Origin: Sedimentisphaerales bacterium
GTDB taxonomy: Bacteria > Planctomycetota > Phycisphaerae > Sedimentisphaerales > Anaerobacaceae
Length of the DNA stretch: 64,000 nt
Reading direction: 5' to 3'
Assembly (NCBI GenBank): GCA_963708075.1
Contig: OY970194.1
Location: 3,552,001-3,616,000 of the forward strand
Part shown: one piece after another, positions 1 to 64,000 of the stretch
Layout: each line of letters opens with the position of its first letter
Numbering within the stretch: position 1 is the stretch's first letter
Made by a program: the position numbers and the translations under genes
Notes under the pieces: model-generated
Database searches by the model: none
Seen by the model: the letters and a program-made list of their open reading frames with translations, nothing else
Told to the model about the DNA's origin: nothing

Positions 1-126
1 GAGAAGATGATCACCCTGGAGAAGCACCTGTCCATCCTCGTCAAGGACGAGCAGATCGATCTGCTCGAGGCCCAGAAATGGACGAATGACCTCAAGGCCT
101 TCGTGGATTGCATGCAACGGGACTAA
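1..126 (+). CDS. 3' end of a probable PilT/PilU-family ATPase (partial)
   Basis: Frame 1 reads EKMITLEKHLSILVKDEQIDLLEAQKW...*, resembling the C-terminal M-x-T-[LM]-[DE]-x2-L-x2-LV helix of PilT/PilU; only 41 codons are visible. Confidence 0.45.
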   Translation, partial: EKMITLEKHLSILVKDEQIDLLEAQKWTNDLKAFVDCMQRD

Positions 127-138
127 GCCGGATTCGAT

Positions 139-1031
139 ATGACGATCGAATTCAACTGCCCACACTGCGGCGCGTTGATCGCTTTCGACAGCAAGTACGC
201 CGGCAGGCGCGCCAAGTGCCTCACGTGCGGGCAGAAATGCGTCATCCCGCAGGAGAGCTTCAAGAAGCCGGACAAGATTAAGCCGCCACCGGAGCCCAAG
301 GGCGACCCCCTGCCGGGCTTCTACCGGGCGGTCTTCCTCGACAACTGGAAGATCTTCGTCGATCGGCGGAATGTCACGCCGTTGACCTTCGTGGCGGCGG
401 TGGTGTGCTTCAAGTTCTTCCTCGCCCAGGCCTGCTGCATGAACCGCATCGCGTGGTTCATCATCTGGGGCTGGCTGTTCGGCTTCTACCTGAACATCAT
501 CTATGAGACAGCCTATGACGAGGACCAGTTGCCCCCGATCGAGGTCGGCACCTCCATCACCTTCCTGTGGTACGTTCTCGCGCCGTTCCTGACGTTCGGC
601 TTCACGCTGTTCCTCGTGGAGCTGCCGTTCATCGCCGCCCTGGGACTGGCGAAAAGCCACGGCATAGATGCCGGCGATGTCTGGTCCGGCGCCACGCCCC
701 TCCACCTGCTCCTGCGGGTCCTTCTGATCGCCGGGCTCTCCGTCTTTCCGGCCGCCATCCTGACGACAGCCGTCGGAAAGGATTTCTTCCTCCTGCGCCC
801 GACTATCTCCTCGCCCCCATCTTCCGGGCCTTCCTCCCCTACACGACAGTAGCCGCTCTACTAGCCCTGACATGCTTCATGGAATGGCACACCATCCAGT
901 ACACCGGCGCCGACCCAGCCACCATGGCCGTGCACCTCGCCCTCAACCTGGCCGTCCAGGTCGTCGCTATCCTTACCATGCGCTCCATCGGCCTCCTCTA
1001 CCGTCACTACGCCTGCTATTTCAAATGGTGA
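139..1031 (+). CDS. Zinc-ribbon plus multi-pass membrane protein, frameshifted near 798-800
   Basis: N-terminal CPHC...CLTC followed by hydrophobic helices. ORF 139-852 continues in the 567-1031 frame (LLRP/DYLLAPIFRAF) if one C is added to the CCC run. Confidence 0.7.
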
Positions 1032-1075
1032 TGGCCTGCGGTTCCGAGGGCTTTTGCGCCGGTTGACGCAGGTTC

Positions 1076-1759
1076 TCAGAACGTATATGCGAGCCCGATC
1101 GTAAGGCCGAGCGCACGCTGCGACAGATCATCACTGAGCCTGCCGTCCTCCCCGTGAGTGAACCAGTTCCAGCGGTGGATGAGCCCTGCCACGAGTGCCC
1201 ACTGCGAATCAAAGTAGTATGCCACACCGACGCCTGCATTCAGGCAGTATCCGACGTACTTCATGTCCTCGTCCCACGTCAACCCATCATCCTCCGACCG
1301 GCTATCTTCTACAGTGAGCCAGGGAATGCCGCCACCGAAGAGTATGTACGGCTTGAGTCTGTCCTGTGCAAAGACATCGACCTTGACGTTCAGATCGACC
1401 ACACTATAGGTACTATCAGCGTCACCTATCTCTGGGATCACCGTGCTTGTATCGTGGAAGGTTGACTGGTAGCCGACCTCAAAGGAAAGCTTGCCAAGCC
1501 TCCGGCCGAAGAAAACGCCGAAGCCTGCACCATCATCCACATCCGGGACATTGAACAAGTCCAAATCTGTTTCGTCCTCAGATTCGAAGGTAATGCTGTC
1601 GTCGAATTCTCCGCTCATGTGATTGTACGCGAACATCGCCCCCAGATAGTAACCGTCCTTTACGCCGTCGAATTCTTCCGCTCGGGTGGGACACACCACG
1701 ATAAGACACGACAACAGACAGATCACTACCGCCGCTTGCTTGCTCTTCTTCATAACCAT
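1076..1759 (-). CDS. Outer membrane beta-barrel protein (OmpA-like transmembrane/porin family)
   Basis: Signal peptide, amphipathic strands (KPYILFGGG, LNAGVGVAYYF), C-terminal LAYTF aromatic signature, and GGAG upstream of the ATG at 1759. Confidence 0.8.
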   Translation of the reverse strand: MVMKKSKQAAVVICLLSCLIVVCPTRAEEFDGVKDGYYLGAMFAYNHMSGEFDDSITFESEDETDLDLFNVPDVDDGAGFGVFFGRRLGKLSFEVGYQSTFHDTSTVIPEIGDADSTYSVVDLNVKVDVFAQDRLKPYILFGGGIPWLTVEDSRSEDDGLTWDEDMKYVGYCLNAGVGVAYYFDSQWALVAGLIHRWNWFTHGEDGRLSDDLSQRALGLTIGLAYTF

Positions 1760-1932
1760 AGTCGATGCTCCATTCCTGCTCGTTTGTGAAATCTCCGATC
1801 TTCGCATGACGCTGTCAGACACAATTGGGACAATCTCTCAAGTTCTCGCGGGTCCGCTAACCATCAGGGCGACATCATGCTGCCCGCTGACGATCTTACC
1901 CATAGGTGCCAACACGCATTTCTTCGATTCTC

Positions 1933-2430
1933 CTATTGATCTTTGAATAGATAACGAAAATGCCACAGTTCGAGCTTGGCATGCTCAAAGAACGAACGCA
2001 ACAAAGGTTGGTGAGTTTTCGTCTGCACGAGCGAGTGTCGCATGGCTTGGGCAAGCTCGGTGATGTCCTGCGGAACAAAGTTCGCCAAGTCCCTGTACTT
2101 CGTCCGAGTCCAGACCTGTTCGTCGGGATTGAGTCCCGGTGCATACGCCGGCAGCCACTCGATGCATAACCGACGACCGAACCGTCGCAAGAGCCAGCGT
2201 GCGGCCGAACCATGGACCTGTCACCGATCCATGACCAAGATGTGGCTTGGCCTTCAAGCCTTCGCGTCCTTCCCGCTGAGAGATCCTCGTCCATCGGGAA
2301 ACGGCCCCCGGTGAGACGCCGATTTTCCGAGCTACCTCGCTGGATCGGTTACCGGCTTCGGACAATGCAATGGCCTGGAGCCGTTGACATTCGCGTTATC
2401 CGGATCTCCTTCGAGTTATCACGCATTAAG
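1933..2430 (-). mobile_element. Degenerate, internally deleted IS630-family remnant
   Basis: An N-terminal HTH fragment (QAIALSEAGNRSSEVARKIGVSPGAVSRW) lies almost directly against the C-terminal DDE motif LPAYAPGLNPDEQVW in another frame. The middle of the transposase is missing; the right boundary is approximate. Confidence 0.8.
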
Positions 2431-2691
2431 AGATCGACCATTGCGGGCATGTACTTTAATGATTCGATATTGAATGAGCCGGGTGACCTGGTGCCTGATT
2501 TCGAACCGCGGGGCAACAAGAGCACCGGGCATGGAGTGACCTCCAAGCCTCGCCCGGCCATGCTTCCTGTAACCCGGTGCGAACTCTGGCCTGGATTTCC
2601 GCGACGGGAGTGCAGCTCCAGGCGCTGTCTGTGATTGCGTGTGGAGCGGAGCAATCTCAGGCTTCAGTCATGGCACCTGCAAAATGTGATG

Positions 2692-3282
2692 CTAGCTGGG
2701 TCGGAGGTCGTTGAGCAGCCGCTGCAGGAGCTCCATGGGCAGGCCCATGACGTTGGTGAGGCTGCCTTCGATGTGGTCGACGAACTCGTCGCCGGTTTCC
2801 TGGATGGCGTAGGCGCCGGCTTTGCCTTCCCAGGAGCCGCCGGCGATGTGCCTGGCGATCTGCTCCTGCGTCATTTTGCGGGGATAGACGATCGTGACAT
2901 CGGATTCGACCACTTGCGTGTTGTCGCGGAGTCGGACGAGGGCCAGGCCGGTGATGACCTTGTGCGGTGCGATGAAGAGCTTCCTTGTGATCGCTTCGGC
3001 TTCTTCGGCGTCGGCGGGCTTGCCGATGATCTGGCCGTCGTAATCGACCAGCGTGTCGGCGCCGATGACCAGTGCATCCGGGTAGCGGCTTGCGACACTC
3101 TGAGCCTTGGCCAGGGCGAGTGCTTCTGCGTGTTCCCGCGGGCCGGCGGAGCTGCCTTCAAACGCGGACTCATCGATGTCGGAGGGAACCACCTCGAACG
3201 CATAGCCGGCCTGGGTCAGAAGGTCTCTGCGCCGAGGGGAGACGGAGGCAAGAATCAGCCGCGATGATGTCACTTCGTCCAT
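2692..3282 (-). CDS. maf: Maf-family nucleoside triphosphate pyrophosphatase
   Basis: Motifs LILASVSPRRRDLL, IGADTLV, GKP, KAGAYAIQ, NVMGLP. Confidence 0.95.
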   Translation of the reverse strand: MDEVTSSRLILASVSPRRRDLLTQAGYAFEVVPSDIDESAFEGSSAGPREHAEALALAKAQSVASRYPDALVIGADTLVDYDGQIIGKPADAEEAEAITRKLFIAPHKVITGLALVRLRDNTQVVESDVTIVYPRKMTQEQIARHIAGGSWEGKAGAYAIQETGDEFVDHIEGSLTNVMGLPMELLQRLLNDLRPS

Positions 3283-3319
3283 GTTTGTCCACTTCGTCCA
3301 CTTAGTCCACTAAGTCCAT
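3269..3319. repeat. Degenerate 9-bp tandem repeat (GTCCACTTC-type)
   Basis: GTCC recurs at 3277, 3287, 3296, 3305 and 3314; the maf start codon lies inside one unit. Confidence 0.8.
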
Positions 3320-3322
3320 ACA

Positions 3323-4414
3323 TCAGCGCTCGATGGCGACACACGGCTCATTATTCTGCCAGACGACGGAGATGTCACGCACGAGCCGGTGACAATAGGC
3401 AAGGTATTCCTGGTCCAGTTGTTCCATATTGGCGCCGATGTAGTGCTCGAATACCTGGAGTCCGACCTGACGGTTCCAGTCCAGTGTGCGGGGCAGGTTC
3501 CTGTCCTGGGCAATCCGGCCGGCCGATTCATCCAGCGGCCACTGGCCCGACAGGGCATCCAATAACAGGCGATGATAGCACGAGTAATGCTTGCCGAAGC
3601 TGGCCTCGCGCAGGAATCGCACGAGGGCGTAGGACTGGCCGTAAAAGGCCATGACTGCCTCCGCCTGATCCGTGGCGAGCACTTCGCCGGGACTCATGGT
3701 GATGAGGTCCCGCAATGCGATCTGGCGGGTCTTGTCCAGGGTCTCGCGCAACGCGCCGAGCCTTTGCATGTTCGCGGACGGATCGAAATAGTACACGCCC
3801 TGCTCATAGCGGCTGGTCTCAAACTGCATGGCCACGCCTTCGTCGAGCCAGCTCGGCAGCCGGTACTTGAAGTGCTGGCTGTTGAACTGGTGCCATCCCT
3901 CGTGCCCCAGGGCGGTCAGCGTGCGGGCGCCGCCGATGTCATAGGCCACGCAGGCGCCGTTGAGGCAGTACGCGCCGGTCTTGATCTTGCAGAAGATCGA
4001 CGCCTGCTCGCTCGCGAAGCTGCGTGTGAACTGCTCCCACTGCTGACGGGTGGCGAACAGGTAGACTTTGAACCTGGTGACGGTTTCAATGGACTTGGCC
4101 AACTGATCATTGTAGCCCCGGTAGGCGGATTCGAGGAAGCCGGGAACCGTCCGAAGCATCAGGGGCTCCAGGACCGTTGTGAAGACCTCGTAGTGGGCGG
4201 TGCAAAGCCTCAGGCCGGGACCGTACGTGCTTTCCCAGAGCTCCACCGATTCAAGGGTTGGCAGGCGCTCGCTTCGCAGCCGCTCCATCGTCATTTCGCG
4301 GGCGTCGCGGGGCTGGACCTGTGCGGCCGGCTGGGTCTGGATGGTTGGGGACCGTCCGCACCCCGCAAGGAACAACAGTAGAGCGGGGGCGATCCGTGTG
4401 AGGTTCCAGGCCAT
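3323..4414 (-). CDS. Lipoprotein with zincin-type metallopeptidase domain (DUF1570/peptidase MA-like)
   Basis: Lipobox FLAGC; HEGWH zinc motif followed by LPSWLDEGVA. Confidence 0.8.
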   Translation of the reverse strand: MAWNLTRIAPALLLFLAGCGRSPTIQTQPAAQVQPRDAREMTMERLRSERLPTLESVELWESTYGPGLRLCTAHYEVFTTVLEPLMLRTVPGFLESAYRGYNDQLAKSIETVTRFKVYLFATRQQWEQFTRSFASEQASIFCKIKTGAYCLNGACVAYDIGGARTLTALGHEGWHQFNSQHFKYRLPSWLDEGVAMQFETSRYEQGVYYFDPSANMQRLGALRETLDKTRQIALRDLITMSPGEVLATDQAEAVMAFYGQSYALVRFLREASFGKHYSCYHRLLLDALSGQWPLDESAGRIAQDRNLPRTLDWNRQVGLQVFEHYIGANMEQLDQEYLAYCHRLVRDISVVWQNNEPCVAIER

Positions 4415-4563
4415 ACTCCTCCTCGACGTCAGTCACTTCTTTACCAGGTATAGACAGCCCATGCGAAGACGATGAGGCTGTATTGCAGCCAAGGCTACAA
4501 TCTATAAAAGTATAGCAAACGCGGGCGAATTCCACAAAGGCCGGTAAACACGCGGCGGGAGTC

Positions 4564-5124
4564 TCATAGCTGGCTCAGGGCAGAGCCGAATACCTCAGCC
4601 GTGAACAGGTAGACCTCCGTCTTGGGGTCTTTCCATGCATCAGGAGCCAGCCCGGCCTTGTGGGAACAGCACTGGGACAGGAATTCCTCCTTGCTCCAGC
4701 CGGTCTCGTCTGCGACCTGCGGGAGGAAACACCCGCATGCATAACCTCGCTTGATGTAGATGCCGTGCGTACCGAGTTCCAGGTTCAGCGGATTGTCGGT
4801 GCGTTGCAGCGGCGACAGGACGGAGATCTCGATCTCCAGCTTGTTCACCTCGCTGAACGTGATCGGATTGGTCAGGAATCGCGGATCGCCCGTGGCGGAA
4901 GCCTTGGCCATCTCCGCCACAAGCTCCACCAGCGGCCTCTCGGACACGAACTGCCCAATACAGCCCCGCAGCCGGCCCCGGTTCTTCAGTGTCACGAAGC
5001 ATCCGCACGGGGCAGTGAGCACAGGGTCCTCTGAACGGGGCGTGCTGAGAGGCCTTCTCATGATGACGGCCCGGATCGTATCACGGGCAATCTCAAGGAG
5101 CTGCTTTCTCTGAGCGTCGTTCAT
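4564..5124 (-). CDS. amrA: AmmeMemoRadiSam system protein A (AMMECR1 domain)
   Basis: Motifs FVTL...LRGCIG, DPRF, EISVLSP, FLPQVA, KAGL. Confidence 0.92.
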   Translation of the reverse strand: MNDAQRKQLLEIARDTIRAVIMRRPLSTPRSEDPVLTAPCGCFVTLKNRGRLRGCIGQFVSERPLVELVAEMAKASATGDPRFLTNPITFSEVNKLEIEISVLSPLQRTDNPLNLELGTHGIYIKRGYACGCFLPQVADETGWSKEEFLSQCCSHKAGLAPDAWKDPKTEVYLFTAEVFGSALSQL

Positions 5125-5764
5125 TCGACTTTTGCCTTGCTTGTCTCAGGATCTCGATCACTGCCGGCATGATCGAGACGATAATAATCGCAAAAATGAC
5201 GATTGTGAAGTTCTCTTTGACAACCCGGATATTTCCAAAGAAGTACCCGCCGAAAACGAACAAGGCAATCCAGAGAACGCCGCCAACCACATTGTACGTC
5301 AGGAACCGGACGTAGCTCATCTTGCCGACCCCGGCCACAAACGGCGCAAAGGTCCGCACGATCGGCACAAACCTCGCCAGGACGATAGTCTTCGGTCCGT
5401 ACTTCTCATAGAACCTGTGTGTTCGCTCGATGTGCTGTTTCTTCAGGAACCAGGCGCCCTCCCTTTTCAGGATCAGCGTGCCGAAGTACTTCCCTATCGT
5501 GTAGTTGGCGCTATCGCCCAGCACGGCAGCAGCCGCCAGAAGCACGAACACGAGGCCCACATTGAGAGAGCCCTTGGCGGCGAACGTGCCCAGCGCGAAA
5601 AGCAGCGAGTCGCCGGGCAGAATCGGCGTGACCACCAGGCCCGTCTCCGCAAAGATGATCACGAAGAAAAGCAGGTAACACCAGGGACCGAAATCCGTCA
5701 GAATCTGGTTCAGGTGCGTGTCGAGGTGAAGAATGAAATCAATAAAACCGCTGATCAATTCCAT
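5093..5764 (-). CDS. dedA: DedA family membrane protein
   Basis: Motifs FAETGLVV.P.LPGDSLLF and ARFVPIVRTFAPFVAG. Confidence 0.95.
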   Translation of the reverse strand: MELISGFIDFILHLDTHLNQILTDFGPWCYLLFFVIIFAETGLVVTPILPGDSLLFALGTFAAKGSLNVGLVFVLLAAAAVLGDSANYTIGKYFGTLILKREGAWFLKKQHIERTHRFYEKYGPKTIVLARFVPIVRTFAPFVAGVGKMSYVRFLTYNVVGGVLWIALFVFGGYFFGNIRVVKENFTIVIFAIIIVSIMPAVIEILRQARQKSNERRSEKAAP

Positions 5765-5861
5765 GATGTGTCCTTACTACGATCCCCGCAAAACTGCCAC
5801 CGGGCGACGATCCCCTATTGACTTCTGCTTCCCATACGCGGCCCACTGCGATCCGCTACTC

Positions 5862-5890
5862 AAAATAGAATCGTCCCGGTATAATGTCAA
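5862..5890 (-). promoter_or_regulatory. Putative sigma70 promoter of dedA-amrA
   Basis: Minus strand TTGACA-N17-TATTTT; it overlaps a plus-strand TATAAT (5880-5885) facing ispE. Confidence 0.5.
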
Positions 5891-5961
5891 GGACGCAAAT
5901 CGGGCGAACGCCGCAGAAGCGGCAGACTGAAGCAGATTCCTCATGGGAGCCCTGGCAAGAC

Positions 5962-6864
5962 ATGAAAGATAGGCAACAGTTCGAGTGCATTGGAGACGGC
6001 CTGCTGGTGCGGGCGCCCGCCAAGATCAATCTCAGCCTGCTGATCGCTGGCAAGCGCCCCGACGGCTACCACGAGCTGGAAACCATCATGGCCAAGATCG
6101 ACTGGTGCGACGAGCTGCTGATCCAGCCGGGCGAGCGGGCCGGGATCGAGCTGATTTGCCAGGGCCCCGAGTGGGCGCCGCAGAGCACAGACAACCTCGT
6201 GTACCGGGCGGCCGACCTTATCTTTCGCACGCGCGGAAAGGCCGACGACGTTCGTCTGACGCTCACCAAGAACGTCCCGGCCGGCACAGGATTGGGCTCC
6301 GCCAGCAGCGACGCCGCCGCCACGCTAGTGGGACTCAACAAGTACCTCGACCTCCGGTTGCCCGCCGAATCCCTCGCCGATATGGCGGCACAGCTCGGCA
6401 GCGATGTGGCGTTCTTCCTCAATGGGCCGCTGGCATTCTGCACCGGCAGGGGCGAGAAAATCGAAAAACTGCCTCACAGCTTCCCTTTCACCGCCCTGCT
6501 GATCTTGCCTTCCGTAAGTGTCTCCACGAAAGAAGTTTACGCACATTACGTCCACGATCCGGCTCTCTATGAGCAATGGCAGCGGCAGATTCACACGCAC
6601 ATGCGGAAGAACAGGCTTGATTTAGTCGCCAGGATGTGCGCAAATATGCTACGGAGAACCTGTTTTCATCTTTTTGAGGAACTTGGCAAACTCGAAGTAG
6701 CCATTGAATCGCTGGGCGCAGGGCCCATTTGCCTCAGTGGCAGTGGCTCTGCAATGTTCTGTATTCCGAGCGACCGGGGCATGGAGCACCTTGAAGAACT
6801 GCGGGACAAAATAACGGACAGCCTGGGCTGCAGAAGCATTATTGTGGGGAACAACAGGTGGTAG
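5962..6864 (+). CDS. ispE: 4-diphosphocytidyl-2-C-methyl-D-erythritol kinase
   Basis: Motifs [47 protein letters not shown]. Confidence 0.96.
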
Positions 6865-6883
6865 AGAGTTAGGCGAGGCGAGC

Positions 6884-7324
6884 ATGAGGATTACCGAGGT
6901 TCGCATCAAACTGGTGAAAAACAAGGATGATAAGCTGAAGGCATTCTGCTCCATGACACTCGATGGCGAGTTTGTGGTCCGCGACATCAAGATCATCGAA
7001 GGGGAAGGCGGGTACTTCGTGGCCATGCCGTCCCGCAAGATGAGCGACCACTGTGCCAAGTGCGGCTGCAAGAACCATCTGAGGGCGAAATTCTGCAACT
7101 ACTGCGGAGCCGCGCTACCCGAAAGCCGCGCCAAGAAGGATCTTCAGGGGCGGATGAGGCTGCACGCAGATATCGCCCACCCCATCAATGTCAACTGCAG
7201 GCGGTCCATCCAGCAAAAAGTGGTCGCCGCGTTCAAGGAAGAACTGAGAAAGTCCACGCTGCCGGGCTACAAGCCTCCGGAGTGGGACGAACCTGACGAC
7301 GAAATCCCCGAAATCGTCTCGTAG
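6884..7324 (+). CDS. spoVG: SpoVG-family nucleic-acid-binding protein with zinc-ribbon insertion
   Basis: [25 protein letters not shown] and DIAHPIN motifs, with an inserted CAKC...CNYC. Confidence 0.92.
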
Positions 7325-7440
7325 AATTGTCAGGGGCGAAAAACGCCGGCATGAGGTTTCTGAGCCTCGGCGATGCGTAGATTCTGCGGGATTTCACAGT
7401 GCCCGAGCAGCGGAAGGCCCAAGCCCGGAGAGGGCCCGGT

Positions 7441-7722
7441 TCAGGTCGTCAGGTCCTCCAGCACCTTCTCAAGGGCCAGGTCCAACCGTTCGGTCACGTC
7501 GTACCGGCCCTGAGTAATCTGTCGGCGGACCTGCAGCACCTTCTCCCGTCGAACCTCAGGAAGAGAAGCAATCCTTTTCAAGACAACACCCAACGGTGTG
7601 CTCTGTATATTCTCCAAGATCTGCTCCATAACGGAATCCTCATCTTGGGATAGATCCACTAGAAACGGGTCAACCCGGCGATCTTGCTCTTGCCCAAACG
7701 CACTGGAACCAGCATCCGGCAT
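7441..7722 (-). CDS. flgM: FlgM-like anti-sigma-28 factor
   Basis: C-terminal LPEVRREKVLQVRRQITQGRYDV matches the FlgM sigma-binding motif; start codon uncertain. Confidence 0.7.
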   Translation of the reverse strand: MPDAGSSAFGQEQDRRVDPFLVDLSQDEDSVMEQILENIQSTPLGVVLKRIASLPEVRREKVLQVRRQITQGRYDVTERLDLALEKVLEDLTT

Positions 7723-7789
7723 CAGGTTTACCTTATCAATTCTTGTCGCTCCGAATGTTCCGCCCCACCGCCGCGAGCGAAACCTTACA

Positions 7790-7805
7790 CCACTACATCT
7801 TGTAT
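7790..7805. promoter_or_regulatory. NrdR-box-like imperfect palindrome 1
   Basis: CCACTACATCTTGTAT compared with the consensus acaCwAtATaTwGtgt. Confidence 0.35.
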
Positions 7806-7842
7806 GCCCCAAAAGTCCCTGTCGGGGCCTGAATCACTACTG

Positions 7843-7871
7843 ATATCGACACACCGAACGGAAAAACTTTA
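7843..7871 (-). promoter_or_regulatory. Sigma28-like promoter upstream of the flgM-like gene
   Basis: Minus strand TAAA(GTTT)...GTCGATAT; the TAAA to -10 spacer is 17 nt versus the canonical 15-16. Confidence 0.45.
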
Positions 7872-8035
7872 GAGAACTTTTCGCCGCCGGGACTTAGTTT
7901 TTTCAATCAGATCGCGGTGAAAAAGGGCTCAAAAAGCGTTCCTGTCACACTGGGAAGGCTGGTGAATCGGTGCCACGGACGGATGCCAGTTCCTTTTTGC
8001 CCAGCGCCCGCCGTGGTCCAGACGAAGATGGAGAC

Positions 8036-8051
8036 ATACTACATATAGTGC
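8036..8051. promoter_or_regulatory. NrdR-box-like imperfect palindrome 2
   Basis: ATACTACATATAGTGC, a close match to the NrdR-box core. Confidence 0.4.
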
Positions 8052-8122
8052 TACTCCAGTTTCAGGCACACGGGCCTATAATGCTTCAGAAGGAAGGTTC
8101 AGCGGCCGGGCGACGGGCCCGC

Positions 8123-8627
8123 TCAGTAGGTGTACCAGAATTTCATCTCCACGTCCCACTGGTCGGGCATGCCTTTCTTCTTGGTCAGTTTGATTTGATC
8201 ACACTTGAGAACCTACCCACATCGATTGGATGTACGACAGAAACGTGGCTGACTGGACGATGCCGACCGTCTTGAGAGTGACTTTGGCATTCTGCGTCTT
8301 CTTGTCGACGCCCCCGATGCCACCGACGGTAAGATCGCAGCTCGCCGAGCGGATCCCACACCTGTTCGCCGTCCGATCGATAGCCTTGGCAAACGTGAAC
8401 TCCCCCGACGCGTCTCTGTCTTCGATGAAGGTCAGCCGGTCCGGGTCGTACGTGAGGATGTCGAGAATATACGTTTGCCCCTCCACACACTGGTCCCGAT
8501 CACTATTCATGCTTCGCCGGGCTTCCGGCAGGTACATCAGCGAAACCAGCAGAGGCCAGATGCTCACCAGAATGGGGGCAAGCAGGTAGTACGTCATGGG
8601 ATTCCTGTAAACCTCTCGCATACTCAA
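8123..8627 (-). CDS. GspM/PilO-like T2SS inner membrane protein, frameshifted at about 8210
   Basis: N-terminal TM helix; last gene of the gsp operon. Removing one base at 8210/8211 gives WVGLKCDQIKLTKKKGMPDQWDVEMKFWYTY*. Confidence 0.65.
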
Positions 8628-10141
8628 CTCTTCTCCAAGGGCTTTTGCGAGCCAATCGTCAGCGTCATGTCGAACTTGTCCCGCTCGCCATCGGCGCCAA
8701 TCTGGTGTTCCTCGACGAACAGGCCGACTTTCTTCATGGCATCAAGCACGCTATCGGTGCTTCGGCGGTTGCTCGTACTGCCGTTGATGTAGATCGTCTT
8801 GGTCGTGATGGTGATCGTATCGACAACCAGGCCGGTCTGTGCCGCACAACTGTTCATCGCCTGGAGCACGAGCGTCAGTTTGGCGGAGATCGATTCCTGC
8901 GGGGCTCCCTTGATCCCCTTCTCAGCCATGAGACGGTCGAGTTCCTTCTTAACGTTCCTCACGGCGTCCTTTATGGTGGTCGGCGACTTCTTGCCCACCA
9001 TCACGGCGACATAATCAGGCCGGAATTTTTCGCGAATGTCGGCCTTCGTCTTGTTCACGGACATCAGGTGGGCCTGGAAGTACACGCCGACGGCAAGCAA
9101 CAGGATCGTGACCGAGATGCTGAGGAATTTCAGGGCCCGGTTCGTGCGGAGTATTGTGCCTTCATAGGGCATGTGATCGTTGCGGAAGTTGACGCCCTTT
9201 TCCTTCTCCGGAAGCGCCAGGGCGGCCCCATACGCCAGGGCGAAATCCACCGCACTGAAGCAGCCGGCGATATCGTCCGGCCCGGCGCCGGCCAATCCTG
9301 CGGGATCGCAGACTGCCACCGGCCGGCCCACTCGACCCGCGAGCTGCTCTGCGGAGACCTCATTCCTCACATCGAAGAGGCACAACTGGTCCACCGGGCC
9401 GCCGGCCTCCGCCAACGCCGCCGTGAGGAGAGTCTCCCTCGCCAGCACCTGCTCTCTGTTGCGGGTTTCCGCGAGCGGAAACGCCCGGACCGTCGATGGC
9501 TCGCCCGCTTTGGGAATCGTAAGCAGATAACCGCGCGAGTCGGAGAGCAACGCATACAGGGGCTTGTGTTTGGACGCCTCGGCAGACGCCCCGTATATGC
9601 CCAGGTAACGGGAGAGACAATAGCTGTCGGGATCTACGGTCACGGGATCGATGCCGGCGCCTTGCAGGGCGAGCAGGATCTCGGTCAGCACGCCGCGCTG
9701 CGCGGTGAAGACGTCGAGGTCCGAGCCGCTGTCGTCGCTCGAAACGACTCGGAACGCCACAGCCACATCGGCAACATCCGTGGCCAGGGCCTCCTCCGTG
9801 TCGAAACGAACCGTCGCGGCAATCCTCTTGTAGTCGCCGAATTCGCTGTGCACCGCATGTTGCATGAACATCGCGCAGTCCAGGGCCACCGCCGCCTGCC
9901 CGAACTTCAGACCCCGCTCCGCACAGGTCTGGACGATACGCTCGGCCAGCGCCTGCTGGCGATTCTCTTGCGGGTCCTCGACAGAGACCGAGAAACAGCC
10001 CAGCAGCTTTCTGTCTCGGCCCTGCGAAGCCAGGCAGACCACCGTGGCCCGATCCTGTCTCAGGTAAATTCCTAAATGATTATGAGACTCCACTCTCAAT
10101 GATCTCCAAAAAGCTGTCAGCAACCGTGATGTATCGGCCAA
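8624..10141 (-). CDS. gspL: GspL-like (PilM/PilN-type) T2SS assembly platform protein
   Basis: Actin-like cytoplasmic N-terminus (LGIYL...), GVNFR motif, single TM helix, periplasmic domain, and position in the operon. Confidence 0.7.
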   Translation of the reverse strand: MADTSRLLTAFWRSLRVESHNHLGIYLRQDRATVVCLASQGRDRKLLGCFSVSVEDPQENRQQALAERIVQTCAERGLKFGQAAVALDCAMFMQHAVHSEFGDYKRIAATVRFDTEEALATDVADVAVAFRVVSSDDSGSDLDVFTAQRGVLTEILLALQGAGIDPVTVDPDSYCLSRYLGIYGASAEASKHKPLYALLSDSRGYLLTIPKAGEPSTVRAFPLAETRNREQVLARETLLTAALAEAGGPVDQLCLFDVRNEVSAEQLAGRVGRPVAVCDPAGLAGAGPDDIAGCFSAVDFALAYGAALALPEKEKGVNFRNDHMPYEGTILRTNRALKFLSISVTILLLAVGVYFQAHLMSVNKTKADIREKFRPDYVAVMVGKKSPTTIKDAVRNVKKELDRLMAEKGIKGAPQESISAKLTLVLQAMNSCAAQTGLVVDTITITTKTIYINGSTSNRRSTDSVLDAMKKVGLFVEEHQIGADGERDKFDMTLTIGSQKPLEKS

Positions 10142-10163
10142 ATGCCGAAAAACCGGTCCTTAA

Positions 10164-11628
10164 TTAGTCGGAAATAACACCGATCTGCTTTACCTTATCG
10201 CCTTCCTTGCTTACGGCCGCGATGGCGGTGACTCTCGCCACCCCGCTGACCGCCGTGACCCGGATCGTGAACACGTTGCTCGCCGTCGTGAGGAACTCCT
10301 TGCATTTATCGATGGAATCGGAATATCGAAACGCGCCTTTCTTCACCTCCTCGATATCGGAGAAAGGCTTCTCCTGCCTCAGGCGGATGATCTCGTCGGC
10401 AATCTTGACCGCATTTGCGACGCTGCCGAAGGCCAAGGCGGCTTCCAGGACATTTCTCGGGGCCGTGTTGATATTGACCTGCCTCGTCGTCCAGAGGCTC
10501 AGATACTTCATAGCCGATTCGTTCCGGGTGTCGCTGGCGATACTTGGCCGGCTGAGGAGGTCCGTGTTGACAAACGAGCTGTGGAAGAGTTTGCCAAAAT
10601 CCACGTTCTGCTGTTCCATCTGCTCGGCCGGGGAAGCCACGGTCTTGGTCAGGGTACGGGGTGCGGAAGCCGCAGTACCGGTCCTGCTGGTCGTACCAGC
10701 CGTGCTTGGCGAACGGGTGACCCGGCTGCGCACGCTCGGCGAAGACTCCGCCTTCGTGGTCAGCGGCTTGAATTCGAGCTGATAGGATCGGAACTCCCCG
10801 ATCTTGCCCAGGTCTTCCTGCAAGCCGGTGATTTCGGTCGGCGTGTAACCCATCCACTCGCAGAAGGTCGCAAACCCCGTCTCGGCCAGCGCCTTCCACT
10901 TCTCATCCGTGATGAGCGCCCAGTTCAAAGGATACTTGGCGTTCTCGTCTTCGATCTCGATCTTCACCTTGGCCGAGCCAATCTCGCATTCCAGAGCCGT
11001 GGTGACGAGCGGCCAGGGCGGCCCGTACGGACCCGGAATAGCGAGGGACGCCGCGCCAGTGTCGTTGGCGTCGTTGACGTCATTGGCATCGCTGCCGTAT
11101 TCCACGTCAATGGCTTGCCTCTTCTTCTTGACGCTGCGCTTCGTCTTCGCTTTGGCGTCCCCCTTCTTCTTGGCGCCGGCGTCAGGTTTCGCCTTCTCGT
11201 CGGTAGCTCCGTCGTCCCGGGCATCAGAGTCCAACTCCGCCTGTCCGTCCGGGGCATCGCCATCCGCCGCCTTCGCATTCAGCGCGAACTGGGCCAGGAA
11301 TTTCTGGTATTCGACTTCAGTCATGGCAAAGATATTGGAGAAGTCCGGCTCGTTGGGGCGGCTGATGAGCTGAGGCTCCATGCTGCCGATCGTCGTCATC
11401 GCGTACTTCAACGCCGAGGCGCAGGCGTACCGCGCCTGGCTGTAGTCGATGACGTACTGGTCCCGATGGCGGCGCACCGCCACGCGAGCGGTCAGCGTGT
11501 AACCGAGCGTCGCCAGAATGACCAGGATCACCAGCGTGATCAGCAGGATCACGCCCGGACGATACTTATCGCCCCGTCCGTCCGGATCTCCCGGGCACTG
11601 GCTGAACAGGTTTATAGGGCACTGGCTC
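10164..11628 (-). CDS. gspK: T2SS minor pseudopilin GspK
   Basis: G|VILLITLVILVIL without Glu5, IEDENAK, VNINTAP HhH-like repeat, and SNVFTIRV; start uncertain. Confidence 0.85.
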
Positions 11629-12486
11629 ATTGGTTCTCTGAGGGGTCCGTCCGTCAGGAGTCCGGGATCCCCGCTCACTAGTCTTCTGCAATCCCGGCTG
11701 CCCGGGCTTCTGTGGTACTTTCTCGTCGGTTTCCTCCGGCGTTTGCTCACCGGCCGCTGCGTTGGGATCGTTCACGTCCGTTCCCGCCGCAGCCATCACG
11801 AACCTGATCTTACGCGTCTTGTCGACGGCGATGGTGCGACTGATTTGCTCTTCCTCGTATACCTCCCAGGTGCCCTGCACCGTCTCATGGGGCTGAGCGA
11901 AAGAGATCGTGGCTTTCACGCCCGGCGGCAAGGCCCCTTCCGTCCACTGGTCCACGAGCTCATCCCCCTTGGGGACCTCCAACCGGAAGTATGTCACGCC
12001 GCGGCACAGAGGGACCAGCGGATAGCTCTCCTCCCACGTCTCTCTCTTCGCATCGAGCAGCTTATCTTCCCGATCGATCCCCTCGTGGCCGCGATAGATC
12101 ACCAGGCCGGACGACCCCTCGTAATCATAGCCGGCCCGCCATGTGATCTCTTCAAAGACCTTCTCCTCGTTCTTGCTGTTGCGCATGGTCCGTCGGATCA
12201 CCAGTTGGGCCCGTGCAAAGTTGTGGTCGAGGCCGTTCTTGATCTGGATGGTGACGTCCTGCTGACCGCTCTGAACGCGGTCGAGGTCCTCCGCCAGGCG
12301 CTGCAACACCTCGGTGGCGAGGGCCGGACCTTCGACCCTCCCCAGGATCGCTTCGGCCGCCTGATTCACCCGGCCGTAGACCGTCAGGATCGCCGTCAGG
12401 ACCATCGCCCCGATGACGAGCGCGACGATCATCTCCCCCAGCGAGGAGATCCCCGGTCGATAGTATTGTCTGCATCGTGTCCGCAT
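11566..12486 (-). CDS. gspJ: T2SS minor pseudopilin GspJ-like
   Basis: Pilin-like SLGEMIVALVIGAMVL, RLAEDL, DQW...LPPGVK; located between gspI and gspK. Confidence 0.75.
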   Translation of the reverse strand: MRTRCRQYYRPGISSLGEMIVALVIGAMVLTAILTVYGRVNQAAEAILGRVEGPALATEVLQRLAEDLDRVQSGQQDVTIQIKNGLDHNFARAQLVIRRTMRNSKNEEKVFEEITWRAGYDYEGSSGLVIYRGHEGIDREDKLLDAKRETWEESYPLVPLCRGVTYFRLEVPKGDELVDQWTEGALPPGVKATISFAQPHETVQGTWEVYEEEQISRTIAVDKTRKIRFVMAAAGTDVNDPNAAAGEQTPEETDEKVPQKPGQPGLQKTSERGSRTPDGRTPQRTNEPVPYKPVQPVPGRSGRTGR

Positions 12487-12524
12487 ACGGCACTCAATCC
12501 GTGCGCCCGGCTCCACAGCCGGGA

Positions 12525-13370
12525 CTACTTCTTCTTTTGGCCCTTGAGCAGCTTCATGACATCGCCGACACCCATCTTGTCCAACTGCTCCTGGGGCAGG
12601 CCGGTCAAGGAGTCCTTGCCGTCGGTATCCTGGATCTGATCGGTCCCTTGTCCGCTGTCTTCCGCCTGATCCTTGAGGAATGCGGCGAGATCTTCCATGG
12701 ATTCGACCTGCTGCTGCTTCTCTACGCCGGTCGGCTTGCCGTCGCTTCGCACATACACATCGAGGTTGAACTTGATGAAGGCGCCGTCTTTCATGGTGAC
12801 CAATCCATTCTCCGCCCATTGTTCGATCGTCTCGACATCGACGCCGGCATACTCTGCCGCCTCTTCCGCGGTCGCGAGGAGCTGTTCGGCCGTGAGTTCC
12901 TCAATGCTCTGCGGCTCCCCCCCGAGCTGACCCGCCTGCTGGTCGGTCAGTTCCGTGATCCAGTGCTCCAGCTTGACCGTCTGCTCCTCGCCCGTCGAGT
13001 CGATGTACTCCGCCGAACAGACCGCGCGAATCCACATCTTGCCCGACACCGGCTCGGCAAACGCCTCGACGACCGTCTTCCAGGAGATGTCCGGGTACAA
13101 CTCACTCTGGCCATAGTCCACCATCTCCTCCACCGTACTGGAGGCAAGGACCTTCTCCATGTTCTCTCGGGCCAACTGAAAAGCCTCCATCCGCAGGCCG
13201 GCTTCGGCGGTCGATTCGAGGCACCGGTCGACCACGACCAGCATGCTCGAACTGACCAGGGCCAGGATCGCCAGGGCCGCCATCACCTCAAGCAGAGTGA
13301 AGCCCGACCCGCTGCGTTCCCGCTGCGGCCTGCGTCCTGCGATCATCTTGTCGATCCTTGTACTGTGCAT
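12525..13370 (-). CDS. gspI: T2SS minor pseudopilin GspI-like with C-terminal HTH-like extension
   Basis: Prepilin site G|FTLLEVMAALAIL; extra segment TAEEAAEYAGVDVETIEQWAENGL. Confidence 0.75.
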   Translation of the reverse strand: MHSTRIDKMIAGRRPQRERSGSGFTLLEVMAALAILALVSSSMLVVVDRCLESTAEAGLRMEAFQLARENMEKVLASSTVEEMVDYGQSELYPDISWKTVVEAFAEPVSGKMWIRAVCSAEYIDSTGEEQTVKLEHWITELTDQQAGQLGGEPQSIEELTAEQLLATAEEAAEYAGVDVETIEQWAENGLVTMKDGAFIKFNLDVYVRSDGKPTGVEKQQQVESMEDLAAFLKDQAEDSGQGTDQIQDTDGKDSLTGLPQEQLDKMGVGDVMKLLKGQKKK

Positions 13371-13400
13371 AGGTGTCGGAGACTGCAACGCGCCCACGAG

Positions 13401-14045
13401 TTAAAGAAATGGCACTTCGTCTTTGCCCTTCGGGGTCATCAAGGCGGGATCGCCCTCGACCAGCTCCACGATCGGCGTAATCCTGCTGACCACCACCGCG
13501 TACGATTGCTCACTTTCGTCCAGGAAGACGATCTTTCCGCCGTAGTGCCAGCCGGCATGCCCGACGCGGAACTTGGCTTTGCCCTCGTTGGTGAAGGTGC
13601 TGTCGTCAAACTCCACGTACGCGACCCGGCAGCTTGCCCCGAACTGTCCGTCGAGGATGATTTCCTCGTCGAGCACCTGCGACAGGTCGGAGGAGGTGAT
13701 CTCCCGGAGCAGGAAGGTCTGCTCGCCCAAGTCGATAATCACCTCGTACCTGCGACTGCTCTCGGCGGCCGCCGAGACGGCCATCTGCATGGCGGAAACG
13801 AATTCCTGCACGTCCGCTTTGAACTGGCTGCGCCGCATCGTGCCGAACAGGTTCACCTGTACCAGGACCACGAACAGCGCAAGGATAGAGACAACAAGGA
13901 TCATCTCCACGAGCACGAAGGCCCGCCTGCGCAGGCGGGTAGCCTTGGGCCGGACAGGTACACAGCCGCTCCCGTCGCCACAAATGCGATTACGAATCGG
14001 TGCTGAGCAGGTCCGCATTGTAGTCTTCGCCATCTTCCTCGCCAT
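13401..14045 (-). CDS. gspH: T2SS minor pseudopilin GspH-like
   Basis: RRRA|FVLVEMILVVSIL prepilin site; the true start is probably downstream of 14045. Confidence 0.75.
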   Translation of the reverse strand: MARKMAKTTMRTCSAPIRNRICGDGSGCVPVRPKATRLRRRAFVLVEMILVVSILALFVVLVQVNLFGTMRRSQFKADVQEFVSAMQMAVSAAAESSRRYEVIIDLGEQTFLLREITSSDLSQVLDEEIILDGQFGASCRVAYVEFDDSTFTNEGKAKFRVGHAGWHYGGKIVFLDESEQSYAVVVSRITPIVELVEGDPALMTPKGKDEVPFL

Positions 14046-14430
14046 CGGCTCCGAGACTCTTGATGAGGAATGGCTTGCCGTTGGCCGGGTTCAACTCATA
14101 AATGAAATCGTGTCCCCATGCATCCTGGGGGAGATTCGTCGTCTCCAGATACCCGCCGGCCGGCCAGCTCGCAACATCCGTCGGCTGTTCAAGGAGAGCC
14201 ATCAAGCCTTCATCCTCTGTTGGGAATCGGCCGGTATCCATCTTGAACTGATTGACGGCACTGTGCAGGGCCTTCAAACTGGCCCTGGTGGTAATCACTC
14301 TCGCCTTGTCGGTATGGCCGACGAAGTTTCCCACGACCACGGTGAACAGTAGACCAAGGATGATGAGCACGGCCATCAGCTCGACCATCGTAAAGCCTGC
14401 CCGGGCTCTGCGGTTTCTTTTCTCCTTCAT
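13990..14430 (-). CDS. gspG: T2SS major pseudopilin GspG
   Basis: G|FTMVELMAVLIILG, FKMDTGRFPT..GL.AL, DAWGHDFIY, SLGADG. Confidence 0.95.
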   Translation of the reverse strand: MKEKRNRRARAGFTMVELMAVLIILGLLFTVVVGNFVGHTDKARVITTRASLKALHSAVNQFKMDTGRFPTEDEGLMALLEQPTDVASWPAGGYLETTNLPQDAWGHDFIYELNPANGKPFLIKSLGADGEEDGEDYNADLLSTDS

Positions 14431-14451
14431 AGTTCTTCTTCTCCAAAACGC

Positions 14452-15669
14452 CTAGAACTTGATTGTTGAAATTCTCAGGATGGGCAGAATCGTCGCATAC
14501 GCGATGACGCCGACCACGACCGCCATGAAGATGATGATGAGAGGCTCGACCGCCGCACTGAGACGCTCGATGACGATGTCCGTGGAAGATTCGAGGTTCT
14601 CGCTGATGCTCTTGAGCATGGTCTCGAGCTCACCGCTCTTCTCGCCGACGGAGACCATGTGCGCGATGGCCGGATCGATGACGCCGCTGTCGCGAAGGGG
14701 AGTCGCGATATCGGCGCCGGCCAGGATGCGCTCCCGGGCCTGCTGCACCGCCCGCTTCATCAGGGTGTTGCCCGTCGTTTCCGAGACCACCCGCAGCGAC
14801 TCGGCCATGGACAGTCCCGAGCCGATCAGCGTGGACAGTGTCGAGGCGAACCGGGCGACGACGCGCTGCTTGATCAGCGGACCGAACACCGGCAGGGAAA
14901 GCAGGAACTTGTCCCTCAGGTAGGCCCCCCGCTCCGTCTTGAAGAACCGCCGCGCCACGAAGACGAGCAATGCGATCGCCCCGAGCAGGACGAACACCCG
15001 CCAGCTCGTCAGCACGTGGCTGAAATTCATCAACTGCTTCGTGATCCACGGCAGCTCCTGCCCCGTCCGCACGATCTGCTCACCGATCTTCGGAATCACC
15101 TTGGTCGTCAGGATCAGCACGGCGAACAGGCAGAACACGACCAGGACGATGGGATAGATCATCGCCGTCAGGATTTTGGCCTCGACGCGCTGTCGCTTCT
15201 CCATGAAGGCGGCGATGGTTTTCAGGCTGCCGCCCAGCGTGCCGGTGACCTCGCCGACCCGGACCATGGCCACATAGATGACGTCGAAGTAGTTGTCGTA
15301 ATCCTTCAACGCGTCCGTGAGGGACTCGCCCGTCACGACGCGGTCGCGAACCTCCGTCAGGGCGTTGCGAAATCGGGGTTCCGAGCTTTGCATCATCAGC
15401 ACGGAAAGGGCCTCCGTCAGCTTGATGCCGGAGTTCAGCAGCGTGGCTAATTGCTTGGTGAAGTCGGTGAGTTGGCTCTTGCTCCTCTTGCGCAGGAAGG
15501 AGAACAGGGCGCGCTTGCTCTCGACGGCGGAAGTCACCTCGGTGACGGAGGACGGATGGATGTTGCGCATCCGCAACTGTTTTCGCGCCGCGAAGGGGCT
15601 CTCGGCGGTGACCGATCCCTTGGTCTTCTTGCCGCCCGTGGTTATCGCCGTGTATTCATACCTCGGCAT
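14452..15669 (-). CDS. gspF: T2SS inner membrane platform protein GspF
   Basis: FTKQLATLLNSGI, VGEVTGTL, AMIYP, VGEKSGEL, VEPLII. Confidence 0.95.
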   Translation of the reverse strand: MPRYEYTAITTGGKKTKGSVTAESPFAARKQLRMRNIHPSSVTEVTSAVESKRALFSFLRKRSKSQLTDFTKQLATLLNSGIKLTEALSVLMMQSSEPRFRNALTEVRDRVVTGESLTDALKDYDNYFDVIYVAMVRVGEVTGTLGGSLKTIAAFMEKRQRVEAKILTAMIYPIVLVVFCLFAVLILTTKVIPKIGEQIVRTGQELPWITKQLMNFSHVLTSWRVFVLLGAIALLVFVARRFFKTERGAYLRDKFLLSLPVFGPLIKQRVVARFASTLSTLIGSGLSMAESLRVVSETTGNTLMKRAVQQARERILAGADIATPLRDSGVIDPAIAHMVSVGEKSGELETMLKSISENLESSTDIVIERLSAAVEPLIIIFMAVVVGVIAYATILPILRISTIKF

Positions 15670-15684
15670 AATCCGTTCCCATCC

Positions 15685-17391
15685 TTACGTGACATCCGCC
15701 TGAGTCACCCTCAGAACCTCGGCCACCGTGGTGATGCCCGCGAGGACCTTGCGGGCCCCGTCCATTCGCAGGGTCTGCATGCCCGCCTGGAGGGCGAGTC
15801 TCTTGATCGATCCGGCGGTAGCCCTCTGGTAGATAAGCTCCTGGATCTCATCATTGACGAGCATCAGCTCATAGATACCGGTCCGGCCGCGATAGCCCGT
15901 CTGGAAGCACCGCTCACAGCCTGCTCCCACGTAGAACTTGGCGTCCCCGTTCTGCTCCGGGGTGCCCAGGCCAAGCTCGCTGATCTCCTGGGCCGTGGGG
16001 GTCGACGGCTGCCGGCAATCCGGACAGACTCTTCGCACGAGCCGCTGTGCCATAATAGCAATCAGCGACGAACTGGCAAGATACGGCTCGACGCCCAGGT
16101 CCAGCAATCGGCTGACCGCGCCGGCCGAGTCGTTCGTGTGCAGCGTGCTGAAGACCAGGTGGCCCGTCAGGGACGACTGGATCGCCATGCGGGCCGTCTC
16201 GACGTCGCGGACCTCGCCGACCATGATCACGTCGGGGTCCTGACGCAACACGTGCCGCAGGGAGGTCGCGAAGGTCATGCCCTTCTTGCTGGCCACCTGA
16301 ATCTGGCTGATCCCCGTAAGCTGGTACTCGATGGGGTCCTCGATCGTGATGACGTTCTTCTCCGCCGAGTTGATCCGGTTGAGGCAGGCATAGAGTGTGG
16401 TGCTCTTGCCGCTGCCGGTGGGTCCCGTGACGAAGATCACGCCGTGTGCGCGATTCAGCAGGGAATCGAGTCTCCCCAGGTCATCCGCCCACAGGCCCAG
16501 CTCGCCCAGGGCGAACACGCCGGTGCTTTTGTCCAGGATACGCAGCACGCAGCGTTCGCCGAAGCTGGTCGGGACGGTGCTCACGCGTAAGTCCACCTCC
16601 CGCTGGCCGAGCCGAACGCTGGAGCGGCCGTCCTGCGGCAACCGCCGCTCCGCAATGTCCATGCCCGCCATGACCTTGATACGCGAAATGATCAGGGGAA
16701 GAACATTTCGATTCAAGCTCAACACGTCGTACAGGATGCCGTCGACGCGGTAGCGGATCTGGATCTTCGACTCATACGGATGGACGTGGATGTCACTCGC
16801 TCTCATTTGCAGCGCGCGAAAGAGGATGTCATTGCAAAGCCGGATGACGGGCGGCCGGTTCACAACGTCCAGCAGATCGTCCGAGGCGGCCACCTCGTCG
16901 ACCAACTGGTCGAGGTTCTGCGAGTCCAGCTCCTCGGCGACCTCTTCAATGACGGTGCTTCGCTGCTGGTAGGCGGTATCGATGACGGCCGTGATCGCGG
17001 CCCGCGTAGAAAGCGCGGGCGAGACCGGCATGCGGGTCATTTTTGAGACGTTGTCCAGGATATTCGTATCCAGCGGCCGCGACAGGACCACCGTCAGCTC
17101 GCCGTTGTCCTGCTCGGACTTGACGCCGATCAGGTAATGATGCTGAGCATACACGGCCGGGACGGCCTGAACGAACTCTCGGGGGACCGCCTGGTCGGAA
17201 ATCTCCGTCAGATACTCCCAGCCGAGCGCCTCGGCAAACAACTTGAGGACCACGTCTTCCGTGAAATAGGGACACGCGAGCAGAACCTCATCGAGTCGGC
17301 CCCGGCCCTGGCTCTCCTCGATGACCTTGGCCAGACGCTCGGCGTTGACCAGCCCTGTTCTCTTCGCCGTCTGTATCAGCAAGTCCTTCAT
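15685..17391 (-). CDS. gspE: T2SS ATPase GspE
   Basis: ASDIH, RLPQDGR, Walker A GPTGSGKST, RQDPDVIMVGEVRD, TLHTND, and a tetracysteine motif. Confidence 0.97.
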   Translation of the reverse strand: MKDLLIQTAKRTGLVNAERLAKVIEESQGRGRLDEVLLACPYFTEDVVLKLFAEALGWEYLTEISDQAVPREFVQAVPAVYAQHHYLIGVKSEQDNGELTVVLSRPLDTNILDNVSKMTRMPVSPALSTRAAITAVIDTAYQQRSTVIEEVAEELDSQNLDQLVDEVAASDDLLDVVNRPPVIRLCNDILFRALQMRASDIHVHPYESKIQIRYRVDGILYDVLSLNRNVLPLIISRIKVMAGMDIAERRLPQDGRSSVRLGQREVDLRVSTVPTSFGERCVLRILDKSTGVFALGELGLWADDLGRLDSLLNRAHGVIFVTGPTGSGKSTTLYACLNRINSAEKNVITIEDPIEYQLTGISQIQVASKKGMTFATSLRHVLRQDPDVIMVGEVRDVETARMAIQSSLTGHLVFSTLHTNDSAGAVSRLLDLGVEPYLASSSLIAIMAQRLVRRVCPDCRQPSTPTAQEISELGLGTPEQNGDAKFYVGAGCERCFQTGYRGRTGIYELMLVNDEIQELIYQRATAGSIKRLALQAGMQTLRMDGARKVLAGITTVAEVLRVTQADVT

Positions 17392-17421
17392 ATCACCCGC
17401 TTCTTCCTATAGCACGGCACA

Positions 17422-20400
17422 TCAGTCGGCGTCAAGCACCTTCGGCGGACTGACCGGCTTGGGTTTTATGCCCGGCCAGCTCTGATAGTTCTGGAACTCC
17501 AGCTCATGCCGCTCAAACGCCGTCCGGTTGACTTCCGAGATCTTCTGGAGGTCCTCCATGCCATCGTCATGCGTTCCTGCCGGCCGGATGATCTCCGCCT
17601 TTACGAACACATACAGCTTCCTCTCGTCATTCAAGTCCTTGATACTTCTGAACAAACCACCAATGAGCGGGATATCCCCCAATATCGGCACTTTCCCTCC
17701 GTTCTTGTTCTGATTCAACCTTAACATCCCGCCCAGGATGATCGTGCTCCCATCAGGCACGGTCACGGCGGTCTTGACCTCGCTTGTCATGGTCTTCGGC
17801 GGCTTCGCGCTGCCCTCGTCTGCGGGATCGAAATCAGACCGCTTCAATTCAACAACCAGACGAAGGAGTTCGCCCTCGCTGATGTGGGGCGTGATATTCA
17901 TTTCAATAGCCGCCTCGTAGGGTTCGAAATCGAACGCGCTTGTGACGAAATCCTGTCCGGTGGTCGGTGCTGTAGGGCTTTGGAGCTGCGTTTTCTTCTC
18001 GACGTACCTGGTTTCGCCGGTCTTGATCGTACCTGGCTCATTGTCATTGACCAACAACTTGGGTTTGGCCAGGACTCGCCCGTAGCCCTTTGACTGCACA
18101 GCGGTCAACAGCGCACTGATATGCTTGTCCGCATAGTACCCTCTGAACTGCTGTTTGTTGTTGGCCAATTTTTCAGATGAGAAATCGGCGAAATGTTCGC
18201 TGGGGTCTGCCTGGAGCGTGCTAAGGACATTCCCAGGCACCGCGGCAACCTGGCCTGAGGGGCTAAGCAGGTTCGGAATGCCCTCAATCAGCTTCAAGTC
18301 GTAATCGAAGGAGTCATTCTTGGTGACTTCCACGAGGGTCACATCGATCAGGACCTGCGGCCGTCGCTTGTCCAACTGCTTGATCAGGCTGGAGATCCAC
18401 TCCTGGTTCTTCTTGCTCGCATACACGACCAGCGAATACGTATTCGGGTCGGGGACGATCTTGACCCTCTCGTCCCTGCCGACGACGGTCTTCTCGATCT
18501 TGCCTTCCTTGTTCTGCTGTTCGATCGTCTCCTGGATCAGGCTTTCAAAGACCTCGGCCAGATGGCCCGGCGTGGAGTTTTCGAGCGGGTAGATCTTGTA
18601 CGGCATCTCGTCCACGTCCATTTCGCTGTCGACGTACTCGATGATGCTGGCAATGGTCGCGTGCTGCTCGGCCGTCGCGTTCACCAGCAGCGAGTTGGTG
18701 GACTCGACGACAACAACCTGCGGCTCGCCGACGATGCCGCCCTCCGTGACCTCGGCGATCATCGGGACCTCCGGGGTCGGCGTCGCCGGCCGAGGCTGGG
18801 TCGCCGTCGGGGTCGGTATCCGCGACGAACCGGTGATTCGCCCGGGCGCGGTCGATTCGGGCACCTTGCTGATGATCCCCAGCTCCTGGAGCTTGCGGGC
18901 CACTTCATCGGCATCCACGTGGAGGATTCGGTACAACTCCAGGCTGCGCAGATCCTGCTGTTCGACATCCAGCGTATCCACCAGTTTCTCGACGATGTTC
19001 AATTGCTCCTCGACACCGATCATGAGAATCCGGTTGGTTCGCTCGTCGGCATCGAGGTAGACGCCGGGTTTGGGCTCGGTGGGCATGCCGGGCTGACGAG
19101 AGCGAACTGCCGCTTGGGCTTCTGCCGTCTTGATCCGCACCAATCTGGCGCGCCACGCCGCCTCCGACTCGCCCGGAAGCCTCGCCGCCGCCGCAGAAGC
19201 GGTGGAGCCGGTCACATCCCCGCCAACGGTCACGGTAACGCTCTGCAACTGCTCCGCCAGAGCCTTGACCTTCTCCGCCAGTGACTGGGCCATCGTGTAT
19301 CGCAACTGCCGGAACTTGAACTGCCTCGGAGCGCCGGGCTTGTCCACCATGTCCAGAAGATGCTCGATGCGGGCCATGCGGTGAGAGTAAGCGGTGATGA
19401 TCACCGTCCCGCTTTCCGCCATGGAGCTCACGCCTACGGACAGGCCCATCTGCTGCAGCAGGTTCTCCACACTCGCCGTATCGATGTGTTTCAGAGAAAA
19501 GACACGAGTGACGACGGTGTCACCGGCCTCGACGACCCGCGATTCGGGGGTCACGATCTCCGGATCAATGGTCATGACATCCGTCTTCGGGACGATCTGT
19601 ACGACGTTGCCGTTGTGCCGGGTCATGACCAGGTCCTTGAACTGGAGCACCGACTCCAACAGGAGGTACAAGTCCTTGACTTTCATCGATCCCTGGAGGT
19701 TTCCGTTGAGTTTCAGGGTTACCTCGCCCGTGACCTTCGCGGGATCGTAGACATAGCTGAGATTCAGATACTTGCCCACCAAGTCCAATAGTTGAATGAC
19801 GGGCAGTCGCTCGGGCAGAGTCAGTTTGATTTCCTGATCGCCGTTGGGGAACGCGGCCGGCTCATAGCTGGACGCATCCACGGCGGCCCGTACAGGTGTC
19901 GGCGACTCAGCTTTGAGAGTCTTGCTTTCAGCTTCCTTTTCGGGCGTGGGGATTGGCTGCAGCTCAGGCGGCACAACCTGTCCCGGCTGAAGAGTCACCG
20001 GCTCGCTCGCCAGGGGCTTCGGAGCCGTCTGGAGCTCAGGCGCAACACCCTGGGGAGGCGCGCCGGCCGTCGCCAGCCCGGCAAGCTCGTTCGAATCAAC
20101 CGTTTCACCTTCAGCCTGGCCGAGAGACGAGGCACTGCTTACCGGCGCCGGCTCGGGAGCCGCGGCGGGCACAGGTTGGATGACCGCTTGTGAGGCAAGG
20201 GCTTGCTGGGTCGGCGTCTTGTCCGCCTGTGCAACCGTCTTTACGGCAGATGGCGGCGCCATGTCCGTCACCTGCGGCGTGGGGGCTGCCACGCCGGCTT
20301 GCGCGTGGCGTGTTCCTTCCTTTCGCTGCTTCAGGACCTCCGGCCCCAACTCTACGGCCAGCTTAATGTCCTGAAGTTGAAAGACCGGAGCCACGGCCAC

Positions 20401-20868
20401 AACGGCGCCGTCATGCACGTCAATGAGCACCTTGACTTTCTCTATGCCGACAGGAGGACGCGCGAATGTCCCAACGGTGATACCGCCCACCGCGTCGGAA
20501 ATCCGGTCACTGGTCGGCAGCGTACTCGCAGAGTTCGCCTGTCCAAGCCGCGCAACGTCATACTGCTGGGGCGCATCGACGAGGGCCAGGATCACGAGGG
20601 CCTTGCGAAGCGTACCGGCCTCGCCGGTGATCAGCAGGGAGTTCGTGCCCGGCATGCGGTTGGCCGTCCCCATTTTGAGCTTGGTCAGCAGTTCCCTGGC
20701 CCGCTCCGGCGTAATGTGCGACAGGGTGACCATCTTGTGGTCCAACGCGCCTGAGGGGACGCTCCAATCGAGGGCGAGGAGAGGTCCGCTGATGCAAAAG
20801 AGAATGGCAAGCAGAATTACAGCAAGCGCTCTGCGGCGCTTTTCTTGAGACAAATGCCGTTCCGTCAT
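17422..20868 (-). CDS. gspD: T2SS secretin GspD with long N-terminal extension
   Basis: Signal peptide, repeated Secretin_N domains, RPQVLIDVTLVEV, VLAKPKLL, VPDGSTIILGG, KVPILGDIPLIGGLF. Confidence 0.93.
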   Translation of the reverse strand: MTERHLSQEKRRRALAVILLAILFCISGPLLALDWSVPSGALDHKMVTLSHITPERARELLTKLKMGTANRMPGTNSLLITGEAGTLRKALVILALVDAPQQYDVARLGQANSASTLPTSDRISDAVGGITVGTFARPPVGIEKVKVLIDVHDGAVVAVAPVFQLQDIKLAVELGPEVLKQRKEGTRHAQAGVAAPTPQVTDMAPPSAVKTVAQADKTPTQQALASQAVIQPVPAAAPEPAPVSSASSLGQAEGETVDSNELAGLATAGAPPQGVAPELQTAPKPLASEPVTLQPGQVVPPELQPIPTPEKEAESKTLKAESPTPVRAAVDASSYEPAAFPNGDQEIKLTLPERLPVIQLLDLVGKYLNLSYVYDPAKVTGEVTLKLNGNLQGSMKVKDLYLLLESVLQFKDLVMTRHNGNVVQIVPKTDVMTIDPEIVTPESRVVEAGDTVVTRVFSLKHIDTASVENLLQQMGLSVGVSSMAESGTVIITAYSHRMARIEHLLDMVDKPGAPRQFKFRQLRYTMAQSLAEKVKALAEQLQSVTVTVGGDVTGSTASAAAARLPGESEAAWRARLVRIKTAEAQAAVRSRQPGMPTEPKPGVYLDADERTNRILMIGVEEQLNIVEKLVDTLDVEQQDLRSLELYRILHVDADEVARKLQELGIISKVPESTAPGRITGSSRIPTPTATQPRPATPTPEVPMIAEVTEGGIVGEPQVVVVESTNSLLVNATAEQHATIASIIEYVDSEMDVDEMPYKIYPLENSTPGHLAEVFESLIQETIEQQNKEGKIEKTVVGRDERVKIVPDPNTYSLVVYASKKNQEWISSLIKQLDKRRPQVLIDVTLVEVTKNDSFDYDLKLIEGIPNLLSPSGQVAAVPGNVLSTLQADPSEHFADFSSEKLANNKQQFRGYYADKHISALLTAVQSKGYGRVLAKPKLLVNDNEPGTIKTGETRYVEKKTQLQSPTAPTTGQDFVTSAFDFEPYEAAIEMNITPHISEGELLRLVVELKRSDFDPADEGSAKPPKTMTSEVKTAVTVPDGSTIILGGMLRLNQNKNGGKVPILGDIPLIGGLFRSIKDLNDERKLYVFVKAEIIRPAGTHDDGMEDLQKISEVNRTAFERHELEFQNYQSWPGIKPKPVSPPKVLDAD

Positions 20869-21302
20869 TGCTACCTCGTTCTAAATCACCCTGCTCTTAC
20901 TTCTAAAATGCGAAATCTCACACACGTCGAACTCAGTCGCGGCCCATAGCCGCGCTTGAGTACCACCCCTTTTGCAGGCCGATGGCTGACCCGTACATTG
21001 ATACACCCATACCCTCGCCGGAGTCGCGAGGGGAACCAGCCACACAATAGCATCTACCTAATCAGACAGCGTGCGGCGGGGAAAGTTCCCGATCGGCCCA
21101 CAAAAAACACAGTTTTCAGTGTTGATCACTTTGCCACGGGTGGCGCCAAACCCGGGGCATCGTTATGAGGCGTGAGTCGCGTTGTGACGTGAGGCCGCCG
21201 AAGGTTCGATAATGTGTCTGCCGAGATGTGACAAGATCGCGAGTCTCAATCGATGATGAGGATTGTAGAGGTGACGACGAGGCGAAAATCCGGAGCAGCG
21301 AA

Positions 21303-22214
21303 TCACTGTTTCGGGGGACGAGGCTGGCTCATCTTCCGCAGGATTTCACGGCGCTTCTCAATCTGGCTGTCCTTTGTCCCATTCAGTTTCTCGCCCAGCT
21401 TCTCCAGATTCTGAGCCTCTTCCGCACCGACAATCGATGACTTGTACTCAGTAATCAGCTTGCCTGCCGCCGCGGCTTTCTCCGCGGAGACCGTGTTGGA
21501 ATCGACTTGACTGGACTTGTTCTCTTTCTGAAGCTCCTGCTTGAGCCTTTGCACCAACTCGTCCAGACTTGCCGCGTCCGGTCCGGTAAGATGGGCCGAC
21601 AGCGGCGAAGCCCCCTCGGTAATCCGATCCGACGCAGAGGATCCGACGCCCGTTTCCAGAATGCTCGCCGTATCGATCGTCGATTCCACCGACATCTCAT
21701 TCATGCGCTGCCCATCGGAGCAGATGATTGAGCTGCCCTTCACCTGCTTGACAATCAAGTGACCGACTTCGCTGCCCGGGCAAACCCACTGGTACGTATT
21801 ATCGGGCAGACGAATGTAGGCAAAGCAGCTTGCGGGATCGGATGGCGAGTAACTGATCCCGATGAGGTCGAACTTAGCGGTTGACACCGGGGGCTTGACA
21901 GAAGGCGTTGGGATTCGCGTGTTCGAGGGCACCGGAGCCTGAGCCGCCTGTGTAATGCGTGGATTGAGGATCTCTTCCAGCATCTGCGCCTGCTTTACCA
22001 GGGGCGGGGTCTTGTCCTGACTGTTCGCGACATCGTTATGGTCCTGGCGGCTGTTGAATCTCGTGACGGCGCTGGGCGCTTCCAGGAATTGCCTGGCGTC
22101 ACGATCCTGCGTGATGCCCAGGCGGAGCGGGCGCACAGGCCACTTGATGGATGCCAGCACCAGGCCCGTGCCGATCAACGCTACCAAACCAATTAAGCGC
22201 ACCATTCTTACCAT
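21303..22214 (-). CDS. GspC-like protein
   Basis: N-terminal TM helix and HR-like domain (FDLIGI...AYI...QWV..G..VG); directly upstream of gspD. Confidence 0.55.
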   Translation of the reverse strand: MVRMVRLIGLVALIGTGLVLASIKWPVRPLRLGITQDRDARQFLEAPSAVTRFNSRQDHNDVANSQDKTPPLVKQAQMLEEILNPRITQAAQAPVPSNTRIPTPSVKPPVSTAKFDLIGISYSPSDPASCFAYIRLPDNTYQWVCPGSEVGHLIVKQVKGSSIICSDGQRMNEMSVESTIDTASILETGVGSSASDRITEGASPLSAHLTGPDAASLDELVQRLKQELQKENKSSQVDSNTVSAEKAAAAGKLITEYKSSIVGAEEAQNLEKLGEKLNGTKDSQIEKRREILRKMSQPRPPKQ

Positions 22215-22258
22215 AGGCTATCTTACCTTCTACTACAGTGTTTGACATGATCCGCCGC

Positions 22259-23632
22259 CTACGGTTCCCGCCAATGCACGATTTTTTTCATAAACTCCTC
22301 CTCGTGGCCGGCATATTCGCCGCTGTGCTCGGGCGTATGACAATTCAGGCAGTTCTTCCTGGGTTCTGAGGTTGGGACCTGCCCGGCCGTCTGCGAGTGC
22401 GCGGAGCCGGGACCGTGACAGACCTCGCAGCCCACGTCCTTCAAATGCGGCGTCTGTTCCTCCGTGATAAAGCCCTCTGAGTACTCCATGCCCACGACAT
22501 GGCAAACCACGCACTCCGGATCGCGGTCCGAGCCGACCTTCTGGAGCGTGGCAAAGGCGCCGGCGTGAGGTTTCGCGCTCCACTTCCCGTGCTCGTACTC
22601 ATGGCATCGCGCACAAGTCTTGGAGCCGACAAAGGTTACATCTTGTTCCGGCAGCGGAATACGCGGGTACCTCTCGAGCAGATTGCCATCTTTGACAAGC
22701 TGCTGATAAGACTGATAAAGGCGAACGAGGGCTTCATCCTTGGGCAGTTCCTCAGCGACAGGGACATCGGCAAACCGCAGGGCCAACGGTCCGTTTGGGG
22801 CCGGGACAGTCACGCCGACGCGGGATACATGGCGTCCGAATCGACCCACCGTAAAGGCCAGCGGCCTGGCGCCCGGCTTGCTCAGCAGCCGCGGCTCGTC
22901 GGAATCCGAGGGGCAGATCACGCAATCGATGGCTGGTGGCACCATGCTCAAGATATCCCGAGCGACACGGCTGTCGCACCCGTCCAGGATCAGGATGTTG
23001 ACTCGCTGAGCGGGGTCACCGTCCGGAAAAAGTCTCGCTGCCTGGTTTATGGGGCCCGCTTGGGCATCAAAAGCCGCGATATTGACGGCAACCGCGCGGC
23101 CCCCGATCCTGAACTGCCTGGCGAAAGACGAGGACACACCCGCATCCTGCCCGCCCGCTGCAACGATCTGAAATGGCTTGTCACCCTCATCCAGGACACC
23201 CAGATTCGCAGCGATTTTCCCGTCCTGCGGGGTCAGGTGGACCAGATCGTAGCCGAGGAGCCGAAATCCCTCGAACAGGATGCGAAACTTGATGAGGTCC
23301 TGCTCACCATCGCTCTGGACCATGCCGCCGGTGTCAACAATCAGCCGGTTGGCTTGAGGGGCGGTGGCGAAGATACTCGTCCGCCTCTCCAGGCCACCCA
23401 ACTGTCCCCCGGAGCAACCGCAGGGCTTGAGGGCGCCAAGAGCACTTCCCGTGAAGAAGAGGACGATATCATCGCGGCTCCGGGCAACTGTCCCTGCCGG
23501 CGTTTGCACCTGCTGCGGCGGACAAGACAGACCCGCAGCCAATATGCAAATGCTTGCGGCTGCAAGTGTTACGCGCGTGCATCCGGATGCCGGTCTATGC
23601 CCAAGCCTCACTGCCCTGTTCCTCATAGACAC
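22259..23632 (-). CDS. Tetraheme cytochrome c (c554-like) fused to an UshA/5'-nucleotidase-like N-terminal domain
   Basis: Four CxxCH motifs (CARCH, CVVCH, CEVCH, CLNCH); N-terminal GALKPCGC..GQLGGLERR and LIVDTG; signal peptide ending GLSC. Confidence 0.88.
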   Translation of the reverse strand: MSMRNRAVRLGHRPASGCTRVTLAAASICILAAGLSCPPQQVQTPAGTVARSRDDIVLFFTGSALGALKPCGCSGGQLGGLERRTSIFATAPQANRLIVDTGGMVQSDGEQDLIKFRILFEGFRLLGYDLVHLTPQDGKIAANLGVLDEGDKPFQIVAAGGQDAGVSSSFARQFRIGGRAVAVNIAAFDAQAGPINQAARLFPDGDPAQRVNILILDGCDSRVARDILSMVPPAIDCVICPSDSDEPRLLSKPGARPLAFTVGRFGRHVSRVGVTVPAPNGPLALRFADVPVAEELPKDEALVRLYQSYQQLVKDGNLLERYPRIPLPEQDVTFVGSKTCARCHEYEHGKWSAKPHAGAFATLQKVGSDRDPECVVCHVVGMEYSEGFITEEQTPHLKDVGCEVCHGPGSAHSQTAGQVPTSEPRKNCLNCHTPEHSGEYAGHEEEFMKKIVHWREP

Positions 23633-23638
23633 GGCGGA

Positions 23639-24893
23639 CTACTTGGCCGCGTAGAAGCCGCGGCACTGAACCGTCAACGTCTCGCCGCCCTTGAGCTTGA
23701 TTTCCAGGACATCGGACAGGATGGAACGCTGGTCGGCCATGACCGGCGGCATGATCTCAATTTTCACCTGATACCGCGTCCCGGTCTTCCCACTGTCGCC
23801 GGCCGTCCCTTCCGCTTTCGCCGCCCCCGGCACTTTCCGGGTCTCGGCAGCCTTCATCGTGCCTCGCTGGGACGAGAACCGATTCGATCTCGAAATCCTC
23901 GTCGTAGTTGCTCAGAACCCAGAGGTCCCGCGGGATGGGCTCATTCGCCTTGACGTTGAACAGCGTCAACTGCGACGGCGTGACCGAGAATTCCGCAATA
24001 ACATCGTACGGGATATCCACCTGACTGCATTCCGGATGAGTCAGGCTGACTCTGACACTGCCCTTCGGATTGCGGGTGAGCTTCGCTGCATCGGCTTTCG
24101 GCTGCAGGACGAACTCGGTGGCCTTCACGTTCGGGTCGAAGTCGGCAGTGAGTGTGCCGGCGGTGGCACGGAAGCCCGAGATCGAGAATGGCTTGCCATC
24201 GGTGCTCTTGAGCGTGATCTGGCCGCAACCGGCGTTTGCCTTCTTGGGGAAAAGGTTCAGGTGGTTCGGATAGTGCTCGATCCGATAGACAACATTGGCC
24301 TTGATGGACAAATCTATAGCCTGCTGATCGGGATCGTTCGTCTGCATCGTGATCCTGCGAACGAGCGCGCCCGGATACGGTCCGGTTCGGTAATCCACCT
24401 CCAGCGCACCGCTCTCGCCAGGGGCAAATTCCTGTCCATCCCTGACACCCCGTAGCACCGACCCGCAGCAGCCCTTGACGTGGACAACTTTCAAGGGAGC
24501 ACTACCCGCGTTTTTGAACTCGAATTTCGTAGTGCGACTCGCTTCCGGCCCGACGTCGCCGAAGTCCTGCACGATCGTCTTGAACTCGATTTTCGGCGTG
24601 CCGGCGACGGGCTGTTGTTGCGCTGGCGCCTGACTCTCCGGAGGCGCGCTTGGCGCCGGCTGACTTTCACTCACTGCCGGCGCTTCCGCCGCGACTTTCT
24701 CAGATGCCGCAGGCTGCGCCTGGACCACGGGCGAGCTCGTGCTCAAGGGCGTCTGGGCCTCCTGCGACGCCTTCTGGCAGCCCGGCTGCAACAGCAGCAC
24801 AGCCGTACAGAATAGCAGTGCAATCACCGCGAATGAAAAAGACAACCCCTGAGGGTGAGCCACCATCCAATTTCCTACGCGAGTCTTGACCAT
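23639..24893 (-). CDS. DUF1573-like Ig-fold lipoprotein, frameshifted at about 23877
   Basis: QDFGDV..FEFKNAGSAPLKV..VKGCCG and lipobox QPGC. Removing one base gives EIESVSSQRGTMKAAE, joining ORF 23639-23857. Confidence 0.78.
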
Positions 24894-25094
24894 GTTCTTC
24901 AACTCCCCAATCAAGTTCGTCGTAAACCGAAAGTATTTGCGAGGCACCATTGTATCGGCAGAAAACCAAGCAAGCAAGAAAATACACGTCATCCCGGACA
25001 AATTCATAGTATGCCCCTGTATTTTGTGGGGCATGATAGGAAGAACAATCGCTAGGGCGGGTCAACCCCTCTGCCTTGGTGGGGTTTTCCCAAT

Positions 25095-25124
25095 TTGACT
25101 CCAACGCCCTTCCTCTGGTATACT
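25095..25124 (+). promoter_or_regulatory. Putative sigma70 promoter of the GLUG gene
   Basis: TTGACT-N18-TATACT with an extended TGn. Confidence 0.5.
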
Positions 25125-27152
25125 GGCCACGGATAAACGGAGAGCCGGTGGCCCGCCACATCATACCTGCCGGCGCAGTGAGAACCGCCGAAACACTTGA
25201 CGGTCATCGGATACGATGGGCTTTGGCCCATATGGACTCTGGACAAGGGGGTGGAGGACAGAAGCATGACGGTGGAGCGGAATCGGTGCGTCCTGGGGAT
25301 AGTCCCTTTACTGGTCACAATATGCCTGGTGAGTCTCCCTGCGTACGCCAAATACAGATACAGCGGCGGGACGGGAGAGCCGAACGACCCGTACCAGATC
25401 GCCACGCCCGCTGATCTGATCGCCGTCGGTGAGACTTCCGAAGACTACGGCAAGCACTTCATCCTGACCGCCGACATCGACCTCGACCCGAACCTCCCCG
25501 GCCGCCAGGCGTTCAACCGGGCCGTGATCGCACCGGACATGAACGACGCAGCGATAGGCTTCCAGGGCCCTGCCTTCACGGGCACGCTCGATGGCCAGGG
25601 CCACGCTATCGCGGGTCTGGTTATCGACTCGAACGTCCCTTACGCCGGGCTATTCGGCGCGATCGGCAGTCGCGGATGTGTGTGCAATGTACACATAGTC
25701 GGTGGCTCAGTACGCGGCTATGCATTCTACTCCAAAACTAGCGACGGCGGCCTGCTTATGGATGGTGGCACGGGCAGTCTGGCAGGTGTCAATCAAGGTC
25801 TGATCAAAGCTTGCTGGAGCACAGGATTGGTCAACGGCAACGGTCGTGTCGGTGGCCTGGCAGGCTGGAACTTCTGTGGTACGATCATGGCCTGCTTGAG
25901 CACGAGCTCAGTCAGTGGTAATAGTGAGGTCGGGGGCTTGGTGGGGTCCAACAACTATGGCGTGATCTTGGCCTGCTACAATACTGGCCCAGTCAGTGGC
26001 AAGGACAATGTCGGCGGCTTGGTGGGGGATCATTTCTTTGGCACGGTCTTATCCTGCTACAGCACAGGCTCAGTCCGCGGAACCACGTATATCGGCGGTT
26101 TGGTGGGGTGCAACAGCAGCGCCGTGATCGCCGAGTGCTATAGCGTGGGCTCGGTCAGGGGAAACGACGACGTCGGGGGCTTGGTGGGGCGTGATTTCTT
26201 CGGTGCGACGTCGGCCTGCTTCTGGGATGTCGAGACCTCCGGCCAATCCAAAAGCCCAGGTGGTACGGGTCTGACGACCGCCCAGATGGCGGCTGTGCGG
26301 ACCTTTACGGATGTCGGCTGGGACTTCCTGGGCGAAAGGGCGAATGGCTTGAGTGAGTACTGGCAGATGCCAGCCGGGAGTGGGTATCCTGTGCTGAGCA
26401 TCTTCAATGACCACGTCCCTCATTCCTTTCAGGGAAGGGGGACCTCGGATGCCCCATACCTCATAGAGGCGGCTGAGGATCTGGGGGCGATGTGGTACCA
26501 CCCGATGGCCTCATATCGACTCGTGGCAGACGTGGACCTGTCCGGGACGAAGTGGGGCATGGGTGTCATACCTGCGTTTTGGGGGAGCCTGGACGGACAG
26601 GGACATCGGATTACGAGAATGACGATCGCAGGTGGTGGATACCTCGGACTGATCGGTCTGCTCTTTTCGGGTGCGGTGATCAAAGACCTTGGCCTTGAGG
26701 ATGTGAACAACGTTGGTACGAGCGATCAGGTTGGCGCGTTAGTTGGGTATGATCTCTGGGCTACGATCTCGGCCTGTCACACCACAGGATCGGTCCGCGG
26801 GAGGGATTGTGTTGGCGGACTGACCGGGACCTGCTACTTCGGCGTGATCTCAAATTGCCGCAGCGAGGCCTCCGTCTGCGGTACGCGTGAGTTCTCCGGC
26901 GGTTTGGTGGGGTTCAGCTACTACGGCACGATCTTGTCCTGCTATACCACGGGCCCGGTCAGCGGTAACGACTACGTCGGTGGCTTGGTGGGATACAACG
27001 GCAATGGTGCGCTCTCGGCATGTTACAGCACAGGCAAGATTGTCGGAACAGGCTCGTGCGTGGGTGGCCTGGCAGGGGACAACGGCTCGGGCACTATCTC
27101 GGCTTGTTGCAGCACGGGCCCGGTTGATGGCGTCCGCTTAGTCGGTGGTCTA

Positions 27153-28298
27153 AGTAGGTAGCCAAAAGTCTTCACACAAAAGCCTTGAGCCAGAAATCCG
27201 CCGACAAGACACCGGCTTTGCGGAGGCCCTGGGTCGCAGTTAGTCCCAAGAGCCACTGTTCCGCGTAGGCCGCCTCATCATCAATCGTTTGGAACTGGCG
27301 ATTGGCCGCAATCAACCGTTTCAACTCCTTCCAGAGATGATCCTGAGAGTTCAGTTCCGGGCACTGCTTCGGCAACCACAAGAGGGTCACCTCCAAGTGG
27401 GTGGCCAGTCGTTGGCTTTTGATCGCCTGATGAAAAGAGGCCTTGTCCAGCAACAGCCAAATCGGGCGTCCGGGATACCGTCGCCGCAACTCCCGCAGGA
27501 AGGCTTGAAAGTCCTCTTGCCGCTGGCGGGGCCGACGCAGGACCACCCGGTGTCCGGTTCGTGGATTGATCGTGCCGAACAGAACCCGTTTGTCGTTTTG
27601 CCCCGTGATCTTGACCTGCGCCTGTTCGCCGCGAAACGCCCACACATAGCGCAAGGGCGGAAACCAGCGGAGGATGGTCGCATCCGAAAACAACAGCACC
27701 GCCAGCGCCGGCATCCGTTTCAGGCGGCGAACCAGGCCCCCTTTTTCTGGGCTCGGTTCGGGTCCTTGGTCGCATAGACATACCGGGGACGTTTCCACCG
27801 CAGATCCAAGTCCCGCATCCGCCGCCGCAGGGTACGAGGCGAGATTGCACACCCGTACCTTTGCTGGAGGTGATCTGCCAGCAAGGACACCGTCCAACCC
27901 GTGGCGCGATAGCCCAAACGCATCGGGTCCCGGCGGAACTCGCGTACCAGACGGGCGTCCGTGATCGGCGTGGCGACCGGAGGCCGTCCGGAACGCGGTG
28001 CGTCCTGCAGGCGGTCTGGACAATGGGTGTGCAGATAGGCCCGCACCCAGCGATAGACGCTCCACGGCCGGGTCCCGGTGATCTGCGCTGCTTCCGGAAC
28101 CGTCCGACCCTGGGCCACCAACAGGATCGCTCCGATACGCCGGTAGGTGCGAATGTCAGCGACCCCCTGTAAGGCCCGCGTAAGACGATGTTTATCATAT
28201 CGATCGAAACCACGTTCTGAGGCGCTCTTCGTTCTTCGCATGTACCCCATCATACACGCGAAGAGAATCGTTCCTGTGAAAACTTTTGGCTACCTACT
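27153..28298 (-). mobile_element. Intact IS630-family insertion sequence
   Basis: 24-bp terminal inverted repeats AGTAGGTAGCCAAAAGT(C/T)TTCACA with one mismatch; TA duplicated at 27151-52 and 28299-300; CTAG target. Confidence 0.96.
27172..28253 (-). CDS. IS630 transposase, two ORFs joined by a probable -1 frameshift
   Basis: ORF A carries the HTH (27720-28253) and ORF B the DDE domain (FSDAT, LLDKASFH, LPKQCPELNSQDHLW). AAAAAGGGGG run at 27737-27746. Confidence 0.88.
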
Positions 28299-29566
28299 TA
28301 GCAGGGGCAAACACCGGCGGTACGATCTCAGCCTGTTACAGCACAGGTTCGGTCAGCAGCAAGGACTACGCCGGTGGTTTGGTCGGATTCAACTACAGCG
28401 GCTCGATCTCAGGTTGCTACAGCACAGGATGGGTTAGCAGAAGCAACGATGTCGGCGGCTTGGCGGGGAGCTCCGACAACAAGATCTCAGCCTGCTTCTG
28501 GGACACCCAGACCTCCGGCCAGACCAGCAGTGCAGGCGGCACTGGCAAAACGACAGCCCAGATGCAGACAGCTAAGACGTTCGTCGACGCCAGATGGGAC
28601 TTCGTGGGCGAGACGAGCAATGGGACGGAGGATGTCTGGTGGATCTTCGAAGGGAAGGACTATCCGCATCTGTGGTGGGAGCGGGTGCTGGGGGATGACT
28701 TCCAGGATGGTGAGCCGGGGTCACTGTGGCTGGAGTATGTGCCGGATGCGAGCAAGATATCGGTGAAGGAGACGAACGGCCGGCTGGAGGTCTATGCCTC
28801 GGCCCTGGCGGACGATATCGACGCGGTGTACGTCTCCAACGGCTGGCGGCTGGATGTCAGCAAGGATTTCGCCCTGCGGGTCGATTTCCACTACAGCAAG
28901 CGAGACCCCGGCGATAGTTGGGTGATGGTTGCGCTGTTGCCGAGCGTACAGATACCCGTCAGCCGGATCATCACCTTCGAGGCCGGCTGCATGAATGACG
29001 AGCCGTTCTACCTCTACGAGGCCATCGACGGCTTCTGGAGACACGAAGAAACCTCGTACCGCGCCCCCGATGAAGGCACGTTGTACGTGTCGTACGACGC
29101 TGCCACCGATGAGATGTATCTGAGCTACAAGGGCTACGGCAAGGCGAACGCGTGGCGAACGGTCGCGGGGCTGCTGGGGGGCAGGTGGCAAGGGGAGCCC
29201 GTCTATGTGGCGATTGGCGGCGGCTCCGATGGGGTCGTGCTGGAGCCCGGCGACGCCTGGCTGGACGATCTCACCGTAAACTCGGGCACGCTCGCTCCAT
29301 CCGACTCAGGCGACGAAAGCACCCCCGAAAGTGAAGAGTCGGACTTCGAATCCGACTAGGCGGCGACTGCCGCAAGCCATGGCGGGCACGGACGTTACGG
29401 CGGCCAGGTAGACAGGGATCGGCGTCGGCGTCCGCAAGTCCCTGCGGGAAAAGGGGTTAGGTCTTGCGCGGGAGCGTCCGTCGCGTTCGGGGGCAGTGCA
29501 TCAGGGCTCGCGGTATTTGTCAGGCCCTTGGGCGGAAAACCGAACAAATCCTGTGAAAAAATGCTA

Positions 29567-29594
29567 TTGAAATGTGTGCGCCTTGTGGTAAACT
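29567..29594 (+). promoter_or_regulatory. Putative sigma70 promoter of rpmE-prfA
   Basis: TTGAAA-N16-TAAACT with an extended TGn. Confidence 0.45.
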
Positions 29595-29627
29595 ACATGG
29601 TTTCTGGTGTTCATGGGAGTCCAAACG

Positions 29628-29864
29628 ATGAAGGAAAAAATACATCCGAAGTACGAGAAGGTAGTGGTCCGTTGCGGTTGCGGCAACACGTTCGAGACGC
29701 GCAGCACCGTCGACGCGATCCACGCGGAAATCTGCTCGATGTGCCATCCGTTCTACACGGGCAAGCAGAAGTTCGTGGACACGGCCGGGCGTATCGAGCG
29801 ATTCCAGAAGAAGTACGGCGACTCGTACCGCAAGAAGACCAAAGAAGAACCGAAGAAGCAGTAA
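29628..29864 (+). CDS. rpmE: 50S ribosomal protein L31 (zinc-binding type)
   Basis: [32 protein letters not shown]. Confidence 0.97.
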
Positions 29865-29927
29865 CTTCGCAGGTCACGTGAGAACGAGCTCCTGTTCCCG
29901 TCATGGCGGGTGCAGGGGCTCTTTGTT

Positions 29928-31052
29928 ATGGACAAAGAACAGAACAGCCTTTCGGCCATCCTCGATGGGATCGATGCCCGCTACGACGAGTTGGAGAAGC
30001 AGATTTCCGATCCGACCGTGGCCAGGGAGCATACCCGGCTCGTGGCGATCTCGAAAGAGCGGGGCAAGATCCGGCCTCTCGTCGAGAGATACCGCGAGTA
30101 CAAGGCGGTTGTCGCGGGGATCGGGGATGCCCGGCAGATGCTCGACGACCAGGCGTCGGATGCCGACCTCAAGGCCATGGCCGAGGAGGAGATCGAGCAA
30201 CTGACCGCCAAACGGGACCGGTTGCTGAACGACCTCCAAGACACGCTGATCATGGCCGACGACATGCACATCGGCTCGGTCATCATGGAAATCCGGGCCG
30301 GCACGGGCGGTGAGGAAGCGGCTTTGTTCGCGCGCGACCTCTACGAGATGTATGTCAAGTACGCCGGGAGCCGACGATGGCGGGTGGAACAGCTCGACTT
30401 TAGTCCTTCGGATATGGGAGGCTTTCGCGAGATCATCTTCAACATCAAGGGCGAAGGCGTGTGGGCGGAGCTGGGCTATGAGGGCGGCGGACACCGCGTC
30501 CAACGGGTGCCCGAGACCGAAGCGCAGGGCCGCATCCATACCTCCGCGGCTACCGTTGCCGTGCTGCCGGAGCCGGAGGAAGTGGATATCGAGATCAACC
30601 CGAGCGACGTGGTCGAGCACGTCAGCCGAGCCAGTGGGCCGGGCGGACAGAACGTCAATAAGGTCAGCAGCGCCATCCGACTTGAGCACGTCCCCACCGG
30701 CATTACGGTGAATATGCGGGAGGAGGCAAGCCAGCACAAGAATCGCGCCAAGGCATGGCGAATTCTCCGCAGCCGGATTTACGAGCTTTATGAGGGCAAG
30801 CGCCGGGCCGAGCGGGACTCGCAACGGAAAACGATGATCGGCTCCGGCGACCGGTCGGAAAAGATCCGAACGTACAACTTCCCTCAGAACCGCGTGACCG
30901 ACCATCGGATCGGCCTGTCGCTGTACAATCTCGACAGGATCATCAACGGGGACATGAGCGAGCTGATTGCAGGGCTGCGGGAACACGACCGGCAGCAGCG
31001 GCTGAAGAATCTCCAGCTTTCTCCGGGAGCGGGGGCATCGGCATCGAAGTGA
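29928..31052 (+). CDS. prfA: Peptide chain release factor 1
   Basis: [21 protein letters not shown] (PxT motif), [23 protein letters not shown]. Confidence 0.97.
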
Positions 31053-31069
31053 TGAGCCGTGGCCGCGCA

Positions 31070-31181
31070 TGTCGTGCGGAATGAAGTGAAGCATCCGGGC
31101 CACGAGAGGGATATCCAATTCGATTCCCAGATCCTTCGCTGTCGCTCAGAGCTTGCCCTGAGCGGAGTCGAAGGAATGACA
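31070..31181. repeat. TGTC/CGTC-type palindromic repeat element
   Basis: TGTCGTGCGGAATGAAGTGAAGCATCC...AGATCCTTCGCTGTCGCTCAG-AGCTTGCC-CTGAGCGGAGTCGAAGG-AATGACA, with nested inverted repeats. Confidence 0.7.
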
Positions 31182-31239
31182 ATCGCAGGAGAGGGCCGGG
31201 CTCTTCGATGATGTCCATGGAAAGACAGGTTGGGCAAAC

Positions 31240-32352
31240 ATGATCGTCGTCGTTACAGGAATGGTGGGCCTCAACAAGAAGGAGTATCTTGAGAAGGTCT
31301 GCCGTTGTGCCCGACAGTATGGGGGCGAGGTGGGACTCTGCAACGTCGGCGACATGATGTACGCCGAGGCGCCGGACGTGACGCCGGGCAAAATCCTCGA
31401 CATCTCCCTGAAGCGGCTCCATTCCCTGCGCCGCAGCGTGTTCAAGGACATCATCGTGCGGGCCGGCCAAGTCCCCAACCTCATCGTCAATACGCACGCG
31501 ACATTCCGCTGGCGGCACGGGCTCTTTCCCGCCGTGGATTTCGACCAGATGCGACAGCTCAACGCGGACATGTACGTGTGCCTGATCGAGGGCGTCGTCC
31601 CCATGCACCTGCGCCTGCTGGAGCAGCACGCCCTCGAGCACGGCCTGAAGGACCTGATCGTATGGCGGGAAGAGGAGATCATCAGCACGGAGATGCTCTG
31701 CAAGGGCATCAACGACAAGATCCCCTTCTACTGTCTGGCCCGCGGCGGCAAGGAGGAGACGACGGATACGTTCTGCCGACTCATGTTCCGGAGGCATCTC
31801 AAGAAGGCGTATCTCAGCTTTCCCATGACGGCCGTGGCGCGAATCCCGGCCGTGACGGCCGAGATCGACGAATTCCGCCGCCGGATGAAGCGGTCCTTCA
31901 TCAGCTTCGACCCCGGCGACCTGGAGGAGGCCCACCTGCCCATCCTGGCCAGAGAGGCCCGCGAGCAGGGACTCGATTTCATCGAGGTGGCCGCCCTGAA
32001 TCAGCCGGCCCGACTGAGCGTCGATGAGGTCCTGCAGATCGAGCGTGACATCAACAGCCAGATCTACGCCCGCGACTTTCTGCTGATCGACCAGGCCGAC
32101 ATGATCATCAGTTTCGTGCCCGCCCTGCCCGACGGCAGAGCCGCGATCTCCAGCGGCGTCGAGCGCGAGCTCCAGCACGCCCACGAGGCCGCCAAAGAAG
32201 TCTACGTCATCTGGACCGCCCGCCAGGCCCCCTCCGTATTCGTCACCCAAACCGCCAGTAAGGTGTTCTCCAGCATCGATGAGGCGATGAAATTCTTCCA
32301 AACGCGCTACACCCCCGAAGAAATCTGCACGTCACGGAACGAGAGCACGTGA
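31240..32352 (+). CDS. Fusion of an archaeal-type adenylate kinase-like domain and an N-deoxyribosyltransferase/N-glycosidase-like domain
   Basis: N-terminal half: IVVVTGMVGLNKK, NVGDMM, IVNTHATF..HGLFP. C-terminal half: AYLSFPM, FDP, RDFLLIDQAD, SSGVERELQHA. Confidence 0.72.
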   Translation: MIVVVTGMVGLNKKEYLEKVCRCARQYGGEVGLCNVGDMMYAEAPDVTPGKILDISLKRLHSLRRSVFKDIIVRAGQVPNLIVNTHATFRWRHGLFPAVDFDQMRQLNADMYVCLIEGVVPMHLRLLEQHALEHGLKDLIVWREEEIISTEMLCKGINDKIPFYCLARGGKEETTDTFCRLMFRRHLKKAYLSFPMTAVARIPAVTAEIDEFRRRMKRSFISFDPGDLEEAHLPILAREAREQGLDFIEVAALNQPARLSVDEVLQIERDINSQIYARDFLLIDQADMIISFVPALPDGRAAISSGVERELQHAHEAAKEVYVIWTARQAPSVFVTQTASKVFSSIDEAMKFFQTRYTPEEICTSRNEST

Positions 32353-32423
32353 CGTAATGTCCACTCAATGGCTTGCTCCCCCGCACAACAAGCGTCGAAC
32401 CATCAACCAAGCGTGGCGCACTC

Positions 32424-33413
32424 TCATGTGAGCCCTACCTTCTGGATAAACTCGTCGATCTTCCCATCAAACCACCCGGATAGAGATTGATGTGGGCAGA
32501 TGGCGTCCACTCGCATATTCAATCCAGGGCACCGATCAAGTTGCTTGCGCCGGTCAGCGGCAAGACCTTCGGTCGTGCACCATACTTGGTGGCTCGCAAG
32601 CGATTCGAGCTTAAGTCTTCGGAGGTTCGTAGGGTGAAACCCAAATCCAAGTATGAAAACCTTTGACGACTCACCGAGCAGTCTCACGGCTTCTCCGATC
32701 TTGTCCGTCTCGTCCACACCCTCAGATATGATTTGAATATTGCCTGCGGCAACGGTAAGCAAATGCTTCTGGGCGAAAAGCGTGTCTACTTGAGTCTCAC
32801 GGAGTGCTTGCTCGCCAAAAGGAACGGGCTCACGTAGATGTGGAACATCAGTTGTCTTATCCTCCTCCTCCCATGGCAGACGGCCGAGCTTCCCATACAC
32901 ATGAATGATCTTGATCGCACGGAGCACCTCGCGGCATTCCTCTATACGCCTCCCTCGATGGCGTTTGTACAGGGCCGTGATGAGGTAATGCTCAAGTGAT
33001 CGATCATAGTTGAAGGTTATTATGGATAGCTTGTTCTCGGCAAGACCGTCAAATGGACAGTCGTCTGCCAACAGCGAAAACAATTGTCTATACCAGTTTT
33101 GCCCATACTCCTCGAACATTTGACGTTCGTTCTCCTTTGGAAGGAGTGCTGCCGCAATGGAAGACTTGCCTAAATCAAGGAATTCTCCGTTTTCCTTCTT
33201 CTCGAGGAAGGCGTCCACAGAGGGCGTACCAACGAGTCTGTCGGCAAACTCCTGTGAAAGCTCCCTTGGATAACGCTGCCGAACGCATTCAAAGAGACCT
33301 GAGCCATTCCTGAGGCCAGCGACGACATCGCGAACAAGCCCCTCTCCTGATGGGAAGTCGTAGGGGGCACTTGCACCAGCACCCAATACCAAGACTGTCT
33401 TCTCTGTGAACAT
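32424..33413 (-). CDS. SIR2-like domain protein, possible anti-phage NADase
   Basis: VLVLGAGAS..Y.FP.G, IITFNYD, IIHVYG, FILGFGF; visibly more AT-rich than its neighbours. Confidence 0.8.
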   Translation of the reverse strand: MFTEKTVLVLGAGASAPYDFPSGEGLVRDVVAGLRNGSGLFECVRQRYPRELSQEFADRLVGTPSVDAFLEKKENGEFLDLGKSSIAAALLPKENERQMFEEYGQNWYRQLFSLLADDCPFDGLAENKLSIITFNYDRSLEHYLITALYKRHRGRRIEECREVLRAIKIIHVYGKLGRLPWEEEDKTTDVPHLREPVPFGEQALRETQVDTLFAQKHLLTVAAGNIQIISEGVDETDKIGEAVRLLGESSKVFILGFGFHPTNLRRLKLESLASHQVWCTTEGLAADRRKQLDRCPGLNMRVDAICPHQSLSGWFDGKIDEFIQKVGLT

Positions 33414-33576
33414 CCTTTACATTGTACCATAGGAGCTCTACCACCGAAACAACCTGTGAGTCACAAGGCTATATGCCTCTTGCTAGTGCCCTGCCAGCAT
33501 TGTATCTTTATGATTGCGAAGGACAGTGACTGACCTAAGGGATGCTTCTGGCGGCGCTACGGTCCAGGAATATGAT

Positions 33577-33918
33577 ATGATCGAAGTCAGAGAGTCAGTG
33601 ACACAGCAGATCCAACAGATGGTCCGGCGAATTGCAGTGGAGTTCGACCCGGACCAGATCATCCTTTTTGGCTCGCATGCTCGCGGTGAGGCAGGGCCGG
33701 ATAGCGACGTGGACCTGCTTGTTGTGATGTCGGTGAAAGGTTCGAAAAGGGCTAAACAGCTTGAGATCAGGACTGCGGTGCGAGATGTCCATGTCCCCAA
33801 GGATATCATCGTCAGCAGGACCGAGGAATTCCAGTGGCGCAAAGACACCGTGGGCACGATTGAATACCCCGCCTCGCATGAAGGGAAAGTTGTGTATGCC
33901 CGAGGAATTCGTCAGTGA
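33577..33918 (+). CDS. Minimal nucleotidyltransferase (MNT family)
   Basis: ILFGSHARGEAGPDSDVDLLVV motif in a 113-aa protein. Confidence 0.9.
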   Translation: MIEVRESVTQQIQQMVRRIAVEFDPDQIILFGSHARGEAGPDSDVDLLVVMSVKGSKRAKQLEIRTAVRDVHVPKDIIVSRTEEFQWRKDTVGTIEYPASHEGKVVYARGIRQ

Positions 33919-34234
33919 GGCGATCAAGCCGGTGGCGGGGACGTTCGATACGGCTAGCATGACGCGGGGCGAGCCGGGACTGCCGCAGCGATTTGTATGG
34001 AGAGACAGGGAGTACACCCTTGCGGCCGTGCTACAGGCGTGGAAGGAAGACGGGCCCTGCAAACATGGCAGCGGCGAGATGTACCTTCGCAAGCACTGGT
34101 TCAGGATTCTGACCGAGCAAGGGCCGCAAATGACGATCTATTTCGAACGGCAGGCACGATCGAAGCAGCAGAGCAAAGCGCGATGGTGGCTCTATACAGT
34201 CGACAGAGAGTCAGGTTCGGCTGCGGCCGACTGA
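33896..34234 (+). CDS. Small conserved protein (DUF6504-like)
   Basis: GEPGLPQRFVWR..EY...W...YLRKHWF...WWLY; overlaps the MNT stop codon. Confidence 0.6.
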   Translation: MPEEFVSEAIKPVAGTFDTASMTRGEPGLPQRFVWRDREYTLAAVLQAWKEDGPCKHGSGEMYLRKHWFRILTEQGPQMTIYFERQARSKQQSKARWWLYTVDRESGSAAAD

Positions 34235-34313
34235 GGCTTGCGATGGCGATGGCAATAGCGTACCATGACGATGCCGAGGAACACATGGCTGTCTGAATGG
34301 AAAGTTCTCTCTT

Positions 34314-35013
34314 ATGACACTGGAACCAGCAACGACTGGAACAGACATAGCACAATACATCGACCACACGCTGCTGAAGGCGGAGGCGACGCACGAGGAG
34401 ATTCTGCGGGTGTGCGATGAGGCACAGGCGTGGGGATTTCATACGGTGTGCGTCAACGGGCGATGGGTGTCGCTGGTCGCGGAACGATTGTATGGCACGA
34501 AGGTGAAGACCGCGGGCGTGGTGAGTCTGCCGCTTGGTGCCGACACCACCAAAGTCAAGATCGCAGGGGCAAGGGAGGCGATTGACGCCGGGGCCGATGA
34601 GATCGATATGGTCGCTGATCTGGCGGCCATTATCGAAGGCGACGCCAAGTACCTGCTGCACCAGGTTCGGTCGGTGCTGAGGGAATGCCGGTCCATGAGA
34701 ACCTGCCGTGCTGCTGAAAGTCATTATTGAGTCGGCGGCCCTGACCCGGGAGCAAAAGATCTTCGCCTGCCAGATTGCCCAGCAGGCCGGCGTGGATTTC
34801 ATCAAGACCAGCACGGGGCTGCACCCGGCGGGAGGGGCCACGGTGGAGGACGTCCGGCTGATCAGGGAGACAGCGCCAACCTGCAAGGTGAAGGCCTCGG
34901 GCGGAATCAAGACTGCCCGGCAGGCCCTGGCGATGCTGGAGGCCGGAGCCGATCGCATCGGCACCTCCGCCGGCGTCCAAATCATGGAAGAGCTTACAGC
35001 GACGAGGAAATGA
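34314..35013 (+). CDS. deoC: Deoxyribose-phosphate aldolase, frameshifted at about 34700
   Basis: [41 protein letters not shown]. Removing one A at 34700/34701 gives [14 protein letters not shown]. Confidence 0.92.
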
Positions 35014-36473
35014 TGGCAGGTGAAAGGGACTGCGCCTGCAGAATCCACTACAAGAGAATCCGTGCGGACACAAGCCTGGGGGCGTTAACTGAGGTCATCG
35101 CAGCGCTGCCGTTGCCCGCCATCCTCGGGGGCAATCCAGCCAAGATCGATGAAGATGGATTCAGTTACTGGGCCGCCGAGCCGAGAGAAGTATTTGAATT
35201 CAAGGCCGGCCAAAGCAACCCATTTTCAAAACTTCAGGGAATCCTGGGCAAATACACGCTCACCGATGGCCCGGCCGTCAGCTATAACCAGGCAGAAGAT
35301 CAGATGGCGGGGTCGCCGTTGCCTGACGGGATGTTCTGCGGCGGCTGGATCGGGCATTTCAGCTACGAACTGGGCCGATACATCGAGCGTTTGCCCGAGA
35401 AAGCCGTTGATGACCTTCGAATTCCTCTCGTCCGATTGTGTTTCTACGACCGGGCAATCGCATACGACCATCGCTCCAGCGTCTTCTGGCTCGTGGCCCT
35501 GGAGTTGCCCGATGACTCTGAGAGGCCCAAGGAGAAGATCGCCACCCTCGAATATCGCATGGATCGGTCACGACAGATACACCTGACGGAGCCCCCCGCC
35601 GCAGACATGGAGACGATTGACTTCGCCGATGTTCGGCGCAATATGACGCGGGATGCCTACCTGGATGCCGTACGACGGATCAAGCGCTACATCTGCGACG
35701 GGGACATCTACCAGGCGAACTTCTCCCATCGCTTCGAGCAGCCATTCAGGGGCAGGCCCGTTCAGTTGTTTCATTGGCAAAATCACTATAATCCCAGTGG
35801 CTACGCAGCCTATCTTGATGCCGGCGACTTTCAGATCGTCAGCGCCTCGCCGGAGATGTTCATCACGATTCACGACCGCATGATCCGAACGAAGCCAATC
35901 AAAGGGACACGCCCGCGAATCAACGCCTCCGATGAGCAGGCGGTGAAGCTCAACGCCGAGCGATTCAATGAGCTGCTGACCAGTGAAAAAGAGCAGGCGG
36001 AACTCAACATGATCATCGACCTGGAACGCAACGACGTGGCCAGGATCTGCAAGCCCGGCACACGCCGCGTCATTCAGCCGAGGACGATTGAGACCTATCC
36101 CACCGTGTTTCATGCCGTCGCCACCGTCGGTGGCGAACTGCGCAGCGACGTCACGTTCAGCGATGTCCTGCGGGCCATGTTCCCCGGCGGCTCGATCACC
36201 GGGGCGCCGAAGATCCGCTCCATGGAGATCATCGACGAGCTGGAGCCTACGGCCAGAAGCGTCTATACCGGCGCGATCGGCTTCATCGGCCTCGACGGAA
36301 CTGTCTGCTTGAATATCGCCATCCGAACCGCTATCATCACGAACGGCAACGCCTTTGTGCAAACGGGAGGCGGGATTGTCGCCGACTCCGATCCACAGGC
36401 CGAGTGGGACGAGACGATCACAAAGGCCAGGGCACTTGTGGCCGGCATCAAGGCGGTGGAGAACATGGAATGA
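35010..36473 (+). CDS. pabB: Aminodeoxychorismate synthase component I
   Basis: GDIYQAN, SASPE, PIKGT (PabB-type), [20 protein letters not shown]. Confidence 0.92.
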
Positions 36474-37339
36474 CGATGGCCAGGAAGGTCTTTCTCAATG
36501 ACAGCGTGATCGATTTCGACCAGGCGCATTTGTCTGTTACGGAGAGCGGATTCTTATATGGCGCCGGGCTGTTCGAGACCATGCGCAGCCGCAACGGGAT
36601 CGTCTTTCGCCTCCAGGACCATCTGGACCGGCTGTTCCAAAGCGCCGGCGCGCTGTCGATCGTTCATTCGTACGAGAAGCCGTACATCAGTGACGCCATC
36701 AGCAAGCTGCTGCAAGCCAATGAGCTGAGCGAGGCCCGCCTGAGACTGACTCTGACGAACGGCCCCCTGACGGAGTCGGAGGACCAGCGAAAGCCGACAC
36801 TGCTGATCACCGCCACCCAGTTCCGGCCGTATCCGGCGGAATACTACAAAACAGGTGTGCTGGTCATCCTGTGCCCCTTCCGACAAAACGCGACCGACCC
36901 GACGTGCGGACATAAGACGACCTGTTACTATCCGCGTCTGCTCGCGCTGAACCTGGCTCGGCAAAAGGGAGCCGTCGAGGCGATGTGGTTCACCACCGAC
37001 AATCGCCTGGCGGAAGGATGCGTCAGCAATGTCTTCCTCGTGAAGAACTCGGTGCTTTACACCCCGCCCGTCGAGACGCCGATCCTTCCGGGCATCGCAA
37101 GAAAGACAGTCCGCCAGTTGGCCCAGCAACAGTCCATCGAGCTTGTGGAGAAGGACCTTTACATCGCCGACCTGCTCGATGCCGACGAGGTTTTCCTGAC
37201 CAACGTCATCATGGAGGTGTTGCCGGTCATCCAGGTAGAGAAGCATACCGTCGGCGAAGGCAAGGTCGGGCCCATGACTACGAAGATTCGAGAGAGCTTT
37301 CTCCAGGCAATCGATGAGGAGTGCGGGAATGAAGGTTAA
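36470..37339 (+). CDS. pabC: Class IV PLP enzyme, probably aminodeoxychorismate lyase
   Basis: GFLYGAGLFET, HLDRL, HKT, EG..SNVF, ILPGIAR, ADEVFLTN; ATGA-coupled to pabB. Confidence 0.75.
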   Translation: MTMARKVFLNDSVIDFDQAHLSVTESGFLYGAGLFETMRSRNGIVFRLQDHLDRLFQSAGALSIVHSYEKPYISDAISKLLQANELSEARLRLTLTNGPLTESEDQRKPTLLITATQFRPYPAEYYKTGVLVILCPFRQNATDPTCGHKTTCYYPRLLALNLARQKGAVEAMWFTTDNRLAEGCVSNVFLVKNSVLYTPPVETPILPGIARKTVRQLAQQQSIELVEKDLYIADLLDADEVFLTNVIMEVLPVIQVEKHTVGEGKVGPMTTKIRESFLQAIDEECGNEG

Positions 37340-38441
37340 GGATATCGCGGCTGTCGTCGAGAAGATCGCGCCGCTTGGGTTGGCCCAATCGTGGGACAAT
37401 GTCGGGCTGCTCATCGGCGACCCGGAGCGGCGGATCAGGAATATTCTTCTGACGATCGACATAACACAGGCGGTGCTCGCCGAGGCGAAGGAACTCGGGA
37501 CTGATCTGATCCTGAGTTACCACCCTGTGATCTGGGACGGGCTCAAGAAGGTCCGAGCCGACGGCCCATCCCGGACCGTGTACGAGCTGATTCGCTCCGG
37601 CATCGCGGTCTTCTCCATCCACACGGCCCTGGACGCGGTCCGAGGCGGCATCAACGACGGCCTGGCCGGCATCCTCGGTATTCAGGACGCCAAGCCCCTC
37701 GGCGACTATGTAGAATACTCCACGCAAGACAACTACAAAGTCGTCGTCTATGTGCCGACCGATGCACTTGCGGGCGTGACCAATGCCATGTTCGAGGCGG
37801 GGGCCGGCTGGATCGGCAACTACCGCGATTGCGGCTTCCACACGCAGGGCACGGGGACGTTCCTGCCGCTGGAGGGAGCCAGACCTGCCATCGGACGCAA
37901 GGGAAAACTGGAGCAGGTGCAGGAGTTTCGGTTCGAGACGATTGTGCCGGCCGACAAGCTCGAGGCTGTCGTGGAGGCCATGAAAAAGGCTCATCCCTAC
38001 GAGGTGCCGGCTTTTGACATTTACCGGCTTTTCGACTATAAGAGCCGGTTTGGACTGGGTAGAATCGGCCCGCTGGCAGAGCCTTTGCCGGTGAGGCAGC
38101 TCATTGACAGAGTGAAACGCCGGACAGGAGCCAAAGCGGTTGGCTTGGTAGGCGATGAGAAACGGCTGGTGCGAAAAGCGGCAGTCTGTGCCGGCACCTG
38201 CGGCGGGATCATCAACACGGTCATCGCCGCCGGGGCCGACCTGTACCTGACGGGCGAACTGAAACATCACCACGCCCTGGCCGCCCAGGAAGCAGGATTG
38301 ACCTGCATGTGCCTGAGCCATACGGTCTCGGAGCGGTTCTTTTTGAAGGACCTGGCCCGGCAGGTGAAGGCCCATGCACGGGAGTTGACGGTTCGGGTCA
38401 GCAAGAAAGATGCTGACCCATTCACATGGAAGACAATATGA
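37329..38441 (+). CDS. Nif3/DUF34 dinuclear metal-centre protein with PII-like insert
   Basis: WDNVGL, YHPVIW, HTALD, AHPYEVPA, TGELKHH, SHTVSE. Confidence 0.93.
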   Translation: MKVKDIAAVVEKIAPLGLAQSWDNVGLLIGDPERRIRNILLTIDITQAVLAEAKELGTDLILSYHPVIWDGLKKVRADGPSRTVYELIRSGIAVFSIHTALDAVRGGINDGLAGILGIQDAKPLGDYVEYSTQDNYKVVVYVPTDALAGVTNAMFEAGAGWIGNYRDCGFHTQGTGTFLPLEGARPAIGRKGKLEQVQEFRFETIVPADKLEAVVEAMKKAHPYEVPAFDIYRLFDYKSRFGLGRIGPLAEPLPVRQLIDRVKRRTGAKAVGLVGDEKRLVRKAAVCAGTCGGIINTVIAAGADLYLTGELKHHHALAAQEAGLTCMCLSHTVSERFFLKDLARQVKAHARELTVRVSKKDADPFTWKTI

Positions 38442-38448
38442 CGGCTCC

Positions 38449-38519
38449 TGTAGGGTGGGGCTTGCCCCACCAGAAACCCGTCTGGTGGTAAGAATCGGTG
38501 GGGCAAGCCCCACCCTACA
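38449..38519. repeat. GTAG-type REP doublet (REPIN)
   Basis: TGTAGGGTGGGGCTTGCCCCACC at 38449-38471 and its exact reverse complement at 38497-38519. Confidence 0.9.
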
Positions 38520-38543
38520 AGTTTCAAACGTTGGACTTAGAAT

Positions 38544-39500
38544 ATGCCCAAGGAAAAGACAGAGCGATCGAGCGAGGAAAGCCAAGCGGCACTGGACGTG
38601 GTGGATACGCAAGCGGAAGAGTCGCAAGAACCCGAGAATGCGGTGCAGGAACTCCCGAAGGATGCCGTCGAGCCTGCAGAAGAAGAGAAGGACGCCGTGG
38701 AGGGAGAAACCGTACCTTTCGAGGAGGACGTTGCGCCTCCTGCACAGGCAGATGAAGCCGTGGAGGAGAATGGTGAATCGGCCGTCGAGAGCGAGACCTC
38801 GCAAGGGGTGACGAGCCAGACCCCTGCTGAGCAAGTGAGCGAATTATCAGAGCAGGACATCGCGGAGCCCGCACCGGAAGGCGAGGCCGTGGAAGGCCAG
38901 GTCGCCGTGCAGGAAGAGCAGCCTGCGACCGAGGGCGCCAAACCGGAGGAGCAAGCTTCTCAGGCACCGGAGCAAGCTCCGACTGTCGAGTCTGTGATTG
39001 AAGCGATTCTCTTCGCGACGGATGAGCCCCTGACCGATAGCCGTCTCGCGGCCATCGTCGAGACGTCGGCCAAGCAGATCCGCGAGAGCATCGAGAGCCT
39101 GAATGCGAAGTACGCAGCCAACAACAACGCCTTCCGCATCGAGCAGATTGCGGGCGGCTACCAGATGCTGACGCTGAACCTCTACAACTCTTGGCTCAAG
39201 AAGATGCTCCGGGCCCGCAGCGACACCAAGCTCAGCCCCGCCGCCCTGGAGACGCTCGCCATCATCGCCTATAAGCAGCCGATCATCCGGGCCGATATCG
39301 AGGCCGTCCGGGGCGTCGCCTCCGGCGAGGTCATCCGCAGCCTCATGTACAAGGGCCTCGTCAAGATCACCGGCCGCGCGGAGATCCTCGGCCGGCCCAT
39401 GCTCTACGGCACAACCAAGAAATTCCTCGAAGTCTTCGGCCTCAACTCCCTCAAAGACCTCCCCAAAGCCGAAGAACTCAAAAACCCCGACCACGGATGA
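38544..39500 (+). CDS. scpB: SMC-Scp complex subunit ScpB with long acidic N-terminus
   Basis: IEAILFA, AGGYQ, LSPAALETLAIIAYKQP, IEAVRGV, GRPMLYGTT..FL..FGL.SL.DLP. Confidence 0.95.
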   Translation: MPKEKTERSSEESQAALDVVDTQAEESQEPENAVQELPKDAVEPAEEEKDAVEGETVPFEEDVAPPAQADEAVEENGESAVESETSQGVTSQTPAEQVSELSEQDIAEPAPEGEAVEGQVAVQEEQPATEGAKPEEQASQAPEQAPTVESVIEAILFATDEPLTDSRLAAIVETSAKQIRESIESLNAKYAANNNAFRIEQIAGGYQMLTLNLYNSWLKKMLRARSDTKLSPAALETLAIIAYKQPIIRADIEAVRGVASGEVIRSLMYKGLVKITGRAEILGRPMLYGTTKKFLEVFGLNSLKDLPKAEELKNPDHG

Positions 39501-39511
39501 GCATCTACATC

Positions 39512-39591
39512 GTAAGGGCAACCCCCTGTGGTTGCCCTGAATCATGCAAGCTATGGCAGGAGCAGGGCAGGCACGGGGGCCTACCCCTACA
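39512..39591. repeat. GTAG-type REP doublet, second family
   Basis: GTAAGGGCAACCCCCTGTGGTTGCCC ... GGGCAGGCACGGGGGCCTACCCCTACA, between convergent genes. Confidence 0.8.
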
Positions 39592-39609
39592 GAATCCAAC
39601 CACGTCCTG

Positions 39610-40812
39610 TCACCAGTTCCAGGGCAGTCCCTCGGCGGTGCCGGGGACGGCATTCGCCGGCCTGGGGTGGTTCTGGTCGAAGACGTAGAGCTTGTCTTTG
39701 GGCTCGATGACCACCGTGTCCTCGTTGATCTGGCCGGTCTGGTCGATGACCTCGGATAGAGAGAGACCCAGGTGCTTGGCGAGGAATTTGTAGGCGCCGA
39801 TGCGCTTGGATCGGCCGTAGTCGTGATCTTCATCCGGCAGGTGCAGGTACTCGACGTTGTTTTCCACGCCGTAGAGGCGATAGACGTTGCGGATGTAGGG
39901 ATACTCGACGTGCGGCGTGTTCTTCGTCCAGTCCTTGCCGTCGGAGATAAGCATCAGCGGACGCGGGGCGGACGCCGCGGCGATCTCCACGTTGCTCGTC
40001 TCGTGGGACTTGCTCTTGTGGACGGGCATGCCGCTCTCGCAGACGCAGCCGCCGAAGAAATGGGCCGAGACCATGACTACGGGGACACAGACGGTGACGC
40101 GGTCATCGACGGCCGCCAGCATGAACGATTGCGTCCCGCCGCCGGAGGCGCCGGTGATGGCGATGCGCTTGGGATCGACATCCGCTCTGGATGTCAGGAA
40201 GTCCACGATCCGGATACTGTTCCACAGTTGCAGCTTGAAGACCTTGGGCCGTCTGTGTTCCCAGCCGGCGTTGGCCCAGTCGCCATAGCCTACCATGTCA
40301 TAAGCGAAGACAATCGCGCCCATTCGGGCGAGAATGGCACAGCGTTTCTGCATGTCCGGCCGGAACCGGCCGTAATCCGCAGGGTTGCTCCAATGGCCGT
40401 GCGGACAGAGCACCGCCGGGAACGGTCCCGAGCCCTTCGTCGGCGTGTACAGGTTCCCCGTGACAAACACGCCCGGCAGGCTCTCAATCGCCACGTTCTC
40501 CACGCTGTACCCGTCGTACACGCGTTTGCTGTGGATAATCGGATTCAAGGGGCATTTCTTCGGCAGCGGCCAAAGCTCAGCCCCGCGCAGAATTCCCTCG
40601 CGAATCCGCTGCGCCCGCTGCTGCCAGTCAGATAACGTCGAGTACATAGCCGCGAATCTCGCGAGCTGCTCTTTCGCCTGCTCCTCCGTCTGGTAATTCC
40701 CCACGCAAAGCTGGGGTTTCTCACTATCGGCGTTTTCAGCCGCTCGTACATAGAGCGGCAACAAGATGGCTGCGAGCACGGTTACGACGACACACTTGCG
40801 AATGACTTGCAT
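39610..40812 (-). CDS. Secreted alpha/beta-hydrolase (acetylxylan esterase-like)
   Basis: Signal peptide, PAVLCPHGH, nucleophile elbow GASGG, APRPL, HDY. Confidence 0.82.
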   Translation of the reverse strand: MQVIRKCVVVTVLAAILLPLYVRAAENADSEKPQLCVGNYQTEEQAKEQLARFAAMYSTLSDWQQRAQRIREGILRGAELWPLPKKCPLNPIIHSKRVYDGYSVENVAIESLPGVFVTGNLYTPTKGSGPFPAVLCPHGHWSNPADYGRFRPDMQKRCAILARMGAIVFAYDMVGYGDWANAGWEHRRPKVFKLQLWNSIRIVDFLTSRADVDPKRIAITGASGGGTQSFMLAAVDDRVTVCVPVVMVSAHFFGGCVCESGMPVHKSKSHETSNVEIAAASAPRPLMLISDGKDWTKNTPHVEYPYIRNVYRLYGVENNVEYLHLPDEDHDYGRSKRIGAYKFLAKHLGLSLSEVIDQTGQINEDTVVIEPKDKLYVFDQNHPRPANAVPGTAEGLPWNW

Positions 40813-40854
40813 GATACACCTCTGTCACAACGTTATGACTCACTCGATGCAGAA

Positions 40855-40875
40855 GGTGTGCGGTGCACACCCTAC
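40855..40875 (-). repeat. Solo GTAG REP overlapping a stop codon
   Basis: Minus strand GTAGGGTGTGCACCGCACACC; its TAG terminates the heparinase-like gene. Confidence 0.65.
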
Positions 40876-42722
40876 CAGTTTGCCAATGGTTTGATCTCGG
40901 CGACATCAACCGTTTTGCCGTCTTCCCACGTGGGCGAAAAGAGAACCGATACGCGAATGTCGCCGCTGGCTTGCGGCAGTCTCACCATGAGCCGCCTCAC
41001 GCCCTCGTTTTTCTTCTGCGGCGACTCCTGCTCGGCCGATTCCACCGTGAACCGCGCGTCCTTCGGGCTCAGCAGGCGGACGACCAGGCGCTTGTCTCTG
41101 AGCTTGAGCACCGCGCGAGAGCCCTCCTCAAGGTCGATCTGCGCATCAGTCGTCATACCCCATGCGACCTCGCACGGCGTTTTGATACTGAGATCGTCCT
41201 GGACCAGCACAGCTCGCCGGCCTTCGACCATGGCTACGGCCCGAAGGGCGGAGTTCACGAAGTCCTTGTACGCCTCGGTCAAATCGACAATCGCTCCGGG
41301 CTGTGCCCCGCTGAATTCCACTTTCGTGAACGTCGATTTGGCCTGCGGGTCCTGGTCCTTGCCGCCGAGCATAGGGATGTTATGGCTGGCGGAGTTGAGG
41401 CGGTAGTAGGACCATCGCTGGCCGCCGCGCTTGGCGTCCCAGTAGCCGGGCATGTTGTAGTTGTCCGCGCCCAGGTCGCGTGCCCAGCGGACGCCGAGGG
41501 CGTCGAGCTCGAAGTTGCCCAAGTCGAGATGCCCATGGTTGACCTGGTTGTAGCCGGCCTTGATGCCGACGAAGAGGGCGTTCGGATCGTCCCAGGCGCT
41601 TCGCATCGTGACGACCTCGACCGGACCCTTGAAGTAGTAATCGAGCTGTCTGCGGGCGGCCCTGGCCGGCGGACGGGCCGAGTACCAGACCAGGTGCGCG
41701 GCATCGGCGTCGCGGCCGGCGAGTTGCTCGTGTTCCGACCAGGCATACAGGGGATTATGGAAGGTGCGGGCCAGCCAGAACATGCACGGCATCGGTCGGC
41801 GGGCACTTCTTTCCCCAACATCGGCGAAGTTCAGGTACAGGCCCGTCGGTCCTGCCGTGTAGACCGGGAAGGTGCCTGCCTTGGACAAGCCGTCAATTTC
41901 GAGCAGGCCAAAAGTGCTGCCCAGGGCCGTATCCAACGCCGTCAGACCGTAGGCCGTGTAATGCGTCGCGTAGCTCCAGTAGCCCGGCCCCTCGCCCCAG
42001 GCCCCGTCAGGAGCGTAGCTCTTGAGCGCACGAGGCAAGGACTTGACTGCGGCGGGAACAATCCGCTCGGCATAGCTCGGGTCCGTCTCGGCGATGGCCA
42101 AGGCCCCGATGATCATGCCCCCGTTGCAGACCTGATTCCAGTTGTACTCACTTTGGACCCACCAGCCGTCTTTCTCATAGATCTCCAGCCCGGGCTTGAG
42201 ACCCTTCTCAATCAGGGCGGCCCGAATCTGTCCGCGCGTCGCCTCGTCCAGGTAGCCGTAGAGCCAGTCGTATCCGACCCCTACCGCATGGGACATCTCC
42301 GCCGTATCGAGGAAATGGGATGGGTTCCAATCCGGGAAGGCACAGACTTGCAGCAGGTTCTCCCTCGCCTTGGCCGCGTATTTCTCCTCGCCCGTCCAGC
42401 GGTAAGCCAAGGCAAGAGGATAAATCCGCCCCAGGCAGTCCCGGCTCACCTGCAGCAGCCGCGGGCCCACTTTCCTGTACACAAGCCCCGGCCGGGCGAG
42501 ACAATCGTTGGCGTCTTTCTGCACATCCCGCCAGATCTTCTGCATGGCCGGGTCATCCGGATAGGACGCCCGCAGCCGGCCCAGGTCCATCTCCTTGAGC
42601 ATGAGCCTTGGATGCTTCACCTCGAGCGACGACAAAACGGAAGTCTCCTTTGTCGCCTGCGCCGAGGCCAGGGAACAGAAAGTGACGACGTAGATCACGC
42701 TCAACACGGACAGGCATTTCAT
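40872..42722 (-). CDS. Heparinase II/III-like polysaccharide lyase
   Basis: Signal peptide, HPRL, NWN, EGPGYWSY, NFAD, HGHLDLGNF, SHN. Confidence 0.85.
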   Translation of the reverse strand: MKCLSVLSVIYVVTFCSLASAQATKETSVLSSLEVKHPRLMLKEMDLGRLRASYPDDPAMQKIWRDVQKDANDCLARPGLVYRKVGPRLLQVSRDCLGRIYPLALAYRWTGEEKYAAKARENLLQVCAFPDWNPSHFLDTAEMSHAVGVGYDWLYGYLDEATRGQIRAALIEKGLKPGLEIYEKDGWWVQSEYNWNQVCNGGMIIGALAIAETDPSYAERIVPAAVKSLPRALKSYAPDGAWGEGPGYWSYATHYTAYGLTALDTALGSTFGLLEIDGLSKAGTFPVYTAGPTGLYLNFADVGERSARRPMPCMFWLARTFHNPLYAWSEHEQLAGRDADAAHLVWYSARPPARAARRQLDYYFKGPVEVVTMRSAWDDPNALFVGIKAGYNQVNHGHLDLGNFELDALGVRWARDLGADNYNMPGYWDAKRGGQRWSYYRLNSASHNIPMLGGKDQDPQAKSTFTKVEFSGAQPGAIVDLTEAYKDFVNSALRAVAMVEGRRAVLVQDDLSIKTPCEVAWGMTTDAQIDLEEGSRAVLKLRDKRLVVRLLSPKDARFTVESAEQESPQKKNEGVRRLMVRLPQASGDIRVSVLFSPTWEDGKTVDVAEIKPLANW

Positions 42723-42835
42723 ACGATACCTCCATCGTGTACTCCTGGGTCCTTCGTTTTTAGTTGCGGATCAAGCGGGAGGCAAGAGAATTTTCCTCGC
42801 CGCGTCACAACCCGCCGGAAGCCGCGCAATTGCTC

Positions 42836-42864
42836 TTGACAAATAGCTCGCAGCGCTCCACACT
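42836..42864 (+). promoter_or_regulatory. Putative sigma70 promoter of nagB
   Basis: TTGACA-N17-CACACT. Confidence 0.4.
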
Positions 42865-42906
42865 TCTTCAAGTTGGATGAGGGCGAACTAGCCGTGGGGT
42901 CCAGAT

Positions 42907-43653
42907 ATGAAGAAGTACATTTACGAGTTGACGGGGGACATGGCGTCGGCGGCAGGCCACTGCGCCGCCCAGGCCATTCGCAAAGCCATCAAAGAAAAGG
43001 GCCAGGCCAATGTCATCATGGCAACGGGGGCGAGCCAGTTCGAGATGCTGCGCAACCTCGTCGTACGGCCGGGAGTCGACTGGCTCAGGGTCGTCATGTT
43101 CCACCTGGATGAGTATATCGGGGTCCGGGCGGATCACCCCGCCAGCTTCCGCAAGTATCTGCAGGAGCGATTCGTGGACAGGGTCGCGCCTTTGCAGTCG
43201 GTGTACTTCGTGCGAGGGGACGCGGAGGACCCGGCTGGGGAGTGTCGAAGGCTCGGCACGCTGATTCAGGGCTATCCAATCGACCTGGCGTGCATCGGGA
43301 TCGGCGAGAACGGGCACCTGGCGTTCAACGACCCGCCCGCCGACTTTGAGACGCAGGACTCGTACCTCGTGGTGAAGCTCGACGAGCGATGCAGGCGGCA
43401 GCAGCTCGGCGAAGGCTGGTTCAAGACGTTCGAACAGGTCCCCTGCCGGGCCATCTCCATGAGTATCCGGCAGATCATGAAGAGCAGGCAGCTCGTCGTC
43501 ACCGTACCGGACGAGCGGAAGGCCGAAGCCGTCAAAAACGCTCTGGAAGGCCCCCTGACGCCGCATTGCCCCGCCTCGATCCTGCGCACGCACCAGGACT
43601 GCTCCATCTTCCTCGATGCCCCCGCCGCCTCGCTGCTGACGGACAAGTCATGA
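42907..43653 (+). CDS. nagB: Glucosamine/galactosamine-6-phosphate deaminase family protein
   Basis: [31 protein letters not shown]. Confidence 0.88.
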
Positions 43654-43666
43654 TACCCAGGGAGAC

Positions 43667-43747
43667 GGGTGCCATGCTTACGCTCGCGTAAGCATGCGTT
43701 TCCCCCGCGATCTGAAACATGTCTGCGCAGGCGTAGACGTGGCACCC
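43667..43747. repeat. GGGTGCCA...TGGCACCC REP-like doublet
   Basis: GGGTGCCATGCTTACGCTCGCGTAAGCATG ... CATGTCTGCGCAGGCGTAGACGTGGCACCC; each arm is an internal hairpin. Confidence 0.8.
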
Positions 43748-43797
43748 TGTCCTTCGGAGACTGCTTTGAGGCTACCCGAGACGCCAGATTCGCGGGA

Positions 43798-45450
43798 TTA
43801 CAGATCGAAGGTGTGCAGGCCGCCGACGGGGGTGATCACTTCGGCCGCCGTCCGGAGGTTTCGCGGGCGATAGTATTGTTGGGCCATGTTGTCAATCAGT
43901 TCCTGGGCCCGTTCCGATTTCACGATGGCCACGATACAGCCGCCCATGCCGGCCCCTACCAGTTTCGCTCCCGCCACGCCCGGCGTCGCCAGGGCGGTAT
44001 CGACGAGCGTGTCCAGCTCGGGCAGGCTGACGCTGTAGCCGCCCCCCTGGCGCCACAGGCGGGCCTGCTCGACCCGCTCAGGATCACCCGATTCAAGGTC
44101 GCGGATCAGAACGTCGACGCGCTTGTCCGGGTAGCTGTTATCGACAGGCACATGAGCCCCATCGGCCAGTCTTGTCACGCGGTCTCCATCGTGGGAGATG
44201 CTCATCAGCTCGCCAAACCTGGCCACATCGCCGCTATGGAGGCACTGCGAAACCATATCCGCCCGGATGCACTCGGTGATCCCATAGAGGCACACCTGCC
44301 GGATCGGATAGCCCTCCGCCGGCTCATCGTGGCTCCGGAATACGCGACGCATCTTATGCTCGTCCTCGGGCAATTGCTTCAGCAATTCATCCCGACGGGC
44401 CCATATGGGCAGGGACCGTACAATGCGATAGATCTCGCTTTCGGTCACGCCGAGGGTGTCCGGATTGACATCTCTCAGGTGTTCGAGCTTCTCGGTGTAC
44501 TGCGGGAACTGTTTCTTGATCAACATCAAGCCGAAGATGTACGCGGCCACGCGGGAGTTGAACGCGCTGCGTGCCCCGGCCTGCTTCTTGGCTTCGATGA
44601 GACTATTCGCGAGCACGAGGCTGTAGCCATCGGGGACCGGGACGGTCTCGACGCTCGTGGCAAACGCGGCGGCGTGGAGAATGGCGTTGGGCTCGGCGAA
44701 TATGATGGCGGCGTGGTCGCTGCTGCCGCCGCGTGTGCCGACGTACCACTCCGCGTAACCACAGTGCCTGACCATATCCGTGCGGCTGATGTCCAGCGAG
44801 TTCAGCCGGGCCACGGCCTCCGCCGTGGCGACAACGACCGCCGAGGAAGAACTCAGCCCGACCGCCCGGGGGATATTCCCGTAGAAGACCATGTCCATGC
44901 CCTTGACGAGCGGGGTGAACGTCCCGTGGCTATCCGTGCAGACGTTTTGCAGGTACAGGGTCGCTGCACGGATGTAATTCGACCAGGTGATCGAGGGATC
45001 GCCCTTTCGCTTCTCGAACTCGGCCAGGCACCAGGAATCCCAGTCCTCGACTCTCGTCCCCGCAGACAGGCACTGCCGGATTCGAAATTGCTCGTCCGGG
45101 AACTGGCCGGACTCGACGTTGCGGGCCGCCACGAGATCGTCGTCGCGAGGCGCCACGATCAGCCACAGATGGTTGACAGCCACCGGATTGACTGAGCCGC
45201 CGCGGTGGTCGATGTGCGTGCCCAGAACGTTGACCCGGCCGGCCGTGCGAATCACAAGGACTTCCCTGTCCGGCCCGTGGATTTCGCCGAACGTCCGCAG
45301 CGCACGGACGCACATGCGTGCCGCCTGCTCGTGCAGGTCCGCCCTGCCGGCGCAAATCCGCCGCAGCGCCTGGTTGAATCCGCTGCCGAGAGCTTCCACG
45401 GCCCTGATCCACTGTCTTACCGGATGCAACACAATCCCCCGTGACACCAT
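43798..45450 (-). CDS. Galactokinase-like GHMP sugar kinase
   Basis: AGRVNVLGTHIDH, IPRAVGLSSSSA, GGSSDHAA, GELMSISH, GAKLVGAGMGG. Confidence 0.85.
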   Translation of the reverse strand: MVSRGIVLHPVRQWIRAVEALGSGFNQALRRICAGRADLHEQAARMCVRALRTFGEIHGPDREVLVIRTAGRVNVLGTHIDHRGGSVNPVAVNHLWLIVAPRDDDLVAARNVESGQFPDEQFRIRQCLSAGTRVEDWDSWCLAEFEKRKGDPSITWSNYIRAATLYLQNVCTDSHGTFTPLVKGMDMVFYGNIPRAVGLSSSSAVVVATAEAVARLNSLDISRTDMVRHCGYAEWYVGTRGGSSDHAAIIFAEPNAILHAAAFATSVETVPVPDGYSLVLANSLIEAKKQAGARSAFNSRVAAYIFGLMLIKKQFPQYTEKLEHLRDVNPDTLGVTESEIYRIVRSLPIWARRDELLKQLPEDEHKMRRVFRSHDEPAEGYPIRQVCLYGITECIRADMVSQCLHSGDVARFGELMSISHDGDRVTRLADGAHVPVDNSYPDKRVDVLIRDLESGDPERVEQARLWRQGGGYSVSLPELDTLVDTALATPGVAGAKLVGAGMGGCIVAIVKSERAQELIDNMAQQYYRPRNLRTAAEVITPVGGLHTFDL

Positions 45451-45463
45451 TGCTCATGCCCAC

Positions 45464-45560
45464 GATTTACATTTCACCGTGGCCGATTTACAATCGGCCG
45501 GCCGATATCCGAGCCAGAATAGTAAATGGTAAAGGGCAAATGGTAAATCATAAATCACAA
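45464..45560. repeat. Inverted heptamer tandem repeat around a central hairpin
   Basis: GATTTACATTT..., hairpin GGCCGATT-TAC-AATCGGCC, then GTAAATG GTAAAGG GCAAATG GTAAATC ATAAATC. Confidence 0.7.
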
Positions 45561-46541
45561 CTAATGGTTCCCGGCCTGGTGGATCTGCAGGTCAACGGCT
45601 ACCGGGGCGTGGACTTCTCCGGCACAGAGCTGACGCAGGAGAATTTCACTTTGGCTTGTCGGGAATTGCTGAGCGCGGGGACCACGGCATTCCTTCCGAC
45701 CCTCATCACCAGCCCCGCCGAGATCTACGAGCGGAATCTGCCCATCATCGCGAGCGTCATCGGCACGGAGGAGTTCCAGGGCCGGGTACTGGGCATCCAC
45801 CTCGAAGGGCCCTTCATCTCCTCCCAGGATGGAGCCAGAGGGGCGCACGATGCCCGATGGGTCAGGAAGCCTGATGTCGCTTACCTTGAACAGCTCATCC
45901 GTCTCGCGGATAGCAAGGTCCGGCTCATCACTATCGCGGCCACTCAGGATGGGGCCGAGGACCTGGCGCGCTGCGCGGTCCGCAACAGAATCGCCGTGGC
46001 GCTCGGGCACCACATGGCCAATGAACAGGACCTGGAGCGGCTGGTCGCCGCAGGGGCGAAGGCTCTGACGCACCTGGGCAACGGCGTGCCTTCCCTGCTG
46101 AGCCGGCACCAGAACCCGGTCTGGGCGGGCATGGCGAACGACGACCTCTCCGCGACGGTGATTGCCGATGGGCATCATCTGCCCCCGTCCATGCTCACGA
46201 CCATCCTGCGAACCAAGGGCCCCGAGCGCTGCATCATCATCAGCGACGCCTCGCCGCTGGCGGGACTGCCGCCGGGGGAGTACTGGTCGATGGGCGCCCA
46301 AGTCCGCCTGGAGGAAAACGGCAAACTGCACAACCCTGCCACCGGCTACATGGCCGGCTCCTCCGCGACGATCCTGGCCTGTGCGAATCACCTGGTTTCG
46401 CTCGGCCTGGCGGGCCTCAATGAGCTTGTCACGATGTTCTGCTACAATCCCCTGCGGCTGCTGGGCATCTCGCCGAAGCAGATCCCGCCGGCGAAGGGGC
46501 TATTCTTCGACGCGAGAGAGCGTCGCGTTTCTCAGGAGTGA
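45540..46541 (+). CDS. nagA: N-acetylhexosamine-6-phosphate deacetylase
   Basis: PGLVDLQVNG, GTTAFLPTLIT, HLEGPF, THLGNG, IADGHH, ISDA, MAGS. Confidence 0.9.
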   Translation: MVNHKSQLMVPGLVDLQVNGYRGVDFSGTELTQENFTLACRELLSAGTTAFLPTLITSPAEIYERNLPIIASVIGTEEFQGRVLGIHLEGPFISSQDGARGAHDARWVRKPDVAYLEQLIRLADSKVRLITIAATQDGAEDLARCAVRNRIAVALGHHMANEQDLERLVAAGAKALTHLGNGVPSLLSRHQNPVWAGMANDDLSATVIADGHHLPPSMLTTILRTKGPERCIIISDASPLAGLPPGEYWSMGAQVRLEENGKLHNPATGYMAGSSATILACANHLVSLGLAGLNELVTMFCYNPLRLLGISPKQIPPAKGLFFDARERRVSQE

Positions 46542-46548
46542 GCAAGAA

Positions 46549-46586
46549 ACAGAACCTATAGGACTCATGGGACCGATAGGACCTAT
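46549..46586. repeat. 9-bp tandem repeat (ATAGGACCT-type)
   Basis: ACAGAACCT ATAGGACTC ATGGGACCG ATAGGACCT AT, between nagA and the GH95 gene. Confidence 0.75.
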
Positions 46587-46605
46587 CTGAGATGGAGGCT
46601 TGTCG

Positions 46606-49600
46606 ATGGGAAATCTGATCCTGCAGTTGATGATTGCCACGTGTCTGACCGTGCCTAACGATCCGCAATCCGACCTGAAGTTGTGGTACGGCGGGCCGGC
46701 GAAGGAATGGACGCAGGCCCTGCCGGTGGGCAACGGCAGGCTCGGGGCCATGGTCTTCGGCGGCACGGCCGAGGACCGCTACCAGCTTAATGAAGACTCA
46801 CTCTGGTGCGGCAAGCCCCACGATTACGCCCATGAGGGCGCGGCGCAATACCTGTCGCAAATCCGCCAGTTGCTCTTCGACGGCAAGCAGAAGGAGGCGG
46901 AGCAACTGGCGACGGAGCATTTCATGTCGGTCCCGCTGGGCCAGATGCCCTACCAGCCCTTCGGCGACCTGAGACTGACGTTCCCGGGCCACGAGAAGGC
47001 GCAGGATTACCGCCGAGAGCTCGATCTCGATACCGCCATCGCCACCACAACCTATCGTGTCGACGGCGTAACCTACACCCGTCAGGCATTCGCCAGTTAC
47101 CCGGACCAGGTGATCGTCGTGCGAATCGAATGCGATAAGCCCAGCGCGTTGAGCTTCACCGCGACACTGACCAGTCCCAACCAGGATGTGCAGACGCAAG
47201 CAGTGGCCGGGGACACGCTGGCGATCCGCGGGCGGGCGCGAGACTACAAGGCACGCGGCGATTACGGCGTGATCCGCGGCGCTGTGAAGTTCGAAGGCCG
47301 CTGCCGCGTCATCGTCCGCGGCGGCAAAGCCACGGTCGATGATAAGCAGATCGCCGTCGAAGGGGCCAACGCGGCGACACTGATGCTGGCGATGGCCACG
47401 AGCGTGAGGAATTACAGCGACATCTCGGCCGACCCGGCGGCGCGATGTGACGAGGTGTTGAAGAAGCTGGCGGATAAGAGGCCGCGTCAGGTGCGCGACG
47501 CGCACGTAGCTGACCATCAGGCCTTGTTTCAGCGTGTGTCCATCGACCTGGGTCCTGCGACGGAGCCCAGTCTGCCGACGGACCAGCGGGTGTTGAAGTA
47601 CGCCCAGAGAGAGGACCCTGCGTTGGCCGCCCTGTTCTTCCAGTACGGCCGATACCTCATGATCGCCAGCTCGCGGGAGGGCGGCCAGCCGGCGAACCTG
47701 CAGGGGCTGTGGAACGAGAGCGTCAACCCGCCATGGGATAGCAAGTACACCGTCAACATTAACACGGAGATGAACTATTGGCTCACCGAGCCGACCAACC
47801 TGAGCGAGTGCGGCCGGCCACTGTTCGACGCCTTGGCCGACATCAGCCGAACGGGAAGCTCCGTCGCTCAGAAGCATTACAACGCCCCCGGCTGGGTCCT
47901 GCACCACAATTTCGACCTGTGGCGCGGAGCCGCCCCGATCAACGCCTCCAACCACGGCATCTGGCCGACCGGCGGCGCATGGTTGTGCCAGCATCTGTGG
48001 TGGCACTATCTCTACACGGGCGACAAGACCTTCGTGGCCGAGCGGGCCTATCCGCTGATGAAAGGCGCGGCGGAATTCTTCGTGGCCTGTCTCATCGAGG
48101 ACCCGCGAAATGACAAACGCTGGCTCATCAGCGGCCCCAGCAACAGCCCGGAGATCGGCGGACTGGTCATGGGACCGACGATGGACCATCAGATCATCCG
48201 CGAGCTGTTTGCGAACACGGCCGAAGCGGCTCGCGTGCTGGGCGTCGATGCAGAATTCGCCGGTAAGCTCGACACGATGCGCAGCCGCATCGCTCCTAAC
48301 CAGATCGGCAAGCACGGCCAGCTTCAGGAGTGGCTGGAGGACAAGGACGATCCGAAGAACGACCACCGGCACGTTTCCCATCTCTGGGGCCTGTTCCCCG
48401 GCGAGGAGATCACGCCGGAGACGCCGGAGCTGTTCAACGCCGCCAGGCAGTCCCTCGTGTTCCGCGGGGATGGCGGCACGGGCTGGAGTCGGGCATGGAA
48501 GATCAATTTCTGGGCCCGCCTGCTGGACGGCAACCACGCCCATCTGATGCTCAAGAACCTGCTGACACTGACCTCTTCACCGCTCACGAACTACAAAGGT
48601 GGTGGAGTCTATCCCAACCTCTTCGACGCCCATCCACCCTTCCAGATCGACGGCAACTTCGGGGCCACCAGCGGCATCACGGAGATGCTGCTGCAGAACC
48701 ATCGCCGGGACGACCAGCGTCACTACATTATCGACCTGCTACCCGCCCTGCCGGATGCCTGGCCCGAGGGCTCGGTCAAAGGCCTCCGTGCCCGCGGCGG
48801 CTTTGAGGTCTATCTGGCATGGAAGGATGGCCGGTTGAGCAAAGCAAGAATACTGTCGAACCTCGGCAACGACTGCCGAGTCCGCACGCCTGTCCCGGTG
48901 CAAGTTGAAAGGGGTGGAGTCATCGTCCCTGTCTCGCGACCGGCAAAAGATATCACGGCGTTTAAGACAGAGCCGGGCAAAGACTACATTCTCCTGCCGG
49001 CTGAAGTCCATCCTGTGCTCTGGTATCGCCAGCCTGCCAAGGTGTGGACGGAAGCACTGCCGGTGGGCAATGGGCGGCTTGGCGCTATGGTCTTCGGGGG
49101 CGTGGAAAAGGAGCGGCTGCAACTGAACGAGGTAAGTCTGTGGTCGGGTAGTCCGCAGGACGCCGACAACCCGGAGGCGCTTGCGGCACTCCATGAAGTC
49201 CGCAAGCTGATCTTCGAGGGCAAGTACACCGAGGCCAATCGAATCGCCGTCAAGAATCTCGTGTGCAAGGGCGCCGGCTCCCGGCGTGGTTCCGGCGTTG
49301 GCTCGTTGTACGGCAGCTACCAGACCCTCGGCGACCTCACCCTGACGTTCGACAATGCAGGCGAGGTAAGCGACTACCGCCGCGAGCTGGACCTCGATAC
49401 AGCCACGGCAACGGTCACCTATCGTCAGGGTGATGCCACATTCCGAAGAGAAGTCTTCTCCAGCGCAGATGCTCAGATCATTGCTGTGCGGCTGATGTGT
49501 GACAAGCCGGCGAGAATAAACGTCACTATCGATCTGAGCCGGCCCGAGCGGTTCACCACAAGCGCTGACGGCATCGGCGGCCTGGTTATGACGGGACAAA

Positions 49601-51306
49601 TGGATGATGGCAGGAACGAAGACAGCGGGATCAAATACGTGGTTCGCCTGCGCGCACTTGCGGACGGCGTCCCAGTCGGCACGCCGAATGACAAGCTCCG
49701 AATCGCAGGCGCCAATGCGGTGATTGTCCTCCTGGCCGCCGGCACCGACTATGAACTTCAGCCACCCCATTATCGCGGCCGCGACCCCGGACAGATCACC
49801 GCTGCGCAGCTTGCACCGGTCGTTACGCTGCCGTATTCGTACTATTACGCGAGGCACCTGACAGATCATCGGAAGCTCTTTCGGCGCGTCGGCCTTGACC
49901 TCGACCACGGCACAAACACCTTGGCCGGCGAAGCGCCCACGGACGAGCGTCTCAAGGCAATGCGGGATGGAGCGACAGACCCCGGCTTGATCGAGTTGTA
50001 CTTCCAATATGGCCGATACCTGCTCATTTCCAGCTCGCGGCCGGGCTCGCTGCCGGCGAATTTGCAGGGGATCTGGGCGGACGGTATCCAAGTACCCTGG
50101 AATGGCGACTACCACGCGAACATCAACGTGCAGATGAACTATTGGCCGGCGGAGGTCTGCAATCTGGCCGAGTGCCACCAACCTTTGTTCGATCTGATCG
50201 ACTCGCTCCGTCCCAGCGGCCGCAAGACGGCGAAGGTACACTACGGCGCGGACGGATGGACCGTACACACGATCACGAATGTCTTCGGCTTCACGTCGCC
50301 GGGCGAGCACCCGGGCTGGGGCCTGTTCCCCGCCGCCGGCGCCTGGCTGTGCCAGCATCTGTGGGAGCACTACGCTTTTGGAGGCGACAGGCAGTTCCTG
50401 CAACAAGTCTGGCCCATCATGCGGGAGTCGGCCGAGTTCTACCTCGATTTCCTCGTGGCCGATCCTGCGACCGGCAAGCTCGTCAGCGGACCGGTGAACT
50501 CGCCGGAGAACACGTTCATCACCGCCGATGGCCAGCGCGCGTCCCTGTGCATGGGGCCGGCGATGGACCAGGAAATCATCTGGGACCTGTTCACAAATGT
50601 CCTGGACAGCGCCAAAGTGCTCGGCATTGAAGACGAATTCGTCGGACGCGTGCGCGACGCCCGTGCGCGGCTGCTCGGACCGCAGATCGGTTCCGACGGT
50701 CGGCTGCTGGAGTGGTCGCAGGAGTTCAAGGAAGCTGAGCCGGGACACAGGCACATGTCACACCTGTTCGCCCTCCATCCCGGCAGACAGATTAGCGTGA
50801 CTGGCACACCGGACCTTGCAGCGGCGGCGAGAAAATCACTGGAGTACCGGCTCTCGCACGGCGGCGGCCACACCGGCTGGAGCCGCGCATGGATCATCAG
50901 CTTCTGGGCCCGCCTCCGGGATGGGGACAAGGCTCACGAGAATATCGCAGCGCTGCTCGCCAAATCGACCCTGCCCAACCTGTTCGACACCCACCCGCCC
51001 TTCCAGATCGACGGCAACTTCGGCGGTACCGCGGGCATCGCCGAGATGCTGCTGCAAAGTCACGCGGGCGAGATTCATCTGCTGCCCGCCCTGCCAAGTG
51101 CATGGCCGTCCGGGCGCGTCAAAGGGCTGCGGGCAAGAGGCGGATACGAGGTGGACATCGCCTGGGCCGGCGGCAAGCTGACCGAGGCGACAATCCGCCC
51201 GCTACGGGATGGCCCATGCAAAATCCGGTACGGCAACGACACGGTCCAAATCGACGCGAAGGCCGATAAGGCTCTGCATCTCATTGGAAATCTTACGCAA
51301 TTATGA
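46606..51306 (+). CDS. Secreted tandem GH95 glycoside hydrolase (two complete alpha-L-fucosidase-type modules)
   Basis: Each half has [49 protein letters not shown], and [19 protein letters not shown]. Confidence 0.95.
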
Positions 51307-51316
51307 GACAACCCTG

Positions 51317-51345
51317 TTGACACGGCCTCCGGCGACCGTTTTACT
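51317..51345 (+). promoter_or_regulatory. Putative sigma70 promoter
   Basis: TTGACA-N17-TTTACT, about 335 nt upstream of the next ATG. Confidence 0.4.
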
Positions 51346-51680
51346 GAATGTCAGCATGTCAAGCAGGCAGGTTGCGGGGTTGGTATTCTGTTTTGAGTTT
51401 CCGTTTTTGAGCCGAGTCGAAACTGAGCACTCCATCTGAGAGCTCACATGGTATTTGATTTCACATGATGAGGGTCGGCGGCATGGCAACTTGCAGAGTC
51501 TGCACAGTATAGCCACACCTCGACTGCCACGAAAGGAGGGTTTTACACAGAACAGGCAATTTGGTCACCTGGGAAGGAGGGTGATGAGTTGGTTTCTCAT
51601 TGTTTGTTGCCGGCCTGCCGAGGATCGGCGGCCTGCAACCGGTAGAAGCACTACTCTGAACCCGGAAGAAGGAGACCAAG

Positions 51681-52520
51681 ATGAGAAGGATCTCACTCGG
51701 GGTGATTCTCTTGTTCCTCATAACGAGCATCGCCCAGGCAGACTACGTCACTCCCTTGTACCAGCGTGTCCGGTATTCCCCCTACGCATTTGGCTACCAC
51801 ACCAATGGGCTGGTTCCCGGCGGAATCACGTACTCCCCGTACGCTTTCAAACCCGGCAGCGCCGGGCTGGTATTTGAGGGCGTCCGGTATATCCCGTACG
51901 CATTCACCTACAAGAGCTCAGGTCTGGTCCTCGATTACTACTACTACCCCATCCCCTATGCCGTGGGCAGCCCTCCGTGTTCGTACGATCAGGCCTATGC
52001 CAACTACGGCAGCGCCCAGCCAAGCGGCGCCCATAAGCCGACCTATCGCTCGCGGCCCTACGATCAGGGCCAAGACACAGCCGCCCCAATGGGAACCAGT
52101 GGGCCCGCCGCTCCCGCGGAAGATGCCTTAACCATCATCCGACAGTATCTCCGCGAGCGAAGACTCTCGGACATCGGCATCAATCGTATCCTGAGAGTCG
52201 GCAACAAGCTCGTCAGCGCCGATTTCACCGTGGGGGGCCGCAACCTGCTGATCAAGTACTGGGATCCCACACAGGTCCAATCGCCGGACGCGAACACTGG
52301 CCTGGAACAGGGTTCGAAGGCTTCCAGTGAATCAAAGATGACCAAGAAATACAAGCAGGATTGGGAAGCCTTCGCCGGCAAGTACCAGCAGGAGGGCGGA
52401 GAGATCTACGTCGTGACAGCCTCCAGCCGAGCGGACATCATCGCCGCCCTGGATGCCTGCGAGAAACTGCGTTCCGGCGATGTCGAGCCAAGCCCGCCGC
52501 CCAGGTACGTCAAGCAGTAG
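51681..52520 (+). CDS. Secreted hypothetical protein with three Y(S/I)PYAF repeats
   Basis: AAGGAG RBS, signal peptide (AQA cleavage site), and three imperfect 19-aa repeats. Confidence 0.75.
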   Translation: MRRISLGVILLFLITSIAQADYVTPLYQRVRYSPYAFGYHTNGLVPGGITYSPYAFKPGSAGLVFEGVRYIPYAFTYKSSGLVLDYYYYPIPYAVGSPPCSYDQAYANYGSAQPSGAHKPTYRSRPYDQGQDTAAPMGTSGPAAPAEDALTIIRQYLRERRLSDIGINRILRVGNKLVSADFTVGGRNLLIKYWDPTQVQSPDANTGLEQGSKASSESKMTKKYKQDWEAFAGKYQQEGGEIYVVTASSRADIIAALDACEKLRSGDVEPSPPPRYVKQ

Positions 52521-52529
52521 AATGCGACG

Positions 52530-55500
52530 TTATGGTGCGCCCGGCGTGGGGGACGACTCCTGCCGGCTCTGGCCGTCCAGCAGGTTCAACCCGCTTTCAA
52601 GAGGGGAAAGATCCTCTATTTTCACCAGGACGGCATCCATCGCCACGGAGATCAGGAAGTCCGAGCTGGTCGAGCCGCTGTTCATGCCATGAATGGCCAG
52701 GATGTTGGCCCCGGCCTTCAGATCGCTGATGAACGGGGAAATGTCGATGTAGTCATCGAAGCCCTGCGCGTTGGATTCGATGCTGCTATCGGCCTTCGAA
52801 TTCCATGAGGGCGTGCCGGTGAAGTTGCGCCGGGCGACCTCTTTGCCGTTGAGGTAGGCCACAAATCCGTCGTCGTACCGTATCTTCAGCGTCAGCTCGT
52901 TGACATCGGGGAGAGAACCCGCGTCCAGCGTGAACGGCGCGCGGATGTAGCACGTGTTGTTCTTGCCCGATCCATACATCTGGGCCTCCAGATCGAGGCT
53001 GATCAGTGACTCATAGTCGGTATCGCGGTCATAGCCCACCCCGCCGGGACTGCCCACGCACAACTTCCATCCGGAATCATTGAACGCCCTGCCGCCCTTC
53101 CAGTCGCCGCTGACGGAGCCGGTCGGAACAAGGACACGCTTGTCCGCCTGCTCCTGCACGACGGCGAGGCTGGTCCTGATGATCCGCTGAGTCCCCGGAT
53201 TCGCCGCCCCGGGCGTGGGCAAGGGGAAGTCGTCCAACTTGCTCGCCCCATCGGGTGTGCGACCCTGGGAGACATCGGGCGTCTGATGGCCATAGGTTAC
53301 CTTGTCGATCTCCTTCGCCTGGCTGTCGAACAGCCGGATGGTCCCTCCAGTAGTAGACAGGCGGAAGCCGACGTGCCCGGGGACATTGGACTTGTCTGCC
53401 AGGAGTACCGCGTGACCATTGCCTCCTATGAAGCTCAGCGGCTTTATCCGGCTCGCAACAGGAAGCGTCGCAGGGCCATCCGTCAGGTACATCCCTGCCA
53501 GGTCGACAGGATCAGCATCCGGGTTATAGAGCTCAATGAAGGCGTCGGCAACCAGCACCTCGGCATCGGCGAGCCATTCATTGATCCTGACCATGCCGGG
53601 ATTACCCAGCACCTGGGCAACGTTTTCCTGTCCGAGGGTGGGGACAGTCAGATGCCACTGGTCGTCATACCCGACTCGACCGATAGACAAATCCGCCGTT
53701 TGCCGGCCGAATTCGACGGAATCGACCAGCATTCTGGACTTGTTGTACAGGTAGAGAGCGCCGCCCTCCGGGTTCAGGACAAAACCAAGGTGCACGCCGG
53801 AGGTCTTGGCATCGGTGTCTGCATAGAGGACAAGGTATTGGCCCGGCATGATCTTCGAACCTGACGAGAATACGAACTTAACCGGAGGGGTCGCGCCATC
53901 CGTCAGGCTCATGCCCGACAGGTCGTACGAGGCCGCACCATCGTAGTACAGTTCGACCATGCCCGGGAACGTGCCCTCGTGGTCAACCGCCGACTCGTTG
54001 ACCACCAGAACCTCGCTGATGACAAGACGCTTGTAGGAGGAGTCCACGGTCCACGTGCGTGATGTCGTCACAACGGCATCCGTCCCGAGCAGCGGGTCGT
54101 TCTGGTACCAGCCGGCGTCGTTCTTGCCGATGACATCGACGTGGTGCGAGCCCTGGGCCAGGGCCGTGAGCGTGATCGGCGTGTCGATGGGCGTCTCGGC
54201 ACTCCAGGATTTGTCGTCCAGCCGCCATTGGTAATGGGTAAAACCGGAACCGAGAGGAAAGCCTGCCGTGGGAATGCCGCTACCGGTGCGATTCACACCC
54301 ACGAGAAGCGTGGCCACAGTCCTGCTGGTCTTTGGGGCCGGCTCGCCGGAGATGGAGACGCCGAGCGGAATCACGCCGCCCTTGTCCGCTCCGTTAGGGC
54401 CGGTGCCGCGGGCCGGGGACCCGTCCTGGAGGCTGAACCAGTCGCGCATGACCTGCGCGTCCTCCCAACTGGTGAACCGGGCTTCGGAGACATCGGGAAT
54501 GTGCTTGAGCATTGGATCGAGGGTCGTGTTGCCGCTGCCCGGGCCGTCCCAGGGTATCGGCAGGATGTTATTGTTGAAAGTCACCGTGGTCTGCTTGGCA
54601 TCGTAGCTGCGAACTAATTGCTCCGCATCGACGATGATATTGCCTTCCAGGTAGAACCCCTTGCCAAACGCGGATAAACTTGGGGTCGTGTCACGGACAC
54701 AGACCACGCCGGATGCGGCATCCTCCCCGCCCTTCTTGGTCGTGTGGACGATGGTGTTGTTGATGAGGGTGTAGAAGTTACCCTCCTTGGCTGTCGCCGC
54801 GTTGTCGCAGTCGAACATCAGGTTGCCAAGGATCGTGACCTCCGCCGTGCGGCCACTGCTACTGCCGGCCGAAACTGCGGCGGAGCTGTCCGGCGATCCA
54901 TTGCGATGAACATGCAGAAAGATATTGCCTTCGACCCAGACGTCCGTACCGTCGATGTCCATGAGGTCATCGTCGGACCCGATGAAGACATTATTGCAGA
55001 CCTGGAGAATCGGTTGATCCTGGTCCCGCTGGCCGCCCGAGAAGCCCAGGGCGTCATTGTGGCCCTTGGTCTTGCCCAGGAAGCAGTGTCGCAGGATGCC
55101 ACGGCCGCCCGCCTTGATGCCGCCGCTGCCTTTGACCAACTCGACCGAGGCCGTGGGCGTCGGGAAATGACAATCGCTGATGACAAACGAGGCCCCCTTG
55201 AGCGAGACGTACTGGTGCGTGGTCGTGACGAAGGTGGCGTGGTCAAGGAACAGCGTGCCACCGGTCACCTGGACACAGGTACTGCCATTGCCCTCGAAGG
55301 ATATATAAGCCATACGTGTCTCCGGCGAGTCGCCCGCGCCGTTGATCGTAATGCCGCCCCAACTTGCACTGGAGCCAGCCGGCCTGGTGAAACGAATCCC
55401 CTTCGCCTCCGTCCCCTCCGCCAAGATGCACCCGCCATCAGCTACAGTGATGTTGACCCCCGAGGCCAAATACACGGTAACGCCCGGCTGGATGGTCAGC

Positions 55501-55709
55501 GTACGTTTGTCGGGGATGGTAAGACTGCCGGTGAGCTGATAGGGACTTGCGGCAGCGGCCCAGACCTCATCGCTCGCCAGAGTGCCGCCGGCCCTGGTCG
55601 TTGTGGCTTGGATCGTGTACTGAGGCCCCGCGTCGGCAGTGCCGAAAGTATGGACGACCACGCTGGACGATAACACGGCCCAGACACAGAAGAGTCTTCC
55701 CATTGACAA
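52530..55709 (-). CDS. Secreted beta-helix plus lamin-tail-domain protein
   Basis: Signal peptide, parallel beta-helix repeats, LTD motifs (VISEVL, RINEWLA..FIELYNP, PTPG), and a YDDGFVAYLNG module. Confidence 0.85.
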   Translation of the reverse strand: MSMGRLFCVWAVLSSSVVVHTFGTADAGPQYTIQATTTRAGGTLASDEVWAAAASPYQLTGSLTIPDKRTLTIQPGVTVYLASGVNITVADGGCILAEGTEAKGIRFTRPAGSSASWGGITINGAGDSPETRMAYISFEGNGSTCVQVTGGTLFLDHATFVTTTHQYVSLKGASFVISDCHFPTPTASVELVKGSGGIKAGGRGILRHCFLGKTKGHNDALGFSGGQRDQDQPILQVCNNVFIGSDDDLMDIDGTDVWVEGNIFLHVHRNGSPDSSAAVSAGSSSGRTAEVTILGNLMFDCDNAATAKEGNFYTLINNTIVHTTKKGGEDAASGVVCVRDTTPSLSAFGKGFYLEGNIIVDAEQLVRSYDAKQTTVTFNNNILPIPWDGPGSGNTTLDPMLKHIPDVSEARFTSWEDAQVMRDWFSLQDGSPARGTGPNGADKGGVIPLGVSISGEPAPKTSRTVATLLVGVNRTGSGIPTAGFPLGSGFTHYQWRLDDKSWSAETPIDTPITLTALAQGSHHVDVIGKNDAGWYQNDPLLGTDAVVTTSRTWTVDSSYKRLVISEVLVVNESAVDHEGTFPGMVELYYDGAASYDLSGMSLTDGATPPVKFVFSSGSKIMPGQYLVLYADTDAKTSGVHLGFVLNPEGGALYLYNKSRMLVDSVEFGRQTADLSIGRVGYDDQWHLTVPTLGQENVAQVLGNPGMVRINEWLADAEVLVADAFIELYNPDADPVDLAGMYLTDGPATLPVASRIKPLSFIGGNGHAVLLADKSNVPGHVGFRLSTTGGTIRLFDSQAKEIDKVTYGHQTPDVSQGRTPDGASKLDDFPLPTPGAANPGTQRIIRTSLAVVQEQADKRVLVPTGSVSGDWKGGRAFNDSGWKLCVGSPGGVGYDRDTDYESLISLDLEAQMYGSGKNNTCYIRAPFTLDAGSLPDVNELTLKIRYDDGFVAYLNGKEVARRNFTGTPSWNSKADSSIESNAQGFDDYIDISPFISDLKAGANILAIHGMNSGSTSSDFLISVAMDAVLVKIEDLSPLESGLNLLDGQSRQESSPTPGAP

Positions 55710-55739
55710 TCTTCCTGTACAAGCCGGTCTGAGCCGGCG

Positions 55740-58700
55740 TCACGGTTTACCCGGCGTGGGGGACGACTCCTGCCAGCTTTCGGAATCATTCCAGGTCGCG
55801 GGCGCGCCGGCAGGATCGAGAATCGTCAGGGACTTGCCGCCGCCGTCCGTCGAGGCGTACCACGTGTTGCTGTATTTGAATCGCAGGATGGCCGCATCCA
55901 AAGGAGCCGGCAACTGCAGCACGATGTCCTCGCCGGTGTTGTTCAGATTGCCGCTGTACTGTCCGGCGACCTTGGGCACTGCGCCGTAAGCCGACCGGAA
56001 CGAAGCCGGATCGGCCACGACCACTGTGTATTCTCCCGGCTGCAACAGCATCGCCGGGAACACGAAGCTTATGCCATGGCTGAACCGGACGCCATTCACG
56101 TCGAGCACCTTGTCGCTCACATTCGCAAGCTCGACATAGTCATAGCTGCCCCCCTGCGGCGAATGGTACATGAGCTCCGTGATGCGCAGACCGTCCAGCA
56201 GATCCAGTTCGCGCTGGTAGGCGGTTTGGCCTTCCACTTTCACGGACACCGCGTCCATTGCCGCGTTAATGAGAAAGTCCGAGCTGGTCACGCCGCTGTT
56301 CATCGCCTGAATGGCCAGAAGATTCGCCCCCGGCTTCAAGTCACCCTTGTATTGGGAGATGTTCACGGACTCATCCCAGCCCTGCCCGACGGATTCCCCG
56401 GAGCTGTCGGCGTGCGAATTCCACGAGGGCGTGCCTGTGAATTCGGCCCGAGCCACCTCTTTGCCATTTAGATAGGCGATAAAGCCGTCGTCGTACCGCA
56501 CCTTCAGCGTCAGTCCGTTGACGTCGGCAAGGGTGTTCACACCCAGGGTGAATGGAATGCGGATATAGCAGGAGTTGTTCTTGCCGCTACCGTACATCTC
56601 GGCCTCGGTGTCGAGCGTAATCAATGATCTATAGCCCTGGCCCCTCTCGAAGCCGACCCCACCCGGCGCCGGTGCAGAGGGCCCAGGTCGAATCATCGAA
56701 CGGCCCGCCGCCCTTCCAATCGTCGCTGATAGCGGCGGTGGGAACCAGGACTCTCTTGCTCGCCGCTTCCTCAATGATCGCCAGGGCCGTAGTAGTGGTC
56801 TTCTTCGACTGCGGGTTCGCCACCCCGGGTGTGGGCAATGGAAGAAGCTCGATACGATCGGCGCCATCCGGCGTGCGACCCTCGGAGACATCCGTGGTCT
56901 GCGATCCATAGAGGACCTTGTCCACCTCTCTCATCTCACTGTCAAACAGCCCTATGATCCCTCCATCGGACGACAGGCGGAAACCAAGATGGCCGGGGTC
57001 ACTGGAGCTGTCCGCCCGGAGCACCGCATGGCCATTGCCCGCCACGAAGGTCAACGGCCCTATCCTCGGCGGATCAGGCCAGATCGCGCAGTTGTCCGTC
57101 AGGGACATTCCGGCCAGGTCCACAGGGTCCGGGTGCGGATTGTAGATCTCGATGAAATCGTCTGCAAACAGGACCTGTCCGTTGGCGAGCCACTCGTTGA
57201 TCTTGAGGGTGTTGGCGGGGCCGGCGGATAGGCGATATTGGCCTGCCCGAAGGTGGGAATGGCCAGTTGCCACTGCCCGCCGGGTCCGACTCGGCCGATG
57301 GACAGATCGGGCAACTGCCGGCCGAACTGAACTGAGTCGAGCAGCGCACCATCCCTGTCATATAGATAGATCGCGTCGCCTTCGTCCGCCAGGGCGAACC
57401 CGAGGTGCAGGCCGGATGTCACGGCGTTGGCGTCGGCAAACACGACCAGATACTTGCCGGGGGCAATCGTCGCGCCGGCGGGGAACACAAACTTGTCCGG
57501 CTGTTGCGGGTCGTCGCTGAGACTCATTCCAGCCAGGCTCATCGCCGCCGGACCCTCGTAGTACAGCTCGACCACATCGGGGAAAGTCCCTTCATGATCG
57601 TAGGTCGTCTCATTGACCGCCAGCACCTCGTTGATGACAAGCTGCCGGTGCGATGTGTCCACCGTCCAGGTCGCCGTCGTCGGCTGGCTTTCCTCCTGCC
57701 AAACGCCCTCGGAGTTCTTCCTGATGACCGAGACCGTGTAGCTCCCGTTGGCCAGCCCCGTCAGCCGGATCGCCTGCGGCTTGCGAGTCCAGACATCAAG
57801 ATGCTCCGGGTGGGCGAGATTCACGGACGTCGGCAGTGTGTAAGAGAAACCGCCGGGCGTGACCGCCGTGACCGTGAACTGCCCGTTGTAGGCGGCGACG
57901 TCGGCTCCGGTGATTTCCACAATGTCACCAACCGCCAGGCCGTGGTTGGCGACCGTCGCCGTGGCGGTGACACCGCTATGCGTAAGGGCCGTGACGCGCA
58001 TCATGCGGGCCAGCTCGGTGCTCCAGGTGTTGTCGAAACCCGGGCCGGCGATGCGATACTTGTAGCCGTACATATCGGCGCCACCGACGGCAAGGGTGGC
58101 TTCCGTTCTCGAAGTGGGCGAGGCCGGGACACCTCCGATCGTTGCAGCGGCCGGGGCATAGAAGCCCATATCCACGCCGTTGAGTCCGCTGCCGCGAGCC
58201 GACGATTCCGGACGCAGGTGCACGTCGGGAATCATGCCTTCGAGGAGATATCCACTTTCAGCAAACCCCGGAAAGCCGGTGCTGAATCGGGACAGAGTCA
58301 TGTCCACGTACAGTTCGCGGTCCGCATCCACCAGGAGCGGATCAGCGTCGATATTTCCCGTGCCGAGATCGAGGAAGTCGCCGCCAACAATGGAGTTGTT
58401 GACCGTGAGCTGGGTGTTCTCAGGATTCACGAGAGTGCCGGTGCCGTTGTCGGTAGAGGTGCCATGGACCTCGGGGCCGTTGTTCCAAAAGATGCAGTTC
58501 TCAACATATGCGGCCCGGCCGGGGCTACCCACATTGCTGCCGACGTATTCATTGAGCAGGATCGCACCGGCGTTCTGAATGAACACGTTGTTGTAGATCT
58601 CCGCGTACGCGCCGGTCTTGTTGAGGATGCCGTAATCGCCGTGGTAGAAGATGTTCCGCACGACGACCAGATGCTGGGATTCAAGGTTGTCGGCGCTGGC

Positions 58701-61700
58701 AGAGCCGCCGCCGGTGCCGGTGGTGACGGCGGCCGAGGCGCTGCGGGCACTGTTGCCCACGTTGACATGCATGAAGAGATTGCCTTCGATGTGCGTGTCG
58801 GTCTCGTTGTCGTCGACGATGTCGTCGCCGCCGCCGGTGAAGACGTTGTTGAGGATCTGAGCTACGGGACCGCCTTTGACGCTGACGGAATTGAGGTGAA
58901 AGATGTCGGTGTCGCCGTGGGAATGGCCAAAGAGGTTGCCTTCGATGATGAACCAGCCGTCGGCGGGCATGCGCTCGGCCATGACCATGTAGTGACTTCC
59001 GAGATCGGCGAAGACACTGTTGCGAACGATGATCTGGGGGTCCCAGATGCTGAAGTACTGGGTATCGGAGCCGCTGAAGGTGGCATGATCGACGGTCAGC
59101 CGGGCCGTGGGGCCGACGGTGCTGCCGCTATTGTTGCCCGTGGTGATCCAGTGAGAGCGCGAGCCGCCGAATTCCAGGTCCGCATAGGCGATAATGTTGT
59201 CCTGCTTGGAGTCCGGGATCTGGAACCCGGCCCACTGCGTGGTCGTGCCGGGCAAACGCGTGAAACGAATCCGCCGGTACTCCGTGCCCTGGGCCACCAG
59301 CCGGCCATGAATAGTGAAGCCGACACTTGCGTCCAGAAAGAGGGTGGTACCGGGCTCGATCGTCAGGGTCCTGCCGGCGGGGATGTTGACATTGCCCGTG
59401 ACGTGGTAAGGACCGTCGGCGGCTGTCCAGGTTTCATCGGCACTGAGAGTTCCGCCGGCCTTGGTGGTCGGGACGCCGGTGTCGCTCCAGATATCGATGC
59501 TGGAACGATCGATCTCGCTGTCGTTTGCGTCAAAGGCCTGAACGACAATGCGGTTGATGCCGGGGAGGATGCCGACGCTGGCGATGGACCACTCGGCCTG
59601 CAAGGCGGTCCAGACGGCAGGTCGACCGTTGACGGTCACCCGCCGGGTGCGTACCGCATTAGCCGTGCCGGCAAGCGGGATCGCGTTGGACCTGGCGTGG
59701 ACAAAGCCGTCCGGCTCGGCAGGACCGGTCGTGATCGTGATGGACTGCGGGATCTGGGCCAACACCGCGGCCCTGCGGTTCCTGACGAACTGCTTCATTG
59801 CGGCGATGCGGTCCGCCGGCGTAAATTTCCCCAGGACCTGATCGAACAGCGGATCGAGCTTCTCAGGGCGAAAGATCTGATCGGTGACGTCCAGAAGTGC
59901 CTGATAGTAAAGGCGAATGATTTCCGGATGGCCGAGGAATCGCTTTAGTCCTTCCACGCCGTTCCAACTGGAATTGGGCGCGCCGGTAACGATCGTGAAG
60001 ATGCTTTGATCGACAGAGCCATGGGTGTTTCCCTGGTCCAGGATCGTATCGAGGTCGTGGGGAATCAGCACGAAGCGGGGATCCGTGGCACCCCGGTACA
60101 TGAAGTAGTCATCTCCGATGCCCATGCGGAGTCCCGTCTCGAGGTTCAACAGGCACGAGTCCAGCGCGATGTAACGCAGCCACTGCGAAATGTTGATGAC
60201 CCTGCCGACCTCCTGCTCATAGGTGGCGTCGGGCGCGTTGTTGAGCACGTCTACCAACTGGATCAAGTCCGACCAGTCGTCCTGCGAGGCATGGTTGGCC
60301 TTGAAGTAGCGGTTGCGATACCTGTCAGGGTCGGTGCCTTCATATCGCAGGTCGGCCTCGTTCGAGCCAGTCCGGAAGCACGTATAAAGGTTGCCGTCGG
60401 GGTCGTCGGAGAAGTGCTTGCCGGCAAAATCGTCATCGAATGCATCGAAGCGAGCGTACACGCCAAACATGGGACTGCCGGAATAGGCCAGATTGTCGCC
60501 GTTGATCCGCAACTGCACGGCTGCGGCATCGGCGGTGGCGATGCCCGCCATGCGGAAGATCGCACTGCCGATGATCTGCGCGTTCGTGTACCGACAGTTG
60601 AAGTTGATCGCACTGAGGCCCTTCCACAGCCCATCGCGCGGGAAGCTGACGTGGTAGTTGTTGGGCGGCCCATTTCGCGTGCCATGGCCGCGATTGCGAA
60701 TCCCTGCGCGGTAGCCCATCTCGACGCCCGTGCCGTCTATGCTGATGAACGTGCCGTTCATTTGGGAGTCGGGCCCATCGTTGCCGCTATGACTGCCGAT
60801 GTAGGCCAGACGGCCGCGCTCCATTTCCGTCATAATCAGGTAGTACAGCGGCTGGCTGCCGGCCTGCCAGTAGGTATCGGGATCGAGCGTCGCATCCACA
60901 CGATACAAGACGTTGGTCACCTGCTGCCACTGGCCATCCACGAGACTCGGGGCCGGCCACGTGCGGACCTTGCCCTCGACATCGATAGCCTCGACGTAGA
61001 ACTCGATGACGGCGCCGTCCGGCTGCGCAGGAATCCGGGCCCCGTAGAGGCCGTCACCGGCCGCACCGTCATCACTGGTCCCATCGTCAGACATCGCCAC
61101 GCCGATGAAATCGCTTCCGACCTGCGGATAGACACCCGTCCCGGCATAGATGGACCGATCCACGCGATACCACAGCCGAACCACCGCACTCTGGACGGAT
61201 TCATCGATTACCCTGGCCACAACCGTCACAGGATCGGCGGGTCCAGGAATCGGGGGATTATGCCGCACCTTAGGAATCACCGGCGCGATGTTATCCGCGG
61301 CGACGGAATTGGCTCTTCCCGGCGTCCCGCCATCCACCAGGCTCGCGGCCCAGTTCTGGCCAGACTCGTTCGGCATGGCCGCACTGATCAATTCCAGCGA
61401 CTTGCCACCGCCGTCCGTTTCCTCCGACCACTGCCACCCGCGATGACTCTGTTCCACCGGCCCAAGCTCGCGTACGGCCCAGTCACCCTCGTCGGCGTAT
61501 CGGACTTCGTTGATCACTGCCCCCGCCTCATCCACGAGTTGGATTCTCTCGCCGGAGTTGCTCAGCCATCCGGTCCAGCCACCCACCACGTTCGTCACTT
61601 CGGGATGCGCGGCCAAGAAGACACTGGTATCAGCCGCTACGACGAGGTACTCCCCGGCATTCAACACCACGTCCGGGAACACGTACTCAGCGCCGTCACT

Positions 61701-62417
61701 GAGTCCCCAGCCCGCCAAGCTAGCCGGTGCAGCCCCGGCGTTGAACAACTCGATCCACTCCTGCCTCTTGTCCTCAGCAGCCGGTGCCGCATGAGGGGGA
61801 TGAAACATGATCTCCGAGATGATGACATTCGCGGCTGCCGCCTGGTTGGATTTGCCCGGCGTAGGCCTCGCCAGGCCCTGCCACTGGTCGGCTCCATCGG
61901 GCAATCGGCCCAAAGAGACATCCGCCTCCTGGGATTGAAAAGTCACGCTGTCCAGCAGGTTGCTCTGGGCATCGTACAGGCCGATGGACTCGCCGCCGGC
62001 GCTGAGCTTGAAGTTCGCATGAAGCGGTCCCTGCTCGCCCTCCTGATCAGCCCAGACAAGCAAGAAGCCATGGGCCGGAATGGTCGTGACAGCAGGGTCA
62101 CCCATGGGGATCCGCCACTTCGTCGGGTCGGACAGGTCATCGCTGAGATAACACCCGGCGAGATTGACGGCGCTGTCGCCGTTATTGTACAGCTCGATCC
62201 AATCGTCAAAATCGCCGTGCGAGTCCTGGACGGAGCCGACGTTCTGGGCCATGAACTCGTTGATGGCGACGGTGGGCTTTCCGGTGGCTCCGCCCTGGCC
62301 GAGGACCACGGCCGAAAATGCCGACACCAGAACCAGCACGGAAATCATCCTGATTAAGCTGCATATTATCGGCCCTGATCCCTGGGACTGCACCCTCGCC
62401 ATTAGATTCTTAGCCAT
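55740..62417 (-). CDS. Giant lamin-tail/CotH-kinase/beta-helix surface protein with two frameshifts (about 56667 and 57225)
   Basis: ORFs 57099-62417, 56629-57273 and 55740-56909 join collinearly with the adjacent paralog. CotH motifs GIRNRG and LIPHDLD; multiple INE..A..DWIELYN LTDs. Confidence 0.85.
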
Positions 62418-62467
62418 CGAAGCCTCAAAGCAAAACCACCCTCACACGTGGCGGGTGAAGTATGTTC

Positions 62468-62496
62468 ATTGTAGCGAAAACGAGGCCCTGAGTCAA
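62468..62496 (-). promoter_or_regulatory. Sigma70 promoter of the CotH/LTD gene
   Basis: Minus strand TTGACT-N17-TACAAT, 50 nt upstream of the ATG. Confidence 0.65.
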
Positions 62497-62553
62497 TACC
62501 AGCGTCGCGATAGCGGCGGGACAGTCATGCCCCGTGCCAGGTAGATGTTTCTT

Positions 62554-62578
62554 GTAGAGACGCAACATTTCGCGTCTC
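62554..62578 (+). repeat. Solo GTAG REP
   Basis: GTAGAGACGCAACATTTCGCGTCTC hairpin. Confidence 0.65.
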
Positions 62579-62596
62579 CCCCGGCCCGCATGACGG

Positions 62597-64000
62597 CTAT
62601 TTGGATCGCTTGGCCTTTTTCGGATTGTAGTCAGGATTGGGGGACATGCTCTGCGCGCCGACGTCGTATCGCCACAGTTCGAGCATGCGGCGCATCTGCT
62701 CGGCCTTCGCCGGCATCCTGGTCGCAAGATTATTCCGCTCGCCGGGATCATCCTTGAGGTTGTAGAGTTCGAGACGGTGCCGGTCGGCGTGGACGCTCGG
62801 GTCGAGCCATTCGATGAGCTTGTAATCCCCCACTCGCACGGCCCCGCACGGCCCGATGCTGCTGCCGTGATAGTGGGGATAATGCCAGTAGATCGCCGGG
62901 CGATTCGATAAGCCGCTCCCGGTCAGCAGCGGCCGAAGGCTGACGCCGTCGATCGGGCCTTTGCCGGCCTCCTTCGCCTGGAGGACGTCACGGAAGGTCG
63001 GGAAGAAATCCGTACTAATCACCGGTTCGCTGCAGGTGTTTCCAGGCTTGACGACGCCGGGCCAGCGGACAATCAAGGGGACACGGATGCCGCCCTCGTA
63101 GAGATTGGCCTTGCCGCTTCGACGAGGAGTCTGCTGCGCGTCCGCTTCGAGCCCGCCGTTATCGGAGAAGAAAATGACGATCGTGTCGTCCGGGAGCTTG
63201 AGTTCCTCCAGTTTCCGGAGCACCCTGCCGACGCTTCCGTCCAGTTCCTCCATCATGGCCGCAATGACGGGGTTGTTCTCCGGCCGGTCCGCGCCGGGCC
63301 TGGCTTTGTGCTTCTCCACAAGGCGCGCCTTGCTCATGATCGGCGCGTGGATGCTGTTGTGGGCCATGAGCAGAAAGAACGGCTCGTCCCTCTTCGCTTG
63401 GAGAAAGGCCAGCGACCTCTGCGTGATCTCCTCAACGTGGTGTGCATCCGTTTCCGGGTCCTGTTTCGACGACGGCTTCTCGCAAATGAACGTTTCGTCG
63501 AAGCCTTGCTTGTCGGGATCGTATGGTGCGCTGGCCGGCGGCAGTTTGGCCGTGCTCAAATGCCACTTGCCGAAACTGGCCGTGACATAGCCCTGTTCTT
63601 TGAAGAGTTCCGCAATCGTGAATTCCTCCAACGGCAGAAACTTCTGCCAGTCCGGCTGCAGCAGCCTCTCGTACGGGAAGTCGCCCCCGGCGATGAAATC
63701 GGTGATATGCAGCCGGGCCGGGTACTTGCCCGTCATGATGCTCGCGCGCGTCGGCGAGCACACCGGACACGCCGCGTACGCATCCGTGAACCTCATCCCC
63801 TCGCGAGCCAGTCGATCGATGTTGGGCGTCTCATAGAACCCGTTCCCATAGCACCCCACCTGCGCCCAGCCCAAATCATCCGCCAGAATGAACACCACGT
63901 TCGGCCTTCTCTTAGCCCCCGCGCCTGCGCGCACCACGCTGCCAAGTCCGGACAACATGGCCCCCGCAACGCCGAAACCCATGGATAGAACGAACTCACG
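62597..64000 (-). CDS. Formylglycine-dependent sulfatase (family S1); N-terminus lies beyond the window
   Basis: PNVVFILADDLG, CSPTRASIMTG, GKWHL, SDNG, YEGGIRVP. The frame stays open to the edge as REFVLSMG, probably part of a Tat signal. Confidence 0.95.
   Translation of the reverse strand, partial: REFVLSMGFGVAGAMLSGLGSVVRAGAGAKRRPNVVFILADDLGWAQVGCYGNGFYETPNIDRLAREGMRFTDAYAACPVCSPTRASIMTGKYPARLHITDFIAGGDFPYERLLQPDWQKFLPLEEFTIAELFKEQGYVTASFGKWHLSTAKLPPASAPYDPDKQGFDETFICEKPSSKQDPETDAHHVEEITQRSLAFLQAKRDEPFFLLMAHNSIHAPIMSKARLVEKHKARPGADRPENNPVIAAMMEELDGSVGRVLRKLEELKLPDDTIVIFFSDNGGLEADAQQTPRRSGKANLYEGGIRVPLIVRWPGVVKPGNTCSEPVISTDFFPTFRDVLQAKEAGKGPIDGVSLRPLLTGSGLSNRPAIYWHYPHYHGSSIGPCGAVRVGDYKLIEWLDPSVHADRHRLELYNLKDDPGERNNLATRMPAKAEQMRRMLELWRYDVGAQSMSPNPDYNPKKAKRSK

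Follow-up and report, generated by a model that had tools for sequence, protein, structure and literature searches.

Gene Organization of the Locus

The window, a stretch of 64,000 nt from a Sedimentisphaerales bacterium, contained a forward-strand ORF (31240..32352) encoding a fusion protein of 370 aa with an AF2 mean pLDDT of 95.3. In this protein, an archaeal-AdkA-like domain (residues 1–185; 31240..31794, +), recognized by profile and fold matches, is joined to an NDT/DNPH1-fold domain (residues 186–358; 31795..32313, +), recognized by fold match and conserved residues. A two-domain protein had been described in a sequence-only reading of the locus, and the ORF was confirmed with all the motifs quoted there, including VVVTGMVGLNKK, NTHAT...GLFP, YLSFP, RDFLLIDQAD, and SSGVERE. 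The start of deoC (deoxyribose-phosphate aldolase; 34314..35013, +) lay on the same strand, 1,962 nt past the fusion gene, in agreement with the ~2 kb given earlier, and SIR2-like, MNT, and DUF6504 genes were located in between. The deoC gene was broken into two ORFs, both matched by TIGR00126, by one extra base at position 34700 compared with the relatives shown (8/8). This base was missing from one near-identical contig of run X1 (one contig, depth 3.5), and it is therefore probably a sequencing error.

The fusion gene and deoC are part of an operon with the order rpmE-prfA-fusion-deoC-pabB-ilvE-nif3-scpB in Sedimentisphaerales, in which prfA (29910..31052, +) and a pabB-like gene (35010..36473, +) are the upstream and downstream anchors. 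A promoter-like site was found at 29567–29594; apart from it, the repeat and promoter scan of the region gave nothing above chance. The SIR2-like ORF (32424..33413, −; PADLOC SIR2 E 2.9e-6, no Pfam match) was opposite in strand to and convergent with the fusion gene, and its GC content was 0.52 compared with 0.60 for the genome. Its homologs were found near 0/29 and 0/100 bacterial loci and 0/80 archaeal-clade loci. It is a local, antisense, low-GC insertion and no partner of the fusion gene. The MNT-type nucleotidyltransferase gene (33571..33918, +; Pfam match PF01909) occurred at this site in two of 29 relatives and one of 100 further loci, and is a sporadic passenger. The DUF6504 gene (33896..34234, +; domain match) was usually located after deoC in the relatives.

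The AdkA-Like N-Terminal Half

The resemblance of the N-terminal half to archaeal AdkA, first noticed from its motifs, was borne out by three comparisons. The NCBIfam AdkA model PRK04040 matched at E 1.4e-5 (24.7 bits, far below the cut-off of 155), the profile search matched archaeal AK structures at 3.5e-16, and the fold matched 6ln3 with Z 23.3 (rmsd 2.0, 183 residues aligned), including the NMP-kinase fold with its hairpin and trimerization helix. The domain thus shares with AdkA (PRK04040; 6ln3, 1nks, 7owe) the fold, the His of the TH motif, the beta-hairpin, and the long helix. It differs in that the Mg-binding Thr, the NMP-lid Arg, and the lid arginines were lost, whereas new near-invariant residues (L53, R64, F89-R90-W91, W142-R143, and E146) appeared beside the near-invariant H86; the host, moreover, already has a canonical adk.

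The P-loop (31258–31281, +) reads GMVGLNKK and departs from GxxGxGK[ST], as the sequence-only reading had stated. The position before the P-loop Lys, a Gly in the canonical motif, was D/N/E in 54 of 84 homologs. The Mg-binding Ser/Thr was retained in just 14 of the 84, and Lys occupied this position in 116 of 119 close homologs. K/R13, H86, and R125 were found in 80/84, 81/84, and 59/84 homologs, respectively. The active site of OdinAK comprises six residues (K13, R51, H85, R124, R134, and R137; PMC9635829), of which the protein keeps only the equivalents of K13, H85, and R124 (K13, H86, and R125); as read from alignments, the R51 position is Pro49 and residues 126–136 lack any Arg. Because the Mg-binding Thr and several arginines were lost, the N-terminal half is probably a scaffold or sensor. 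It had been left open whether the kinase-like domain is catalytic or a sensor; these losses make a catalytic kinase less likely, and a non-catalytic or sensor domain is what we somewhat favor. Archaeal fusion members retain GxxGxGR plus arginines in the lid region, which counts against a non-catalytic half. A role as a stand-in for a canonical NMP kinase was rejected, since adk, tmk, cmk, and gmk were each present in 5/5 genomes checked.

The two-copy model of the fusion protein gave a predicted self-association of 0.50, compared with 0.00 for the best control (contact agreement at least 92%, pLDDT at least 87). It passed a mark that 20 of 30 solved pairs reach, as does one of 23 single chains. 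The predicted interface runs through the AdkA-like half at residues 87–97 and 137–159, so that the AdkA hairpin and long helix would also build the oligomer. In the model, lid residues 56–59 contact NDT helices 273–280 and 313–317 of the partner chain. DNPH1/Rcl enzymes are homodimers in which the C-terminal loop completes the active site in trans; the interface recovered here was not that of the usual NDT dimer. The passing score may mirror resemblance to solved AdkA trimers.

The NDT/DNPH1-Fold C-Terminal Half

In this protein itself the C-terminal half gave no Pfam match, but PF05014 was matched at E ≤ 0.05 by 46 of 84 aligned homologs. The sequence-profile search against the PDB gave no significant NDT match, and NDT was detected by fold comparison alone: the closest structures were the NDT 7o62 (Z 16.3, rmsd 2.0, 130 aligned; Foldseek E 4e-6) and human DNPH1 8rpt (Z 14.4, rmsd 2.5, 129 aligned). 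The proposed NDT fold was confirmed. A transferase (7o62) ranked at the top of this comparison, and fold did not separate NDT from DNPH1.

Residue roles were assigned by motif spacing against the DNPH1 numbering (PMC10603095), and not by residue-level superposition; DNPH1 uses Y24/D80/E104 and S98/S128' (PMC10603095). The corresponding residues here are Y191 (31810), D279 (32074), S304 (32149), E310 (32167), and S332 (32233), all on the forward strand. Among the 84 diverse homologs, the catalytic triad was conserved (Y191 in 84, D279 in 82, and E310 in 83), as were the two serines placed, by spacing, like the phosphate-binding serines of DNPH1 (S304 in 77 and S332 in 70). None of the five varied in 117 archaeal-clade homologs or in 119 close ones. 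Tyr versus Phe beside the Glu sets deoxy versus ribo (PMC10603095; PMC7308715), and transferases have Asp/Asn in the 5' pocket (PMC12884076). Because Tyr/Asp/Glu were kept and the two serines are placed as in DNPH1, the C-terminal half was read as a putative dNMP N-glycosidase, which we hold to be very probable. Position 197, equivalent by spacing from the Tyr to R30 of DNPH1 and R23 of MilB, was T in 62/84 and S in 21/84 homologs; T197 in place of this phosphate- or base-binding Arg counts against a DNPH1-type reading.

The fusion protein is thus like DNPH1/Rcl (8rpt, 8qhq, 4kxl) in its fold, in the Tyr/Asp/Glu triad, and, by spacing against PMC10603095, in having one Ser six positions ahead of the Glu and a second ~22 positions beyond it. 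It differs by its low identity (16–17%), the attached AdkA-like domain, an additional helix-hairpin insertion (residues 232–266), and Thr/Ser in place of R30; it is also prokaryotic and tied to deoC, with a putative substrate. Nucleoside 2'-deoxyribosyltransferases (PF05014; 7o62, 6evs, 1f8x) share the best fold match, Tyr/Asp/Glu, and weak PF05014 matches; however, the protein described here falls under every Pfam threshold, is fused, and has serines in place of Asp/Asn where its 5' pocket is inferred to be. The CMP N-glycosidases MilB and BcmB and phage DmtZ are likewise NDT-fold monophosphate glycosidases, and DmtZ, which occurs alone or fused to DutZ, is a precedent for fusion with another nucleotide enzyme (PMC12884076). 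At the position of the invariant Tyr of this family, MilB has a Phe, which goes with ribose; the partner domain is kinase-like and not a dNTP hydrolase as in DmtZ, and the gene context of the fusion included neither antibiotic nor Z-DNA genes.

Distribution and Linkage with deoC

A total of 5228 homologs of the fusion protein were found among 8000 scored candidates. Within Phycisphaerae, 234 of 251 genomes carried the gene. It also occurs in Chloroflexota and in some archaea, including the cultured Thermofilum pendens, and databases mislabel it as "adenylate kinase" or "AAA ATPase." Plasmid, phage, and IMG/VR searches gave no match (the last detects close relatives only), and a mobile or phage origin was discarded. 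No paper on an AdkA-NDT fusion was found in the open-licence literature.

The deoC gene was detected in 219/251 Phycisphaerae genomes. It was absent from 10 of 17 genomes lacking the fusion gene (six families) and present in the other seven, compared with absence from 22 of 234 gene-positive genomes. It occurred in 38/38 gene-positive genomes, in 0/7 gene-negative Sedimentisphaerales genomes, and in 13/34 gene-negative genomes elsewhere in the phylum. The fusion gene adjoined deoC in 20/29 relatives, and a second, distant clade (L056, L101, G479) also had the two side by side. Outside Sedimentisphaerales, only 2 of the 67 unbiased loci whose flanks were long enough had deoC adjacent, a count that excludes L212, which was added after its deoC adjacency was noticed; the tree omits the divergent homolog L050, and the window's own genus was thinned to four loci. 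In G034 and G035, which belong to two families, pabB directly followed prfA, and both the fusion gene and deoC were gone from an otherwise intact operon. A single physical deletion can remove neighboring genes together, and related genomes do not count as independent cases. The link between the fusion gene and deoC was supported, and their functional coupling in Phycisphaerae is likely. No deoC was found near the fusion gene in 80 archaeal-clade loci, which counts against a strict coupling.

Of the 23 loci sharing ≥58% identity, 20 showed synteny with prfA, compared with 0 of 77 more distant loci. This synteny is specific to Sedimentisphaerales, and a general link was rejected. Outside this order there was no conserved neighborhood: the biggest shared cluster comprised 6/77 loci, and the 125 flanking ORFs scanned had mixed functions. 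The neighborhood survey supported deoC in two clades, prfA only in Sedimentisphaerales, and this SIR2-like gene at no other locus, and the term "module" was an overstatement because the fusion mostly stands alone outside Sedimentisphaerales.

Among the classical enzymes, deoB was found in 0/121 and deoA/pdp (PF07831) in 0/70 Phycisphaerae genomes. PNP-family genes were found in 74/79 genomes. Phosphohexomutase-family genes and LOG nucleosidases were each present in 5/5 genomes, and these three groups could offer an alternative supply of deoxyribose 5-phosphate. Thymidine kinase or dNK showed no clean pattern of complementarity with the fusion gene: neither was matched in 19 of 38 gene-positive genomes, and each of the 19 Sedimentisphaerales genomes tested had a dNK of its own, whether or not it carried the fusion gene.

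Alternative Explanations

The same chemistry could instead serve as a pool sanitiser, acting on modified or damaged dNMP while DeoC clears the by-product at small flux. The cellular substrate of DNPH1 is hmdUMP (PMC10603095), the genomes retaining the fusion without deoC and the archaeal-clade loci would fit, one archaeal group adjoins an HTH/ATP-cone/NrdD-like gene (8/9 loci) and ribonucleotide reductase (6/9), and one fusion locus comes after endonuclease III. However, the fusion gene and deoC are co-absent in six families and adjacent in two clades, as fits a supply role, and no modification or repair gene appeared among the recurrent neighbors; we consider sanitising unlikely. It is quite unlikely, too, that the protein is bifunctional, with the N-terminal half phosphorylating deoxynucleosides (or another acceptor) and the C-terminal half cutting the dNMP to deoxyribose 5-phosphate. 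The D/N/E before the P-loop Lys, the rarely kept Mg-binding Ser/Thr, the Lys at that site in close homologs, and the Arg-free stretch 126–136 speak against a kinase, as does the dNK in Sedimentisphaerales genomes regardless of the fusion gene. In its favor are the conserved K/R13, H86, and R125, the gene-positive genomes matched by neither thymidine kinase nor dNK, and one archaeal-clade locus directly behind a PnrA-type ABC importer. AdkA-type sites also tolerate change, since the P-loop lysine is missing from methanococcal adenylate kinases in profile alignments, and there are other candidate kinase-NDT fusions (scores 0.81–0.86, leads only).

A DmtZ-like phosphodeoxyribosyl-transferase, exchanging the bases of dNMPs in salvage or to balance the pools, with hydrolysis as a side reaction, would fit the closest structural match, and natural NDT-fold DmtZ both hydrolyzes dAMP and transfers deoxyribose 5-phosphate (PMC12884076). 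Such an enzyme makes no free deoxyribose 5-phosphate and thus leaves the deoC association unexplained, and we find it very improbable. The proposal that the fusion produces or degrades a signal nucleotide for the adjacent SIR2-like protein, as in a defense module, is scarcely credible and was effectively refuted by context. The two ORFs adjoin in this one genome, which also carries a separate PF05014/TIR-like and SIR2-like pair elsewhere, and downstream of one homolog (L054) lies a canonical sirtuin. However, the antisense, low-GC SIR2-like gene had homologs at 0/209 other loci, PADLOC gave no match to the fusion protein, and the class-wide fusion, unmatched in the plasmid, phage, and IMG/VR searches, has neither the patchy mobile distribution nor the conserved effector linkage of SIR2-coupled (Thoeris-like) defense.

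Proposed Function

We favor, at a probability of roughly 55% for the whole reading, a DNPH1/Rcl-type dNMP N-glycosidase that feeds DeoC and carries a non-catalytic AdkA half. Of the earlier interpretation, SIR2 signaling was not supported and "module" went too far; the DNPH1-type route to DeoC without phosphorylase and phosphopentomutase was supported by the active-site residues, the deoC adjacency in two clades, the co-absence, and the lack of detected deoB or deoA/pdp. The protein would be a housekeeping 2'-deoxynucleoside 5'-monophosphate N-glycosidase in which E310 would attack C1' of the dNMP, D279 would give a proton to the departing base, Y191 would select deoxyribose, and S304/S332 would bind the 5'-phosphate. 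The products would be a free base, to be salvaged, and 2-deoxyribose 5-phosphate, which DeoC would convert to glyceraldehyde 3-phosphate and acetaldehyde. The route would share its final enzyme with the classical deo pathway (deoA/deoD, deoB, deoC) but would enter at the dNMP level, with a single hydrolysis step in place of deoA/deoD and deoB. Such a one-step supply would explain the use of DeoC, since the textbook suppliers deoA/pdp and deoB were not found in Phycisphaerae.

The AdkA-derived half most likely does not function as an adenylate kinase; it would oligomerize the enzyme via the AdkA hairpin and helix, and its remodeled nucleotide pocket would probably gate dNMP breakdown. More tentatively, we speculate that Phycisphaerae run an undescribed dNMP-to-DeoC route that replaces deoA/deoD/deoB under the control of an adenylate-kinase domain, now dead, which would sense nucleotides allosterically and whose lid, as modeled, would contact the glycosidase helices of the neighboring subunit. 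The same sensor-controlled route may perhaps also occur in Thermofilales, Bathyarchaeia, and other archaea.

The chemistry is already known; what is new is the fusion, its placement in the pathway, and the possible pseudokinase control. If the favored reading is true, it would name the source of the DeoC substrate across a bacterial class where neither deoB nor deoA/pdp was detected, assign a function to a gene that occurs class-wide and is now mislabeled, and add a DNPH1-type enzyme from prokaryotes that carries its own candidate regulator.

Sequence and Predicted Structure of the Fusion Protein

The fusion gene (31240–32352, +) encoded a 370-aa protein containing all the motifs quoted for its two halves in the sequence-only reading. 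Database scores were weak: the full-length protein matched Pfam AAA_17 at 2.8e-5, under the cut-off, and AdkA PRK04040 at 24.7 bits (cut-off 155). Among 8000 candidates scored, 5228 were relatives, forming 768 clusters at 50% identity, and no description of the protein was found in the open-licence literature. The AlphaFold2 model, built from 84 diverse homologs, was confident (pLDDT 95.3). In structure comparisons, residues 1–185 of the model resembled the adenylate kinase of Aeropyrum (6ln3; Z 23.3, rmsd 2.0, 183 residues aligned), and residues 185–358 of the full-length model resembled the NDT fold. The C-half folded separately matched NDT 7o62 (Z 16.3), NDT 6evs (14.5), human DNPH1 (14.4) and MilB (12.3). 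The predicted model agreed with the earlier assignment of an archaeal AdkA-like N-half and an NDT-type C-half.

The fold does not tell transferases from hydrolases, and the residues were examined instead. Conserved among the 84 homologs were Y191 (84), R278 (78), D279 (82), S304 (77), G306 (83), E310 (83), and S332 (70); Y191, D279, S304, E310, and S332 showed no variation across 117 homologs of the archaeal clade and 119 close ones. DNPH1 uses Y24, D80, and E104 and holds phosphate with S98 and S128′, and MilB, where Phe replaces Tyr, takes ribose (PMC10603095; PMC7308715). By spacing only, S304 lies six residues N-terminal of the Glu, as S98 does in DNPH1, and S332 lies 22 residues past it vs. 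24 in DNPH1. However, the Arg of DNPH1 and MilB is Thr or Ser in the fusion protein. The conserved Tyr, together with the DNPH1-like placement of S304 and S332, mapped by spacing, points to a 2′-deoxy, 5′-monophosphate substrate.

The OdinAK active site comprises K13, R51, H85, R124, R134, and R137 (PMC9635829). The N-half retained K/R13 (80/84), H86 (81/84), and R125 (59/84). The Gly ahead of the P-loop lysine had become D/N/E in 54 of the 84 homologs, and the Mg-binding Ser/Thr remained in 14. By our reading of the alignments, the R51 position is Pro49 in this protein, and the lid segment 126–136 is shorter and contains no Arg. Near-invariant residues novel to the N-half (L53, R64, F89-R90-W91, W142-R143, and E146) indicated strong selection for something else, and the protein falls outside AdkA in the tests for that family. 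A two-copy model passed (0.50 vs. 0.00 for the best control) a mark reached by 20/30 solved pairs and 1/23 single chains, with contact agreement of at least 92% and pLDDT of at least 87. Its predicted interface consists of the hairpin and the long helix of the AdkA-like half, and lid residues 56–59 would contact NDT helices 273–280 and 313–317 of the partner chain. This pass may stem from resemblance to solved AdkA trimers.

Distribution

The named relatives belonged to the Phycisphaerae, the nearest being Sedimentisphaerales. The gene occurred in 34/41 near relatives, in 31/401 genomes of the phylum (just three of these outside the class), and in 234/251 class genomes, nearly always as a single copy; this class sample comprised genomes at least 92% complete, with three weak f108 matches and one unpublished genome (G626) in the tally. 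A distant clade was found in Thermofilum pendens, Thermoproteales, Bathyarchaeia, Conexivisphaerales, Brockarchaeota, and Nitrososphaerota, and a further one in Chloroflexota. Searches of plasmids, phages, and IMG/VR gave zero matches. The distribution is that of a housekeeping gene. One planctomycete outside the class carried a divergent homolog with 23% identity (L050:4989–6092, −); its genome had adjacent deoC and deoB.

Linkage to deoC

The gene arrangement downstream was as first described, except that the SIR2-like ORF was antisense and deoC (34314–35013, +) was broken by one extra base at 34700. A near-identical contig (run X1) lacked this base, which is therefore probably a sequencing error; a second, intact deoC lay elsewhere in the genome (G000:C1:1064488–1065174).

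The operon of the order is rpmE-prfA-fusion-deoC-pabB. deoC lay within 1.5 kb of the fusion gene in 20/29 relatives, with several gaps below 40 nt, and within 2.7 kb at 18 of 23 further loci of at least 58% identity. It also directly followed the fusion gene in a second clade (L056, L101, G479) on the opposite side of the midpoint-rooted tree. In two genomes from two families (G034, G035), pabB directly followed prfA, and precisely the fusion gene and deoC were gone. Across 79 selected genomes, deoC occurred in 38/38 gene-positive genomes, 0/7 gene-negative genomes of the order, and 13/34 other gene-negative ones. In the class sample, it was absent from 10/17 gene-negative genomes (six families) vs. 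22/234 gene-positive ones, an odds ratio for co-absence of 13.8 that is overstated because kin are not independent. Those 22 genomes suggest an excess over incompleteness alone, as inferred from ~95% completeness, and seven gene-negative class genomes had deoC. Outside the order, deoC adjoined the fusion gene at just 2/67 unbiased loci with enough flank, and other neighbors were scattered; deoC was found at none of the 80 archaeal-clade loci.

No deoB was found in 121 class genomes (41 + 80), nor a pyrimidine phosphorylase domain in 70 genomes, control genomes being positive in both searches. Phosphohexomutases can work as phosphopentomutases. These enzymes and LOG nucleosidases were present, as were PNP-family genes (74/79 genomes; those of the window's genome look like MTAP and MTA/SAH nucleosidase by our reading), so deoxyribose 5-phosphate might also come from elsewhere. 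According to PMC12636525, SAR11 has rcl without deoC, so rcl-type enzymes are not necessarily coupled to DeoC.

Other Neighbors

LOG-family nucleosidase genes directly followed the fusion gene at two loci of one Phycisphaerae clade (L107:7156–7740, L129:7324–7914), and a dGTPase-like HD gene did so at another Phycisphaerae locus (L106:7191–8735). Archaeal neighborhoods hint at deoxynucleotide metabolism. In one group, an HTH/ATP-cone/partial NrdD-like gene was head-to-head with the fusion gene (8/9 loci), with a ribonucleotide reductase alongside (6/9), as at L145:1118–5735, where the reductase carried an ATP cone. A complete PnrA/Bmp-type ABC importer was co-oriented directly upstream at L198:1065–5934. 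An 80–97 aa glutaredoxin-fold protein without CxxC was divergent from the fusion gene at 42 of the 80 loci L131–L210, in 10/17 groups (e.g., L153:5602–5865, −; L158:5627–5878, −).

Elsewhere in the window, two overlapping ORFs (27172–28253, −), presumably an IS630-type transposase pair, disrupted a gene (25197–27161 and 28286–29359) that we take to encode a GLUG-repeat-like secreted protein.

Another SIR2-like gene (L211:6512–7411), 36% identical to the window's ORF, overlapped a PF05014/TIR-like gene (L211:5592–6515); together they span G000:C1 about 6900592–6902411. This separate NDT-fold and SIR2 pair had a Thoeris-like layout, with PADLOC matches to TIR effector (3e-11), ThsB (0.0016), and SIR2 (3e-7).

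Possible Functions

Signaling with the neighboring SIR2, suggested earlier from adjacency, is scarcely credible: the SIR2-like ORF (32424–33413, −) was convergent with the fusion gene, had a GC content of 52% vs. 60%, had several paralogs in the genome, and had no homolog at the 209 other fusion loci. This ORF and MNT (33571–33918, +) are local insertions at a site with variable passengers in relatives. A transferase swapping bases would share the fold, but it would release no free deoxyribose 5-phosphate for DeoC and is very unlikely. At the 5′ pocket, transferases have an Asp or an Asn (PMC12884076), and the fusion protein, mapped by spacing, has serines. A true kinase joined to a glycosidase is improbable given the altered N-half. 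Each of adk, tmk, cmk, and gmk was found in 5/5 genomes tested. The archaeal members look less degenerate (GISGSGR, lid-region arginines), and alignments showed methanococcal kinases without even the P-loop lysine, so catalysis by the N-half is conceivable. Less doubtful, though still unlikely, is a sanitiser acting on modified dNMPs; the co-absence with deoC over six families and the adjacency in two clades fit a supply role.

We consider a dNMP N-glycosidase supplying DeoC somewhat better than an even bet (about 0.55). The fusion protein would work like DNPH1, yet it is not classed as a DNPH1 ortholog. DeoC yields glyceraldehyde 3-phosphate and acetaldehyde. The fusion protein would cleave dNMP and release the free base, the kinase-derived N-half may serve as scaffold or sensor, and the resulting deoxyribose 5-phosphate would pass to DeoC.
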